Origin: Candidatus Methanospirareceae archaeon
Lineage (GTDB): Archaea; Halobacteriota; Syntropharchaeia; Alkanophagales; Methanospirareceae
Assembly: GCA_049975405.1 (NCBI GenBank)
Contig: JBNGDK010000006.1
Coordinates: 1-60,523, forward strand
Length of the DNA: 60,523 bases
Reading direction: 5' to 3'
Shown here: in pieces, positions 1 to 60,523 of the stretch
How the letters are laid out: the number at the start of each line of letters is the position of its first letter
Numbering within the stretch: position 1 is the first letter of the stretch
Notes under the pieces: model-generated
Told to the model about the DNA's origin: nothing
Seen by the model: only the letters and a program-made list of their open reading frames with translations
Database searches by the model: none
Made by a program: the position numbers and the translations under genes

Positions 1-188
1 CGAGCTGAGCGTCGAGGCAGGGCGCCGAACCAAGGAGCGCACGCCAGGATCAGGAATAGAAACGGAAGTTCAACGCCTAGACATCGAAAAAACTGATATT
101 GCTGCTCGCTAAAATCACGCGCGGGTATGAAGATAGAAGGAAGCGGTAACACTCAGAAGAAGGCATGGTCGATTCTTCACTCTGAGAT

Positions 189-1814
189 TTACACGAGCAC
201 GAGCGAGGCAGATACGTCTGCGCTCGTATCCGAGGCATCGTTCGAGACAAGCTTGATGCTCACCGCATCGCCCTGTGCCACAGCAACCTCGTGCACAGTA
301 TCTTCACCGGAGGTCGCGTTATCGAGCGTGCAGGTGATCGCCTTGTCCGCGCCGTTCACGCGGACGGTGTAAATGTCGGTGCGGCCGCCCGCGCCGGAAG
401 CTACGCGCTGCTGCACGTGCAGGTTGCGGAGAATCCCCGCACGCGGCACGCGCACGCTGATCTCGTTCGTCTGCGTGCTGCCGTTCCCGGGCGCGAGATA
501 TGAGGTGCCGTTGACGGTGATCGCGCCTAGGCACCCGAACTGCAGCAGGAGCTCGAATTGGTACGGATTGAACTGCGAAGCAGCGAACGCCGGCGTTGAG
601 CGGATCACGTGCCCACTGAGATCGCTGATGAGCGCGATCCCGCAGCCGAGGTAACTGGCATCTGCGATTGTATGCGATGCAACAACGCCGAGGTCGCTCC
701 AGGTTAGCCCGTAGTCAGTGCTCCGGAAAACGTGTTTGGTGTTGTCGCCGAGGATAACGATCCCGTTGCCGAGGTAAAGGAGGGCGTAGATATGCCCGGC
801 AGTTGCGCCGATATCAGTCCACGTGGCACCGTAATCGGTGCTCCGGAAGACATGGCCGTCGCCGTCGCCGATGAGCGCGATACCGTTACCGAGGTACACG
901 CTCGCCTGCACGAAACTGGAGGAACTCACCACGCCGAGATCGGTCCAGGTCGCGCCATAATCAGTGCTCCGGTGGATATGTGTTGTGTTTCCTGTACAGA
1001 TCGCGATCCCGTTCGTGAGGTAAGCGAGCGAGTAAACGTTGCCGGCAGTGATAACGCCGAGATCGGTCCAGGTCGCGCCATAATCAGTGGAGCGGAGGAT
1101 ATGCGTTCCCGCACCTGCTACAACGACACCGTCGCCGATGTATTCGATAGCGTAGATCGCGCCGCCTTCATCGCCAAGGTCCATATATGAGACCCCGTAA
1201 TCAGTGCTTCGGTAGATATGGCCAGTTTCGTCACCGAGTAGAACGATACCGTTGCCAGCGTGGCAGCCGGACGCGGGCGCAGAGCCGATCGCACCGAGAT
1301 CGGTCCACGTGGCACCGTAATCGGTGCTCCGGAAGACATGACCACCGAGATCAGCGAGCACTGCAGTACCATTGCCAAGCGCCACGATCGCCGATTCGTC
1401 AGTGGCGATCACGCCGAGGTCAGTCCACTGCAACCCGTAATCGGGCGTGCAGATCTCATCAACTGCGTGATGTTCCGAATGCTGCAGCACCGGTACCCGG
1501 GCATTGGCATCCAGTTTGAGCAGCTTGCTGGCGACATTGAAATCAGCAGAATTGAAATCCATGAGCGCATCCAGGTCACTCGCGGGAAACTCCGGGATGC
1601 CCAGAAGCGTACACACCTGGGCAGCTGTAAGCGCTGCAACGTTGCCGCCGGTGATGCGCCCTACCAGCCGCTGCTCGGGGATCACGAGCGCGGCAGGCGA
1701 GTTGTCCAGGATTGCAGCAAGGATAGACTGAGCATCGAAGAGCTCCTTGAGCATGACGTCGCTGGAGAGCCGTGGGAAATCGAAATTCGGTCTTTGTACC
1801 ACTCTTCTTCCCAT
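189..1814 (-). CDS. Asp-box (BNR) seven-bladed beta-propeller protein with a distinct ~136-aa C-terminal beta-rich domain; no signal peptide (virus-like receptor-binding/fibre candidate)
   Basis: ORF 189..1931. Seven ~41-43 aa units each carry xRSTDYGATWTDLG, matching the SxDxGxTW Asp-box. Start placed at the internal ATG 1814 (MGRRVV), 20 nt after the upstream stop; the alternative start 1931 would overlap the upstream ORF by 97 nt. Confidence 0.75.
   Translation of the reverse strand: MGRRVVQRPNFDFPRLSSDVMLKELFDAQSILAAILDNSPAALVIPEQRLVGRITGGNVAALTAAQVCTLLGIPEFPASDLDALMDFNSADFNVASKLLKLDANARVPVLQHSEHHAVDEICTPDYGLQWTDLGVIATDESAIVALGNGTAVLADLGGHVFRSTDYGATWTDLGAIGSAPASGCHAGNGIVLLGDETGHIYRSTDYGVSYMDLGDEGGAIYAIEYIGDGVVVAGAGTHILRSTDYGATWTDLGVITAGNVYSLAYLTNGIAICTGNTTHIHRSTDYGATWTDLGVVSSSSFVQASVYLGNGIALIGDGDGHVFRSTDYGATWTDIGATAGHIYALLYLGNGIVILGDNTKHVFRSTDYGLTWSDLGVVASHTIADASYLGCGIALISDLSGHVIRSTPAFAASQFNPYQFELLLQFGCLGAITVNGTSYLAPGNGSTQTNEISVRVPRAGILRNLHVQQRVASGAGGRTDIYTVRVNGADKAITCTLDNATSGEDTVHEVAVAQGDAVSIKLVSNDASDTSADVSASLVLV
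600..1445 (-). repeat. In-frame tandem blade repeats (period ~123-129 nt) inside the propeller gene
   Basis: Seven Asp-box units. Identical 36-mers acgccgagatcggtccaggtcgcgccataatcagtg lie at 931-966 and 1054-1089, exactly 41 codons apart. Confidence 0.9.
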
Positions 1815-1834
1815 TTTCTTCACTTGCCTTCTTA

Positions 1835-2182
1835 CTACAGCGATTTGAGATACGTCACGGTCCGCGGATCTTCCAGGATGTTCAGGCTGCGTTCGGCGGA
1901 GTACCAAAGCAATGTTGCGGAAGCGCCGCATTCAGGCAGCGAGGCGAACGCGGTGGGATCATAGATGAGACAAAGGTAAGCGGCGAGATCGGTGCAGCAC
2001 TGGCGGACGATCGCGTGCTTCACGGGATCGAACGATGCTTTGAGCGAATCGCGCATGACCGCGTCGATGGTGCCTTCTGCCTCATAGATGTTCTCCTCGA
2101 TATCGGCATCGAGGAGCCCGAGGCTGCTGACAACCTTGAGCCTCTTCTTCACGAGCGCGGTGGTGGAATATGTTACAGCCAT
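1835..2182 (-). CDS. Small helical protein (115 aa), paralogue of the 4762..5145 product; resembles the phage gp6-like head-tail connector/adaptor by eye
   Basis: N-terminal pattern TT.LVKKRL...D.DIEE.I.EAE..ID. Shares the core CTDLAAYLCLIY with CTDRCAARAIIYI of the paralogue. It sits 11 nt downstream of the preceding gene and directly upstream of a propeller gene. Confidence 0.5.
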   Translation of the reverse strand: MAVTYSTTALVKKRLKVVSSLGLLDADIEENIYEAEGTIDAVMRDSLKASFDPVKHAIVRQCCTDLAAYLCLIYDPTAFASLPECGASATLLWYSAERSLNILEDPRTVTYLKSL

Positions 2183-2193
2183 TCAGTCGTGCA

Positions 2194-2892
2194 CTATGAG
2201 CTTTCGAGCTTGATTGCGAACTGGTTATTCTCGTACCCGCTTGCAGCGGCGTCCACTATTCGTTTGATCCAGAGCCCTTTGTACTCGTTCTCCGCGATAT
2301 CGCCGAGCGACAGCCCGGTCGCTTTCGTGGTGGGCGAAGCGAACATGAGGCACACGTCAACGCCTGCCACATTAACGGCCTTTCCCTCGCCTGTGGTGCC
2401 CCCGTAATCGTCCGCGAGCGTAAGATGCGTATCGTCCGTGATCGAGAGGATGGCGGTCGCCTTGCTTTCATCGTCGTCGGTCGAGTTGTAGATGCACTCG
2501 CCCGGCGCGAGCTCGGTAAGGAAGGCGGTGCCCACGCCTACAACTGGCTGTCCGGCAACGAAGGTGGCCGTGCCGGTAAGCGCAGCGGGCGTGGAGACTT
2601 TCGATTTCGTAGCGGCACGCAGGATCTTGATTTCATCATCTGGCGAGAGCGTGAGCTGCGAGATCCATGCTACGACCGCAGCCCAGGTCTCTTCGTTCTC
2701 GTTACGGACGAAGATCTTGCGGTAATCGGTATCGCCTGCAACGCGTTCAGCGTTCGTTATGTCGTCGAAGATATTCTGCTCGATCTTGGAGAGACTGATC
2801 TCGTTTGCGAGATCGATATCGCCGCCGTGCTCATCGCCTTCGTTCCAGAATGCGCACTGGTAGACTTTCAGGTTGCTTGCATCGAAGGTCAT
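2194..2892 (-). CDS. Hypothetical protein (232 aa), no signal peptide; candidate structural protein of the cluster
   Basis: Long ORF co-directional with the cluster. ATG 2892 is preceded by the TATA-like TTCTTAAA ending 24 nt upstream on the minus strand. No motif recognised with certainty. Confidence 0.6.
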   Translation of the reverse strand: MTFDASNLKVYQCAFWNEGDEHGGDIDLANEISLSKIEQNIFDDITNAERVAGDTDYRKIFVRNENEETWAAVVAWISQLTLSPDDEIKILRAATKSKVSTPAALTGTATFVAGQPVVGVGTAFLTELAPGECIYNSTDDDESKATAILSITDDTHLTLADDYGGTTGEGKAVNVAGVDVCLMFASPTTKATGLSLGDIAENEYKGLWIKRIVDAAASGYENNQFAIKLESS

Positions 2893-2950
2893 GATGAAGG
2901 GTGGGACGCTAGTGCGTTTAAGAAGAGCTAGCTCGAAAACTCATTGGTCT

Positions 2951-3004
2951 CCTATCCCTATCCTATCCTATCCTATCCTATCCTATCCTATCCTATCCTA
3001 TCCT
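2951..3004. repeat. Pentanucleotide microsatellite (TCCTA)n, ~10 units; (TAGGA)n on the coding strand of the flanking genes
   Basis: Read directly: cctat cccta then 8 perfect tccta (2961-3000) plus tcct. Intergenic, 59-113 nt upstream of ATG 2892. Confidence 0.97.
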
Positions 3005-3073
3005 GTTTGTTATTGCCGAGCACGAGCGGCAGTCTCGTCCTAATCATCCTCCGCCGGGCGGATGCACTGCTAT

Positions 3074-4756
3074 CTAGGTGGAGGTACCCGAAGTGGTGGC
3101 AGAGACCTGCGAAGAGAACGCTCCCGCATTCCCGTCCGGATCGACCGCGCGGACCTTGAAATAATACGTGGTGTCGGTGTCCAGGTCGCGATTGCGGAAT
3201 GAGTTCGTTTGCGCGATAGCGACGAAGTTGCTTGAAGCGGGTATGAAGTCGGTCGTTGTGGAACGGTAAATCTCGAAATAATCTGCGTCCGCAGGATCGA
3301 GCGCATTCCAGTGCAGTACGACGGCGTCGGGCGCGATGAATTCCACACGCAGCCCGGAGATTGCGGTGGGCGCTAAGAGATCGTAAGAGGCAGGCACGGA
3401 CAGGCTGAACAGTTCTTCACTGATGTCATATTCGGAGCTGATCAGGAGCGTCCCGGATTCTGGTATGGGGATGTTGTAAGATGCAGGCACAACGAGGCTG
3501 AAGAGCTCCTCCGCAATATCGTAACTGGAGCCTACGAGTAGCGCGGTGAGGGTTCTGATATCGTATTCGCAGCTGACGGTTATGCTCGGCATGAACCGTT
3601 CGAGCCCGAGCTCCATGTAGATCGGGTTGCCATTGATGTACTGGATCTTGGAATTGGAAACGAGCGTGAACGATTTGTCTTTGAAGGTGAGCAATTCGTC
3701 GAGCACGAGGTTCTCTGCGGGATCGGTATAAACAACGGCATCGCCGGGCGCCAATTTGACATCGAGCAGTTGCTTCGCAGATTGTAGCGGCACGTAGATC
3801 CCTTTGAAGCTGAAGCCTGTGGAGCGCAGGATGTGGCCGTGGTTATCGCCGATGACCACGGTGCCATGCCCGAGGAAGGCCGAATCGAAGATGGGCGAGG
3901 AAGCGATGACGCCGAGATCGGACCAGGAGTGCCCGTAATCGATGCTGCGGAAGATATGCCCGCCGCCGTCTGTAACGATAACGGATCCCGATTCGAGATT
4001 GGTGAATGAGGACCCGTAGGAGCTGAGGATCTCACCGAGGTCAGTCCATGCCGCGCCGTCGTTGCTGCTCCGCCAGAGATGGCCGTCCACGCAGCAGACG
4101 AGTGCGATCCCGTTACCCAGGTACACTGCGTCTTCGATACCGCCCGCGGTGATGACGCCGAGATCGGTCCACGTGGCACCATAATCAGTACTGCGGAAGA
4201 TATGCTTCGCGGAATCGCCGATGATCGCGATGCCGCCCCCAAAGTACGCGCCGGCGTAGATGTTGCCCGTTGAGATGACCCCGAGATCGGTCCAGGTCGC
4301 GCCGTAATCGGTGCTGCGGAAGATACGGCCGGCATTATTGCCGGCGATCACGATACCGTCTCCGAGATTGAGCAGGAGGTAGAAAGCAATGCCTTGATCC
4401 CCGAGGTCGGTCCACGTGGCGCCGTAATCAGTGCTGCGGAAGATGCGGCCCGATTCGTCTGCGAGCAGCGCGATACCGTTACTGATATACGCGCCACTGG
4501 TTGCGGATAGAGTCATGATCTCGCCGAGATCGGTCCATGTGGCGCCGTAATCGGTCGTACGATAAACGTGCGAGCCGCAATGATGGTCAGCGAGGACCGC
4601 GATGCCATGACCGAGTGAGACGAGTACCTCAGCCTCGTCCCCGTCCGCCGTGATCACACCGAGGTCCGTCCACTCCAGTCCGTGATCTCCCGTAGTGAGG
4701 ATCTCAGAACCGAACTCGTAGAGGAGCGCGATGAAATCGCCTTTGTCTATGTTCAT
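3074..4756 (-). CDS. Asp-box (BNR) seven-bladed beta-propeller protein with C-terminal repeat region and fibronectin type III-like domain; no signal peptide
   Basis: 560-aa ORF. Seven units with FRSTDYGATWTDLG-type Asp-boxes. The C-terminus, LRVEF..VVLHWN..YFEIYRS...YYFKVRAVD..GN.G, is typical of FN3. Start is 5 nt after the upstream stop. Confidence 0.85.
   Translation of the reverse strand: MNIDKGDFIALLYEFGSEILTTGDHGLEWTDLGVITADGDEAEVLVSLGHGIAVLADHHCGSHVYRTTDYGATWTDLGEIMTLSATSGAYISNGIALLADESGRIFRSTDYGATWTDLGDQGIAFYLLLNLGDGIVIAGNNAGRIFRSTDYGATWTDLGVISTGNIYAGAYFGGGIAIIGDSAKHIFRSTDYGATWTDLGVITAGGIEDAVYLGNGIALVCCVDGHLWRSSNDGAAWTDLGEILSSYGSSFTNLESGSVIVTDGGGHIFRSIDYGHSWSDLGVIASSPIFDSAFLGHGTVVIGDNHGHILRSTGFSFKGIYVPLQSAKQLLDVKLAPGDAVVYTDPAENLVLDELLTFKDKSFTLVSNSKIQYINGNPIYMELGLERFMPSITVSCEYDIRTLTALLVGSSYDIAEELFSLVVPASYNIPIPESGTLLISSEYDISEELFSLSVPASYDLLAPTAISGLRVEFIAPDAVVLHWNALDPADADYFEIYRSTTTDFIPASSNFVAIAQTNSFRNRDLDTDTTYYFKVRAVDPDGNAGAFSSQVSATTSGTST
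3383..3532 (-). repeat. Tandem ~93-nt (31-codon) duplication in the C-terminal part of the propeller/FN3 gene
   Basis: Protein repeats SSYDIAEELFSLVVPASYN... and SSEYDISEELFSLSVPASYD.... The DNA units start at about 3383 and 3476. Confidence 0.7.
3818..4690 (-). repeat. In-frame tandem blade repeats inside the second propeller gene
   Basis: Seven Asp-box units. The 23-mer ccgagatcggtccaggtcgcgcc at 4281-4303 is identical to 934-956 in the other propeller gene. Confidence 0.9.
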
Positions 4757-4761
4757 TTATT

Positions 4762-5145
4762 TCATAGTGTCGATGAGCGTGGCCGTAGCCCAGGAGCGGG
4801 AGTAAGTAATACGAGCTGCTCTTCCGCGCGCGTCCAGAGTGATTGCGCGATCCGGAGCTTTGTGTATGCAGGATCGGTCTTATCGATCCGGAGCTCGTCG
4901 ATCGAGTAGTTGATGCCCGCGGACGGTACCCAGATATAGATGATGGCTCGTGCTGCGCATCTGTCCGTGCAGATAGAGCGTGCGAGCGCGTATAGAGCGT
5001 CAGCTTCAGCGAATGTCGTTTGTGCAAAGGCCTCGATATATGCCTGCTCGTCCGCGATGAGCTCGTTCAGCACATCGTCTGAGATCTCCGATGCGGTTGC
5101 CTGGATGCGATTGCGGACTCGTTCAGGAGTCGTGATAGCCACCAT
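4762..5145 (-). CDS. Small helical protein (127 aa), paralogue of the 1835..2182 product; phage gp6-like connector/adaptor resemblance
   Basis: N-terminus TTPERVRNRIQ....ISDDVLNELIADEQAYIEAF, a pattern typical of head-tail adaptor families. Its stop lies 5 nt before the propeller gene start. Confidence 0.5.
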   Translation of the reverse strand: MVAITTPERVRNRIQATASEISDDVLNELIADEQAYIEAFAQTTFAEADALYALARSICTDRCAARAIIYIWVPSAGINYSIDELRIDKTDPAYTKLRIAQSLWTRAEEQLVLLTPAPGLRPRSSTL

Positions 5146-5257
5146 GATGAAGCATTCAAGCTCAGCGCGTTTAAGGCGGCTCTTATGACGGTAATTCCAA
5201 AGCTATAAAGTACCGAATAGCGGATCCACCGCTCACTAAATGCCGCCTCGATACTAT

Positions 5258-5368
5258 TTAAAAGCCTGCAGTGGCACATGAAAAATCACAATCAAAGCCA
5301 CAAAGCTCACAAAACTTCTTCAGCTGAGCCAACAACATATGGAGATGTAGCACCTCCTCTTTTTTCAT
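5258..5368 (-). CDS. Possible leaderless small ORF (36 aa, Cys-rich C-terminus)
   Basis: Manual translation gives MKKEEVLHLHMLLAQLKKFCELCGFDCDFSCATAGF. A consensus TATA sits 24 nt upstream. The N-terminus is reminiscent of archaeal UPF0058-type small proteins, from memory only. Confidence 0.25.
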   Translation of the reverse strand: MKKEEVLHLHMLLAQLKKFCELCGFDCDFSCATAGF

Positions 5369-5392
5369 ATAAGTAATTTTCTACTTCTCCGT

Positions 5393-5400
5393 ATATAAAT
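5393..5400 (-). promoter_or_regulatory. TATA box (TTTATATA on the minus strand)
   Basis: Forward tataaa(t) context gtatataaat. Lies 24 nt upstream of ATG 5368, spacing that fits a leaderless archaeal transcript. Confidence 0.35.
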
Positions 5401-5650
5401 ACGTTCATAGAAGTACATGCAAGGATGTCGCTGTCGCTTAAAGGACAGATATGCTCAACGTTGAACAATTTATCGCCGTGTGAGCTCTATCAATGCACAT
5501 CCCTGAACATGGTCGGCGCCACTGAATAGGCCCCAACGATGCTTTCGTCGGGCTCCAGCTAATACGCACGCTCGCCGTTTGATGATGTATATCCCGGTAG
5601 GTGTTGAAGGCGATCTTTATGATCTTTAGTTCGCGCCTTTTTGTGCCTAT

Positions 5651-6538
5651 CTACACCATCCCCAACCCCTTCAGTACCGCGCGCAACTTCTCCACGTTGC
5701 TCTCGCTTAGCGGCGCAAGCGGCAGCCGCACGTTACCAGCAGGCAGCCCCATCAGCTCCGCCGCCTTCTTTACCGGTATGGGGTTGGTCTCCAGAAACAT
5801 CGCGTCAAAAAGCGGATAGAGCCTGAGGGAAATCTCCTGGGCTTTATCGAGGTCGCTACTGGCCATTGCGGTTACCATCGCGCTCATCGCTTTCGGTACG
5901 ATATTCGCCGCGACGGAGATCACGCCCTTGCCGCCCAGACTCATGATCGGTAGCGTAAGGAAATCGTCACCGGCCATCACGCTGTAATCCAGCCCTTGCT
6001 CCGCAGCCATCTGGATGATCGTGCCGACCTGCTTCAGATCGCCCGAGGCCTCCTTTACCGCCTTCAGGTTCGGCACCTCAGCTGCAAGCTCGATCTGCGT
6101 TTGGGCACTGATGTTCTGGCCCGTACGCGAGGGGATATTGTAGAGAATGAGGGGGATATCAACCGCATCGCCAATTCGCTTGAAATGTGCCTTCAAGCCC
6201 TTCACGTTCGGTTTATTGTAATAGGGGGTGATGAGCAAACAGGCAGCCGCACCGACGTCTGCAGCGTGCTTCGTGAGCTCGACCGCCTCGTGCGTGTTGT
6301 TCGAACCGGTGCCAGCAATCACGGGTACCGTCGCCGCATCAATCACCACTTCGATCACGTTCTTATGCTCTTCATGCGAAAGCGTTGCTGATTCGCCGGT
6401 CGTGCCACAGGGAACGATGCCCGAAACACCACCCTCGATCGTAAACTCCACAAGCCGCCGTAAGCCGCCCTCGTCTATGCTATCCGTCTTCGTAAACGGG
6501 GTGATAAGCGCAGGATACACTCCCTCTATCTTCAACAT
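5651..6538 (-). CDS. dapA: 4-hydroxy-tetrahydrodipicolinate synthase
   Basis: GVYPALITPF...GIVPCGTTGESATLSHEEH and full-length DapA/DHDPS-like sequence. Confidence 0.9.
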   Translation of the reverse strand: MLKIEGVYPALITPFTKTDSIDEGGLRRLVEFTIEGGVSGIVPCGTTGESATLSHEEHKNVIEVVIDAATVPVIAGTGSNNTHEAVELTKHAADVGAAACLLITPYYNKPNVKGLKAHFKRIGDAVDIPLILYNIPSRTGQNISAQTQIELAAEVPNLKAVKEASGDLKQVGTIIQMAAEQGLDYSVMAGDDFLTLPIMSLGGKGVISVAANIVPKAMSAMVTAMASSDLDKAQEISLRLYPLFDAMFLETNPIPVKKAAELMGLPAGNVRLPLAPLSESNVEKLRAVLKGLGMV

Positions 6539-6545
6539 CGCGCTC

Positions 6546-6740
6546 TTACTCCACTTTACTCTCTTTTACTTTCTTATGCGTTATATATCCTGCTACTCTG
6601 TTCCGCACCGCTTTGCTGCCGATGTTGGTGTACTGCTCAACAAGCTGTTTATTAAGCTCAAAATCGGCGGTGAAGTCGGGCACTTGTTTCAGCAATTGCT
6701 TTGCCAGACTCTTGATATAGGTTGGTTTTATCGCTCCCAC
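6546..6740 (-). CDS. rps17e: 30S ribosomal protein S17e
   Basis: MGAIKPTYIKSLAKQLL...FELNKQLVEQYT...RNRVAGYIT matches the archaeal eS17 pattern. Confidence 0.9.
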   Translation of the reverse strand: MGAIKPTYIKSLAKQLLKQVPDFTADFELNKQLVEQYTNIGSKAVRNRVAGYITHKKVKESKVE

Positions 6741-6745
6741 TGCGT

Positions 6746-6976
6746 TTATTCACTCCCTTCTTCGCTGCTCTCTGCTTCCCAGTTCTCGAACTCCTCGCTC
6801 TTCTCACGCATCGCAGTCACACCGATCATCACCAATAACGCGCCGAAAAAGAGCACTACCAACGGAATAAAACCCAAAAGAACGCCCAAAACCTCGTCAA
6901 GGAAATACCAGATCCCCACCAGACCGAAGGCGGTCAGGACCAGCCCAACAAGAAGCTCGCGAAATCCCCCTTTCAT
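6746..6976 (-). CDS. Small membrane protein (76 aa, two TM helices, acidic tail)
   Basis: Internal ATG 6976 (MKGGFRELLVGLVL...) avoids overlap with rps15. Two hydrophobic segments. Confidence 0.5.
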   Translation of the reverse strand: MKGGFRELLVGLVLTAFGLVGIWYFLDEVLGVLLGFIPLVVLFFGALLVMIGVTAMREKSEEFENWEAESSEEGSE

Positions 6977-6995
6977 GTCATGCTCGCTCCTCTCA

Positions 6996-7466
6996 TTACC
7001 CCCGCATGAGTACCTCGGCGGTCTCTGGCTTATATTTCCAATCCGCGGGCAGGACTTTCGCACGTCGATAATACTTCGCCAGTCGCCGGATCTTGGATTC
7101 TGTGAGCTGTAAAGCGCGCTTATTGTGAATATCCCGTTTGTTTATATCGAGATGCTTTCGGATTCGCAGCGCTTTCCGCATCAAGTTCTGGATATCCTCG
7201 GGAAGCTTACTTGCGCGCTCTTGCTCCTTCAAAATGCTCGTTATCCGCTTCCCTGTTACCAGCGGAACACTGGGCACACTATAGTTATCTCGTAATCGAA
7301 TGCCAATCTCGCTCGATGAGAGTCCCTGATTGCGGAACTCAACCACCTTACTCTCAACCTCCTCTGAACTCAGCTCGACCCAATCAGGTGCCTCCTGCTT
7401 GAGCCGCATGCTGAACGGTCGCTTCGAGCCCGATCTTCCTCGCCTCCGCGCGTATATCCGTGCCAT
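6996..7466 (-). CDS. rps15: 30S ribosomal protein S15 (uS15/S13e type)
   Basis: MARIYARRRGRSGSKRP...SEIGIRLRD...LESKIRRLAKYY. Start set at ATG 7466. Confidence 0.9.
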   Translation of the reverse strand: MARIYARRRGRSGSKRPFSMRLKQEAPDWVELSSEEVESKVVEFRNQGLSSSEIGIRLRDNYSVPSVPLVTGKRITSILKEQERASKLPEDIQNLMRKALRIRKHLDINKRDIHNKRALQLTESKIRRLAKYYRRAKVLPADWKYKPETAEVLMRG

Positions 7467-7515
7467 GTTCCCTCTCTGAAAGCCTCTGCCCAAACTTTGC
7501 TTAGTTTACTTTACG

Positions 7516-8754
7516 CTACCGCGTATATAAATATTTCACGAGGCTGCGTGCCATCAGCGGGAGGAGCTGAGGATGCCGTATCAGCCCGCGCAGGGCGAGC
7601 AAAGGATAATCCATATCGCCCTTCGCATGTATCCGCTCGATGAGCTCGCTTTCCGAGATCGTTCGTATGAGCGTATCGTAATCCGTATCATTCATCGCGC
7701 ACCGTAATCGGTGCACCATGAGGCCAAACGCAATTTCTCGTCCGATTTCACAACGCCAGCGGCGCTCGTAATCGTGCAGTACGGACATATCGCCCGTCAC
7801 ACATGCCTGCGCCGCCTGCTCACCCGCCAGTTTCCCGCAGCGCAGACCGTAGTAAACGCCACCGCCGGTGATCGGCTTTATCTGGGCCGCGGCATCGCCA
7901 ACAAGGAGTACGCCCGAACCATGCGTGACCTGCGTCGTCTTGCTTCTCATTCTCCTATTCAGCGGGAGCGGGATAGCGCCCGCGGAACGATGATATATCT
8001 CACCACCGAATTTTTGCGCTAGCACACGATGCTCTGCCAGGTCCCGCTTCAAGAACGCTAACGGCCTGGTTTGCGAGGAGTACTCCCGGTCAATGCAGAG
8101 TCCAATGCGTGCTCGCCGACGGGTGCCGAGTGGAATGGCCCAGGCAAAGAAGCCGGGTGCAACGTCTTTGCCCACAAAAATCTCCGCGTAATCCGATTCT
8201 GCCTCGTACTCGCCTTCAATTTGCGCACAACTCAGGCAGCGCTGTGTAGTCCTGAGCCCCGCCGATCGCGCCACGGTGCTTCGCATGCCATCTGCCCCAA
8301 TCACCACGCGCGCAGTTATCTTCCGTGTGGCGTTCGGCAGTTCTGTGGCAATCGTGAGCTCGCATCCCTCCTCTCCGATTCGAACCGCTTTCGCTTTGCA
8401 CCTCAGCAGGAGCTCCACGCCTGCTTTCACCGCCTCATTCGCCAATTCCTGGTCAAAGAGGTCGCGACGAACAGCGAATGCGCGTTGTCTTGGCGACTCG
8501 AGCAGTAGCTCGTGGGAGGGCGAGTATATGATCGCGCCCTTTATCTCCCGGCTGATGCACCGTTCAGGACGTTGCAATTCGCTCTCAGCCAGTGCTCGCG
8601 TGCTGAGGAGCCCTGCACAGTGAACCGGCTCACCGATGATCGCGTGCTCCTCGAGCAACAGGGTAGACACGCCAGCCTTTGCCGCGTATCTCGCGGCCAT
8701 GCAGCCCGCAGGACCACCACCGACCACCACCACATCGTAAGTGCCTCTCTCCAT
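7516..8754 (-). CDS. Geranylgeranyl reductase family FAD-dependent oxidoreductase (paralogue)
   Basis: YDVVVVGGGPAGCMAARYAAKAG Rossmann motif. GDAAAQIKPITGGGVYYG is typical of the GGR family. Confidence 0.8.
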   Translation of the reverse strand: MERGTYDVVVVGGGPAGCMAARYAAKAGVSTLLLEEHAIIGEPVHCAGLLSTRALAESELQRPERCISREIKGAIIYSPSHELLLESPRQRAFAVRRDLFDQELANEAVKAGVELLLRCKAKAVRIGEEGCELTIATELPNATRKITARVVIGADGMRSTVARSAGLRTTQRCLSCAQIEGEYEAESDYAEIFVGKDVAPGFFAWAIPLGTRRRARIGLCIDREYSSQTRPLAFLKRDLAEHRVLAQKFGGEIYHRSAGAIPLPLNRRMRSKTTQVTHGSGVLLVGDAAAQIKPITGGGVYYGLRCGKLAGEQAAQACVTGDMSVLHDYERRWRCEIGREIAFGLMVHRLRCAMNDTDYDTLIRTISESELIERIHAKGDMDYPLLALRGLIRHPQLLPLMARSLVKYLYTR

Positions 8755-8928
8755 GCCCGATCTCCGATTCTTTTGACCCGGAGTAGCTTCTGTATTAGAT
8801 CACGCACTCCCGGGAGTATCTGCCATGTGCGCCTTTTAAGCTTTTAAGCGAGAAAGCGAAAAAGGTTATAGGAGCAGATTACAGTAAGTAGCGTAACCTG
8901 CACAAGCGAGGCGAAACGTGAGCTAAAA

Positions 8929-9300
8929 ATGAAGAAGGCAATCGAGCTATCCCGGCAGCCGCGAAAACAGCGTAAGGTACGATTCAATGCACCCCTGCAT
9001 ACGCGCCACAAGTTTCTGAGCGCACCGCTGTCCGCAGAGCTTCAGGGTAAATACGGGCGTAGAAATTTACCGGTACGAAAGGGAGATACCGTGCGCCTGA
9101 TGCGCGGTGACGCCAAGGGCAAAGAGGGCAAGGTTCGGTCCGTGAGCTTGAAGAAGGGGCTGCTCACGATGGAAGGCGTTGTGGTGGCGCGTTCTGATTT
9201 GTCTGAGGTCCCGCGGCCCGTCCATCCTTCTAATATCGTAATCACGAAGTTAGAACTGAAGGATAAGCTCCGTGAGCTCGCCTTGAAGCGGCAGGGCTAG
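8929..9300 (+). CDS. rpl24: 50S ribosomal protein L24 (uL24, KOW domain)
   Basis: QPRKQRK..FNAPLH.R.K.LSAPLS.EL..KYG.R.LPVRKGD.V...RGD.KG.EGKV...HPSNIVITKL. Confidence 0.85.
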   Translation: MKKAIELSRQPRKQRKVRFNAPLHTRHKFLSAPLSAELQGKYGRRNLPVRKGDTVRLMRGDAKGKEGKVRSVSLKKGLLTMEGVVVARSDLSEVPRPVHPSNIVITKLELKDKLRELALKRQG

Positions 9301-9344
9301 CGGAAGGAAGGAAGCAGGTAGCTGAAATTCGCTCCCTCACAGGG

Positions 9345-9866
9345 CTATGATTCAAGCATTAGCTCGTTATGGAGTGCGAGCATCCGCTTGATAGAAGGGT
9401 GGGATTCGCCCAATTCTGCCTTGAAATCCGCGATCGCCGCGTCTATGCTCGTTCGCTTCCAGCCAACGATTAAATTGTCCGCATGGGCAACGATCTTCTC
9501 TTCCAGCGTCTCAGGGAGAAAATCACGAGCTGGTAAGCCCAGCATCTCGGCTTCCGCTGCCGTCAGTCCAGCACCAATATGCCGCTCGATGATACGTACG
9601 ATCTCTTCATTCAGCCCTAATGCACGCGCCATCGCGCCACCAACAACGCCATGATCGATACCGTGCGAGCGCGCTCTGCCCAGATCATGGAGCAATGCGC
9701 CCTTGAATACCAAACGCTCATCCACCGCCTCATGATGACGACGCGCAAACTCCAGCGCGAGGTCGGCAACAGCATTACAATGCCTGATCACGCCATCGTC
9801 GCAGCCAGCTGCTCGAAGTACCCGATTGCACTCGCGTCTTAATTCCGCTTCAGTCTCCGCTTCCAC
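9345..9866 (-). CDS. HD/HDIG-domain phosphohydrolase
   Basis: ALLHDLGR...HG..GA...IIERHIGAG motifs. Confidence 0.75.
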   Translation of the reverse strand: MEAETEAELRRECNRVLRAAGCDDGVIRHCNAVADLALEFARRHHEAVDERLVFKGALLHDLGRARSHGIDHGVVGGAMARALGLNEEIVRIIERHIGAGLTAAEAEMLGLPARDFLPETLEEKIVAHADNLIVGWKRTSIDAAIADFKAELGESHPSIKRMLALHNELMLES

Positions 9867-10348
9867 TTCCTTAACTCGGTGATCTCTTGCTCTATCTCTT
9901 TCACGATCTCGCTGTTATCGAAATATTCGAAATTAGCTTCACATTCCTCGCACCAGAATTCCTTCTCTGCGGCCTCTTCAAATAACACACGCTGACACTG
10001 GCACCGGTAGAACTCGCCATTCTGCTCGTAGTTGAGGCTCTTCTCCAACCGAGCCAGCTCGCCGTCCGCTTCCTCCTCCATCATCCGCTTGATGTTCTGG
10101 TGATTGAAACGCCACCAGTAAGTAATCCAGCCGGTGTTGTCATCGCGCTCAGTCCGGTACTCTGCGATCCTGCTCTCATACAGCAGGTATAAAATCTTAC
10201 GTACCGACGTTAGTTTCGTCTCGCTGAGCTGGGCGATTTCCTCATCTGTGATCTCCTCCTCCGGGATAGTTTCCAGGATCCTCAAGCCATCTTCGCCAAT
10301 GATTCTCCCGAAGTATTCCCTCACCAAAGGATTATCTGCCGCCAACAT
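9839..10348 (-). CDS. tfe: Transcription factor E (TFE alpha; winged helix plus Zn ribbon)
   Basis: N-terminal wHTH (TDEEIAQLSETKLTSVRKILYLLYE), W..YWWRF, and Cys pairs C.C...C..C. Confidence 0.8.
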   Translation of the reverse strand: MLAADNPLVREYFGRIIGEDGLRILETIPEEEITDEEIAQLSETKLTSVRKILYLLYESRIAEYRTERDDNTGWITYWWRFNHQNIKRMMEEEADGELARLEKSLNYEQNGEFYRCQCQRVLFEEAAEKEFWCEECEANFEYFDNSEIVKEIEQEITELRKWKRRLKRN

Positions 10349-10557
10349 AATGATCGATCTCCACTGATACGTATAACCTGAGAGAAGATTAACCTTTCTG
10401 CTCTCTCACGTTGCAGTGAGCTATGTAAGATCGGAGGAGCTGGTCGAGCCAGACCCGCTCGACCGTTTTCGCGCAGCAAACATGTCCCGCTCAGCGGGCC
10501 TCGGGTGGTTTTTCACGTTCCCCCCGTGTGAATGGTCCGAAGCCCGCAGTCGCGCAC

Positions 10558-11343
10558 TTATCCCTCAATCCTCAGGAACTTCTCGCGTATCTCCTGCCCT
10601 TTCTCGATGCCGAGCTCGATCATCGCTTCGATCTGCTCTTGTTTCAAGCCGCCATTGCCGCTCTTCTGTAAGCCTGAGAGTGTGCCATCGGCATTCGAGA
10701 TGACGGTGAGCTTGCTCGATGCTGCATTCTCCTCGTATAGAGAGGGATCAACGAGGAAATTCCCGCCGACCTCGATGATGCTCACGGCGACCGGCGTTTC
10801 ACGTGGCGAAAGCACATTATCCCCGGGCAAGCCGTAGCGCTCGGTCGGAATGCGGAGCTTCAAGAGCGAAGCAATTGCACCTAACGCAGCCGCGTCGATG
10901 AGATTCCCATCGTTATCCAGGATGTGGATATCGATGAAGGTCATCCAGACCTTCTCGCCTGGTTCAATACATAACTTCTCCAAATCGAGCGCTTCTGAGC
11001 CTCGAATTCCTCGATCCACTATCCGGGCCAGCTCGATACTGTTCTCGTCCGGCGGTCCCGGTTCGAAGTCGGGCGACGCGCCCGGTCGAAGTTCCGCGTT
11101 CGTCATGATGACCCCCAGATTCGGGGTGTCCGGGAAGGGCTCGCCGAGCTCGACTTTCACGCCCACCAGAACTGCGGTGTCGCCGATCTTCACCAGCGCA
11201 GAGCCTTCTGCCTTCTCGATCGTGTCGCGCTCCACGATGATCTCGCGGTAATCCAGGAATCCCCGGCCATCTATCCGCTTCCCGCTATCAATCAAATCAT
11301 ATACGTAATCCTTCCGGAGATCTTCCATAACCTCAAATCCCAT
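10558..11343 (-). CDS. rrp42: Exosome complex component Rrp42
   Basis: RNase PH-like sequence. Sits in the conserved rrp4-rrp41-rrp42 order. Confidence 0.9.
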   Translation of the reverse strand: MGFEVMEDLRKDYVYDLIDSGKRIDGRGFLDYREIIVERDTIEKAEGSALVKIGDTAVLVGVKVELGEPFPDTPNLGVIMTNAELRPGASPDFEPGPPDENSIELARIVDRGIRGSEALDLEKLCIEPGEKVWMTFIDIHILDNDGNLIDAAALGAIASLLKLRIPTERYGLPGDNVLSPRETPVAVSIIEVGGNFLVDPSLYEENAASSKLTVISNADGTLSGLQKSGNGGLKQEQIEAMIELGIEKGQEIREKFLRIEG

Positions 11344-11345
11344 TG

Positions 11346-12095
11346 TTATTCCTCACCTAGCTCCACACTCGCACTATATTTATCAAGCAATGCCGCTCGC
11401 TGCAATTCGTAGATCTGATGACAGCCCTGCTTCGCCAGTTCCATACCGCGTTTGAATTCATCCTCCGTGAACCGGCCATCCATCTGGAGCATGGTTATCG
11501 TGTCCGTTCGTGCGACCATCGCTATCGGCATGTCAGCCTCGCCGAAGTTGTCCTCCTTCGCGCTCAAATCGAGCACGACCTCGCCTTCTACCTTACCCAC
11601 GGCAACTGAGGAGACGATATCGCGCATCGGTATGCCTGCAGCAGCGAGCGCGACCGAAGCGGCATTGATGCCCGCTGTTCTCGTTCCCGCATCCGATTGG
11701 AGCAGCTCAACATAGACGTCGATCGCTGTCTTCGGATAATATTCCTTGATAATGACCGGATCCAGGGCCTCTCGGCTCACCTTTGAGATCTCTACGCTCC
11801 TGCGATCAGGGCCGGGGCGCTTGCGATCGTCCACCGAGAACGGTGCCATATTATAGCGGTAGGTAACGACGGCCATCTTGGCGTCCTGAAAGTGCCGCGG
11901 ATGCATCTCGCGTGGTCCGAACACCGCAGCAATCGCTTTATTATTCCCCAACTGGAAATAGCAGGAGCCATCTGCCCGCTTCAAAACACCTACTTCGATC
12001 TTTATCGGTCTCAGTTCATCAAATCCGCGACCATCCAATCTTTTCCCATCCTTTATCAACTCTATCTCTTCGTTCTTCATTACTCTTCTTATCAC
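11346..12095 (-). CDS. rrp41: Exosome complex exonuclease Rrp41
   Basis: [22 protein letters not shown]...GTRTAGI RNase PH motifs. Confidence 0.9.
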
Positions 12096-12769
12096 TCACC
12101 TTCTCGCTCTTTCTTAAACGAATCCAAAAAATTCGACACCCGATCGGTCAAGCCGGACGTATGCGCCTCATTCGAGATCATGAGCAGCACCTGGGTCGCG
12201 AGATTCATATCCTCCTCCTTTCCGCGTATCCAGATCCGCCCATTCTTGGCGATAAAAATGAAGCAGTTGCACTTCTCCTTGAGCATCTTGATCATTGAGC
12301 CGCTCCGACCTATGATGCGCGGCACCTTTGTATGCGAGATCTCAATCAAGCGCCCGCGATCGGTGATCCGGAACTCATCCTTCAACGTCAGATCGATGCG
12401 CATGAGCGCGTCCACGTTCAGCACCTTCGCCACGACCAAATCACCCAGGTCGAGATACTCAGCCATAGAACTGAAGTCGATCTTCCGGTCTTCCCCACGT
12501 CCAAACTCGTTGATATGCAATCGCCCTTCATAGGGTGAGCCGATATCAACAATCCAGTATGGGTACGCAATCTCAATTATCTTGCCGATCACGACGTCAC
12601 CTCGTGCGGGCACGTACTTCCCGGCGAGCGCAACCACGCGTATCTCCTCTTTCTCGCTTACGATACCGTAGTTAGCGGCGTATACCCTACCCGCCTCTAT
12701 GTACGTCCCATCACCTGCTCGTTTAGTCTCATCGGAGATGTAATCTCCTGGCACCACTACTTTGTACAT
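12092..12769 (-). CDS. rrp4: Exosome complex RNA-binding protein Rrp4 (S1 plus KH)
   Basis: VVPGD.I.....G.GTY...S1 and KH segments ([13 protein letters not shown]). 4-nt overlap with rrp41. Confidence 0.9.
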
Positions 12770-12775
12770 GGTCTC

Positions 12776-13468
12776 TCACTTCATTATCTTGACCTGCGCA
12801 TCTCCTTTGGTGATGCGATTTACGAAGGCAAAGAGCTCGTCCCGCATCCCCGCAGGCAGCTTTACCACCGCGATATAGGAGCCGTCTGGCGACCACTCCT
12901 CCTTATGCACATCAAAATTCCGCTTCAGCTCGTACACGTGCCCGGAATAAGGCGCCGGGATCTTGACCGCCACCTCGCTCTCCTCGATCTTGATCGGGAT
13001 GAGAGGACGGAGCGCCTTCACCGTCTCGCTCACCAGCTCATCGACGCTCTTAAACGGATCGATATGCACGCGAGCCTCGTTCATGGCAATCTCGATCCTC
13101 GTGGGCGGATGCGGCGTGTTGGTCTGCGGATTGATAGCAATACGCGCGATCTGCTCGATGACCTTTTTCCGCTTCTCCTCGATCTTCCGCCGCCGCTGCT
13201 CTGTTGTGAGATGCAGTTCACCATCCTTGATGATCTTCTTGACGATCTCGCTCAGCTCAGTAGTCGAGAACGCGTCCATCAGATCCTTTTCCGTCGCCTT
13301 CTCGCCCTTCGCGGCGTCGGTGAAGACCTCATCTGCTGCGAGCAGCTCCTCGAGGTCAAACTGACCGCTTCCGCGCATCCGCTCCGCGCCATCGGGATCA
13401 ACAAGAATCTCAAAATTCTTCTTACTATGCTTGTACCGTGCAATAACCGCCTTGTCCAGGCTGACCAT
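12776..13468 (-). CDS. sdo1: SBDS family ribosome maturation protein (Sdo1)
   Basis: AR.K...KNFEILVDPD sequence. Sits in its canonical position in the exosome superoperon. Confidence 0.9.
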   Translation of the reverse strand: MVSLDKAVIARYKHSKKNFEILVDPDGAERMRGSGQFDLEELLAADEVFTDAAKGEKATEKDLMDAFSTTELSEIVKKIIKDGELHLTTEQRRRKIEEKRKKVIEQIARIAINPQTNTPHPPTRIEIAMNEARVHIDPFKSVDELVSETVKALRPLIPIKIEESEVAVKIPAPYSGHVYELKRNFDVHKEEWSPDGSYIAVVKLPAGMRDELFAFVNRITKGDAQVKIMK

Positions 13469-13473
13469 TTCGA

Positions 13474-14259
13474 TTATTCCTGGGGCTCACCGGTATCTGT
13501 GCTCTGATCACCCTCAGACTGGCCCTCGCTCGCTGCTTGTTCTTTTACCTGTTCCACGTAGGGCGCCAACTCGTCAGCAGTCATGATCCTGAACCGCTTG
13601 CTCTCGCTCTCCGCAAGACCCGCGTCGACCGTGGTAATGTCGAGCCGGCCTTCCGTGACTTTGTATAATGCCTTCAGCCCGAGTAAGATGGCGTCCTTGA
13701 GAGAGAGATCCTCCTGATACTCCTGCTCCAAAAGCTCGGTCACGACGCTCCGTCCCGATCCGATTGCCGTGGCCTTGTACTCAAGCAATGCGCCGCTGGG
13801 ATCGGTCTCGAAGAGGTAACAGCTCCCGTTATATACGCCACCAATCAAAAGTGCGGTGCCAAACGGTCTGAGACCCCCAAGCTGCGTGTACGCTTGCTTG
13901 AAATCGCATATTTTCTTTGCCAAGGTCTCCACATCAATCGGCTCATCATACACGATCTTATTGATTTGTGCCTCTATTCTGCCGCGATCAATGAGCATTC
14001 GTGCATCGGCAACCAATCCAGATGTTGCGGCACCGATATGATCGTCCAAGCGAAAGATCTTTTGCACCGAGCCACCTTCCAGTAATCGGGACGTCAATCT
14101 CTTGTCCACCAGAAGTGCTACGCCATTACGTGCCCTGATGCCGACGGCGGTTGTACCTCGTTTCACCGCCTCGCGTGCGTATTCTACTTGAAATAACCTG
14201 CCATCAGGGCTGAATGTTGTTATTCCTCTATCATACCCCATTTGTGGCATCATTTGCAT
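13474..14259 (-). CDS. psmA: Proteasome subunit alpha
   Basis: YDRGITTFSPDGRLFQVEYAREAVKRGTT signature. Confidence 0.95.
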   Translation of the reverse strand: MQMMPQMGYDRGITTFSPDGRLFQVEYAREAVKRGTTAVGIRARNGVALLVDKRLTSRLLEGGSVQKIFRLDDHIGAATSGLVADARMLIDRGRIEAQINKIVYDEPIDVETLAKKICDFKQAYTQLGGLRPFGTALLIGGVYNGSCYLFETDPSGALLEYKATAIGSGRSVVTELLEQEYQEDLSLKDAILLGLKALYKVTEGRLDITTVDAGLAESESKRFRIMTADELAPYVEQVKEQAASEGQSEGDQSTDTGEPQE

Positions 14260-14301
14260 TCACATCACCTCGTTCTTATCTTATACCATGCTACGTACCC
14301 A

Positions 14302-14373
14302 TGGACTCGACGGGATTTGAACCCGTGGCTTCCTCCTCGCGAAGGAGGCACTCTTCCACTGAGCTACGAGCCC
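14302..14373 (-). tRNA. tRNA-Ala (anticodon CGC)
   Basis: Reverse complement GGGCTCGTAGCTCAGTGGAAGAGTGCCTCCTTCGCGAGGAGGAAGCCACGGGTTCAAATCCCGTCGAGTCCA folds as a cloverleaf. It has the G3:U70 Ala identity pair. CCA is not encoded. Confidence 0.9.
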
Positions 14374-14398
14374 CCGTCTCTATTCTCCACGATAGGTA

Positions 14399-14406
14399 TT
14401 TTATAA
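14399..14406 (-). promoter_or_regulatory. TATA box (TTATAAAA on the minus strand) for tRNA-Ala
   Basis: About 26 nt upstream of the tRNA 5' end. Confidence 0.5.
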
Positions 14407-14460
14407 GGCGCCAGTCATAAATAGTTAATCGCTTTCGCGTTTTGAGAGGCTCGAGTAGCA

Positions 14461-15150
14461 ATGGATCTTTTCACTTCACCGGCACTCATTGGCGGTTCTC
14501 TTCTGCTAATTGGCTTCTTTACCGGCCTGAGCGGCGCGTTGATACCCGGTCCAATGCTGGCCTATGTCCTCGCGGATACCTTGAAGAAAGGAGCGCGTTC
14601 TGGACCACTCACGGTGCTCGGCCATATCTCGGTGGAGCTCTTACTTATCCTTGCGCTCGTTCTGGGCCTGGGCATCACGAGCTTATTTTTGGAATTTAAA
14701 TCGGTGGTCTATGTTGTGGGCGGCATTGCGCTCGTTTTCATCGCGATAACCACTATCAGAAGCGCCCGTGGGGCTTCGGACGACGCGTCCATCGCAGTCC
14801 GCGGTAACGCCCTGCGGTGGCGCGGTTTTCGGTATGCGTATCACAGCTCGGTTGCGGGCGGCATCCTCTTCACGGCGTTCAATCCCGCCTTTATACCCTG
14901 GTGGGTGACTGTAGGCTATCCGCTCCTGTTACAGGGCTTTGAGTGGTTTGCGGTCGCCGGGATCGCGCTGGTATCGATCGGGCATTTCATGTCGGATCTG
15001 ACCTGGTATTCCTTCGTCTCCTACTCGTTCTCGCGCGGTGAACGCTTCCTCGTGGGCAAGCGGTACGAGCTAATCATGCTCGGCCTGGCGCTCTTTGTGA
15101 TTACGTTAGGCGTTTTTTTCCTCATTAAGGGTATAACCGGTCTGGTTTAA
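14461..15150 (+). CDS. LysE/RhtB-type amino-acid exporter family membrane protein
   Basis: About six hydrophobic helices. N-terminal G...PGP motif. Confidence 0.6.
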   Translation: MDLFTSPALIGGSLLLIGFFTGLSGALIPGPMLAYVLADTLKKGARSGPLTVLGHISVELLLILALVLGLGITSLFLEFKSVVYVVGGIALVFIAITTIRSARGASDDASIAVRGNALRWRGFRYAYHSSVAGGILFTAFNPAFIPWWVTVGYPLLLQGFEWFAVAGIALVSIGHFMSDLTWYSFVSYSFSRGERFLVGKRYELIMLGLALFVITLGVFFLIKGITGLV

Positions 15151-15239
15151 GATTCGTGTCCTGTGTTACCAATGGACGGCGCTTTAAAGGAGCAGCAGAT
15201 ATACGATACACACGTAACGGCCCAGAGAGAGGGCGTGAC

Positions 15240-16991
15240 ATGTATGATTTGGTACTGAAGCATTCTCGAATCGTAGATGTAGAAAACAGCTTGATCTTCG
15301 AGTCAGATATCGGTGTCACGGGCACGAAAATCGTCAAAATACATCCGGGATTGACAGGCATGGAGACGGTGACTGTCGGTGGGAGATTTGTTGCGCCGGG
15401 TCTTGTGGAGCCCCATGTCCATTTTGAGAGCAGTAAGCTGCCGTTAAGCGCGTTTGTACGGCTCGTTATGGCTCATGGCACGACCACAATGGTTAATGAT
15501 CCGCACGAGATCGCCAATGTTCTTGGTGTCCGAGGTGTTGAAGCGACGTTGAAAGAGGCACGACTGCAGCCGATCAGCGTATATACAACCGTTCCGAGCT
15601 GCGTGCCCGCAGTACCGTTTGAGACCTCGGGCGCAACGCTGGGCGTGGAGGAGGTAGAAGCGCTCCTCGAAGAAGATGGCGTTATTGGCCTGGGCGAACT
15701 GATGAACTTCCCGGGCGTTCTGAACGGCGACCAGGTGGTAATGGGCAAAATCGCTGTGGCCAGGAGGTCGGGTATGGTAATCGAGGGACACTGCCCGCTG
15801 CTGAGCGGCGAGAATCTCAAGAATTATATTGCTGCCGGGATCAGCTCAGATCACGAAGTGACCGAGGGCTGGGAGCTCGAGGAGAAGATCAGCCGGGGAA
15901 TGGCTGTTTATATCCGGTTTTTTGGCGGGAAAACACAGGATTTGGAGCGCCTGATACGCCACATCGTCGAGAATGAGCTGCCGACCGAGAACCTGTCGTT
16001 CTGCACCGACGACCGGCACATTGGCGATTTGGTACGGTATGGCCATCTCGATTACACCGTGCGAAGCGCCGTTAGTTTAGGACTCGACCCGATTACGGCA
16101 CTCAGCATGGCGACCCGCAATCCGAGCAAGCATTTCGGGTTGGAAGACAGAGGCGTGATCAAAACCGGCTACCGGGCTGATCTGGTCATTTTTGATGATC
16201 TCACGCGATTCACGCCAGAACTGGTGATTGCCGGCGGTCGAATTATTGCACGCGGTGGTGAGGCGGTAGTTCCGGAAGTACCATTTGACTATTCATTTGG
16301 GCTTGAGAGCGTGACCTGCCCGCCATTCACCGCAGAACAATTTGCTATACCCTGCCCGGGTGAACGCGTGCGGGTGAGGGTGATACATGTCGTGGAAGGT
16401 AGTTTGATAACGGAATCTGCCATTCATGAGCTTAAAGTACGAACTGGCGTTCTTAAAACGGATATCGAGCGCGACCTCTTGAAGATCGCGGTGATAGATC
16501 GTCATACCGGCACGGGCGGCTTCAGCGTCGGTTTTGTCACGGGCTTTGGGTTACAAGAAGGCGCTATCGGCTCGACTATCGCGCATGACAGTCATAACAT
16601 CATCGTCGTCGGAACCACTGATGCTGATATGGCCCGGGCGGTAAATGCGCTCAGAGCGATGGGCGGTGGCGAGGTTGTGGTCTCAGAAGATGCTGTAAGC
16701 AAGCTCCCGCTCCGCTATGGTGGTCTCATGTCGCTCGAGGAGCCTGCTCGGGTGGTAACGGATATGAAAAAGCTGGAAGCCGCGTATCGTGCGCTGGGCG
16801 GGAAATTGAGGTCGCCGTTTATGGCACTGAGTTTTCTCGCCTTGCCGGTGATTCCGGCCTTGAAGATCACGGATAAGGGGCTGTATGAGCTGGGTGAGCA
16901 GGGTATTGTGAAGCGGGATCTTATCCTTGAGGAGGCGTTAGTAACTGACGCGGGAACTCTTCTTGCGGTCAGGAGTCATGAAGCGTGGTGA
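15240..16991 (+). CDS. ade: Adenine deaminase
   Basis: GLVEPHVHFESS...HGTTTMVNDPHEIANV amidohydrolase motifs. Start set at ATG 15240 (MYDLVLK); the ORF is open from 15156. Confidence 0.85.
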   Translation: MYDLVLKHSRIVDVENSLIFESDIGVTGTKIVKIHPGLTGMETVTVGGRFVAPGLVEPHVHFESSKLPLSAFVRLVMAHGTTTMVNDPHEIANVLGVRGVEATLKEARLQPISVYTTVPSCVPAVPFETSGATLGVEEVEALLEEDGVIGLGELMNFPGVLNGDQVVMGKIAVARRSGMVIEGHCPLLSGENLKNYIAAGISSDHEVTEGWELEEKISRGMAVYIRFFGGKTQDLERLIRHIVENELPTENLSFCTDDRHIGDLVRYGHLDYTVRSAVSLGLDPITALSMATRNPSKHFGLEDRGVIKTGYRADLVIFDDLTRFTPELVIAGGRIIARGGEAVVPEVPFDYSFGLESVTCPPFTAEQFAIPCPGERVRVRVIHVVEGSLITESAIHELKVRTGVLKTDIERDLLKIAVIDRHTGTGGFSVGFVTGFGLQEGAIGSTIAHDSHNIIVVGTTDADMARAVNALRAMGGGEVVVSEDAVSKLPLRYGGLMSLEEPARVVTDMKKLEAAYRALGGKLRSPFMALSFLALPVIPALKITDKGLYELGEQGIVKRDLILEEALVTDAGTLLAVRSHEAW

Positions 16992-16995
16992 CGCG

Positions 16996-17688
16996 ATGAG
17001 AACGGTAGGCATACTGGGTGTTATGGGGCCTGAGACGGTTGCACGGTTTTACCTGCTGGTCAATGCGAGAGTACGGGTTAGTAACAACACGCAGTACCCG
17101 CCTATCGTACTGTACAGTGCTCCCGTACCCTACGATCTGGAGCGCGAGATTGTGGAAAGCGGCCGGAACGAGGAGCTGATACTGCCCTTTTTGATCAGAG
17201 GACTTCAGAGCCTGGCGGCAGCGGGCGTCGATTTCATCGTCATCCCCTGTAATACGGTACATTGCTTCATATCGGAATTACGCGCCTGTGTCACTCCACC
17301 AATCCTAAGCATCGTGGAAGAAACGGCAGAAGTGTGCATGCGCGCGGATTACCGTACGGTGGGTCTTCTCGCGACGACCGAAACGATCGAGCGGGAGCTG
17401 TATAAGCGAGAGCTGGCGCGACACGGGATACAGGTGGTGACGCCGGATACGACCGCGCAACGGCGGGTCTCCGCGATCATTCAGCAGATCCTGAACGGTA
17501 GCAAATCTGTGGAGAACAAGCAAGCCTTACTGACAATGATACGGACGTTGCACTCGGAAGGTGCGGAAGCGGTCATTTTAGGCTGTACCGCTCTGGAATT
17601 AGTACTCCAGCAATCGGACGTCTCCATACCACTGCTGGATAGCTTTGAGATTCTGGCCGTGGCGACCGTGCGAGACCTGCTGCGCTGA
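16996..17688 (+). CDS. Aspartate/glutamate racemase family protein
   Basis: IGILGVMGPE...IVIPCNTVH...ILGCTAL, with two catalytic Cys segments. Start at ATG 16996, 4 nt after the ade stop. Confidence 0.75.
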   Translation: MRTVGILGVMGPETVARFYLLVNARVRVSNNTQYPPIVLYSAPVPYDLEREIVESGRNEELILPFLIRGLQSLAAAGVDFIVIPCNTVHCFISELRACVTPPILSIVEETAEVCMRADYRTVGLLATTETIERELYKRELARHGIQVVTPDTTAQRRVSAIIQQILNGSKSVENKQALLTMIRTLHSEGAEAVILGCTALELVLQQSDVSIPLLDSFEILAVATVRDLLR

Positions 17689-17690
17689 GA

Positions 17691-17697
17691 TTTTTTT
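17691..17697 (+). terminator. Oligo-T tract (T7), archaeal-type terminator
   Basis: TTTTTTT lies 2 nt after the racemase stop codon. Confidence 0.4.
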
Positions 17698-17834
17698 CAG
17701 GAGCCGATGCGCACCACGACCGCCTCGGCGCTTACTCGTCACAAACCAGATCACCTTTTCCTTTTTATACTCTGTCATACTAGCACATACTAACCAATTA
17801 CTATTTTCAGTAATCGACCATTTATGTACGAAAA

Positions 17835-18086
17835 ATGAAATGGATAGAGCTGCAGAAGCGGATCGCCGAAAAGGGCGTAAGCATTTTTACCGTCTCAGAA
17901 TTCAAGAGTATGGCGGATCTCTCTGAGACTGCAGCCCAGAAAATTCTGGAGCGCTACACCAAAAGAGGCCTGTTAACACGGTTGAAGAAGGGCATGTATT
18001 TCGTCTCTGACAATCCACCCTCCTCGTTCTTTATATCAAACAGGCTTTACAGTTTGGTGCAAAATGATATCCTCAGAGACTATTAA
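17835..18086 (+). CDS. AbiEi-type antitoxin / wHTH regulator (short form)
   Basis: GVSIFTVSEFKSMADLSE..AQKILERYTKRGLLTRLKKGMYFV matches the AbiEi N-terminal domain pattern. Overlaps the downstream toxin ORF by 23 nt. Confidence 0.55.
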   Translation: MKWIELQKRIAEKGVSIFTVSEFKSMADLSETAAQKILERYTKRGLLTRLKKGMYFVSDNPPSSFFISNRLYSLVQNDILRDY

Positions 18087-18782
18087 GGATTTCGCACGTA
18101 AGTATCAGACTACTGAACTGAATATTGCCAGGGAATATATCCAGAATCTATTCCCCAGTTATTTTTATCAGCAGGATACGTCAGAAGATATTCTTTTCAA
18201 AGGCGGGACTGCATTAAAGTTACTGCATCAAAGTCCACGCTATTCGAGGATCTAGATTTCTCAAGCACACTCACGGCAGAACAGAATATTAGAAACATAA
18301 TCGATAAAACCCTAATTGAGGTAAATCGAGAAGGGGTAAACCTTAGATTTACTGAGTCAAAATCAACTTCCGGTGACTATCCTGCCATCATCGAGGGCAC
18401 TGTTGGAGCGTGGGATATTCGTATACTCATTAACGTGTCGTCCAGATCTCAGGAGATAGAAAAGGAAGTTGTCATGGTTACCAATCCCTTGAACCCTTCC
18501 TATCTCGTTTATTCGCTTCATGAGGATCAGATGGTACAGGAAACGATTAGTGCACTTCTTACACGGAAGAAACCGAGAGATTTCTTCGATCCCTATTTCA
18601 TACTCAGAAAAGGAATGTCAAGGAACGTGGTTGCGTCATACAAAGCGGAACTATTACGTGAAATCAAAAATATAGATGATAAAGCAATAAGCACTGAATT
18701 GAAGCTGTTCCTTCCTCGAAGTTACTGGCCTGTTCTGAGGGACTTCAGAGAACGCTTATTAAAGGAATTGGAAAGACGCTAA
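18064..18782 (+). pseudogene. AbiEii/AbiGii (DUF1814) nucleotidyltransferase toxin, disrupted by one frameshift near 18247
   Basis: Frame 1 reads ..REYIQNLF...ILFKGGTALKLLHQSPRYS and stops at 18253-18255. Shifting one nt gives EDLDFSSTL..., which stays open to 18782 and joins ORF 18435..18782. RYSEDLDFS is the canonical family motif. Confidence 0.65.
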
Positions 18783-18811
18783 ACAGCTTTTGATCTTATT
18801 ATCTATGCCCT

Positions 18812-19240
18812 TTACTGCACAAACGTTTGGATTACCTCTTTCAGCTCACGGTGATCTGAATACGCCCTGCACACCACGCCCGCCTTGCCGCGTATGTACG
18901 CGGAGATCTGGTCTTCGTACTCACGTTTATACACCGCCAGTACAGGAATCTTGAGATGAACGGCATCGGCAATTTCCGCACCCACGCCGAGGCTCGGGTT
19001 CGTTATCTCCGCTACAACAAGGTCTGCTTCCTCCAGCCAGCGGTAATCGCGATCATGAATCTGCTGCTCTGAGAACCTAAACTCGCGCTCCATAAAGTTC
19101 ACTTGTGTTTGATGCCGGCTGATGAGTTCCAAGCCCAGCTCCTCGATTATATCGAGAATCTTACGTAATTCTGCTTGTTTCACCCTGCTGTACCCGCCAC
19201 GCATGGAGCAGGAGAAGAAAACGCGTCTGGTGCGGTTCAT
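18812..19240 (-). CDS. Nucleoside 2-deoxyribosyltransferase-like / DNPH1 (Rcl)-like N-glycosidase family protein
   Basis: VFFSCSMRGG......DRDYRWLEEADLVVAEIT.PSLGVGAEI pattern of the family. Confidence 0.65.
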   Translation of the reverse strand: MNRTRRVFFSCSMRGGYSRVKQAELRKILDIIEELGLELISRHQTQVNFMEREFRFSEQQIHDRDYRWLEEADLVVAEITNPSLGVGAEIADAVHLKIPVLAVYKREYEDQISAYIRGKAGVVCRAYSDHRELKEVIQTFVQ

Positions 19241-19463
19241 GATATGGTACGAAGAAGATACATGCGGCTACAAAAAAAGGAAGTGGGATCTGCACAGGTA
19301 CACGCACTGGCAGCTAGCGAGGAGAAATACCGTGAAATTACGCGTTTCTGCCCGACTTGGTCTATAAGTTGCTGCAGTTCGCGTCCTGAAGTGTTACTAC
19401 TTATTATGATCTTTTTGGCGACGGCGGTCTTTCTTAGAAAGAGAGCACGAGAAAACGCAAGTA

Positions 19464-21398
19464 ATGCCGACCAAAGTAGAACTGCTATCACCCGTCGGGA
19501 GTCCGCGGTCGCTTCAGGCCGCCGTCGAGAACGGTGCCGACGCCGTTTATTTCGGCGTGGGCACGTTCAATGCGCGGCGGCGTGCGGAGAACTTCACGAT
19601 GCAGGAACTCCGTGAGGCTGTTCGCTACACGCACGAGCATGGTGTGAAGGTTTACCTCACCTTCAATATTCTGGTAAAGAATGAAGAGCTCCAGGAGTTC
19701 TTCGGCGACGTTTCAGAAGCTTATTCCCGGGGCATCGACGGCGTTATCATCCAGCACCTCTCGTTTGCTCGTCTGCTTAAAGATACATTCCCGGATTTGA
19801 GGATCCATATCTCGACGCAGGCCACCGTTTCCAACGCGTATTATGCTGATCTCCTCTCAGATGTAGATCGCGTAACGCTGCCCCGGGAGTTATCACTTGC
19901 GCAAGTGCGGGCTTTTATCGAGAAAACTCACCTCGAGACCGAGGTGTTCGTGCACGGGGCGCTCTGCTTCAGCTATAGCGGCCAGTGCTTATTCTCCAGC
20001 TTTTTAGGCGGGCGTAGCGGTAACAGGGGCCTGTGCGCGCAGCCGTGCAGAAAGAAGTACAACGGCAGTTACCAGTTGAGCACCAGAGACCTATGCCTCG
20101 TGCGGCGGATTCCAGACCTCATCGCCGCAGGTATTGCCTCATTCAAGATCGAAGGTCGGCTCAGAAGCCCGCGGTACACTGCGCTCGCCACACGCGTCTA
20201 CCGGCTTGCTATCGATTCTTGCTATAACGGCGAGTTCCGCGTTCCCGAACGGGAGCTCAAAGAACTCGCGCTTGAGTTCAACCGTGACTTCACAGAGGGA
20301 TATCTGTTCGATGCCGCGGACATCATTGCACCAGAGACGCCACGTAACCGCGGCCTCTTTCTCGGCGTGCTTGCTGAGGACAAAACGATTACGCTGCACG
20401 AGCCGCTCGTCGTGGGTGACGGTGTTGGCATCTGGACGAAAGCAGGCATCGATGGTGCGGTGATCAAGGAACTAGAACTCGATGGAACGTCAGTCTCCCG
20501 CGCCTATACGGGGGATACGGTACGCTTGTCCATACGCGCAGCAGCAGGCGATACACTATACAAGACCTCATCAGCCGAGCCGCTGCATTTCGCACCGTTG
20601 CGGCAGCGGAATCCTGCATTCGCCACGCCCGCGCGGGAAAAGCAACGGGTGGCGCTACCCGCGCTGACCCCGCTTGAATCAGACAGCCAGGAGCTTTTGG
20701 TAAAGGTGTATGCAAGAAGCGATGCAGCAGCGGCGTTAGAAGCCGGGGCGACCAGGGCCTTTTACTCGATTTTTGCCGATGATTTCTCCGAGCGCTTGGC
20801 ACTGCCGTATATTCCGCGGATTCTTGCTGATGACGAAGCGGCAGACGCAAAGCATCGAATAGCGGAATCAGGCTCGAAGGCCGTCCTTCTCGGCAATCTC
20901 GGTCTCTTGCCTGCGCTCGAGCGCTCTGGAACTGCGCGAAGAATCTATCTCGAGTATGGTGCGAACATCTTCAACGACCGTGATGTGGCCTTTGTTCACC
21001 GTTATGGGGCAGTCCCTGTGGTCTCACCGGAGCTTACGCTCACCGAACTGGCAGCATTTCGGAGTAAGAACTTCGCCGTGCTCGTACACGGTAGACCGGG
21101 GCTGATGACAACGAAATACCCGCTCCCCTTACAGCCACTGGAAGACGAGAAAGGCTTCGTATTCCCTGTCAGACGCGAATTCACGTACACGCAGATCCTG
21201 AATAGCCGCCCGATAGGGCTCTTCAATGAGGTTCTGTGGCTCTGCGAGGTCGGGATCACGAAGTTCTTCCTCGATCTTACGGACGGCAACGCCGAGAAGA
21301 TCGTCGGGCTGTACCGGGACGTGCTCGCCGGGAAAACCGTGAAGAAGTCCGCGCGACGGAAGCACACCCGCGGACATTTCAGCCGGGGTGTACAATGA
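19464..21398 (+). CDS. Peptidase U32 family protein
   Basis: ELLSPVGS...AV.NGADAVYFGV..FNAR..A.NF....L.EAV.Y.H..GVKVYLTFN is typical of U32. Confidence 0.8.
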   Translation: MPTKVELLSPVGSPRSLQAAVENGADAVYFGVGTFNARRRAENFTMQELREAVRYTHEHGVKVYLTFNILVKNEELQEFFGDVSEAYSRGIDGVIIQHLSFARLLKDTFPDLRIHISTQATVSNAYYADLLSDVDRVTLPRELSLAQVRAFIEKTHLETEVFVHGALCFSYSGQCLFSSFLGGRSGNRGLCAQPCRKKYNGSYQLSTRDLCLVRRIPDLIAAGIASFKIEGRLRSPRYTALATRVYRLAIDSCYNGEFRVPERELKELALEFNRDFTEGYLFDAADIIAPETPRNRGLFLGVLAEDKTITLHEPLVVGDGVGIWTKAGIDGAVIKELELDGTSVSRAYTGDTVRLSIRAAAGDTLYKTSSAEPLHFAPLRQRNPAFATPAREKQRVALPALTPLESDSQELLVKVYARSDAAAALEAGATRAFYSIFADDFSERLALPYIPRILADDEAADAKHRIAESGSKAVLLGNLGLLPALERSGTARRIYLEYGANIFNDRDVAFVHRYGAVPVVSPELTLTELAAFRSKNFAVLVHGRPGLMTTKYPLPLQPLEDEKGFVFPVRREFTYTQILNSRPIGLFNEVLWLCEVGITKFFLDLTDGNAEKIVGLYRDVLAGKTVKKSARRKHTRGHFSRGVQ

Positions 21399-21430
21399 TT
21401 TTTGTCAGGTCGTTACATTCCTTTATCGAA

Positions 21431-22732
21431 CTACGGCACCAACCGCCGCCGATCACGAGGAAAGAGCACCGCTTCTCGCACGTTCTCCAGCCCAAGCATG
21501 GTCATGAGCAGCCGTTCAACGCCGAGTCCCCAACCTGCATGTGGCGGCATACCGAACCGGAAGGCGTTGAGGTAGAATTCGAAACTCTCCGGTGCGAGCC
21601 CTTTCGCTTCGATCCGCTCCTTGAGCAGCTCGTAGGAATGGACACGCTGCGAGCCTGATGAGAGTTCTAGGCGCGGATGCATCAGGTCAAAGGCGTCGCA
21701 GATATCTGTCCCCTCGATCGGCTGTGCATAGAAAGGCTTGATCGTGCAGGGCCAATCTATGATGAAATAGTGCTCGCCAATCGTTTTGCCGATGATATGT
21801 TCATGCGCAGTGCTAAAATCTTCACCCCATTCGAGCACCGTACCCTCTGCTGCAAGTAGGTCTATGGCCTCATCATAGGTGATCCTTCGGAAGGGTGTTG
21901 GGGGTATTTCGAAGTCGAGCGGGAAACTTTTTAAGCCCTGATAGGGCGCTATTTCGGCGTATACGTGTGCAACGAGCGATTCTAAGAGCTGCATGACCTC
22001 CTCCATGGTGACGAAGGCCACCTCGATATCGATTGAGGTCGCTTCGTTGAGGTGCTTCGTGGTGTCGTGTTCCTCGGCACGAAATATGGGTGCAATCTCG
22101 AAGACCGCATCAAGGCCTGCGGCAATGAGCATTTGCTTATAGAGCTGCGGGCTCTGGTTCAGGAAGGCCTCGCGCTCGAAGTAGGTGATGGGGAAGAGCG
22201 CGGTGCCACCCTCGGTTGCCGCACTCACGATCTTTGGGGTGTTGATCTCAACGAAGCCGCGATCGGTGAGGAAGTTACGGACCGCCTTGAGTACGCGGCT
22301 GCGAATAATAAAGATGTGTTTCGTTCGTTCGGTGCGCACATCCATAAAGCGAGCATCGAGCCGTGTATCCAGCTCGGCACCCACTTTGCCGGTGGTATCA
22401 AGCGGCAGGATCGGTGATGCCACGCTCAGAACGTCCAAGTGCGCAGGGATGAGCTCGTAGCCGTTTGGTGCCTTCGGCTCGGCCCTGATAACTCCCTTGA
22501 TGGAGACGACCGATTCGCGCGGTATTTTCCGGCCCTGCTCGAAGAGCTCCTTACCCACAGTGCGCTTGTGAAAGGTCACCTGAACATAGCCTTCACGGTC
22601 ACGGATGATAAGAAAGAAGAGCCCGCCAAGGTCGCGCTTCTCATGCACCCAGCCCGCGATAGTCACGTGTTCGCTGTCACTCGCTGCACTCAGCGCAGTT
22701 GAATATTTCCGATCCGCGACTGATACCTTCAT
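21431..22732 (-). CDS. aspS: Aspartate--tRNA ligase (archaeal type)
   Basis: OB-fold N-terminus (V.IAGWVHEKRDLGGLFFLIIRD). Class II motifs FRAEE...GWGLGVERL..FPRD. Confidence 0.95.
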   Translation of the reverse strand: MKVSVADRKYSTALSAASDSEHVTIAGWVHEKRDLGGLFFLIIRDREGYVQVTFHKRTVGKELFEQGRKIPRESVVSIKGVIRAEPKAPNGYELIPAHLDVLSVASPILPLDTTGKVGAELDTRLDARFMDVRTERTKHIFIIRSRVLKAVRNFLTDRGFVEINTPKIVSAATEGGTALFPITYFEREAFLNQSPQLYKQMLIAAGLDAVFEIAPIFRAEEHDTTKHLNEATSIDIEVAFVTMEEVMQLLESLVAHVYAEIAPYQGLKSFPLDFEIPPTPFRRITYDEAIDLLAAEGTVLEWGEDFSTAHEHIIGKTIGEHYFIIDWPCTIKPFYAQPIEGTDICDAFDLMHPRLELSSGSQRVHSYELLKERIEAKGLAPESFEFYLNAFRFGMPPHAGWGLGVERLLMTMLGLENVREAVLFPRDRRRLVP

Positions 22733-22822
22733 GATCTCTACTTAACGACAGCCATACTTATAGTTGCAGCAAACGGAGCTACTGCGAATTTCGAGACCTA
22801 TACTAGCTACATCGAATGTACG

Positions 22823-24331
22823 CTATTCGAAGAGCAAGCGAGAAAGCACGCTCTTCCTTCTGTCCCCTTCTTCGAGATCCACTTCGTCTGATTTGAACGA
22901 GGGGCGTTGTTGCGGCGCAGCTCGTGCTTCCGCAGCCCGTCCACCATGCTCACTCTTGCGCACACGCACGTCAACCATAATGGGCATCTCGATGCTTGGA
23001 CTGGAGAGCAAGGCAACGCCCTGCGGTATGCGCTTGATCTCCTCCTCGATCTCGCCGCTCATGAACTCCAGGCCGCGGCTCAGCGCTTTGATATCATTGG
23101 GATTTGTTACTTTCAATATGATCTGGGTATTGCATTGTGAAATGACATTCTTATCGATGCGCGCGGGTCGTTGCGAGATGACGAGCAACCCGAGCCCGAA
23201 TTTCCGGCCTTCTGAGGCGATTGTGCGGAGGATATGTGAGCTGATTGCCTGTCCAAAACCGCGCTCTGGGCAGAAGTTGTGTGCCTCTTCGATCACGAGC
23301 ACGAAGGGGGGGATTTTGCCCATCTTTCGGCCTTCAAAAACCTCTTTACAGAGCCGATAGACGATCAACTGCTGTAATTTCGGATCTGCGCCCTTCATAT
23401 CGATGATTGCGGCTTGCCCATTCTTGACGAGCTCATCAATCCGCGTGGGGCTGTCGGAGAGGATACCGGTGTCCCGGATACGCTCGAGGAAGTGGATGAT
23501 CTTCCATCTCGTGGTGCTCTTGCTCTCTGAGACGCCGCTGATAATATCGTCGACGGTGTAGAATTCCTTTCGCGTTTTGATATCGTTGATACACTGATAT
23601 AACACGCCCAATTGCGCGTCAGAGAGTGGGAAGAAGTCGTAGAGCTCGTTGACACTCAAATTGATCCCATCGATGCGGAAGAGCTTATCCGCGGCGGGAT
23701 TGACGGAGAAGTTAGCGGGGGTGTAAATGACCACCTGCGACTCGTAGCCCCTGGGTAAAATCCCGAATTTCTCCATCTGCTTCCGTTCGTCCTCGTTCTG
23801 ATTCTCGAATTTGAGGGAGAGGTACTCGCCGTGTGGGTCGATAATGAGCAGGGGTACATTCTTGTCAAGGAGCTCCTCAATAATGACACCCGCGGTATAG
23901 GATTTGCCCCCGCCCGTTTTGGCGAGGATGCTGCAGTGTTTTTGGATGAGCTCGTCCTTCTTCAGGTAGACCGGTATGTTGCGGCCATCGAGCGTGCCGA
24001 TATGAATGCCGTTGGTTCTGAGCCCGAGGGTGTCCATGACGAAGGTCTGGTCAGCTTTGAAGACCTTGGAATCGCGCGGGAGCGTGCTCTTGGGCTGCAT
24101 GAGGAACCCGCGATCGTCTTTATAGCCGATGATCTCGACCGTCGCGGTCTTTTCCTCGATATCGAGGATAGATACGACGCGCCCGAGGATCCAACCGTCC
24201 AATTCGTTCCAGACTTTGATGTACTCGTTCCGCCGCACATCACCGGAAACGACGAAATCGAATTGGTGCAGCCCCACGTCGCCCGTAATTGTGCCCACTA
24301 CCTTGTACATGGTACCAGTGTCAGATAGCAC
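22823..24331 (-). CDS. HerA-like (DUF87) P-loop ATPase
   Basis: N-terminal barrel-like region. Walker A ILAKTGGGKSYT, Walker B LVIEEAH, ISQRP motif. An alternative start at ATG 24310 (MYKVVG) is possible. Confidence 0.75.
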   Translation of the reverse strand: MLSDTGTMYKVVGTITGDVGLHQFDFVVSGDVRRNEYIKVWNELDGWILGRVVSILDIEEKTATVEIIGYKDDRGFLMQPKSTLPRDSKVFKADQTFVMDTLGLRTNGIHIGTLDGRNIPVYLKKDELIQKHCSILAKTGGGKSYTAGVIIEELLDKNVPLLIIDPHGEYLSLKFENQNEDERKQMEKFGILPRGYESQVVIYTPANFSVNPAADKLFRIDGINLSVNELYDFFPLSDAQLGVLYQCINDIKTRKEFYTVDDIISGVSESKSTTRWKIIHFLERIRDTGILSDSPTRIDELVKNGQAAIIDMKGADPKLQQLIVYRLCKEVFEGRKMGKIPPFVLVIEEAHNFCPERGFGQAISSHILRTIASEGRKFGLGLLVISQRPARIDKNVISQCNTQIILKVTNPNDIKALSRGLEFMSGEIEEEIKRIPQGVALLSSPSIEMPIMVDVRVRKSEHGGRAAEARAAPQQRPSFKSDEVDLEEGDRRKSVLSRLLFE

Positions 24332-24413
24332 TTCGTTCCGATACTTGTAAAATGTTGTGCATCAAGATACACGAAACGAAACTGACGAACGGTCGGGAGT
24401 AGCTTGTACTCGC

Positions 24414-24788
24414 TCAGATTAAGACGGCGTTAACGATCCCTTCTTGACCAGGGCGGCTGGTGACGACCGCATTGCCCAGTTCCGTCTCGATGATCGCGCC
24501 CCTTGTGGTGATATTCCGGCGAGCATAGAAGGGATTCGCCGGGTTCTCTTTCACACTGATAATCTTGACGGTCTTGGTGGTTCCGCTCTTCGGATCGGCG
24601 ACGTTCGCGAATTCCGCCCTGAGCAGGCGCAGTTTTTTGTTACCACCGTGCGTCCGTATCGTACGTCGCCGTGTCTCGCCGATAATCGTGTCTGCCGCGG
24701 GTCGACCAGCCTCGTGCGCGCGCTTCTTCCGATTGCGGTGAAGCCGGCCCCCCGTGGATTTCCGTCTCGATTCACCTTGCCATCTCAT
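24414..24788 (-). CDS. rps8e: 30S ribosomal protein S8e
   Basis: W.G.S.RK.TGG....RKKR..E.GR...T..G......IRT.GGN.K.R.L. Confidence 0.9.
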
Positions 24789-24813
24789 TGCTTAGCTTTG
24801 CTGACCTCCGAGC

Positions 24814-24975
24814 TCATGGACCCATGAACCCACATTTCTCACAGGTATATCCATTACTTTGTTTCCGGCATTTCACACATCTACCTATCTCATTCTCCCC
24901 GCAATTCGGACAGGGAAAGACGGTAAATCCCTTCTCCAGTAGCTTTACGCCGCAGGACGTGCAGTACTCTCTCAT
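24814..24975 (-). CDS. Zinc-ribbon micro-protein with four CxxC knuckles (53 aa; COG2888/DUF1610-like)
   Basis: Manual translation gives [59 protein letters not shown] lies 6 nt upstream of the ATG. The gene is 25 nt upstream of rps8e and is below the ORF-track cut-off. Confidence 0.75.
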
Positions 24976-25576
24976 ACCATGCTCCTTTTCTCAGTATCTT
25001 TATCTCAGGTCTGCTCGTTTGAGCCGCCGCTTCACCGGTCGCCGTGACGCTCGTGACAGCCACCACCGTAGACGGCATACTATACTTACATGTCCCTCCA
25101 TTTATAAGTACATCTGCATCCAGAACCACCTCTTCAGCGCGCGTTGGTGGTTTCCGGCCCGAGATATTCGCGCTGGTTGCGGTTATCGGTCCTGTTTCCC
25201 CGATAATGCGGAGTGCGATCTCGTTATCGGGGAATCGCACGCCAACGAGATCTGAGCCAGCGGTTAAGAGGTCGGGCACCAGCTCCTTCTTGGGCAATAG
25301 AAAGGTGACCGGTCCGGGCAGCAGTTCAGCAAGCAGGTCCAGCAGCACGGGCTCCTCGAGCACAGCGACGCACTGTAGCATCTTGAGGGAGGAGACGGCA
25401 AGTGGGAGTGGTTTTGAGCGCTCACGCCGCTTGAGCTCGTACACTTTGGCGATCGCTGCTTCTGAGAGCGCGTCGGCACCAAGTCCGTAAACCGTCTCCG
25501 TCGGATAGATCACGGTGCCGCCACGTTTGATCGTCGCGATCGCTGTTTGCATGAGGGTTTCCAATTCTGGCTGCAT
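24890..25576 (-). CDS. tsaC: L-threonylcarbamoyladenylate synthase (YrdC/TsaC domain)
   Basis: [17 protein letters not shown]......VYELKRR...KPL...V. Start set at ATG 25576. The 3' 86 nt overlap the zinc-ribbon gene in another frame. Confidence 0.85.
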
Positions 25577-25652
25577 TCCTATCTCTGAGTATTCACTGAA
25601 CAGGAGCGAAAGCTCCTTTATTACTCTATCCTGTCTCCGGTATATTACGATT

Positions 25653-26891
25653 ATGGATAGTTCCTCACTGCGGCTAACCGTTGCATTCGGATGCAGGAGC
25701 AAGCACTTTGAGGTCCTACAGCACCCGATTCCGCATATCCTTGTGGATTCGAACAAACAGCTTCACGGCTGGTGGAACGGTATAGAGCCGTATGGTAACC
25801 GTGAATGCACGGCCGAACGGCTTTTGATCAACCCGTATAACGGCTGCAGCCACAACTGCCACTTCTGCTACTCGCATGCGCTGGGCGGCTACTTCTCCGC
25901 GTTCCACGAGCACGGTGTCCTCACGGTATTTCGTGATTTTGATAAACGAATTGCGTCGCAACTGGAGAGCTTATCGATAGCGAGCTGCGGGTATCTCTCA
26001 CCGGTGACCGACCCGTTTCAGCCGATCAACGAGCGCTACGAACTGACGGAGAAGATCCTGAAGGAATTCGTGAAGCGCAATATCCCGGTACAGGTCACGA
26101 CGAAAGGTCGAATTAGCGAGAAAGCGTTGGGATTGCTCAAACAGCAAGAGCACGCGTTCGGCGCGAGCTCTCTGTTAACACCAGACGAAGACAAACGACA
26201 GCATTTGATGACAGGCGGTGCGTCCACCGATGAGCTGGTGCGGAACATTGAGCGGCTTGCGAATGCCGGCATATACGCGGTATGCCGTATCGATCCGGTG
26301 ATACCCTATGTGACGGACAACCAGAGCGATTTAGAGGAGCTGATACAGAATGTGGTGGCCGCAGGAGCACAACATATCATTACAAGCTGTCTGGACATTC
26401 CGGTGGCGATGAAGTATGAGCTCTACAGTGAATTTGAGGCACGGTTCGGGATCTCCAAAAAGGAGTTCACGGACCTGTACACCGAGCGTGTGGGCGGGCG
26501 GCTGCATGCTCACCTGAACTATCGCCGCAAGCTCTTCAGCATGATACGCGCGCTCTGCGACCGAAACAGGGTGACGACGAGCCTCTGCATGGAGTTCGCG
26601 TCAGTGCAAGATAAGCGCGTGCGGGGCTTGAATGCGGAGTTCATGAGCCCAAACCTGGAGAACTGCGAGGGGAGTAACATACCGCTCTACGCGAGAAGAG
26701 GGGAGGGCAAGCGATTTGAGCCCGTCGCGGGTTGTAACGGGAGTTGCCTGCGGTGTTACTCTTCGGACGAAGCGCCGGCATGCGGCATTTCCGACTTGAA
26801 GCAGGCGGGTGCATGGACGTTGCGGGATTACCGGCGCTGGAGTGCAGTGGTGCGAGCACGCAGCGGGGAACAGCGCAGGCTGGACGTTTAA
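25653..26891 (+). CDS. Radical SAM protein (SplB/COG1533-like)
   Basis: NPYNGCSHNCHFCYS CxxxCxxC motif. Start uncertain: ATG 25653 was chosen, and the ORF is open from 25515 but would overlap tsaC. Confidence 0.65.
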   Translation: MDSSSLRLTVAFGCRSKHFEVLQHPIPHILVDSNKQLHGWWNGIEPYGNRECTAERLLINPYNGCSHNCHFCYSHALGGYFSAFHEHGVLTVFRDFDKRIASQLESLSIASCGYLSPVTDPFQPINERYELTEKILKEFVKRNIPVQVTTKGRISEKALGLLKQQEHAFGASSLLTPDEDKRQHLMTGGASTDELVRNIERLANAGIYAVCRIDPVIPYVTDNQSDLEELIQNVVAAGAQHIITSCLDIPVAMKYELYSEFEARFGISKKEFTDLYTERVGGRLHAHLNYRRKLFSMIRALCDRNRVTTSLCMEFASVQDKRVRGLNAEFMSPNLENCEGSNIPLYARRGEGKRFEPVAGCNGSCLRCYSSDEAPACGISDLKQAGAWTLRDYRRWSAVVRARSGEQRRLDV

Positions 26892-26913
26892 AGGTTCTGC
26901 TCCGAAGACTCAA

Positions 26914-27768
26914 TTACTTGATGGCTGTTGCTTTAAAGAAGGTGTAGCAGAAGGTACCATTACGCTCCGTTGTTCGGTAGAGGTCGGTAATTCCGCGTGC
27001 CCAGGTGTCTGCGTCAATCAAGTTCGCGGTGAGTGCGTGGTCACGAACGCCCTCCACCATGGCAATAAAGGTGTTTTTGGTGAAGCCCTCTACCAGATGC
27101 GGCTTGCTCGAATCCACGTAGACCATTCGGGGCTCCACCTGGACGCAGGTGAAACCCGCCCGGGTGAGGAGCGGAAAAAGTTCTCGACCAATCAGTGCAT
27201 TGCCGTTCAGTCGCGCCTGGATTTCGATCAGGCACTGAATGGTCTGGAGCGCTGCACCACTCCGGGGATAGAAATAGGTTGACCCGTGATCGCCCTCGAT
27301 CACCGTGATCGAACCACCGGGTTTGAGCACGCGTTTTAAGCATGCTAATGCAACCAGCGGATCCTGTAGGTGCTCAAGCACAAAGCAGACGAAGACATGG
27401 TCAAATCGATCAGAAGGAAAGGGCAGGGCGAAGAGATCAGCCTGGAGCAGTCTGACGTTCCGGAGCCCCGCGTGCTCAAGCAGTGTTCGTGCATTGACGA
27501 GCGCGGTTTCAGAGATGTCAATGGCCGTGAACTGCGCATCAGGACTGTTCCGTGCCAGATGGATAGTTTGTGCACCGACACCGCAGCCTACCTCAAGAAC
27601 CGCGCTCCCGGGTGGATAGATAGTGTCCTGGTGAAAGAGCTGTGCCAGCGTATTAGCCTGATCGTACAATCTGGTCAACTCGCGCTCGGAATAGCCGTGA
27701 ACATACTCACACTGCAGGGTATTCCGCTGAACTCCCCGCTCCTTTGATCGCATGGTTGTGCTCTCCAC
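26914..27768 (-). CDS. Class I SAM-dependent methyltransferase
   Basis: VLEVGCGVGAQTIHLA...AIDIS motif I / post-I. FDHVFVCFVLEHL. Confidence 0.8.
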   Translation of the reverse strand: MESTTMRSKERGVQRNTLQCEYVHGYSERELTRLYDQANTLAQLFHQDTIYPPGSAVLEVGCGVGAQTIHLARNSPDAQFTAIDISETALVNARTLLEHAGLRNVRLLQADLFALPFPSDRFDHVFVCFVLEHLQDPLVALACLKRVLKPGGSITVIEGDHGSTYFYPRSGAALQTIQCLIEIQARLNGNALIGRELFPLLTRAGFTCVQVEPRMVYVDSSKPHLVEGFTKNTFIAMVEGVRDHALTANLIDADTWARGITDLYRTTERNGTFCYTFFKATAIK

Positions 27769-27855
27769 CGCTCTATTACACCATCAGTGTTAGATCTTTC
27801 AAGGTTATGTAACTGACACCTTTTACTTTGACGTGCGCACCATTTGACATGAACG

Positions 27856-28788
27856 ATGGACACTACTTTTTACCTTCTCCGAGTTGCTGCTCTTGTTACG
27901 GTGGGCGTGGTTGCAGCGAATCTGGTGCTGGAGAGCGACGCGCTGCGGAGGTTATCGCCGCTCGTGCGACCACTCTGCCGTGCCTCGAACCTGCCCAGAG
28001 AGGGCGCGATCTCGCTCTTCGCGACGTTTCTCGATCCGATGGCAGGAAAGTCGCTCTTGGCTGGCTTCCATCACGAAGGAAAGGTCGAGGAGCGGCAAAC
28101 GATCGTGACGCTTGTGATGAGCACGTTTCCGACCGTGGTTGGCGAGTCTCTCTTCAGAGCGCACGCGCCGGTTGCGCTCGTGCTTTTGGGACCGGTGGTT
28201 GGAGGCATCTATGTCGCGCTCAATTTCCTTGCCGCATTTCTTCAATCATTCGGCGCACTCATCTATGCGCGATTCCGATTTCCGCGTCAGACGTGTATAG
28301 AGAATGAGCAGCTCGTCGCGGACTCCGCTGAGCGGACACGGCAGGAGCGATTGGAAACCGCGCTGAAGAAATCGGCGCGGACCTTGCAGAAGGTCGTGCC
28401 CTTTATGGTCGTTGCGTTTTTGATCATCGATCTGCTCTTTGAATTCGGGTTCATGGAGCGAATCGGTGTCATTTTCACCCCTGCTTTACAGGTGTTAGAC
28501 TTGCCGGGCGAGGTGATCACCGCGATCGTGGCGGAATTAGCGCATTTTTCCGCAGGTTACGCGATCGTGGCCTCGTTGCTCACCAAGGGCATCGTTACGG
28601 CAGAACAAGCTATTCTAACGTTACTCGTTGGCAGCTTGATGACCATCTCGGTCACCTATCTGAAATACAGCCTCCCACTGTATACCTCATTGTTTGGGAA
28701 GCTGGGCGTGAAGTTCACGGTCATTCTGTATCTGATAAGCATGGTGACGAGGATCTTCGTGATCCTGCTGGTGTTGGTGGTGATGTAG
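27856..28788 (+). CDS. Polytopic membrane protein, possibly nucleoside-recognition (Gate) domain family
   Basis: Multiple hydrophobic helices in two halves. The family assignment is tentative. Confidence 0.45.
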   Translation: MDTTFYLLRVAALVTVGVVAANLVLESDALRRLSPLVRPLCRASNLPREGAISLFATFLDPMAGKSLLAGFHHEGKVEERQTIVTLVMSTFPTVVGESLFRAHAPVALVLLGPVVGGIYVALNFLAAFLQSFGALIYARFRFPRQTCIENEQLVADSAERTRQERLETALKKSARTLQKVVPFMVVAFLIIDLLFEFGFMERIGVIFTPALQVLDLPGEVITAIVAELAHFSAGYAIVASLLTKGIVTAEQAILTLLVGSLMTISVTYLKYSLPLYTSLFGKLGVKFTVILYLISMVTRIFVILLVLVVM

Positions 28789-28919
28789 GTTGGCTCTGAA
28801 TCTTACCATTCGTGATTACCATTCGTGACCAAGAGTTATTTACGAAGCGGATCACGTGAGGGCACGTACTGATGATCACCGGGCCGATTTAAATACCGAA
28901 CGGCTCCAAGAAGATCACT

Positions 28920-30020
28920 TCATCCTTTCGAATACTGCTCCACATCCTGATACTCGAATACCTCCGCGTCGAGCACGTTCCTGATGAAGTTAAACAATTT
29001 CCTGCGTGTTTCCTGTGAGATATTCGGATACCACACTGGTGACGCGATCACGAGCCCGCGGAACGCGAAGAACGGCTGGATTACCCGTAACAATTCGTAA
29101 TCGCCCGTCTTCTCGAGATATGTGGCGAAGAACAGATCGAACAAGCCCTTAAAATCCTTGTCCAGTATCCTACCATCCGTCTTGAGCAACCCGAAGAACA
29201 GATAATTGATGGCCATCGCTGAGACATCATCCGCCGCTTCGCCCCACTCGCCCCTGCTACGGTCGAGCACCGTGAAATCAGTACCTTCACGGAATATAAG
29301 GTTCCACGGATGGAAATCGCCATGCACCTGACATAACCGGTTCGTTCGCTCTTTCAGCTTCCAGCGCCAGTCAATGCACTGCTTCTCTATCTCGCTCAGC
29401 TCCTTCCCTGTAATGAATTGGTATTCTGGCGGATAGCTGTCCGTCAGCCCGAAGATGCACTCACTATTGCCCACCAACTCCCGGATCCTGCGCACATACA
29501 GGTGCGACGCGTCGCTCTTAACAGCGTGAATCTCCGCCAGATAGGAGGCAAGCGCAGCCACTCGCTCTCTGTCCAGCTCACGCAGCACCGCACCCATTTT
29601 TAACCGGTTCAGATCGTTGGCATATTCAACACCCTCTACCTTCTCACAGACAATGAAGAACTCATCCGCATCGCTGGTCGAGGCTATGCGGCCGTCGGTT
29701 GCGATATAGCCCACATCGAGCGATCGGACATGCTTTTGCAAGGTATTGAACGCGTGATGCTGCCAGAGCAGGATCCCTGCACGGTCTGCGAAATGGTCAT
29801 GGCCGAATGTATCGCCTTTCATCGTGGAGAGCACCACTTCACGCCGATCTCCGGAGCCTGTCTCGAATGCGACAAAGTACGGCCTGCCGTAGCCGAAGGC
29901 CTTAATCTCACGGTCTGCTTCCTGCTTGGTCTTCGCCTCCAGGCCCAGACTCGTGACACTGAGGAGCTTTACTGATGGGCCATACGTTAGCGCCAGATAT
30001 GCTTTGAGCTCATCATTCAT
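28920..30020 (-). CDS. Phosphotransferase (APH/choline-kinase-like) family protein
   Basis: Catalytic-loop-like QVHGDFHPWNLIF and downstream D..R motif. Confidence 0.65.
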   Translation of the reverse strand: MNDELKAYLALTYGPSVKLLSVTSLGLEAKTKQEADREIKAFGYGRPYFVAFETGSGDRREVVLSTMKGDTFGHDHFADRAGILLWQHHAFNTLQKHVRSLDVGYIATDGRIASTSDADEFFIVCEKVEGVEYANDLNRLKMGAVLRELDRERVAALASYLAEIHAVKSDASHLYVRRIRELVGNSECIFGLTDSYPPEYQFITGKELSEIEKQCIDWRWKLKERTNRLCQVHGDFHPWNLIFREGTDFTVLDRSRGEWGEAADDVSAMAINYLFFGLLKTDGRILDKDFKGLFDLFFATYLEKTGDYELLRVIQPFFAFRGLVIASPVWYPNISQETRRKLFNFIRNVLDAEVFEYQDVEQYSKG

Positions 30021-30068
30021 CGGACTCAGAGGTAACCTTTATAATCTTTCCCCTTAAATCTATTCCCC

Positions 30069-31106
30069 ATGATAGGGGTAGTCTCCTACGGCGTCTACGT
30101 GCCCTATTACCGGATACGGGTGGACGATATAGCGAGCCAGTGGGGCGAGAATCCCGATAATATTAAGGCGGGACTGCTCGTGGAGGAGAAGTCCGTGCCC
30201 GACCTCGACGAGGACACCGCAACCATTGCGGTTGAGGCTGCTCGAGCTGCTATCCGGCGCGCGCGCCTTGATCCCACCAGGATCGGGGCGATCTACGTGG
30301 GCTCGGAGAGTCATCCGTATGCCGTCAAGCCTACGGCCACTATCGTTGCTGCCGCCATCGGCGCGTCACCCGCGATCACCGCGGCCGACTTCGAATTCGC
30401 GTGTAAAGCGGGAACGGCAGCTATACAGACGTCTATGGGGCTCGTTTCGCTCGATAAAAACAGCTACGGGCTCGCCATCGGGGCAGACGTCTCGCAATCG
30501 AGCCCCGGCGATGCGCTCGAGTACTCCGCCGGTGCTGGTGGTGCGGCCTTTATCATCGGACAGGATGATGTGGTCGCCGAGATTGAAGCGTATGCATCCT
30601 TCACTTCTGACACGCCAGACTTCTGGCGACGCGAGCTCCAGAAGTACCCTGCACATAGTGGCCGGTTCACCGGGGAGCCTGCGTACTTTCGGCATACGAT
30701 CTCCGCATCGCAGTTGCTCATGGATAAATCGGGCTTAAACCCGGCTGATTTCGACTTCGCCGTCTTCCATCAGCCGAACGGGAAATTCCCGCTCAAGGCC
30801 GCGAAATCACTCGGGTTCACCACCGCGCAGCTAAAGCCCGGTTTGATGGTCACTCATTTTGGGAATACGTATTCCGCGTCCTCGCTGATCGGACTCGCCG
30901 CGACCCTCGACCAGGCGACGCCGGGGCAGCGCATCTTATTAACCTCCTTCGGCTCCGGTGCCGGCTCTGATTCTTTCGCCTTTCATGTCACTGATCGGAT
31001 CGAAGCGCTGCGCGAACAGGCGCCGAAGGTCGAATCATTCATCCTCTTCAAGAAATATCTCAATTACGCCACGTATGCGAAACATCAAGGTAAGATTCGG
31101 ATGTGA
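30069..31106 (+). CDS. Hydroxymethylglutaryl-CoA synthase (archaeal type)
   Basis: [14 protein letters not shown]......[12 protein letters not shown]....[11 protein letters not shown]...HQPNGKFP. Confidence 0.9.
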
Positions 31107-31127
31107 GTGAATGAGGAAAGTGGAAGC

Positions 31128-32291
31128 ATGCGAGAAGTAGCAATAATCGGTGCAGGAACGACGCAATTTGGTGAGCTCTGGGAGCGCTCCTTCCGCGACC
31201 TTGCGGTTGAGGCGGGGCTCCGGGCGATCGAGGATGCGGGCATCAGCGGTGATGAGATCCAGGCACTCTACGGTGGGAACATGTCTGCAGGTCGGTTTAT
31301 CGAGCAGGAGCACATAGGTGCGCTGATTGCTGATTATGCCGGCCTCGCACGATTACATATCCCATCCACCCGTGCAGAAGCTGCGTGCGCGTCCGGTGCG
31401 CTGGCGATGCATCTGGCAGTGCTTTCCATAGCCTCCGGCTGGTACGACCTCGTGATCGCTGCTGGTATCGAGAAGATGACCGACGTAGAATCAGATAGCG
31501 CGGAGGAGCTGCTCGCGTCCTCAGTGGATCGTAAATGGGAAGTGATCTACGGTGCGACCCTCCCCTCGCTCTTCGCGCAGATGGCGCGGCTGCATATGAT
31601 ACGCTACAATACCACCGCGGAACAGATGGCTCAGGTAGCGGTCAAGAATCACGCGAACGCCGTCCACAACCCATTTGCACAATATCAGCGAGAAATTAGC
31701 CTCGAAAGCGTGCTTGCGTCGCCACTCGTCGCCGATCCACTTCGCATGCTCGATTGCTCCAGTATTGCGGACGGCGCATCCGCGATCGTGATCTGTGCCG
31801 CTGAAAAGGCACGTCAGTATACCGATTCCCCTATCTATGTCAAGGCATCAGCCCAGGCGAGTGATACCATCTCGCTCCACGACCGGCGCGATCTCGTCAC
31901 GATGGATGCCACGGTCGCGGCGGCAAAGAAGGCGTTCCGGCAGGCGTCGCTGCAGCCCTCACAGGTTGACCTCGCCGAGGTCCATGACGCTTACACCATC
32001 GCCGAGTTGATCGCGATTGAGGATTTGGGCTTCGTGAAAAAGGGCGAAGGTGGCACAGCGACCGCAGCAGGAGAGACCGCACGAGGGGGACGGATACCCA
32101 TAAATCCGTCCGGCGGGCTGAAGGCCTGCGGTCACCCACTGGGCGCAACGGGAATACGGCAGATCGTGGAAATAACACAGCAGCTGCGGGGCGAGGCGGG
32201 AAAACGGCAGGTGCAGGGTGCTGAGGTCGCTCTCACGCACAATATCGGCGGAACCGGAGGGACGGCAATCGTCCACATCTTCACCCGCTGA
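31128..32291 (+). CDS. Acetyl-CoA C-acetyltransferase (thiolase)
   Basis: VAIIGAGTTQFGE...CASGA....NPSGGLKACGHPLGATG....NIGGTG. Start at ATG 31128. Confidence 0.9.
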   Translation: MREVAIIGAGTTQFGELWERSFRDLAVEAGLRAIEDAGISGDEIQALYGGNMSAGRFIEQEHIGALIADYAGLARLHIPSTRAEAACASGALAMHLAVLSIASGWYDLVIAAGIEKMTDVESDSAEELLASSVDRKWEVIYGATLPSLFAQMARLHMIRYNTTAEQMAQVAVKNHANAVHNPFAQYQREISLESVLASPLVADPLRMLDCSSIADGASAIVICAAEKARQYTDSPIYVKASAQASDTISLHDRRDLVTMDATVAAAKKAFRQASLQPSQVDLAEVHDAYTIAELIAIEDLGFVKKGEGGTATAAGETARGGRIPINPSGGLKACGHPLGATGIRQIVEITQQLRGEAGKRQVQGAEVALTHNIGGTGGTAIVHIFTR

Positions 32292-32330
32292 GCTCCACGG
32301 GAAACACCGCTTTGACGGGTATAGCAAGCT

Positions 32331-32337
32331 ATATAAA
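32331..32337 (+). promoter_or_regulatory. TATA-like element (ATATAAA) upstream of cdc6
   Basis: Lies 64 nt upstream of ATG 32401. A GGAGG-like element at about 32380 lies between them. Confidence 0.3.
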
Positions 32338-32400
32338 GAGTGGCCTATAATTGATTGCTTATCCCAGTTACCCGTGAGCGGAGGCGAGCTAAGGTATACC

Positions 32401-33618
32401 ATGGAGAATCTGTTCGAAGACCTGATAAGTAACGGAAGGATATTTGCCAACAAGGAAGTGCTTCGCCCCACGTACATCCCCGAACGGCTTCCGCATCGCT
32501 GGGAGCAGATCAAGGGGCTTGCCGATATCCTTTCCGCTGCATTAAAGGGTGAAACCCCCTCGAATATTCTCATCTTCGGTAAAACCGGAACTGGCAAGAC
32601 CTCCACGGTCAAATATGTAAGTAAGGAATTGGAGGCGATGGCGCAGAAGACCGGTGCCAACTGCTCGATCCTTTATATCAACAGCGAGGTCTTCGATACA
32701 CAGTACCGGGTCTTCGCCTACCTTGCGCGGGTCTTCAATAAACGGGTTCCGATGATCGGGTGGCCGACGGATATGGTCTACTCGGAGTTCAAGACAAGTC
32801 TCGATGCTGAAGAGCGACGCGTCATTATCACGCTCGATGAGGTCGACAAATTGGCGAGTAAGGGCGATGAAGCACTCTACAACCTCTCCAGGATCAACAG
32901 TGAACTCGAGAACGCTCGGGTAAGCCTCATCGGGATCTCGAACGATTTAACCTTCACTGATCTCCTGGATCCACGCGTGAAATCATCATTAGGCGAGGAA
33001 GAGATCATATTCCCGCCATATAATGCCGCGCAGTTGAAGGATATCCTCTACGCGCGAGCGGGTAGGGCCTTTTATCCTGATGTGCTCGACCATGCCGTGA
33101 TTCCGCTCTGTGCCGCGCTTGCCGCATCCGAGCACGGTGATGCGCGACGTGCGCTCGATCTCCTCCGGCTTTCGGGAGAGATTGCTGAACGTTCTGGCGC
33201 ACGGGCGGTGACCGAGGAACAGGTGCGGCAAGCGAGTGAGAAACTGGAAATGAACCGCGTGACGGAAGTGGTCAAGACCCTGCCGCTCCAATCGAAGATC
33301 GTACTCAGCAGTGTGTACCTATTGTGCAGAGAGCGGAACAAACGGCGGTTCTCCAGCGGCGAAGTCTACACCATGTATCGGCGCGTGTGTAACCAGATAG
33401 ATATGGACCCGCTGACGCAGCGTCGGGTCACCGATTTCGTCTCCGAACTCGACATCCTCGGGCTAATCAACGCGGTGATCGTGAGCAAGGGCAGGTACGG
33501 CAGAACCAAGGAGATCTCGCTCAGTGTGCCCGAGGAGTGCGTGCAGCCAGTGCTTCAAGAAGACTATAAACTTAAAGCCATATCTTCTATAAGAGTAGGG
33601 AAGCAGACAACATTTTAG
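32401..33618 (+). CDS. cdc6: Orc1/Cdc6 replication initiation protein
   Basis: L.P.YIPERLPHR.EQI..L.....ILIFGKTGTGKT (Walker A), LDEVD (Walker B) and a C-terminal winged helix. Start at ATG 32401. Confidence 0.9.
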   Translation: MENLFEDLISNGRIFANKEVLRPTYIPERLPHRWEQIKGLADILSAALKGETPSNILIFGKTGTGKTSTVKYVSKELEAMAQKTGANCSILYINSEVFDTQYRVFAYLARVFNKRVPMIGWPTDMVYSEFKTSLDAEERRVIITLDEVDKLASKGDEALYNLSRINSELENARVSLIGISNDLTFTDLLDPRVKSSLGEEEIIFPPYNAAQLKDILYARAGRAFYPDVLDHAVIPLCAALAASEHGDARRALDLLRLSGEIAERSGARAVTEEQVRQASEKLEMNRVTEVVKTLPLQSKIVLSSVYLLCRERNKRRFSSGEVYTMYRRVCNQIDMDPLTQRRVTDFVSELDILGLINAVIVSKGRYGRTKEISLSVPEECVQPVLQEDYKLKAISSIRVGKQTTF

Positions 33619-33629
33619 GGGGATGAAAG

Positions 33630-34025
33630 ATGGGCGATAAAGAAGGAAAGGGAAAGTCGGTGTCCGGACATCTCAAGTTCGAGGTACCAGAGGAGTTACA
33701 GACCAAAGCACTGGAAGCGGTGGAACTGGCGAGGGCTACAGGATCGGTGAAGAAAGGCACCAACGAATCAACGAAGACGATCGAACGCGGTCTGGCGAAG
33801 TTAGTGCTGATCAGCGAGGACATAACGCCAGCCGAGATTGTCATGCATCTGCCTCCACTCTGTGAAGAGAAAGGCGTTCCGTACCTGTACGTGAAGAATC
33901 AGAAAGATCTCGGCTCTGCTTGCGGTATCAATAAAGGCTGCGCCTCTGTTGCCATCGTGGACCCCGGAAAAGCGGATGAGGCGATCAGCAAGATTGCAGA
34001 GGAATTGAAGACCCTGAAAGGGTAA
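33630..34025 (+). CDS. rpl7ae: 50S ribosomal protein L7Ae (K-turn binding)
   Basis: [43 protein letters not shown]. Confidence 0.95.
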
Positions 34026-34054
34026 TTGAAAGCGTAACCAACCAGACAGAAGAA

Positions 34055-34267
34055 ATGAGTGAAGAGAGAGGGATACCCGCGGAGATCATAGAAATCGTTG
34101 GGCGGACCGGAATGCACGGCGAATCGATCCAGGTGAAATGCAAGATACTGGAGGGCGATAACAGAGGGCGAATCCTCACGCGGAATTGCATCGGACCCAT
34201 ACGAGTCGGTGATATCTTGATGCTGGTGGAGACAGCGCGCGAAGTACGGAAACTTACACGGAGGTAA
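34055..34267 (+). CDS. rps28e: 30S ribosomal protein S28e
   Basis: [23 protein letters not shown]...GRILTRN..GP.R.GDIL.L.ET.REVR. Confidence 0.95.
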
Positions 34268-34274
34268 CGGGTAG

Positions 34275-34448
34275 ATGGAACTGCGATGCTCGTTCTGTAA
34301 TATACGTCTCGAGCCGGGAACCGGGAAGATGTTCGTGCGGCGTGACGGCACCGTGTTGTATTTCTGCAGCTCCAAATGCGAGCGAAATATGCTCAAGCTG
34401 CGCCGTAAGAGCAGGAAGTTGAAGTGGGCGGCGAGTGCCAAGGATTAA
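34275..34448 (+). CDS. rpl24e: 50S ribosomal protein L24e
   Basis: Manual translation (57 aa, not in the ORF track): [57 protein letters not shown]. Canonical L7Ae-S28e-L24e order. Confidence 0.9.
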
Positions 34449-34541
34449 TGAGATAGCCCGACCACCGTTTCTTTTTACGCTTCTTCAGTTTTTGAGACGA
34501 TCAATTCGCGGTGACGTGGGGCGCTCATTAGCCTCACCACA

Positions 34542-35498
34542 TCAACGCGGCTGGGCGGCGAGGAGAACCACCCGGCTGATCTCTGATTCATCGATCAGGG
34601 TGTAGGGATATCCAATTACCGCCAATTCGTCCGCAATTGCTTCTGCAAATGCCCGCACACGCGCATGCGGCGGCATGGCGGCCCGGGTTAGCCGCTTCCG
34701 CGAGTACCCGAGATGCATATAGGCCTTCACCTCGATGAAGTCCGGCCTGGCGCGACCCACCAGTGTTGCGTAGCCGGCCGGATTGAGCATGTTCATACCC
34801 GCGATACAGGTGATCCTAATAACGCGTCTCGTTTGCCCGTTCAACTGACACAGTACATCCAGGGAGTCTTGTATCTGGTGCCAGAAGTCCGCGTGCGCCG
34901 TTTCTCGGTAGGTGGTCTCGTCAGGCGCATTTAACGAGAGATACAACTGATAGGGACGAATCGCGCGGATCATGTCAGGCTTTGTGCCATTGGTTACCAC
35001 GAAGGTCGTCATGCCGCGTGCCTTGAACTGCTCGATCAGCTCCTGCAACTGGGGGTAGAGTGTCGGCTCACCGATGAGCGAGATCGCAACATGCCGGGGT
35101 GCCATCGCTTCTTCAAAGAGCCCACTGCTGGTCTTTGCCGAGCCCTTGAAGCCAGATATAAGCCGCTGCTGCTCCTGTAAGCACGCTTCAACGATCTCCT
35201 CTGGTGGGTCCCAGATCACTGCTGCCTCATCGCGATTGACCGTAAAGGCCTCAAGAGGGCGCCAGCAATGAACACACTGCTGGTTACAGTAGATAGAGGG
35301 CGTCATCTGGACGCAGCGATGCGCACGAATCCCGTAAAATTTACCTTTGTAACAGTTACCCTCACCGCGTAGCGATTTCCGTAGCCAGAGACAGGTTTTC
35401 ACCGCGCTGTGCCGGTGCGTACCGACGAAGTGGTAACCCTGCCGCTCCAGGGTGCTCAGTGCCCCCTCAGCGAACTTCGATGTAGCCCTCATCGCCAT
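34542..35498 (-). CDS. taw1: tRNA 4-demethylwyosine synthase (Taw1/TYW1, radical SAM)
   Basis: GYHFVG.HSAVK.C.W......CYK..FYGI..HRC.QMTP...CNQQCVHCWR. Confidence 0.85.
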   Translation of the reverse strand: MAMRATSKFAEGALSTLERQGYHFVGTHRHSAVKTCLWLRKSLRGEGNCYKGKFYGIRAHRCVQMTPSIYCNQQCVHCWRPLEAFTVNRDEAAVIWDPPEEIVEACLQEQQRLISGFKGSAKTSSGLFEEAMAPRHVAISLIGEPTLYPQLQELIEQFKARGMTTFVVTNGTKPDMIRAIRPYQLYLSLNAPDETTYRETAHADFWHQIQDSLDVLCQLNGQTRRVIRITCIAGMNMLNPAGYATLVGRARPDFIEVKAYMHLGYSRKRLTRAAMPPHARVRAFAEAIADELAVIGYPYTLIDESEISRVVLLAAQPR

Positions 35499-35901
35499 TC
35501 ACGAGCACATCCATGCCGTCTGTTATCAGGTCGCCCTCGATCGGATCACGCTCAAGTGAGTCAACGACCGGAATTTCCGCAATAATTGCACCCGCCGCGA
35601 CAATCGTCCCCGCAGAGCGCGTGACCATTGCAGCCGGCGCCGTTCCGTGCTGTTTGAGCTGATAAATGATGTACGAGCCAACGGTTGAGCCCTTGCCACC
35701 CGGAAAGATCAGTACACGATTCGCTATACACGTCCCATGGATATCTACCGATTGATCAACGATAACACCCGTGAGCGGGTCAACACCGCCCAGGAACGAG
35801 ATTTTGTGCTGCGAAATCAGGGCCTTCCCGCTCGCGATTCCGCGCGAGATACTCCTGCCCCTTAGTTTCAGCATCCCTCCTTGCAGCTTTTCGCCCGTCA
35901 T
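35467..35901 (-). CDS. Aconitase X swivel-domain protein (DUF126); candidate small subunit of phosphomevalonate dehydratase
   Basis: G.A.G.AL.S...ISFLGGVDP.TG.I.......G..I.N.VLIFPGGKGSTVGSY..Y.L...G.AP.A is the family pattern. Confidence 0.75.
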   Translation of the reverse strand: MTGEKLQGGMLKLRGRSISRGIASGKALISQHKISFLGGVDPLTGVIVDQSVDIHGTCIANRVLIFPGGKGSTVGSYIIYQLKQHGTAPAAMVTRSAGTIVAAGAIIAEIPVVDSLERDPIEGDLITDGMDVLVNGDEGYIEVR

Positions 35902-36018
35902 ACCTGCGTCACGTCCTCGTTTCGTCTCTCCCGATGAGCGCTTCGGTTCTGTTCTGTATAGCGATTATTTAGGATTTTATAAGGATAAGAGGTGAATAGT
36001 TTCTTGAAGGCGATAACT

Positions 36019-36498
36019 ATGGAGGAGAGCGGGAGAGGTTTAACGGAAAAAGAGCGTGCGCAGCAGGCGGAATTGCAATCGCTGCTCGCACAACTGCGGC
36101 AATACCAAGCGCAGGCCGAGCAAACGACGCAGGAGTTACTCTTCGTTCGGCAAGCGATTGTTGAGCACGAGAAGGCGATCGAGACGATCAAACAGTTAAA
36201 GGTGATGAAAACGGGCAGCGAGCTGCTCGTGCCCATCGGTGCTAATTCGTCTATTTACGTCACGCTCAGCAGTCCAGAGAAGATCATCTTGATGATCGGT
36301 GGCGGCATCAGTGCCGAGCGAGACCCTGATTCTTCAATCGCGTACTTAACCGAGAAGAAGACGGAGCTGGAGGGTTCTCAGCGTGAGATGAACGAGCTCT
36401 TACAACGGCTGGATCAGGAAGCGCAACGGTTACAGAAACGATTGCAGGAGCTCGCAGCGCAATCGGAAGCCGCACCGCGCGGAGCACGCCCAGCATAG
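36019..36498 (+). CDS. pfdA: Prefoldin subunit alpha
   Basis: Coiled-coil / beta-hairpin / coiled-coil layout (E.LVPIGA...V). Start at ATG 36019; the ORF is open from GTG 35992. Confidence 0.8.
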   Translation: MEESGRGLTEKERAQQAELQSLLAQLRQYQAQAEQTTQELLFVRQAIVEHEKAIETIKQLKVMKTGSELLVPIGANSSIYVTLSSPEKIILMIGGGISAERDPDSSIAYLTEKKTELEGSQREMNELLQRLDQEAQRLQKRLQELAAQSEAAPRGARPA

Positions 36499-36559
36499 CG
36501 GTAGCGTATCGCCAGTTACTTCGCCCCCTGGAGGGCACGAACGAGTCCAGCGTGAGAAA

Positions 36560-37618
36560 ATGTTCGATCGACTGAGGAAGAAGCTCACCGAGTTTCGGGA
36601 GACGGTGGTAGAGAAAATAAAAGAGAAGAGTGAGCAAGAAGACCAGGAGTTAGGGCGTGTAGAAAACGCTGAGAAAACGCTCGCGGAAAAGCACGTGCCT
36701 CCCGCAAGCTCGAAGGCCACGATCACAGAGCGTGGCAAAGCATTACTCGAACGTGAAACGATCTTAGACGAGAAAGACCTGGAGAAGCCGCTCGAAGAGC
36801 TGGAGACCGCGCTCCTGGAGAGCGACGTGGCACTCTCCGTAGCGGAGGAGATCGTTACCGGTGTGAAGCAGGAGCTGCTCGGAGAGCGTAAGAAATGGCG
36901 AGAGAACACCGAGGAATTGGTAAAGGACGCCATTAAGAACGCTATGTTGAAGATTTTTACTGCTGATAACCCCTTTGATTTTGACGAGTTTGTGGCAGCA
37001 CATGAGAAGCCTGTCAATATCGTGTTCGTCGGTGTGAATGGCACGGGGAAGACGACGAGCATCGCGAAGATGGCGAAGAAGCTGCTTGATGCGGGCTATT
37101 CGGTCATATTCGCCTCTGCCGATACGTATCGTGCAGGCGCCACGGAGCAGATCGAGACGCACGCGGCAAACCTGGGCATCAAGGTGATCAAGCATCAGTA
37201 TGGTGCGGACCCCGCTGCGGTCGTCTATGACGCGATGAACTATGCGCGCGCGCACGGCAGTGACATTGTGCTCTCGGATACCGCGGGCCGGATGCACACC
37301 TCGGTGGATCTCATGGAGCAGTTAAAAAAGATCTGTCGTGTGACCAAGCCGGATCTCGTGATCTTTGTCGACGAAGCGGTCGCCGGCAACGATGCGGTAG
37401 AACGCGCTAAGAAGTTCGACGAGGCTGTGGGGATCGATGCGGGCATGTTGACGAAGGTGGATGTGGATGCCAAAGGTGGCGCAGCGATCTCTATCGCGCA
37501 TGCGACCTCAAAGCCCATACTCTTCCTGGGCATTGGGCAGGCGTATGACGATTTAAAGAGGTTTGATGCGGATTGGCTCGTGGATCGGCTGCTCGGTGAG
37601 AATCGAAACGCCGGCTGA
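36560..37618 (+). CDS. ftsY: Signal recognition particle receptor FtsY
   Basis: Acidic N-terminal region then an NG domain: VFVGVNGTGKTTSIAK, DTYRAGA, DTAGR, TKVD. Confidence 0.9.
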   Translation: MFDRLRKKLTEFRETVVEKIKEKSEQEDQELGRVENAEKTLAEKHVPPASSKATITERGKALLERETILDEKDLEKPLEELETALLESDVALSVAEEIVTGVKQELLGERKKWRENTEELVKDAIKNAMLKIFTADNPFDFDEFVAAHEKPVNIVFVGVNGTGKTTSIAKMAKKLLDAGYSVIFASADTYRAGATEQIETHAANLGIKVIKHQYGADPAAVVYDAMNYARAHGSDIVLSDTAGRMHTSVDLMEQLKKICRVTKPDLVIFVDEAVAGNDAVERAKKFDEAVGIDAGMLTKVDVDAKGGAAISIAHATSKPILFLGIGQAYDDLKRFDADWLVDRLLGENRNAG

Positions 37619-37683
37619 CTTGAACTAACTAACATAACAGATAGAATACATGATAAGCATGGAGATGAGGTGAGAGACGAGAG

Positions 37684-38805
37684 ATGTTCCCTGAAGAGTT
37701 TAAAGATACCCTGGTACGGTTGGTAGAGACGGACGAGGATATGCGGACCCTGTTGGGGCTCTTCGCGGTCTTGAAGGGCTATACAACAGAGGAATCGATA
37801 GCGAAGAACTACACAGCGCTTACGAAAAAGGACTGTAAGGATCTGTTACGGATGCTGACGCGCTGGGAGATCCTCAAGGTGGGTGCGAACGATGAATACC
37901 TCTGCCTCTCAGGCTACGAGGACATTTTTAACGAAGTTGTCGCGGCGTACGCCCCTCAGCCGGGCGATCTCCAGCACTTTCTCGAGCGCGCCCTGGCAGA
38001 GGGTGATCTCGCGGCGCTCAAGATGCTCGAAATGCTCTTTAAGATCGGTAAGCTCGGTATCAGTGGGTTCTCGCAATACGAACTCCTCCGCAGAGATATC
38101 TCGAGCACATTCACTTCATCTACGTTCCGGCAGTTGGAAGAGCAGCTCATCAAAGAGCTCTTATGTCTCTACGGGGAACGGCGCGATACCGAATTCCTGG
38201 AGCTGTTCTCCGAAGAAGCTGATCTCAAGCCCGTGAAACAGCGGTTTTACACATGGAAGCAGGAGCAACTCGCGGCCTCGCCGAGGGTGAAGCAGCTGGT
38301 GAAGATAATCACGGAGCAGGTCGCCGAGGCACGGCGAGAAATACGCAATCACCGTGCCAATCTGGCGACGCAGGCGGGCATGTCGGCGGATGAGTTCGAA
38401 GACACCGTGGGGTATTTCAGCGGATTCGACGTGGATGACACCTCATTCTTCTACACGAGCAGCATGATTGTGGGGAAGGATAAGCTCTACGTCGCCGTGG
38501 CCGATCAGTTATCGCGCTTTGACGCACTGGACTGGAAGGACTACCCGGTCCTCTTCGTCCTGGAGGAGACCCCCACATGGGTCGGCGATATCCAGAACGT
38601 GTTCGCAAACGCTTATCCCAAGCTCAAAGATCGCAAGATCGCCCTCGTCGTTCCGGGCAGGGTAGGCTACGCGAATTACGAGCAGAAATTGCTCTCGAAG
38701 CTCGTAGAGCGGTTGGGTGTTGAGGAACTAAAGGAGTTGCCGCGATCCTTGAAACAGGATGAGCATGCGGCGGGCTCACAAGTCAAAAAGCCATCACAAT
38801 CGTAA
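37684..38805 (+). CDS. Uncharacterised protein (373 aa), possible N-terminal winged-helix
   Basis: Long ORF with host-like composition. No motif recognised. Confidence 0.6.
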   Translation: MFPEEFKDTLVRLVETDEDMRTLLGLFAVLKGYTTEESIAKNYTALTKKDCKDLLRMLTRWEILKVGANDEYLCLSGYEDIFNEVVAAYAPQPGDLQHFLERALAEGDLAALKMLEMLFKIGKLGISGFSQYELLRRDISSTFTSSTFRQLEEQLIKELLCLYGERRDTEFLELFSEEADLKPVKQRFYTWKQEQLAASPRVKQLVKIITEQVAEARREIRNHRANLATQAGMSADEFEDTVGYFSGFDVDDTSFFYTSSMIVGKDKLYVAVADQLSRFDALDWKDYPVLFVLEETPTWVGDIQNVFANAYPKLKDRKIALVVPGRVGYANYEQKLLSKLVERLGVEELKELPRSLKQDEHAAGSQVKKPSQS

Positions 38806-39654
38806 GGTTACATTTTCCGCACGGTAGGTGTCCAGCGTTCGCCGCTTTGTGGTGCCGTCCGGGAAGACCGTGATCCAGCCCCGTTTCTCGCCGATTATAC
38901 GTTCGCGCACGCAGCTCTTGCCAATCACGGGATTGTTCAGCACGCGGGCCGCGATCGCATACGCGCGCTCGACCTCTTTGGGAAAGGGGTTCCGCGCGAT
39001 CGGCTCGCGGCTCAACTCAGCCCTGAATTGATTGATGCGGAAATCGATCGGCTTGCCATCAGTCTCGAGTCCCGCGAGAAATTCCGCGATCCGCTCTATT
39101 TCGCGATCGCCCACGATGCCTGGTATGTAGACAGTATTCACCACGAGCTTCACCTTGCCGTACGCGTTGCGGATGTTCGCCAATATCTTACGGTTTGAAT
39201 ACCCGGTGTACCACTCGTGCAGACGCTCATCAAATGCTTTGAGATCGAACATGACCTCGGTCAAACCCGCCTTAATGAGCTCTCGCAGATACGCATCGTC
39301 CAGGTAATACCCGTGCGTGTCGAGCACAATTTCAGGTACCATTTCGTGCAGCCGCGCGAGCAACGTCACGAGGTACTCGCGATCCAGCGTCGGTTCGCCA
39401 CCGGTGATTACTGCTTCTTCGAGCAGCGTATCACCATAATACTGGCGTGCCGCGCGCTTCACCAGGGCCTCCACCTGCTCAGCGGTCATCGGTTCCCCGA
39501 TGGGCTCGCGTGCAAAGCTGAAGCAGCCTCGGCAGCGGAAGTTACAGCCAGAAAGCGTGATCCAGACGCGCGGTTTTAGTTCGGACAGAGTGATGAATGG
39601 TACGTGTCTGATCATACCCGTTTTCATCATTCGGTATGTATAACTAACTAGCAC
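38794..39654 (-). CDS. Radical SAM protein (activase-like)
   Basis: LSGCNFRCRGCFS CxxxCxxC motif and ITGGEPTL. The 3' end overlaps the convergent gene by 12 nt. Start uncertain. Confidence 0.7.
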   Translation of the reverse strand: MLVSYTYRMMKTGMIRHVPFITLSELKPRVWITLSGCNFRCRGCFSFAREPIGEPMTAEQVEALVKRAARQYYGDTLLEEAVITGGEPTLDREYLVTLLARLHEMVPEIVLDTHGYYLDDAYLRELIKAGLTEVMFDLKAFDERLHEWYTGYSNRKILANIRNAYGKVKLVVNTVYIPGIVGDREIERIAEFLAGLETDGKPIDFRINQFRAELSREPIARNPFPKEVERAYAIAARVLNNPVIGKSCVRERIIGEKRGWITVFPDGTTKRRTLDTYRAENVTLRL

Positions 39655-39695
39655 ATAAGCGAATATGACTGCTTTGCGTTTTCTTTGCGCCGGGC

Positions 39696-40883
39696 CTATA
39701 AGAGCGCCTTTGCCAGTCCTGCGAGCATACGGGGATTCCGTCGCACGAGCTCCATCAAGAGCCCCCAGGTCGAGAGCTCCTGTATCTCAACGCCCTGGAG
39801 CGAATGCGCCAGGTTGTTGAGGTCGTCATCGGAGAGCGTAAAGAAGAACTCTTTTGCCTTTAAACCGGTATGTAACCGCTTCCCAAACTCCTTGCGCCAT
39901 CGCTTATCGTACTCCAGCAAGCGCGTCTTTGAAACGTCGTTCTCCTGTATAGCATTCGCAATCACATCACCCGCAATCGCGCCTGCACGCATTGCGTAGA
40001 TGATGCCACCCCCAGTAAGTGGATTGACGTGCCAGGCCGCGTCACCCACGAGCACGAGCCCGTCCGTGACGCTCTTACGTATCGGGCCGCAGACCGGCAC
40101 TGCGCCGCAGATCTCAGCGATGATCTTACCGTGGGGGAATTTCCGCTGGACAAATGCGCGGAGATAATCAATCGCATGGTGGCCCGCACCAGACCGATCG
40201 CCTCCGATGCCCAGACCCACGTTCGCGGTATCTTCGCCCTTCGGGAATATCCAGGCGTAGCCGTTAGGCGCGATCTCGTTACCCAGGAAGAACTCCGAGT
40301 GATCCTTGCTGATCTCAATGTCGCACATGAGGTACTCGGCACAGACGTCCATGTCCGATGGGCGCAGCCTGGTATCCAAGCCAGCCCAGCGGCCGACGCG
40401 CGATTCTACGCCATCTGCACCTACAACGACCTTCGCGTAGATACGTCTCGTCTCACCCTCGGCCATGGAGCGAACGACCACGCCCCGAGCATAGCCGTCC
40501 TCTTCGAGGAGCCTGTAAGCCACGGTTTTCACGCGCACCTCGGCCCCGGCACGTGCCGCTTCGTGTGCCAGCACCTTATCGAAGATGCGCCGTTCGAGCA
40601 CGTAGCCCACCTCCTCCATCTTCTCGCCCGACATCACCACCTGGGTACCGTCAGGCGCATAGATGTATGCTCCTTTCACCTCCCCGCAGATCCACTTCTG
40701 ATCGGGCGTAATGAACTGCTCGATCTCCTTGCTCACGCCTTCGGCGCACTTCACGGGCACCCCGATCTCCTGGTTCCGCTCGAGCAGCAGGACATCCAAA
40801 CCACATTCCGCGGCGGTCTTTGCCGTCATACTTCCGGCAGGGCCTGCGCCAACGACAACAACGTCGTACCTCTCCTCAATCAT
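39696..40883 (-). CDS. Digeranylgeranylglycerophospholipid reductase (geranylgeranyl reductase)
   Basis: YDVVVVGAGPAGSMTAKTAAE.GLDVLLLER...G.PVKCAEG...GDAA..VNPLTGGGI. Confidence 0.9.
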   Translation of the reverse strand: MIEERYDVVVVGAGPAGSMTAKTAAECGLDVLLLERNQEIGVPVKCAEGVSKEIEQFITPDQKWICGEVKGAYIYAPDGTQVVMSGEKMEEVGYVLERRIFDKVLAHEAARAGAEVRVKTVAYRLLEEDGYARGVVVRSMAEGETRRIYAKVVVGADGVESRVGRWAGLDTRLRPSDMDVCAEYLMCDIEISKDHSEFFLGNEIAPNGYAWIFPKGEDTANVGLGIGGDRSGAGHHAIDYLRAFVQRKFPHGKIIAEICGAVPVCGPIRKSVTDGLVLVGDAAWHVNPLTGGGIIYAMRAGAIAGDVIANAIQENDVSKTRLLEYDKRWRKEFGKRLHTGLKAKEFFFTLSDDDLNNLAHSLQGVEIQELSTWGLLMELVRRNPRMLAGLAKALL

Positions 40884-40990
40884 CGCGCTGGTGGTCCATT
40901 TTGGGGAATTGAGTTACCCAAGAACTGTTACAATCTACAGGATATAAATAGCTTCTTTGGGTATAGAGTATTAAGAAAACAAGCAGAGTA

Positions 40991-41827
40991 ATGAGCGACG
41001 CCGAGCGAGAGCGGTTTGAGATCGAGGAGTTCAGCTATTACTGGACTGTCAATGCCGAGCAGTTCAAAGCGAAGATCCAAAACGTCGAGACGATCATGAT
41101 CGTCGGCTTCCCGCCTATGGGCAATGTCATCCCGTACCATTTGAAGGAGCTCTTAAGTGATGCCGATGAGATCGGGAGTATCTATTCGTATGATTTCCCG
41201 CCCATGGTTGAGGCACGCGACGATGAATTTGAGATCCCGCACGATGAGCTCTGGTACAGCGCGGAGAAGCGTTTGTTCTGCTATGTCGGCAAGTATCCGG
41301 AGACCGAGTACATCCCGAAATCGGCATATAAACAGGCGGAAGGCGTGGCACAGCTCGCACGCGAGCTGAACGTGAAGGAGCTCTACACGATCGGTGTCAT
41401 CCTGCCACAGCAGGAACCGTTCAAGAAGCAGGGAGGAGAAATAACGGCGTTTATCGGCTGTTTCGAGGGCTCGCGGAAGAAGATCCCGAAGAACATGCGG
41501 AAGATGACGCGCCGGAATATCGGCCGGTACACGATCATCAGAAAGACGGGACTGCTGCCGGGCTTTGCCGCACGGCTCGGGATCGAGAGCTACGCGATTC
41601 TCGGCGCTGGCACATATCCCGAGGATTTACGAGCATGTGCCCGTGCGCTCCGGGCGTTCAAGCAGCTCTCGGGGCTTGTGCTCGAGGAGACGGCCGAGAT
41701 CGAGGCTATGTTCGAGCGGAGCGCCGAAGCGGTTGAGGCACGGATGCGGGAGCAGCGAGAGAAGGCGAAGGCTGCATATCGGGGCGAGGGTCTTGGCGCC
41801 GAGCCGAACGAGTATATGTACGGGTGA
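40991..41827 (+). CDS. PAC2-family (proteasome assembly chaperone-like, COG1938) protein
   Basis: IMIVGFPPMGNV......L......EIGSIYSYDFPP pattern. Tentative. Confidence 0.5.
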   Translation: MSDAERERFEIEEFSYYWTVNAEQFKAKIQNVETIMIVGFPPMGNVIPYHLKELLSDADEIGSIYSYDFPPMVEARDDEFEIPHDELWYSAEKRLFCYVGKYPETEYIPKSAYKQAEGVAQLARELNVKELYTIGVILPQQEPFKKQGGEITAFIGCFEGSRKKIPKNMRKMTRRNIGRYTIIRKTGLLPGFAARLGIESYAILGAGTYPEDLRACARALRAFKQLSGLVLEETAEIEAMFERSAEAVEARMREQREKAKAAYRGEGLGAEPNEYMYG

Positions 41828-41831
41828 GAGT

Positions 41832-41867
41832 AAATAACAAATCACAAGCACCAAATTACAAACAAAT
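41832..41867 (+). repeat. Left terminal inverted repeat
   Basis: aaataacaaatcacaagcaccaaattacaaacaaat. Confidence 0.8.
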
Positions 41868-41958
41868 AACAAATAGCAAGCTCCAAGCACCAAAATTCAA
41901 ACAAATCTCAAATATTAAATCGTAAAGAAATGCACAGTACCAAATTTAAAGCACAATT

Positions 41959-42312
41959 TTATTTTGATTTTTCTAAAATCGCACTGAAGATTTTGAGAAG
42001 TTGTGTTGCCTCTTCGATAAATGCTGCTCTTTCACGCTCGTGCTCGGGCGCATTAATTTCAACGAGTTTTAGCCAGTAAGCGCTTTCTTTAGCTTCTTTT
42101 CGGCAGATCTTTATCCGCATCACAAAATCCTTTTTGCTCAGAGACTCGTTTGCCTCGATATAATTCGCGCCCACAGAGCCAGAAGATCGCACCAGCTGTT
42201 TAACCAATTCCCGGTTTGCTAAAGTCCTTGGTAGCGCTTTAGTAAATGTAATCACATTCTTGGCAAATTTGAGTGTTCTCTCTTCCAGATCATACTGTTT
42301 AGGATTTGGCAT
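41959..42312 (-). CDS. Four-helix-bundle protein (23S rRNA intervening-sequence protein / Avd-like family)
   Basis: DLEERT.KFAK.VI.F.K.LP.......L..QL.RS..SVGANY.EA....SKKDF...I.I..KEA.ES.YWL is the family signature. Confidence 0.8.
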   Translation of the reverse strand: MPNPKQYDLEERTLKFAKNVITFTKALPRTLANRELVKQLVRSSGSVGANYIEANESLSKKDFVMRIKICRKEAKESAYWLKLVEINAPEHERERAAFIEEATQLLKIFSAILEKSK

Positions 42313-42395
42313 TTAGGTCATTGTGTTTTATTTATTATTTGGTGCTTGTAATTTGTGATTTATCCTCATACTGTTTCTAATTTTGCATTTGGTGC

Positions 42396-43802
42396 TTAGG
42401 ATTTGTTTGTATTTTGGTTTTTGTGATTTGGTATTTTGCCCGCGCGGTGGAGGTTGTTGTAGGCACAGAACGGTATTATGCGCCCGTCAGGCAGCCCGTA
42501 ATGGATTACGCAGCGTCGCACTCGTGCGCAATCGAAGTTATAGGGGTCCATGAAGTGCATGGCGCCGACGAAGAGCAGCTTGAAGTGGAGATCGCTCAGG
42601 TCGTCGTAGGTGCGACTCTTGATGAAACTGACGAAGAGCTCTTTGAGGAGACCAGGATGGATAGTTCGTAATGCGCTGAGCAGTGAGATCTTACCGGTTT
42701 TCCGGTACGAGTCAGCCAGCCGTTCAAGGTCAACGTACTTCGTGAGCGGCTCCACCGCGCCAGTATCGGTATCGAGCACGAGGTATGAGAACGCGCCGCA
42801 GGAGAAATGGCAGCCCACTTCTGCTTTGCCCAGCGTGCCCAGCAACACACTCATCACGGACGGCGGATAGAAATCGCTGCACTGCAGGAAATCAGTCTGT
42901 GCTGCTACGCAGTGGACGACGTCGGAGACCGTGATCCGTTCGGCTGGCCGGTGGTTTGTCCGTCCGCAGAATGAGACCGGCTGGAAATTGACGCCGCGGA
43001 CAATGTCGCTGTTCGCGATAGCGAACCGTAAGATGTCACCGATCTGGTGGTCGTTCACGCCCTTGACGAGGGTGGGCACGAGCACGATCGCGGGCTTCGG
43101 GCCTGCCAGTCGGTGGTTCTCGATCGCCTGCTTCTTGACCTCAAACAGCTTTCGACCCCGTAATTTCATGTAGGGCTCCTCGGTTACACCATCAAACTGG
43201 AGATAGGCCACACTCAAGCCTGCAGACTCCATCGCGCGGCAGAAGTTTGCGCTCGCAGCCATCTTCAGCCCGTTCGTATTCACCTCCACGTGCTCGAACT
43301 TCGTACGCGCGTACGCGATCAGTTCCGGGAGATCGTCCCGGAGCGTGGGCTCGCCACCACTGAACTGGAGCCCGGACGCGTTCGTTTTCGCAGCGAACGT
43401 ATCGATGATCGCCTTGATCGACTCCTGTGACAGATCCGGTTCCGCGAGGTCGTTCTCGCTCTTTGCGAAGCAGGTCGGGCAGTTCAGGTTGCAGCGTTCC
43501 GTAACATCTATCACGCCTAAGACCGTTTGTGATTCGTGGCTCGTGCAGAGACCGCAGGCGAACGGGCATGCTGTATCAAGCTCTGTTTCCCCTAGTTCCC
43601 CGCGTTCTGCTCCTAATGCCACAACATCCCGGGCCTCGAATGTTCGGTATAGCTCGTAATCGGACCAGACGAGGTCTTTGAACGCGCCGTGCTCTGCGCA
43701 GCGCTTCTCGAGCCAGACTGCACCCTCCTCTTCGTACACGTTTGCCTCGATAGGTTCATGGCAAACAGGACAGATGCTGGTCGTTGGTCGGATAGGAATC
43801 AT
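42396..43802 (-). CDS. Radical SAM protein with N-terminal Cys-knuckle domain (COG1964; tetraether lipid synthase Tes/GDGT-MAS-like candidate)
   Basis: ICPVCHEPI...RCAEHG, CPFACGLC, and radical SAM CNLNCPTC plus SGGEPTL. The last 13 codons and the stop are encoded by the right TIR of the adjacent cassette. Confidence 0.6.
   Translation of the reverse strand: MIPIRPTTSICPVCHEPIEANVYEEEGAVWLEKRCAEHGAFKDLVWSDYELYRTFEARDVVALGAERGELGETELDTACPFACGLCTSHESQTVLGVIDVTERCNLNCPTCFAKSENDLAEPDLSQESIKAIIDTFAAKTNASGLQFSGGEPTLRDDLPELIAYARTKFEHVEVNTNGLKMAASANFCRAMESAGLSVAYLQFDGVTEEPYMKLRGRKLFEVKKQAIENHRLAGPKPAIVLVPTLVKGVNDHQIGDILRFAIANSDIVRGVNFQPVSFCGRTNHRPAERITVSDVVHCVAAQTDFLQCSDFYPPSVMSVLLGTLGKAEVGCHFSCGAFSYLVLDTDTGAVEPLTKYVDLERLADSYRKTGKISLLSALRTIHPGLLKELFVSFIKSRTYDDLSDLHFKLLFVGAMHFMDPYNFDCARVRRCVIHYGLPDGRIIPFCAYNNLHRAGKIPNHKNQNTNKS
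42401..42436 (-). repeat. Right terminal inverted repeat
   Basis: The reverse complement reads aaataccaaatcacaaaaaccaaaatacaaacaaat. Confidence 0.8.
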
Positions 43803-44002
43803 GTTACACGGTTATGCGCGCTGCTTACCTTTCTTTATAAGCGCTTGGTTACTGATATATTCCGCACCGTCTGCAATATCCTACGACTCCTTCACCAAGG
43901 CGATACGGGACGAACTCCGATATGCTGCGCTCAGTGTGGAACTCCATTGATTTTACACGGTTGAATCGGAACATCGAAGCTAACCTTTTTCGTCGTATCT
44001 CC

Positions 44003-44098
44003 TCAATGGATTATCTCGTCAGGTCTCTTTCTCCCCCGTTCAGTTCTATCAAAGTTGGTGTCGAAGCTAACAATACATTCGATTAGTCGCCCCACCAT
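44003..44098 (-). pseudogene. Truncated PIN/VapC toxin remnant (31 codons)
   Basis: The ATG overlaps the antitoxin stop (ATGGTGGGGCGACTAA). Translation MVGRLIECIVSFDTNFD... carries the PIN N-terminal hhhhDTN motif, then a premature stop. Confidence 0.3.
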
Positions 44099-44286
44099 TC
44101 GAGAATTTTTCGCTGAAGCTCTACGGAAGTATATATATCCCGGTATTCTTTTAAGCCACCGGCCCAGTCAAATTTCAACTTCTTTCCCCGCTTCTTTTTC
44201 GCCCGTGCCAACAAGAAGTCAATGTAATCTTCCACTTCTTTATGCAGTTCCGGCGGCAATTGTTTGATCTTCTCCTCTACGCCCAT
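44083..44286 (-). CDS. DUF2281-type antitoxin-like protein
   Basis: MGVEEKIKQLPPELHKEVEDYIDFLL....K is typical of DUF2281. Start at ATG 44286. Confidence 0.6.
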   Translation of the reverse strand: MGVEEKIKQLPPELHKEVEDYIDFLLARAKKKRGKKLKFDWAGGLKEYRDIYTSVELQRKILEWWGD

Positions 44287-44787
44287 GCAGTTATCTCCTC
44301 TCCCTTTTGCTTCCATTCATCACGAGGAACTCTGAACACCAATTCCATCTTCTCCTCAATTTTAAGAGTATCAGTGGGATTATTAAGTATATAGCGGATA
44401 GGACTCATAGCAGCATGAGCAATCACGTAAAGCCCCTATTGCTCCTTGAACCGCCGCGCTTTGAACCATTCGTTTTGTGTGAGGTCTGCATCGCCCTCGC
44501 CTGGAAATCCTTTTAGTTCTTTGTATCTCACTCACCTTCTCCTTTTAGCATACATTGCTTCAGTTTAAAAAAAATCCGCTCTAGAGATTGCAGGTATTTC
44601 GGACGACACTTGCATTTCGTGGGTACCGTTTCACGAGCATGCAGGTGGTCGGTCCAAGAAGCGGTTTATTGTGTGGTGTGCAGATAACGACGATACACGT
44701 ATTCTCTCGCCGACAGGTGAAGAGCACGCTGGTACCCGGCAAGAGCTTTATTTGGAGTGCCGCTCGTTAATATTAGTGGTGCTAGAA

Positions 44788-45000
44788 ATGGTTACCTTTA
44801 CGGCAATTCTGCATGAGGAGGAGGATATGTATGTGGCCGAATGTCCAGAGGTCGGAACGGTGAGCCAGGGAGGGACCTTAGAAGAGGCTATAGATAATCT
44901 CAGAGAAGCTACGGAACTTTATTTGGAAGAGTTCCCCTTAAAGGAAGGCAGGAAATCACTGATGACCACTTTTGAGGTGGCTGTTCGTGCCAAGACTTAA
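44788..45000 (+). CDS. hicB: HicB-family antitoxin (short form)
   Basis: FTAILHEEEDMYVAECPEVGTVSQGGTLEEAIDNLREA.ELYLEE. Confidence 0.75.
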   Translation: MVTFTAILHEEEDMYVAECPEVGTVSQGGTLEEAIDNLREATELYLEEFPLKEGRKSLMTTFEVAVRAKT

Positions 45001-45217
45001 GGACGTCTCGGGAGATACCGTAGTACGAATTCTTTGTAATAAGATGGGTTTTGAGATTAGCGGCCAATCAGGCAGCCATGTCAGACTTTCCAAGATGACA
45101 CCAGAAGGCAAAGTTGGCACGGTCGTTCCCTTGCATAAAGAGCTGAAAATAGGTACGTTGAGTGGAGTTCTCAAATTGGCAAAAGTAGATATGAAGGAGT
45201 TCTCCAAATATCTGTGA
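44987..45217 (+). CDS. hicA: HicA-family mRNA interferase toxin
   Basis: PRLKDVSGDTVVRIL...GFE...Q.GSHV.L........VPLHKELK.GTL..VLK. A GTG start at 44987 overlaps the hicB stop; the ORF is open from 44972. Confidence 0.75.
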   Translation: MPRLKDVSGDTVVRILCNKMGFEISGQSGSHVRLSKMTPEGKVGTVVPLHKELKIGTLSGVLKLAKVDMKEFSKYL

Positions 45218-45364
45218 TTAACTTAACTCTTCAGTCACATGGATGATTGTATCTAACGTCAGCGACCAAAAATGGGACAACTACGTTCATCGAATCGGAT
45301 ACCCACGAGACGCTAAAAGAAAGCTGCCTCAAATAATATAATCCTCTTAGTCTGGTACAGAGCC

Positions 45365-46276
45365 ATGCACCCAAAGATCCAAGCAGTTCCCCCGTTCGAT
45401 TTCCATTTAAGCGCTACTATCTTCGCTGGCGGCGACCCACAGATCCGCACCTACGCAGACGGAAAGTTCTGGCAGGTTTTACGCGTCGACTCCAGGCTGG
45501 TACTCGTTATCGTAACAGCTTCAGATACGGTTGAGCAGCCCGAGCTGTCCGTCTATTTACAGTCCAACGCCGAGCTTTCTCCTGGCGAAATTGAGCGGAT
45601 CGAAGCACTGATCGCATCACTCTTCAATTTGTCGTTTGATTTGACCGCGTTTTACGCGAATGTGCAGCCCGATCCGGTGCTTGCTGTGCTCACCGAACGA
45701 CTCAGAGGGTTGAAGAGCCCGACCACGCCCACGGTCTTTGAAGCGCTGGTAGATTCAATCATTGAGCAGCAGATCGCGCTCAATGTCGCGCACAGCCTGG
45801 AACGCACGGTGATCAAGAGGTTTGGTGCTGTGCTGAATTTGAGTGAGGCTGTTTATTATGCTTATCCCACACCGGAAAACATCGCTGCTGGAACGGTCGA
45901 GCAGCTCCGTGCCTGCGGACTGAGCACGCGTAAAGCGGAATATATACACGGTATCGCTACTGCGATAGTAAAAGGAGAGCTGGATTTAGAACGTTTCAAG
46001 ACCTGGAAGGATCCTGAAATAATCATCACGGAGCTAATGACGTTACGCGGCATCGGCCGGTGGACCGCGGAGTTGACGATGCTGCGTGGGATGCAGAAGT
46101 TAGAGGCTTTTCCAGCCGATGACCTCGGGCTGCGACGGCATATCGCGCACTATTACTGTAATGACCGTAAGATCTCGGGCGCGGAGGCACGCAAAATCGC
46201 GGAAAACTGGGGCCAGTGGAAAGGGCTGGCTGCGTATTATGTGCTCACCGCTGATCGGCTGGGAATGGAACTGTAG
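45365..46276 (+). CDS. HhH-GPD DNA glycosylase (AlkA-like 3-methyladenine glycosylase II)
   Basis: FEALV.SIIEQQI....A.......L..LRGIGRWTAE.......L..FPADDLGLRR. Confidence 0.8.
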   Translation: MHPKIQAVPPFDFHLSATIFAGGDPQIRTYADGKFWQVLRVDSRLVLVIVTASDTVEQPELSVYLQSNAELSPGEIERIEALIASLFNLSFDLTAFYANVQPDPVLAVLTERLRGLKSPTTPTVFEALVDSIIEQQIALNVAHSLERTVIKRFGAVLNLSEAVYYAYPTPENIAAGTVEQLRACGLSTRKAEYIHGIATAIVKGELDLERFKTWKDPEIIITELMTLRGIGRWTAELTMLRGMQKLEAFPADDLGLRRHIAHYYCNDRKISGAEARKIAENWGQWKGLAAYYVLTADRLGMEL

Positions 46277-46348
46277 AATCCCATCTGCGTAGCATTATGT
46301 GCAATACAAACCTAAATAGTTATATAGTTCTGAAACGAAAGGAAAAAT

Positions 46349-46564
46349 ATGACTGGATTAGCTACAATTCAAGAGGTTTACGAAACACTAAAAAGAATTG
46401 AAGAGAAGATGGTTACCCGCGAGGATATCGACGCACTCGTCGATTCAGTTGAAATACTAAGCAATCCAAAAACGATGGAAGCACTTCGCAAAAGTGACCA
46501 GGATATCAAAGCTGGCAGGGTTAAGGAAGTTACGTCTGTCAACGATTTGCTTGCTGAGCTTTGA
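46349..46564 (+). CDS. Orphan type II antitoxin-like protein (RelB/Phd-like C-terminal motif)
   Basis: VEILSNPKTMEALRKSDQDIKAGRVKEV.SVNDLL resembles archaeal RelB-type antitoxins. No toxin ORF follows. Confidence 0.5.
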   Translation: MTGLATIQEVYETLKRIEEKMVTREDIDALVDSVEILSNPKTMEALRKSDQDIKAGRVKEVTSVNDLLAEL

Positions 46565-46648
46565 GCACTCGTAGATGTAATTGAAAAAAATTCTTGAGAA
46601 GTTTTACGTTTTTCTGCAAGTACTAGCTAGCAGTTTTGATTACTCAAC

Positions 46649-48421
46649 TTACAAATAATAATACTTCCCGCTCTGCTTCTGCTCACGGTCCTTTGCCGAC
46701 CCGATCTTATTGATCCGCGGCCGGAGCGTGCTCTCGTCGCGTCTGAAGGTCACACCCAGCTCTTTCAGGAACGAGTTCATGCCCGCACGCATATCAAAAA
46801 TCCCGGTGATCTCACCACGAATACCCGGCGTGCCCTCGAAGACCATCAACCGATCGCTCAGCATGTCGATCAGGTAAATGTCGTGATCAACGATCAGCAT
46901 CGAGACGGTGCGTCGTTCCGCGTACCGTCGCAGTGTCTTGATCAATCGCACCTTCTGCTCGACATCGAGGTGCGCCGACGGCTCGTCCAGCACGTAAAAC
47001 GGGGCGTCCCGGCACAGGCACGCGGCAATCGCCACGCTCTGTAGCTCGCCGCCGCTGAGGTCCGTAATAACCTTCTCCTCAATCTCCGGGATACCTAGCG
47101 GTCTGATCACCTCGATGACGTCCGCCTCGGTCAATCCGTCTTCCTTAAGCGAATAGAGGAAATCCTTCACCTTCATGTCCAGCTCCCCACGAATGTACTG
47201 TGGCTTGTATGATACGGTGATATCGAGCTCAATGCTTCCCGATGTCGGAGCGACGTCGCCCACCAGAACCTTTACAAAGGTACTCTTCCCGATCGCGTTA
47301 CGGCCGACGCCACCAAGCACCTCACCTTCCGCGATACTGCCCGGCTTCGCCTCCAGCACAAACCCGCTCTCGTTGTAGCGTTTCTCAAAGCCCTCGTATT
47401 CGATGTATACAGGTCGCTCTTCAAGCGTTTCGCGTGGCGGATGCGCCGTGAACTCGATCGGCTTGTCCCGTATCCGCACATTCTCTGCATGTAAGAATCC
47501 ACTCAGATATTCATTGATGCCCCTGCTCGTGCTCTTCGGCATGGTGACCACGCCGTACTCGCCCGGCGTGCCGTAGAGCAGATGCACGTAGTCTGCAAGC
47601 ATATCAAGGATGGCGAGATCATGTTCTACCACGATCACCGCCTTCTCCTCCAGTGCTGTCCGTATCCCTTTCGCCACGCGCACGCGCTGATAGATATCGA
47701 GATAGGGCGTTACTTCATCAAGGAAGTAGAAATCGGCATCGCGAATCAGACAGGCGATCACCGCAACGCGCTGTAGTTCGCCGCCACTGAGCGATTTGAT
47801 GTCCGTATCCAACGCTGTCTCGATCTCAAACTCTCTGGCAAGCTCTGATGCTTCGCCGGTTTCGTCCGTGCTCGCGAGCAGCTCGGCGGCTGAACCCTCG
47901 AAGTATCGGGGTATCGCATCAACGTACTGCGGCTTATAGGAGACTTTAATGCTGTTCTTAGCGAGTTTGTCGAAGTAGTTCTGCAGCTCGGAGCCGGCGT
48001 AGCGTTTGATGATCTCACCCCATGGCACCTCAGTCTCAATTCTTCCCAGGTTCGGCCGCTGCAGCCCCGCGAGGATCTTCACCGCGGTGCTCTTCCCGAT
48101 ACCGTTCTGGCCGAGCAGCCCGGTAATTTTGCCTGGCTTGGGGATCGGCATGCCATAGAGCACGAACCCATTTTCGCCGTACCGGTGCGTCTCTTCACCT
48201 TCCAGTTCCTCGGGTAGGCCGATGATCGAGATCGCTTTGAACGGGCATTTCTTGATGCAGATTCCGCAGCCCTCGCATAACTCCTCTGAGATGATTGGCT
48301 TGCCGTCTGCGCCCAGAACGACGGTCTCCTCGCCCGTTCTCACCATGGGGCAGTACTTCATGCACTCGTAGGTGCACTTCTTCGGCTGGCACTTGTCCTT
48401 CTTCACGATCGCGATACGCAT
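46649..48421 (-). CDS. abce1: ABCE1 ribosome-recycling ATPase (RNase L inhibitor homologue)
   Basis: N-terminal 2x[4Fe-4S] Cys clusters (CQPKKC..EC..YCP; CEGCGICIKKCP). Two ABC cassettes (GQNGIGKST, LSGGELQR, GRNAIGKST, LSGGELQ). Confidence 0.95.
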   Translation of the reverse strand: MRIAIVKKDKCQPKKCTYECMKYCPMVRTGEETVVLGADGKPIISEELCEGCGICIKKCPFKAISIIGLPEELEGEETHRYGENGFVLYGMPIPKPGKITGLLGQNGIGKSTAVKILAGLQRPNLGRIETEVPWGEIIKRYAGSELQNYFDKLAKNSIKVSYKPQYVDAIPRYFEGSAAELLASTDETGEASELAREFEIETALDTDIKSLSGGELQRVAVIACLIRDADFYFLDEVTPYLDIYQRVRVAKGIRTALEEKAVIVVEHDLAILDMLADYVHLLYGTPGEYGVVTMPKSTSRGINEYLSGFLHAENVRIRDKPIEFTAHPPRETLEERPVYIEYEGFEKRYNESGFVLEAKPGSIAEGEVLGGVGRNAIGKSTFVKVLVGDVAPTSGSIELDITVSYKPQYIRGELDMKVKDFLYSLKEDGLTEADVIEVIRPLGIPEIEEKVITDLSGGELQSVAIAACLCRDAPFYVLDEPSAHLDVEQKVRLIKTLRRYAERRTVSMLIVDHDIYLIDMLSDRLMVFEGTPGIRGEITGIFDMRAGMNSFLKELGVTFRRDESTLRPRINKIGSAKDREQKQSGKYYYL

Positions 48422-48430
48422 CTTCGTTCG

Positions 48431-49249
48431 TTACCTGCCCACGTGCATCAGAGCTCGCAGCTCGTCGTAACGCTCGTCTTCTAGCGCCGCTATGAGGGAT
48501 ATATTATGCGTCATTCCTGCCTCCGTGTCCAGTGCTCGCCCCTCAAGATCCGTTAGCGTGCCTCCTGCCATCTGCAAGATCAGGGCAGCGCCGGCGATAT
48601 CATAGCCGTTGATGAGTCCCCGCACGTCGAGAAAGCCATCTATCGCGCCCTCCGCAACCATACAGAGCTCCAGCGCTACGCTGCCCAGCACCCTGATCAC
48701 CTTATCCCCGTTCGCCGTGAGGAACGCGAGTACCGCTTCAGGAATCGAGGTTGCACCATAGGTATAAATCGAGAAAGCCCGTTTCGTCTTACCCTGTATC
48801 GTACGTGGCAGCCGGGTGCCATCAACCCAGGCGTGTCCACCCCGCATCGCGTAGTACGTCTTTCCGTAGATCGCAGCAACAACACTCGCCTGAATATCAT
48901 CAAACCGTACGTGCTCGACATTCGGCGAATAAGCAATCGAGGAGCAGAAGATCGGGATGCCCATCACGACATTGGAGGAGCCGTCAATCGGGTCGAAAAT
49001 GAGGGTGAATTCCGGCTCGCCACCTGCAGGATAGACATGATCGCCCAGTTCCTCTGAAATGATGCGTGCACAGCGCTCACGCCGCTGTAGTGCGCGATGC
49101 ATCGCCTCTTCCGCAAGGAGATCTATCCTCCGCGTGACGTCCTGCGGCCTTCGTTTCAGCACTTCGCCGTAATCCGTAGATTCAGCAAGACAGCCCTGTA
49201 TTGCCGTTCTGATCTCCGTGGCGAGCGCTAAGAGCTCTTTGATCTCCAT
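48431..49249 (-). CDS. suhB: Inositol monophosphatase / fructose-1,6-bisphosphatase family protein
   Basis: FDPIDGSSN and G..D.F.D metal-binding motifs. Confidence 0.8.
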   Translation of the reverse strand: MEIKELLALATEIRTAIQGCLAESTDYGEVLKRRPQDVTRRIDLLAEEAMHRALQRRERCARIISEELGDHVYPAGGEPEFTLIFDPIDGSSNVVMGIPIFCSSIAYSPNVEHVRFDDIQASVVAAIYGKTYYAMRGGHAWVDGTRLPRTIQGKTKRAFSIYTYGATSIPEAVLAFLTANGDKVIRVLGSVALELCMVAEGAIDGFLDVRGLINGYDIAGAALILQMAGGTLTDLEGRALDTEAGMTHNISLIAALEDERYDELRALMHVGR

Positions 49250-49266
49250 TCGAACCTCAAAACTCG

Positions 49267-50259
49267 TTATTGCTCTGCCGAGTGCGTCCTGCGCTCCTGC
49301 TCCTTCAAGCCCGCTTCACGCTTCTCAGCCTGCTTCTGGCCGAGCGCAGCGATGGCAGACCTGTCCATAGGCTTCGCCTCGATGAAGCCCCAGTGCTGCG
49401 CACTCTCAAAGACCTCCTTGCCCATATCGGTATGCACAATCACCGTCGAAGCGCCCTCTGCTGCGCCAATCGAGCCCACACTGAGGTCAGCAAACTGCCC
49501 GGTGAGATCCTCGCAGATCTTACACCCCGCTCGTTTCTCACCTTCGCTGGTGAACACGCCATCGCAAAAGACCGCGATTCGTAATCGCACCACGGACGAG
49601 AAATTATGAGCATTGTGCGTCTCGCGACCGACAGCAAGCATCTTCTCATACGCTTCCATCTGACACGGCGTCCCGACCAGCGCAACAGACCAAAGCCCGT
49701 GATTCACTATTGCATCGGCCACGCCGGTCATCGCAGCCGCAGCGCCGTAATTGCCGCCTGAATGCTCGATCAAGGCGCCTTTGTGCAGCGCAATATGCAC
49801 CTCCGGCAGAGCACCACCATCCGCATCCGAGACCGTGACAACGCCCTCAACGAGCGCATCGGCCAGTGCGGAAGAGAGTAGCGACGTGAGCACATCGTCG
49901 GCCACGCCGGCAGCCGTTATTTCCTCATCGCTATTAACCACTTCATAGTACTCTTCCAGGCCTTCTGGTAACGAGGGCTTCCCCACCCGCGGACACTGAT
50001 AATAGCAATAGCCACAATCGATCGGGCACTGAAGCTCGTCACCCATCGCCGCCCTTACTAATGGAGCTGCTGCGCACGCTTCACCTGTCGTTGCAGGTGA
50101 CTGATGGCCCCCAAATACCGGCAGGCCAGATACCAGGTCCATGCTGAGAAAATCGAGATCGAGTAACCGACATATAGCCACGCATGCACCGCAGCCTGAA
50201 CACGCACCTACATCAATAACGTCACGCTTCAAATCACTGAATTCCTTCCTCTTTTCCAT
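49267..50259 (-). CDS. FrhB/FdhB-family (coenzyme F420 hydrogenase/dehydrogenase beta-like) Fe-S flavoprotein
   Basis: Cys clusters CSGCGACVAIC and CGYCYYQCP. VALVGTPCQ segment typical of the FrhB family. Confidence 0.7.
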   Translation of the reverse strand: MEKRKEFSDLKRDVIDVGACSGCGACVAICRLLDLDFLSMDLVSGLPVFGGHQSPATTGEACAAAPLVRAAMGDELQCPIDCGYCYYQCPRVGKPSLPEGLEEYYEVVNSDEEITAAGVADDVLTSLLSSALADALVEGVVTVSDADGGALPEVHIALHKGALIEHSGGNYGAAAAMTGVADAIVNHGLWSVALVGTPCQMEAYEKMLAVGRETHNAHNFSSVVRLRIAVFCDGVFTSEGEKRAGCKICEDLTGQFADLSVGSIGAAEGASTVIVHTDMGKEVFESAQHWGFIEAKPMDRSAIAALGQKQAEKREAGLKEQERRTHSAEQ

Positions 50260-50440
50260 TTTTCTTACGTTCCATCCCGCTCCTGATCAATGGTTTGCTC
50301 CTACCATTACATGCCGCGGGGCATATAAAAATTATCATTCCCGTCCCAGCGTAGCGTAAAAACGAAAGGTTTTAAAAGCTGTACATTTCGTTGGTTTATA
50401 TGGCCTGGATGTCTTGGGATAATAGGTGCGAGCGGTATCG

Positions 50441-52561
50441 ATGTTGAAGCCAGCAGAGATGAGGGAGCTGCGGATTCTCGTCCTGGACAAGGACGTGGAC
50501 AGTGTCATCAAACGGCTCGACGCGCTCAGGAATGTTCATATTACAGATATCAAGGACTTTTACGATGAGTGGTCTGGGCTGATCGAGCCTGCGAAAGCTG
50601 AGGAGACCGCACTGAAAGCTTCTGAATTGCTCACGAGGCTGGATAACCTGATCGCTTCACTGAGACCCGCGGAAACCGAGACTGCTGGTATAGTTACGGT
50701 AGGCTCGGCGGTGCGAGCATCAGGAGAAGAGATTGACCTCGATGCTATAGAACGGGAGTTCAGAAGCCTTGAGCAGACCGTTAAGGCATTAACGAGCGAG
50801 CGCGAGAAGTTACGGGACGCGTTGGCTCGTCCCCGGGAACTCTTAAAGGTAATAGGGATTTTAGAAGGATTTGGCATTGATCTGGATTTCATCGGCGAGA
50901 AGGCATTTACTGCGGTCTCTGTGGGCAAGGTAGCGAGCAGGAATCTCGATGAGCTGCGTACCGCGCTCGAGACCGTTACTGGTGAGCATCACGTTCTCGT
51001 CTCGCGCCGGACAACGGATGAAGGAGAAGCGGCCGACTTTGACGCCGTCGTTATTGCTACGCTCATGAAGGATAAGGAGGAGGTGGCACGGGCGCTGCGC
51101 ATGACGGACTTTGAGCCTTTCCACCTGCCCCTGCAGGAACTCCCCGCAAAAAGCACGGACGCCAAGGCGGCGATCGAATTGGAGATCCAGCAGCTTGAGG
51201 CTGAACAAAAGGAGAAAGAACGCGCACTTGATGAGATCAGGGAGACGCGACTCCAGGATCTCCTGGAGATGCAGGAGCTCGTTGCGATCGAGGAGAGCAA
51301 GGCGAAAGTGAAAGCCCTCTTCGGTGCGAGCGAACGGGTGCGCGTGCTCGAGGGCTGGACGCCCAAGAATGAAGTTGACGCGGTGATCAACGGGATTAAT
51401 AGCGAGGTGGGGGGCTTATGCGTCATCGAAGTACGCGAGCCCAGGCGAGATGATGTGCGCGTGCCCACGTTATTGAAGAATCCGAAGCTGGTCAAGCCGT
51501 TTGAATCCATCATTCGCATGTACAGCCTGCCGTCGTACCGGGACATCGATCCGACGCTCGTTACGGCGATTTTATTCCCCGTGCTCTTCGGGCTCATGTT
51601 CCCTGATATCGGGCACGGCTTCTTACTGCTCCTGCTGGGAGCGTTGATGCTCTTCGAAGTGAAGTTGAAAGGCCTCAAAGAGTGGGGGATGATCATTTCA
51701 CTCTGCGGCATTTGTGCCATTGGCGGTGGCGTGCTCTTCGGCGAATTCTTCGGGTTCAGTGAATACGCCGCGCACCTCGTCCATTCGTCAATGCACATGG
51801 AGGTACCGCATCTACTGCATTCGCTCTTCATCCATAAACCGCTCTGGTTCGAGCCGATACCGAACGTAACGGGGATGTTCGTCATTACGCTGTTAATCGG
51901 TGCACTGCACATGGGTCTTGGCGTGGCTTTCGGTGTGAAGAACAAGCTCGCTGATCAGGATATGCTGGGAACAGTCATCGAGATCGTCAAGATCTGGACG
52001 TTAATTGGCGCGCTCTATTTCCTGCTTATCCTGCTTATTTCCTCGGTCGCCGACTCTGAGATTGGCGTTATCGTTGCCCTTGCGAGTGCGCTTGGTAGTA
52101 TCAACGTCATGCAGGGCTTTGTGGTGCTCGTTGTGGCCCCGATACTCGTGCTCTTCCTGCTCTGCTTCACTGTGGAAGTGAAGCACGAACGCGCGCACGG
52201 GAAACTATCCTTTATTGATTTTTTCATCATTGCCATAACCGGTGTGATCGAGGCGGTCCTGGAGAACTTCTTCAGGTTCCTCGCTAATACCATCTCTTAT
52301 GGCCGAATTCTCGCGCTCGCGTTAGCGCACGCGGCGCTGATCGAGGTATTCATTCTCCTGACCTTCATGAGCTCCCAGATTAACATTGCGTTCGCCGCGG
52401 TTGTCTTCATCCTGGGCACAGCAATCGTGGTGATTCTCGAGGCGATCATGTCCGGCATCCACGCGGTCAGGCTGCACTACTACGAGTGGTTCACGAAATT
52501 TTATCACGGCGGCGGTATCGAATTCACGCCCTTTAAGTTCCGGCGGACGCTTACCCGATAA
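50441..52561 (+). CDS. atpI: A/V-type ATP synthase subunit I (a-subunit)
   Basis: Long N-terminal coiled-coil cytoplasmic domain plus a C-terminal polytopic domain with the conserved ISYGRILALALAH Arg motif. Start at ATG 50441; GTG 50426 is also possible. Confidence 0.85.
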   Translation: MLKPAEMRELRILVLDKDVDSVIKRLDALRNVHITDIKDFYDEWSGLIEPAKAEETALKASELLTRLDNLIASLRPAETETAGIVTVGSAVRASGEEIDLDAIEREFRSLEQTVKALTSEREKLRDALARPRELLKVIGILEGFGIDLDFIGEKAFTAVSVGKVASRNLDELRTALETVTGEHHVLVSRRTTDEGEAADFDAVVIATLMKDKEEVARALRMTDFEPFHLPLQELPAKSTDAKAAIELEIQQLEAEQKEKERALDEIRETRLQDLLEMQELVAIEESKAKVKALFGASERVRVLEGWTPKNEVDAVINGINSEVGGLCVIEVREPRRDDVRVPTLLKNPKLVKPFESIIRMYSLPSYRDIDPTLVTAILFPVLFGLMFPDIGHGFLLLLLGALMLFEVKLKGLKEWGMIISLCGICAIGGGVLFGEFFGFSEYAAHLVHSSMHMEVPHLLHSLFIHKPLWFEPIPNVTGMFVITLLIGALHMGLGVAFGVKNKLADQDMLGTVIEIVKIWTLIGALYFLLILLISSVADSEIGVIVALASALGSINVMQGFVVLVVAPILVLFLLCFTVEVKHERAHGKLSFIDFFIIAITGVIEAVLENFFRFLANTISYGRILALALAHAALIEVFILLTFMSSQINIAFAAVVFILGTAIVVILEAIMSGIHAVRLHYYEWFTKFYHGGGIEFTPFKFRRTLTR

Positions 52562-52586
52562 GGGGCTCGGTGGCTCACGGAGTTCC

Positions 52587-53492
52587 TCACTGCATCCGCT
52601 CGAGTATCTCGCACGCCTTACAGATACTGGTTGCGGAGGCATCACCACATCGTTCGCACCGTAGCAGTTTTTGCGATGAGTCTGCGTGCGGTAGAAATTC
52701 CGCCAGCCGCTGATAACCGCGCATCACCGCATATTTCGTCCCGGGATGCTTGCTTTCAAGCTCGTTCAATAGCCCTTTAACGCTGAACCGGAACGAGCGT
52801 GCAGCATAGGGGCACGATGCGGTAATGATCGGTATGTTTGCGAGGAACGCGTAGAGCGCAACCTCCTTCTCGGGCACATCTCGTAGTGGCTTGATGCGCG
52901 GAACGAATTCCTCTCGACGCCCGTTCAGCCGGGCCAGCCGCTGGAGATCGCCCCGGAGATAATTGATCATGATTGTCTGCACTTCATCGTCAAGGTTGTG
53001 CGCGGTAGCCATCTTTGTGGCGCCCAGCTCTTTCGCCTTCCGATCAATGAGCTTCCGTCGGAGCACGCCGCAGAACGTGCAGGGCGCCTGCTCGAACCCT
53101 CGCGCTGCGATTTGATCAATGGTCACGCCAAACTCCTCGGAGAATGAATAGCAGTGGAAATCCACGCCAAGCTGGTTCGCTAGCTGTTCAGCATGTGCGA
53201 GTGTGAGTGCACGAAAGTCGTGTATACCCTCATCTATAGCGATCGCGAAGAAGGTCAAATCGGGGCGGTTGCGAAAGATCCTCGTGAGCATGAGGAGCAA
53301 TGCAGAGCTGTCCTTGCCACCGCTCAGGGCTACCGCGATCGTATCACCATGCTCCACCATCAGTCGTTTCCGCATCTCCCGCTTTACCTTCCGCTCGACA
53401 TCCTCACTGAAATGCACGTCGCAGAGGTGGAGGCCCGAATAGCGCTGATGGATGATTGCGGGATTGCTGCATGAGCGTTTGCTGCAGTTCAT
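52587..53492 (-). CDS. tRNA 2-thiolation PP-loop ATPase (NcsA/TtuA family)
   Basis: N- and C-terminal CxxC pairs. PP-loop ALSGGKDS. H..DD...T...N. Confidence 0.8.
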   Translation of the reverse strand: MNCSKRSCSNPAIIHQRYSGLHLCDVHFSEDVERKVKREMRKRLMVEHGDTIAVALSGGKDSSALLLMLTRIFRNRPDLTFFAIAIDEGIHDFRALTLAHAEQLANQLGVDFHCYSFSEEFGVTIDQIAARGFEQAPCTFCGVLRRKLIDRKAKELGATKMATAHNLDDEVQTIMINYLRGDLQRLARLNGRREEFVPRIKPLRDVPEKEVALYAFLANIPIITASCPYAARSFRFSVKGLLNELESKHPGTKYAVMRGYQRLAEFLPHADSSQKLLRCERCGDASATSICKACEILERMQ

Positions 53493-53563
53493 CGGTCGGT
53501 GTACTATTTATGGGATGAGAGGGATAAGTAACAGCGACCGGAATGAACGGGTGAGGTTGAGCG

Positions 53564-55423
53564 GTGGCACTAGAGATCCGATTTGTGGAAACATGGGCTA
53601 AACAGACATTCTATTACGTAATTATCGGTATTTTAGTCGGTTTTACCATCGTCGCCTTTTTTCTCGCCCTCAATTTCGTGCAGCCATTGTTCCTGGAGTT
53701 CCTCGGCGGGTACCGCGCGCCTGCACCCCACTACGAGCGCCATTTCTTCTCCTTCAGTCCACTCTTTGGTGATGCGTTTGAAACCCTTCACGTGCTGCTG
53801 CTTTTGGCGCTGCTGCCGGCGATCGGCGGCTTGATCGTCGGCTTGATCAAGTACAAGCTACTGCCTGTCGAGAACCCGGAGTTGCATGAGACCGATACGT
53901 TCATTGACGGATTTCACAATAAGAGCGGTATTCTCAGTGGCAAGAACAGCCTGATTCGGGGCATCTGCTCAGTCGTGACCCTTGGATCCGGTGGTAGCGC
54001 GGGACGTGAGGGGCCGAGTGCGATGCTCGGTGCTGCGGTTGGCTCTCTCAGCTCCAAATTCCTCAAAGCGGATGAACGTGAACGGCGGAAGATCGTCGCT
54101 GCAGCTGGAGGCGCGGGCATCGCTGCAATCTTCAAATCGCCGCTCGGTGGCGCGTTCTTTGGCATTGAAACCCTGTACAAACGCGATATGGAAATAGAAG
54201 CTTTGGTGCCCGCGATCATCTGCTCCATCACGGCGTATATCGTCTCAAGCTCCTTCCTTGGTCTCGGCCATCTTTATGCGATCGGCACGTACGATCTAGA
54301 AGCCGTTTTAAAGCCCGTTTCACTCCTCCTCTTCCTGATCCTGGGGGTCGTAGTCGTACCGTTCGTCTTCCTCTTCATCAAACTGCTGGATATGTCGCGC
54401 TCCTTCTTCTTTGAGTATTTGCACATTCACGACGCGTTGAAACCCGCGATCGGTGGCTTGCTACTCGGCTTACTCTTCCTCATCGGCTATTTCTTCATGC
54501 ATCTTCTGGACAATGGAGAGAAGGGTTCTGGTGTGGCAGGAGGTTTATTTGGCGGCGGTTACGGCTTCATCCAGTTGACCTTTTATGGCGAGCTCGCCGT
54601 AAGCGTGCTGGCCTTCGTGGCCGTGGCGAAGATCGTAGGCACAGCACTTACCCTGGGCTCTGGTGGGAGTGGCGGGTCGTTTCTGCCTTCACTCACCATC
54701 GGCGCCGCTCTGGGCGGTGTATTTGGTCAAGTGCTCAGCTATCTCTTCCCCGGCACGGTAGAGGATCCCTGGCTCTTTTCACTCATCGGTGCGGCCGCAT
54801 TCCTTGGCGCGGCTGCCAATACGCCGCTCACCGCATTATTTATCGTCTCTGAGATCTCAGGCTCTTACGAACTCTTCGTGCCTGCATTGCTCGCCATCGT
54901 ACCCGCCTACTCTCTTGTACGAAAACAAACGGTCTATCCGGGACAGTACGAGCTGCGTAAAGATTCACCTGCGCATCGGCGTGAATTTGCGATAGACATC
55001 CTTGAAGGCTTAAAGGTCCAAGATGCCTATACGAAGGACGTGCTCACCATACAGAAGGATAAAACGGTAAAAGAGGCGCTCTATTTCGCGGATCAGAGCG
55101 GGCATATCACCTTCCCGGTTGTTGATGATCGGGGGAAGATGATCGGGATAACCACCGTCATCGATCTGGAGAAGGAGCGAGAGGAGGGTTCGGAATATAA
55201 GAAGGTGGAGCGAATGTGCGTGAAGAAAGTCGTGGTGACCTATCCTGACGAGGCACTCGAGGACGCGCTCCGTAAGATGGACACCTTCCACGTGGGTCGC
55301 TTGCCGGTAGTAAAAGGAGCAGATGATGAGGAGCGGAAAGAGCTGCTCGGAATCATTGGCCGGTCTGACATCATACGAGAGCACTTCCGTAAGTGGGCGT
55401 ATCTCAAAACTGCCACGTCTTAA
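53564..55423 (+). CDS. ClC-family chloride channel/transporter with C-terminal CBS pair
   Basis: GSGGSAGREGP, GGAFFGIE and G.GGSGGSF.PSL selectivity motifs. Two CBS-like segments at the C-terminus. GTG start. Confidence 0.85.
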   Translation: MALEIRFVETWAKQTFYYVIIGILVGFTIVAFFLALNFVQPLFLEFLGGYRAPAPHYERHFFSFSPLFGDAFETLHVLLLLALLPAIGGLIVGLIKYKLLPVENPELHETDTFIDGFHNKSGILSGKNSLIRGICSVVTLGSGGSAGREGPSAMLGAAVGSLSSKFLKADERERRKIVAAAGGAGIAAIFKSPLGGAFFGIETLYKRDMEIEALVPAIICSITAYIVSSSFLGLGHLYAIGTYDLEAVLKPVSLLLFLILGVVVVPFVFLFIKLLDMSRSFFFEYLHIHDALKPAIGGLLLGLLFLIGYFFMHLLDNGEKGSGVAGGLFGGGYGFIQLTFYGELAVSVLAFVAVAKIVGTALTLGSGGSGGSFLPSLTIGAALGGVFGQVLSYLFPGTVEDPWLFSLIGAAAFLGAAANTPLTALFIVSEISGSYELFVPALLAIVPAYSLVRKQTVYPGQYELRKDSPAHRREFAIDILEGLKVQDAYTKDVLTIQKDKTVKEALYFADQSGHITFPVVDDRGKMIGITTVIDLEKEREEGSEYKKVERMCVKKVVVTYPDEALEDALRKMDTFHVGRLPVVKGADDEERKELLGIIGRSDIIREHFRKWAYLKTATS

Positions 55424-55541
55424 GCCTCATTGTCCCCTGCACGCGTCAGCCGTGGCACGCGTGTGTGAGAACAATTCCTAAAAAGTTTTTGTACTCGCTT
55501 GTTATACTCGATAAACAGAGGGAGGGGAAGAGAGCGAAAAA

Positions 55542-57344
55542 ATGACGATAAAGGAGGAGTTACCACCGGGAGCAGTACCACCAGAGGAGATTCAGGAGAC
55601 CAATGCGCTCGTCTCGTACACCTTTGCGGACATTTTCAAGTCCACCCTGGGGCCGCTGGGGGCAAAGAAAATGATCACCAGCGCGGCGACGAAGATCGAA
55701 GCCGACGATCTGGTGACCAGCAACGGCTACAGCATCGCACGCGAACTGGCGTACACGCATCCTGCTGCTGATATCCTGATAACTGCAGGACTGTCGCAGG
55801 GCGAACGTGTCGGTGATGGGATCGCGACCGTGATGATTCTGACCGGCGAGCTGGTCTGGCGCGGGTTCGAGCTAAAGAACCTGGGGGTCCATCAGAACGT
55901 GATTGTGAACGGATACGCCAAGGCCGCGGAACGAGCTCGCGAGGTTTTGAGTGAACTTGCGATGCCGGTCGATATAGCGACGAGCGACGAGTATTTGAGA
56001 TGCGTGGCGAAGACCGCATTAAAGAAGGGCGAGTACTGTGACGAGGAGCGGTTGGTAGACGCCATCGTGGCGAGCATCAGACGAATCAGCGAAGATGGCG
56101 AGCGTCCAATCGATGTTGATGAAGTCATTATCGAGGCAAAAGCCGGCGGTAGCGTGGGTGACACGCAATTCATCGAGGGTGTGGTTGTGGACCGGAACGT
56201 TCTGGACGAGCTTCCCAGAGAGATGAAGCATGCGAAGATCGCACTGCTCGATTTCCCCATTGAGCATAAGGAGCCCAGAGTGAAGGGCAGAAAGGAGCTC
56301 CCTACCGGAACCGGTGCTCGTGAACGGAGCAAGGCCGGTGATACGGAGGGCGCTGTTGGGTATTACGTCAAGTTCACCAAGGCATCGCATTTCAAAGAGT
56401 TCCGCGATACACGAGCGCGACTCTTTACGGCGATCATCGATGATGTGATCGCTTCGGGAGCGAACGTGGTCTGCTGCCGCTGGGGTGTGGATGACGACGC
56501 GCTGGACCGATTCCGCCGTGCGGGGATCATGCTGATCAAGCGTGTGAAGATGACCGATTTGCGGCGGTTAGAAAAATCAACCAGGGGAAAGATCGTGCAG
56601 GCGGTCACCGATCTCACGCCGGATAAATTGGGCTCTGCCGGGCGCGTGGTCGAGCGGAGTGTGGGCAACGTCAAATTGGTCTTCTTCGAGGACTGCCCGT
56701 ACAAGAAATCCTCCACCATCCTTATTCGGGGCGCGCATCTCCGAATCCTGGAGGGCATGGTTGGCGATATTAAGAGCGCGATGCAGGCTGTTGCACGATT
56801 AGTCGACGATCCCCGAATCGTACCGGGTGGTGGCGCGGCGGAGGTCGAGTGCGCAGCAGCGCTACGGGCCTATGCACGGACAATCCCCACCAAGGAGCAA
56901 CTGGCGATCAATGCCTTTGCTGATGCACTCGAATGCATCCCAAAAGCGATCGCGAAGAACTGCGGCATGGACATGATCGACACGCTCACCGAACTCAGAG
57001 CGGCGCACTACGCACAGGAGCGTCATGCGGGTATCTCGGGGAATGAGAAGACCGTGAAGGCGGACCTGATGGCAGCGGGCATTGTTGACCCGCTCGCCGT
57101 GAAACTGCAGGCGTTAATCGGCGCGAGTGCTGCAGCCGTGGGCATGATCAAGATCGATGACCTGCATATCGCGAAGAGCGCGGTAGATGAGGAAGCGGCG
57201 AATGTCGAGGCGCAGATCGCAGGCAGGACGAGGGATCTGATCGAGACGGAACGCGAGCCGATGGAGTTCAAGTACAAGGGCGGGCGGTTGAAGTATCCGG
57301 GAACTGAGGGTACGAAGCCGACATCAGTCTATCGGCGGGATTAG
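55542..57344 (+). CDS. Divergent group II chaperonin (thermosome-like paralogue)
   Basis: Colinear with thermosomes (TLGP.G..KM, HPAA, VGDG.., DTQFIEGVV.D, GANVV, VPGGGAAE, GI.DPL.VK). Key nucleotide motifs are altered. GGAGG RBS upstream. Confidence 0.85.
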   Translation: MTIKEELPPGAVPPEEIQETNALVSYTFADIFKSTLGPLGAKKMITSAATKIEADDLVTSNGYSIARELAYTHPAADILITAGLSQGERVGDGIATVMILTGELVWRGFELKNLGVHQNVIVNGYAKAAERAREVLSELAMPVDIATSDEYLRCVAKTALKKGEYCDEERLVDAIVASIRRISEDGERPIDVDEVIIEAKAGGSVGDTQFIEGVVVDRNVLDELPREMKHAKIALLDFPIEHKEPRVKGRKELPTGTGARERSKAGDTEGAVGYYVKFTKASHFKEFRDTRARLFTAIIDDVIASGANVVCCRWGVDDDALDRFRRAGIMLIKRVKMTDLRRLEKSTRGKIVQAVTDLTPDKLGSAGRVVERSVGNVKLVFFEDCPYKKSSTILIRGAHLRILEGMVGDIKSAMQAVARLVDDPRIVPGGGAAEVECAAALRAYARTIPTKEQLAINAFADALECIPKAIAKNCGMDMIDTLTELRAAHYAQERHAGISGNEKTVKADLMAAGIVDPLAVKLQALIGASAAAVGMIKIDDLHIAKSAVDEEAANVEAQIAGRTRDLIETEREPMEFKYKGGRLKYPGTEGTKPTSVYRRD

Positions 57345-57428
57345 TGCAGTAAGAGACCATCCGCAACCACCCGGCTGTCCCGCAAACGAACTCGGAACCG
57401 TCGATACAGAAGGCCATGTCGCGGTAAG

Positions 57429-57596
57429 TTACTTCGCCCGCGTCACGGTCAGCTCGATCTTCTCCCAGTTCGGTTTCACACCCTTCAGGACGCAGACCGA
57501 ACTGGCCATTGCCCGTCCGATAATGTTCTGTACGAACTCCTTCGCCACTATCTCTTTGCCATCAACCACGATCTTCAAATCTACGTTCTCATCCAT
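57429..57596 (-). CDS. Small conserved-looking ORF (55 aa) downstream of moaA
   Basis: Manual translation gives MDENVDLKIVVDGKEIVAKEFVQNIIGRAMASSVCVLKGVKPNWEKIELTVTRAK. GAGGTGA lies 8 nt upstream of the ATG. Below the ORF-track cut-off. Confidence 0.55.
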   Translation of the reverse strand: MDENVDLKIVVDGKEIVAKEFVQNIIGRAMASSVCVLKGVKPNWEKIELTVTRAK

Positions 57597-57661
57597 TTAA
57601 TCAGCTCACCTCTCTTTAGTTAGTTAGTGCTGCTTTATTTTTTGTTGTTCTTATAGGCCAG

Positions 57662-58627
57662 TCACCGGAAATACGGCTCCCGGTATCGCATCGCCAGTCG
57701 CAACTGGTTGAGTATATGCGCCTCATCCGTGCTCTCGACGGGCACGAGATTGTCGTCACGGAGCAAACAGGGCTTCAGCTTACCGTCTGAGGTAACACGC
57801 AGCCGCGAGCAGTTATCACAGAACTCCGTGTTATCGATCGGATGGACAACCTCCACCTCGACACCGTCGATGAAGTACTTCTTCCTGCGCTGCATTCTTC
57901 TCGTGCGCGTCGATGACGCCTTCGCTTTGAGCTCATTCTCGAGCGTGCGGAAATCAGCCTTGTACCGCTCCAGTGGCGGATTGAAGGACGGGATCAGCTC
58001 GATCGGCTGGAGAATGACCGCATTCCCCCTGCCGCGCTCGTTACAGGCGCGCACGAACCGCATCATATCTACGATCTCGTTGTCGTTGATGCCCTTGAGG
58101 AGCACCATATTGAGTTTGATGGGCGTGAGCCCGAGGTCGATCGCGCAGTGAATACCGGCAATCACGCGCGGGAGATTGTGCTTCGTGCGCGTGATGAAGT
58201 CGTACCGATCCTCCTGCAAGGTATCGAGGCTGACATTCACCCGATCAAGGCCCGCATCAACGAGCTCCGCGGCACATTCCTGCAGGAGCACACCGTTTGT
58301 GGTGATCGAGATATCATTCTCAAACGGCCGCATACCCCGAATGAACTCAGGAAGGTCGCGGCGCACTAGTGGCTCGCCGCCCGTGATCTTTATCTTCCTG
58401 ATCCCGAAATGCTCGGAGGCAACGCGAGCGATAGCGATGGCCAGCTCGGGACGTATCTCCTCCCACTCCTGCTTCGGTCTGCTGTCGCCCTCGCGATGGC
58501 AGTAGATGCAATTCAGGAGGCAGCGATCAGTGAGCGCGAACCGCAAGCTCCGTATTGCTCGTCCGTAATCATCCTCCAACCGTTTCTGAACGCCTTTTGC
58601 CACTTCCGATGATTCTTGTGCCGTCAT
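57662..58627 (-). CDS. moaA: GTP 3',8-cyclase MoaA (radical SAM)
   Basis: LRFALTDRCLLNCIYCH, ITGGEPL and a C-terminal CDNCSRLRVTSDGKLKPCL cluster. Start at ATG 58627; the longer ORF would overlap the upstream gene. Confidence 0.85.
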   Translation of the reverse strand: MTAQESSEVAKGVQKRLEDDYGRAIRSLRFALTDRCLLNCIYCHREGDSRPKQEWEEIRPELAIAIARVASEHFGIRKIKITGGEPLVRRDLPEFIRGMRPFENDISITTNGVLLQECAAELVDAGLDRVNVSLDTLQEDRYDFITRTKHNLPRVIAGIHCAIDLGLTPIKLNMVLLKGINDNEIVDMMRFVRACNERGRGNAVILQPIELIPSFNPPLERYKADFRTLENELKAKASSTRTRRMQRRKKYFIDGVEVEVVHPIDNTEFCDNCSRLRVTSDGKLKPCLLRDDNLVPVESTDEAHILNQLRLAMRYREPYFR

Positions 58628-58652
58628 CTCTTTCTGCTGTATGTATGCTCGA

Positions 58653-59240
58653 TTACGTGCCGAGCATACTGATGATAAGGGTAATAATAGCGAGTCCGAG
58701 CGCGAACCCGTAAACGCTGGTGTTCCAGGCAAGGACCTTCTTGCCATCGAGGACACTGACGGGAATGAGATTGAAGACCGCGAGCCATGCGTTGATCGTC
58801 ATGCCAAAGGTGCCAATCAAGCCGATGATGCCGTGAGGTGCGAGCGAGAAGAGCCCGAAGAAGAGGGATGCCAGGAGCACGTTCGTCATCGGGCCGGCGA
58901 GTGCGATCTTACCGTTCTCTGCGCGTGTCAGGTACGGGTTGAAGATCATGACGGCGCCGGGAGCGACGAAGATAAAGCCGAAGAATGCAGTGACGATGGC
59001 GAGGAGCAGCATTTGCGGCGCCATGCGGAATTCTGACCACGCACCGAATCGTTGCGCAACGATCTTATGTGCAAGCTCGTGCAGAATGAAGGCGAGACCA
59101 ACCGTGACGGCGGCGATAGCAAAGATAGTGATTAGATCGAGCGTGTGCCAGCGTCGGAGTATGAGGGTGAACGCGAAGGCTATGGCAAGCCATGCGATCA
59201 CCAGATGCTTCAGCTCAGTCTCGCTCGTTTTTATCGGCAT
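58653..59240 (-). CDS. Peptidase M50 (site-2 protease) family membrane metalloprotease
   Basis: HELAHKIVAQRFG (HExxH) and NLIPVSVLDG motifs. Polytopic. Confidence 0.75.
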   Translation of the reverse strand: MPIKTSETELKHLVIAWLAIAFAFTLILRRWHTLDLITIFAIAAVTVGLAFILHELAHKIVAQRFGAWSEFRMAPQMLLLAIVTAFFGFIFVAPGAVMIFNPYLTRAENGKIALAGPMTNVLLASLFFGLFSLAPHGIIGLIGTFGMTINAWLAVFNLIPVSVLDGKKVLAWNTSVYGFALGLAIITLIISMLGT

Positions 59241-59251
59241 GTCTGTATAAT

Positions 59252-59324
59252 AGCCCGGGACGGATTCGAACCGACGTCACGAGGTCCAGAGCCTCGGATG
59301 ATTGACCGCTACACTACCGGGCTA
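59252..59324 (-). tRNA. tRNA-Gln (anticodon CUG)
   Basis: Reverse complement AGCCCGGTAGTGTAGCGGTCAATCATCCGAGGCTCTGGACCTCGTGACGTCGGTTCGAATCCGTCCCGGGCTA. It has A1:U72 and the anticodon loop CTCTGGA. There is one U-U mismatch in the T stem. Confidence 0.85.
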
Positions 59325-59895
59325 TTTTCTTATCTCTGCTTGCGCGTATAAAAAACTTGGAAATACCGGCTTTGAATTTCAAACCGAAGGAGAACAGTGC
59401 GATAAGCAGAATAACAAGCTCGATACCGCTACTGATTATCGGGATCTCCGGCACGCCGGGTGTGGGCGTGGTAACGTAGACGAGCTCACCGACCGTTCCG
59501 GGTATGAGCCAGGAAAAGAGCAGTGTTAAGCCCTGCTCCTTCAGCCCGAACCAGAACAGCGGGTTGTAACTCGCCCTACTGAAGGGATAGAGCAGGAATA
59601 CGCCATTATAAAACGCGTCGAGAGAGATGTGTACTGCGAACAATACCGAGGCAAAGATGAAGTACCGGTCTTGAAGTGCCGTGACATGGAGCCGCTTGTT
59701 GGCGAGCAGCAGGAGCAGCGGCAGGGCAACGATAATAAGGTTGTGCAGGGTTGCACGATGCACGCCGATAGAGGAATCGAGATCGCTGATGAGCCCGAAC
59801 GGAAGCAAGAGCAGCGCGGGCTTGAACTCGTCATCCCTGAGGAACGCGACAATGATGAAGAGCGTGATGGCGAGATGGAGTCCGATACTAGGCAT
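59314..59895 (-). CDS. Membrane-bound metal-dependent hydrolase-like protein (DUF457/YdjM-like)
   Basis: Polytopic, with His/Asp-containing loops (GLHLA..., SDLDS..GVHRATLHN). The 3' end runs through the tRNA-Gln promoter and the first 11 nt of the tRNA. Confidence 0.5.
   Translation of the reverse strand: MPSIGLHLAITLFIIVAFLRDDEFKPALLLLPFGLISDLDSSIGVHRATLHNLIIVALPLLLLLANKRLHVTALQDRYFIFASVLFAVHISLDAFYNGVFLLYPFSRASYNPLFWFGLKEQGLTLLFSWLIPGTVGELVYVTTPTPGVPEIPIISSGIELVILLIALFSFGLKFKAGISKFFIRASRDKKIAR
59347..59354 (-). promoter_or_regulatory. TATA box (TTTTTATA on the minus strand) for tRNA-Gln
   Basis: About 23 nt upstream of the tRNA 5' end. Confidence 0.45.
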
Positions 59896-60093
59896 GTTCG
59901 AGTACTAAAAGAACCGACGCTCTAAATTAGATTTCTTACCTGACGTGAGCTGAGGCAGAGGGCACCAGGTAGTGAGCACTGAAGGAGAGCACCTGCTACG
60001 CTCTGCCCGCTCGTGAAGTCGCCTTACGTAACGGATATAGCTCGCGCGGTCTGCGGAGTGGATGCGGGACTCGCGTGCGTATCTGGCGATTAC

Positions 60094-60402
60094 TTATTTC
60101 TTGAGCTGGGTTTCCAGGTAATCGCCGACGAAGGTGCCGATGATGAAGATGATCACGAGGATAATCACGCTGATGAAGATGCCGATGACGCTCCCGGCGA
60201 AGAAGACGAGTCCGCCTGCGACCGAGCCGCTGTAATAATAACTGCCGAAGAACACGATGAGCCCGAAGACAACGCCGATGATAATACCGTAGATCGCGCC
60301 TTTCTTGAGCAGCGCCCAGCGATCTTCCGTCCCGGGCTTCATGTATCCGTAGGCCAACCCGGCAAGAAGTACCAGCAGTTCAAACCACATTTTTTTCACC
60401 AC
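60094..60402 (-). CDS. Small membrane protein (102 aa, 3 TM)
   Basis: Hydrophobic ORF. No recognised family. Confidence 0.5.
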   Translation of the reverse strand: MVKKMWFELLVLLAGLAYGYMKPGTEDRWALLKKGAIYGIIIGVVFGLIVFFGSYYYSGSVAGGLVFFAGSVIGIFISVIILVIIFIIGTFVGDYLETQLKK

Positions 60403-60523
60403 CTAGCATAGCAACAGGTGAAGAAGCCATATAAATGTTTCGGATGACTTGGCTTCATCCCCAAAAGGTGAAGAGATGTTCCCATTCATGTCCTTCCAAC
60501 TTACTGGCATTTTCCTGAGACGT

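Follow-up and report, generated by a model that had tools for sequence, protein, structure and literature searches.

A probable provirus remnant of the ANMV-1 group, with an intact tail-fibre operon, beside dapA in an ANME-1-type archaeon

Neither ANME-1 archaea nor their viruses have been cultured, and how these viruses recognise their hosts can be seen only in genome fragments. The window considered here (the whole stretch of DNA analysed: 60,523 nucleotides of contig JBNGDK010000006.1, from an ANME-1/Methanophagales-like host lineage) has at its very edge five co-directional minus-strand genes, two of which encode Asp-box propeller proteins. A preliminary description took this cluster for the host-recognition module of a tailed archaeal virus or for a domesticated tail-like particle, and placed the rest of the element beyond position 1. 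What is the cluster, and what became of the remainder?

Comparison with related loci suggests a probable answer: the five genes form the intact operon for the tail fibres, and hence for host recognition, of a temperate, tailed ANMV-1-group virus that integrated into an ANME-1/'Methanomicrobia' chromosome and has since been truncated. Viral origin is favoured because homologues and gene order are shared with complete viruses. A remnant is favoured because the side on which relatives carry their head genes here holds deletion debris, and then dapA. The window holds a provirus fragment only, and the kind of thing it represents is fairly ordinary.

The operon

All five open reading frames lie tightly packed where the preliminary description put them; only one length is amended. 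The first gene (4762-5145, minus strand, as are all that follow) encodes small127, a 127-residue helical protein and candidate adaptor-like protein of the gp6/gp15 head-tail type. Next is the gene for fibre A (3074-4756; 560 residues), which comprises a short N-terminal anchor, a seven-bladed Asp-box propeller (approximately residues 20-315), a repeat region, and a C-terminal fn3 domain. A variable spacer (2893-3073), with a (TCCTA)n microsatellite at about 2951-3009 (repeat family D7), precedes the gene for p232 (2194-2892), a conserved, all-beta, putative virion-associated protein of 232 residues. Then come small115 (1835-2182), a 115-residue helical paralogue of small127 without the hairpin, and fibre B (189-1814; 541 residues from M40), which comprises a conserved N-terminal anchor, a seven-bladed Asp-box propeller, and a beta-rich C-terminal domain of about 135 residues.

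The longest reading frame for fibre B spans 189-1931 and encodes 580 residues. The start at M40 is most likely, because an 88%-identical homologue in the related locus L030 is called from the same start; this choice also abolishes the overlap with the small115 gene. The spacer between the fibre A and p232 genes is filled in L030 by an 84-residue SHOCT gene, and metagenome contigs skip or substitute this stretch (joints 2896 to 3087/3090).

The five genes are all intact and under purifying selection (dN/dS 0.07-0.28 across all five; dS 0.3-2.3). As first reported, none of the five proteins contains a signal-like or TM-like hydrophobic stretch (Kyte-Doolittle mean over 19 residues at most 1.43), which is the expectation for virion proteins. 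Ordinary Sec-exported surface lectins were considered and rejected, since the corrected starts give no signal peptides.

Fibres and p232

The propeller regions of fibres A and B are paralogous, as proposed (53% identity over 307 residues, E = 2e-96), and each contains seven Asp-box-like motifs about 40 residues apart. By their sequence both qualify as Asp-box propellers, a class marked by repeated S-x-D-x-G-x-T-W motifs in six to eight blades. Pfam searches return BNR_6 and Sortilin-Vps10 (E = 1e-13 to 1e-16; BNR_6 at 7.5e-15 and 2.2e-14), and fibre B matches the phage family phrog_8700 (4e-17). The two C-terminal domains had been described as FN3-like and beta-rich. The former stands, as an fn3 domain in fibre A (residues 465-552, Pfam E = 2.9e-6); the latter, in fibre B, matches no family.

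Fibre A matches, through its N-terminus and residues 294-555, the fibres that follow small127 in L001, L004, L005, and L035, which are without a propeller. It is also 83% identical to the first 460 residues of a 714-residue protein in L031. The fibre B anchor (residues 58-161 of the 580-residue frame) is 44% identical to a 259-residue protein that follows p232 in L002/L003.

For p232, 65 homologues were found; locus searches give 33 among the viral contigs of IMG/VR and 116 among metagenomes, in agreement with the viral origin first proposed. The protein matches phrog_13135 (4e-10), and one segment of it (residues 104-174) resembles the N-terminal ends of proteins in tail fibre families. Its AF2 model (pLDDT 90.2) is a predicted beta-sandwich. 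This high-confidence model yields no significant fold match against the PDB with Foldseek; a sequence search of the PDB returns only 'distal tail protein gp20' (E = 0.003-0.03), and tblastn against the phage collection returns no match.

The small helical proteins

Sequence comparison suggests a weak but reproducible paralogy between small127 and small115, in line with the preliminary description. The two are 28% identical over 72 residues (pairwise E = 6e-4), and small115 also matches the 127-residue family member of virus L002 (E = 1.9e-4). A predicted beta-hairpin segment is missing from small115. Predictions for the family also show a conserved, extended C-terminal tail.

There are 75 homologues of small127. 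Its AF2 model (pLDDT 76.5) has the order helix, helix, helix, beta-hairpin, helix. Foldseek with this model finds no significant fold match in the PDB (E at least 2). In BFVD it finds one unnamed match, probably an ANMV-1 protein (TM 0.72, E = 1.6e-5); the entries named 'head-tail adaptor' are non-significant only. A sequence search of the PDB with the family yields nothing meaningful, and neither small127 nor small115 has a Pfam match at E of 1 or below, or a PHROG match. The connector family PF05135 is matched weakly by 4 of 105 family representatives (4 of 50, best E 2.7e-4; then 0 of 55), and an hhalign comparison of the family with the single HK97 gp6 sequence was uninformative (probability 0.05%).

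Gene position also bears on function. In L001, L002, L005, L035, and L036, the small127 homologue stands right at the boundary, behind the head block and ahead of the fibres. In the window and the relatives compared, small115 is always directly upstream of a variable receptor-binding gene: a propeller gene in the window, L030, L031, and L042; a NosD beta-helix gene in L002. Predicted topology and gene position both fit a gp6-like adaptor, but the profile and fold comparisons do not bear this out; small127 is a candidate for that role only.

Relatives among complete viruses

All five proteins, or their anchor domains, recur with their order kept in metagenomic viral genomes of 30-47 kb. The order small127, fibre, p232, small115-like is found in L001 (46.6 kb), L002 (39.6 kb), L005, L035, and L036. 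These contigs also encode a prohead protease (DUF2213), a major capsid protein of HK97 type (PF09950/PF05065, phrog_264), a portal protein (PF06381), and an integrase. Head genes lie directly upstream of the small127 gene; the integrase follows the fibres in L001, L035, L042, and L044, and adjoins tRNA-Asn in L042. Homologues beside capsid, portal, protease, and integrase genes thus bear out the first part of the preliminary description, a host-recognition module of a tailed archaeal virus. The second part, a domesticated tail-like particle, was rejected, whether as a tailocin, PLTS, or eCIS: there are no tube, sheath, baseplate, or spike genes among the five proteins or the scanned neighbours in relatives.

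ANMV-1 belongs to the tailed viruses of anaerobic methanotrophic archaea and diversifies its tail-fibre protein AdtA through a DGR (GenBank KP703175; Paul et al. 2015, Nat Commun 6:6585, PMC4372165). Its presumed hosts are methane-oxidising ANME archaea. The capsid proteins of the related viruses are 58-84% identical to that of ANMV-1, and the portal 77%; L002 and L035, which have all five window families, carry capsid, protease, and portal genes of ANMV-1 type. Likewise, small127 finds ANMV-1 AJP62067 in the phage collection (30% identity, E = 2e-7). The ANMV-1 counterparts of small115 are AJP62068 (47% identity) and, in its C-terminal part, AJP62059, a 'capsid tail fiber' (38%). In ANMV-1 one small115-type copy forms a fusion with a fibre fragment, encoded upstream of AdtA, the DGR target.

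The tie between a small protein and a receptor-binding gene, reported from the window alone, thereby recurs in L030, L031, L042, L002, and ANMV-1 for the small115 type. It had been thought to mark a possibly novel system; it is instead conserved among ANMV-1-like viruses and not peculiar to this locus.

These likenesses suggest how the products might act. In the virus, small127 would be a connector-type protein, small and helical, that is made where head and tail meet. Through their conserved N-terminal anchor domains, fibres A and B would attach and offer host-envelope glycans their Asp-box propellers, along with the fn3 or the beta-rich C-terminal domain. The p232 protein would be a beta-sandwich virion protein travelling with the fibre genes. 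Presumably small115, as a diverged paralogue of small127, is a docking adaptor or assembly helper for the next receptor-binding protein. We infer these individual roles, glycan binding by the propellers included.

The truncated flank

Upstream of small127, where relatives have head genes, the window has 500 bp of gene remnants, followed by dapA of the host. First among the remnants is a truncated UPF0058 gene (5258-5368, minus strand; 36 codons), element cargo that is now a remnant; it is 80% identical over 30 residues to an intact 72-residue UPF0058 upstream of the cluster in L031 and L153. An 18-nt remnant of tRNA-Thr follows (5427-5444, minus strand; the L031 tRNA-Thr is at 1002-1075), within an alignment of window 5444-5279 with L031 1058-1229. 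The last piece, 79 nt from the 3' end of a NosD-like beta-helix gene (5489-5567, minus strand), is the truncation point of the element; it aligns at 80% with L031 544-622, where the L031 gene at 1-621 ends.

Taken as a whole, the spacer 5146-5650 corresponds to L031 544-1840 with deletions, which have removed both HTH genes, and the window's 1.3-kb upstream flank has two internal deletions and one truncation. Positions 1-5650 of the window carry none of the hallmark genes of a Caudoviricetes provirus (HK97-fold capsid, portal, large terminase), the window has no integrase gene either, and no tRNA gene was found at 1-12000. The UPF0058/HTH/tRNA-Thr flank was also considered as a host integration site and rejected: the host lineage has its own UPF0058 copy in a core-gene context, between the ProRS and DHBP synthase genes.

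A junction stretch of 87 nt (5568-5654), present only in this contig, separates the debris from dapA; it matches none of the related loci compared. From dapA onward, host synteny is kept with 93% nucleotide identity to L022-L027, and likeness to L022 ends exactly at the dapA stop, 5655. The close host relative (L022-L027) has GmrSD_N and HEPN defence genes at this site in place of the cluster. The site shows presence/absence polymorphism against conserved host synteny. The cluster itself is therefore not in fixed chromosomal synteny, an arrangement that the preliminary description had held to argue against a virus.

Alternative readings

An intact operon beside a heavily rearranged flank, together with an integrase-only copy in L042, is no better explained by passive decay than by a cassette that is retained or autonomous. 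The operon could be a capsid-less, integrase-linked element of about 6 kb, or an exapted operon, with its adaptor-like proteins, p232, and two fibres kept for their own sake; we regard this as unlikely. Such a cassette could behave like a satellite, donating alternative receptor-binding proteins to helper viruses of the ANMV-1 type, or be of use to the host (for example in receptor masking, or in adhesion after lysis).

L042 carries the same five genes, then two small ORFs, the integrase, tRNA-Asn, and host TYW3, and its host-type rhamnose-synthesis genes begin within about 100 bp upstream of small127, so that the block sits between host-type genes. However, no att duplicate of at least 10 nt and no att copy of the tRNA-Asn region were found in L042, so its left boundary may be a deletion. 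No head gene was found near the block in L031 (13.7 kb), L029, L043, or L153, but in L031 and L153 the element runs upstream into a beta-helix gene and then off the contig, and head genes may lie further. The five window genes stayed intact under purifying selection while the 1.3-kb upstream flank decayed; yet the low dN/dS may date from time spent in active viruses. Nor was any replication or regulatory hijacking gene seen, and we know of no phage satellite that encodes only fibres.

In its most specific form this idea is a fibre-only unit without capsid genes, kept by ANME-1-type archaea or moving with an integrase as a mini-element of about 6 kb, as in L042, that supplies alternative Asp-box receptor-binding proteins, each paired with a small docking protein of its own, to incoming ANMV-1-like viruses or serves the cell. 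We consider it quite improbable. If it is true, the window copy, in losing both HTH regulator genes, would have taken a step towards constitutive expression.

A second alternative concerns the other side. The preliminary description placed the rest of the element beyond position 1, and the cluster could then belong to a complete provirus of unusual gene order, with head and replication genes off the contig. The contig does end 188 nt beyond the operon. Within that end, a conserved 3' flank (126-188) extends to about 126, where likeness to related copies stops: over 2931-126 the window shares 87% identity with L030 1598-4395, and 170-126 matches L029 350-395. Further out, a 38-nt sequence (39-77) resembles one that lies 40-80 nt past the 5' end of the L001 integrase gene (32/38 nt identical to L001 17648-17685, with a weaker match at the corresponding position in L035); relative to the fibre genes, it points the other way from its L001 counterpart. 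This sequence is possibly att-related. No direct repeats flank the cluster in the window, and because the contig ends so soon after the operon, att sites cannot demonstrate integration.

Against a complete provirus, every related complete virus has its head genes upstream of small127, which is the dapA side here, and its integrase after the fibres; the truncated genes in the window's upstream flank indicate deletion; and L030, 87% identical, continues after the operon with a secreted 127-residue protein and a DUF3303-like gene, without viral genes. A complete provirus is thus very unlikely, and the original placement of the remainder does not hold. At most, the integrase or att end would lie beyond position 1.

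Finally, an assembly or binning chimera, in which a viral contig end was joined to a host contig at about 5570-5650, is hardly credible. In its favour, the 87-nt junction stretch matches nothing else, the cluster is at the contig edge, and the same samples contain both related viruses and related hosts. Against it, the viral side consists of deletion remnants collinear with L031 instead of a natural genome end, which an assembler would not create, and GC content is continuous across the junction. Public runs gave only short fragments from related organisms (word share 0.05), which speak neither for the junction nor against it.

A truncated ANMV-1-group provirus is therefore the preferred reading. 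Together with its relatives, the locus illustrates that ANMV-1-like fibres combine a conserved anchor with interchangeable distal domains (Asp-box propeller, beta-helix, DGR-diversified lectin); that a small connector-like family is duplicated and tied to each receptor-binding gene; and that a fibre operon can outlive the remainder of its provirus. If the operon is not kept or mobilised alone, it is a useful but ordinary provirus remnant. If it is, it represents a new kind of capsid-less viral derivative in archaea.

Comparison with known systems

The closest known system is ANMV-1, in which homologues of the small proteins occupy the same tail-fibre region. There are differences: no p232 homologue is detectable in ANMV-1, which also lacks an Asp-box propeller; its receptor-binding protein has a DGR-targeted C-type lectin fold, whereas the window fibres are propellers; and the window copy is chromosomal, without head, replication, or DGR genes.

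The HK97 gp6, SPP1 gp15, and P22 gp4 adaptor family (PF05135, Phage_connect_1) resembles small127 in size and N-terminal pattern, and in the predicted topology of three helices, a beta-hairpin, and a helix, with the conserved, extended C-terminal tail. Placement between head and tail genes is shared by the small127 homologues of complete relatives. Unlike gp6-type adaptors, the proteins described here occur as at least two paralogues per genome, one of them hairpin-less.

The propellers share seven Asp-boxes with a period of about 40 residues with phage endosialidase/sialidase-type and Sortilin-Vps10-type propellers. In contrast, no full-length model of GH33 type scores over its Pfam threshold (BNR_2, 20.3 bits; cut-off 31.4). 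The blades are also unusually uniform, being near-identical repeats.

Tail-fibre and tailspike modules are exchanged in Caudoviricetes, and defective (cryptic) prophages retain tail-fibre genes. As in such exchange, the fibres of this group keep a conserved N-terminal anchor and swap distal domains (propeller, NosD beta-helix, fn3 repeats, C-type lectin); here, however, a small helical gene stands before each fibre, not a chaperone gene after it. As in cryptic prophages, the truncated element adjoins host genes in a variable island. What sets it apart from these is that the intact part is exactly one operon.

Two Paralogous Gene Pairs

Five co-directional genes occupy the minus strand at the contig edge: small127 (127 aa, 4762-5145), fibre A (560 aa, 3074-4756), p232 (232 aa, 2194-2892), small115 (115 aa, 1835-2182), and fibre B (541 aa, 189-1814). 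Fibre B most likely starts at M40, because the start is so called in its 88%-identical homologue in L030, another copy of the block. The preliminary description of these genes is confirmed as a whole: all five open reading frames were found as described; the propeller proteins are paralogous (53% identity over a shared 307 aa), as are the small proteins (28% over 72 aa, E=6e-4); the FN3-like C-terminus of one propeller protein is a Pfam fn3 domain, which ends fibre A; and none of the five proteins contains a signal peptide or transmembrane segment. Each propeller protein carries seven Asp-box-like motifs at a spacing of about 40 aa, and both match Pfam BNR_6 and Sortilin-Vps10. Small115 also matches the L002 virus protein of the 127-aa family, and a stretch of about 25 aa, the predicted beta-hairpin of small127, is missing from it.

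Blade-length repeats (120-123 nt; 600-1450 and 3830-4690) lie within and across both propeller genes. The fibre A propeller, present in the window and in the related copy L031, is absent from the fibre A genes of L042 (a further copy) and of complete viruses; it was probably copied from fibre B. The fibre A/p232 spacer contains a (TCCTA)n microsatellite (2951-3009) and varies among relatives: in L030 it is taken up by an 84-aa SHOCT gene, and in metagenome contigs the stretch is replaced.

Relatives in Tailed Viruses

In PHROGs, p232 matches phage families as well as tail-fibre N-termini; the matches of the fn3 portion of fibre A are to tail fibre families, and those of both propellers to phrog_8700. 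Metagenomes yielded 65 homologues of p232, and the long contigs among these are tailed-virus genomes; a p232 profile retrieved 33 viral contigs from IMG/VR and 116 loci from metagenomes, and also matched loci in Methanosarcinales and Methanoregulaceae MAGs. The viral genomes L001 (46.6 kb), L002 (39.6 kb), and L035 (31 kb) and the viral contig L036 all encode a DUF2213 prohead protease, an HK97-type capsid protein, a portal, and an integrase; L002 adds a DGR-type reverse transcriptase. The order small127, fibre, p232 recurs in L001, L004, L005, L035, and L036, with a fibre that has counterparts of both terminal parts of fibre A and no propeller. A small115-type gene directly follows p232 in L035 and L036, and the N-terminal fibre B anchor has a match in the protein right after p232 in L002. 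The cluster is of viral origin; we favor, with reasonable confidence, reading it as the host-recognition operon of an ANMV-1-like virus within a truncated provirus.

In L002 (7209-9953), a fibre gene, a small115-type gene, and the gene for a NosD beta-helix protein are inverted relative to small127 and p232; this fibre cassette may be invertible or may have been rearranged.

Roles of the Smaller Proteins

In the AF2 model of small127 (pLDDT 76.5), one short and two long helices are followed by a beta-hairpin, a further helix, and an extended C-terminus that is conserved; SPP1 gp15 and HK97 gp6 have this topology. Its gene position in complete viruses is consistent with an adaptor; sequence and fold searches gave no confirmation of this assignment. 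Small115-type genes always directly precede a receptor-binding gene, whose fold varies; this supports, by association, a candidate docking or assembly role. The AF2 model of p232 is all-beta and confident (pLDDT 90.2), and solved structures give no significant relative. Some viral contigs (L087, 9048-10462; L088, 879-2300) have short p232-type genes (about 155 aa, middle domain absent) directly behind the capsid gene, so p232 could be head-associated instead of tail-associated.

Truncation Beside dapA

The preliminary interpretation stands as to a virus-derived host-recognition operon, but not as to the rest of the virus lying beyond position 1. Every complete relative has its head genes immediately upstream of small127 and an integrase after the fibre genes. 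Upstream of small127 in the window is the dapA side; there the head genes are expected, and there debris is found. At most an integrase or att end would lie past position 1; a 38-nt match (39-77) to sequence adjoining the L001 integrase gene is in opposite orientation.

The 500-bp spacer between small127 and dapA (5146-5650) is a deleted copy of a flank intact in L031 and L153, where the order is beta-helix gene, HTH gene, tRNA-Thr, UPF0058, HTH gene, small127. Of this flank, the window retains no more than the final 79 nt of the beta-helix gene, an 18-nt piece of the tRNA, 30 UPF0058 codons, and the promoter region of small127. This head-side debris shows that the window copy is truncated there. 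The UPF0058 copy is cargo of the element, since a separate UPF0058 of the host lineage lies between its ProRS and DHBP synthase genes.

From dapA onward, host synteny continues at 93% nucleotide identity with contigs L022-L027 from a close relative of the host. Similarity ends exactly at the dapA stop codon, after which the relative carries the defence genes GmrSD_N and HEPN; this makes the site a variable island rather than one of conserved synteny. In L022 (11225-13244), and likewise in L023-L027, a GmrSD_N (DUF262) gene and a HEPN RiboL-PSP gene follow dapA; the region behind dapA therefore has the appearance of a hotspot for mobile and defence DNA.

L031 itself contains repeats. Direct repeats of about 365 nt (93% identical; 647-1014 and 1450-1815), each spanning an HTH gene plus the final 13 nt of tRNA-Thr, bracket tRNA-Thr and UPF0058; L029 has a single hybrid HTH gene, as expected from recombination between such copies. 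Elsewhere in L031, 130-nt direct repeats of the propeller gene 3' end (87% identical; 7021-7150 and 10484-10613) bracket MJ0565, FeoB, and two FeoA genes, which points to insertion of cellular iron-transport genes into the element, or to their capture by it.

Debris or Retained Cassette

The window, L030, L031, L042, and L043 all have the five genes intact, with pairwise dN/dS of 0.07-0.28 at dS 0.3-2.3. The L042 block is bordered at one end by host-type genes for rhamnose synthesis; at its other end come two small ORFs, an integrase, tRNA-Asn, and TYW3. Head genes are absent between the block and the flanking host-type genes, and a search of L042 for an att duplicate found none. Intact genes under low dN/dS, together with the L042 context, thus make a capsid-less fibre cassette, retained or mobile, a possible though less likely reading. 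In L031 and L153, the element reaches the contig end upstream.

Comparison with ANMV-1

Among described viruses, ANMV-1 (KP703175) is the nearest; it has been described as infecting anaerobic methanotrophic archaea and as having a DGR by which a tail-fibre ligand-binding protein is diversified (PMC4372165). In clusters of at least 90% identity, the window host carries the label 'Methanomicrobia archaeon', and homologues of the UPF0058 gene near the cluster carry the names Methanospirareceae, Methanophagales, and ANME-1.

Two ANMV-1 annotations can be read anew: the 'MutT-like phage hydrolase' gene (1913-3193) is 77% identical to the L002 portal (PF06381), and 'capsid tail fiber' AJP62059 (32161-32742) is a fibre fragment fused to a small115-type domain.

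In a tblastn search of a phage collection, small127 matched ANMV-1 across its full length. ANMV-1 contains two small115-type sequences, one of which, embedded in the annotated 'capsid tail fiber' gene, lies upstream of adtA, the target of the DGR. Its capsid protein (58-84%), protease (34-57%), and portal (77%) are identical to their L035 and L002 counterparts at the levels given.
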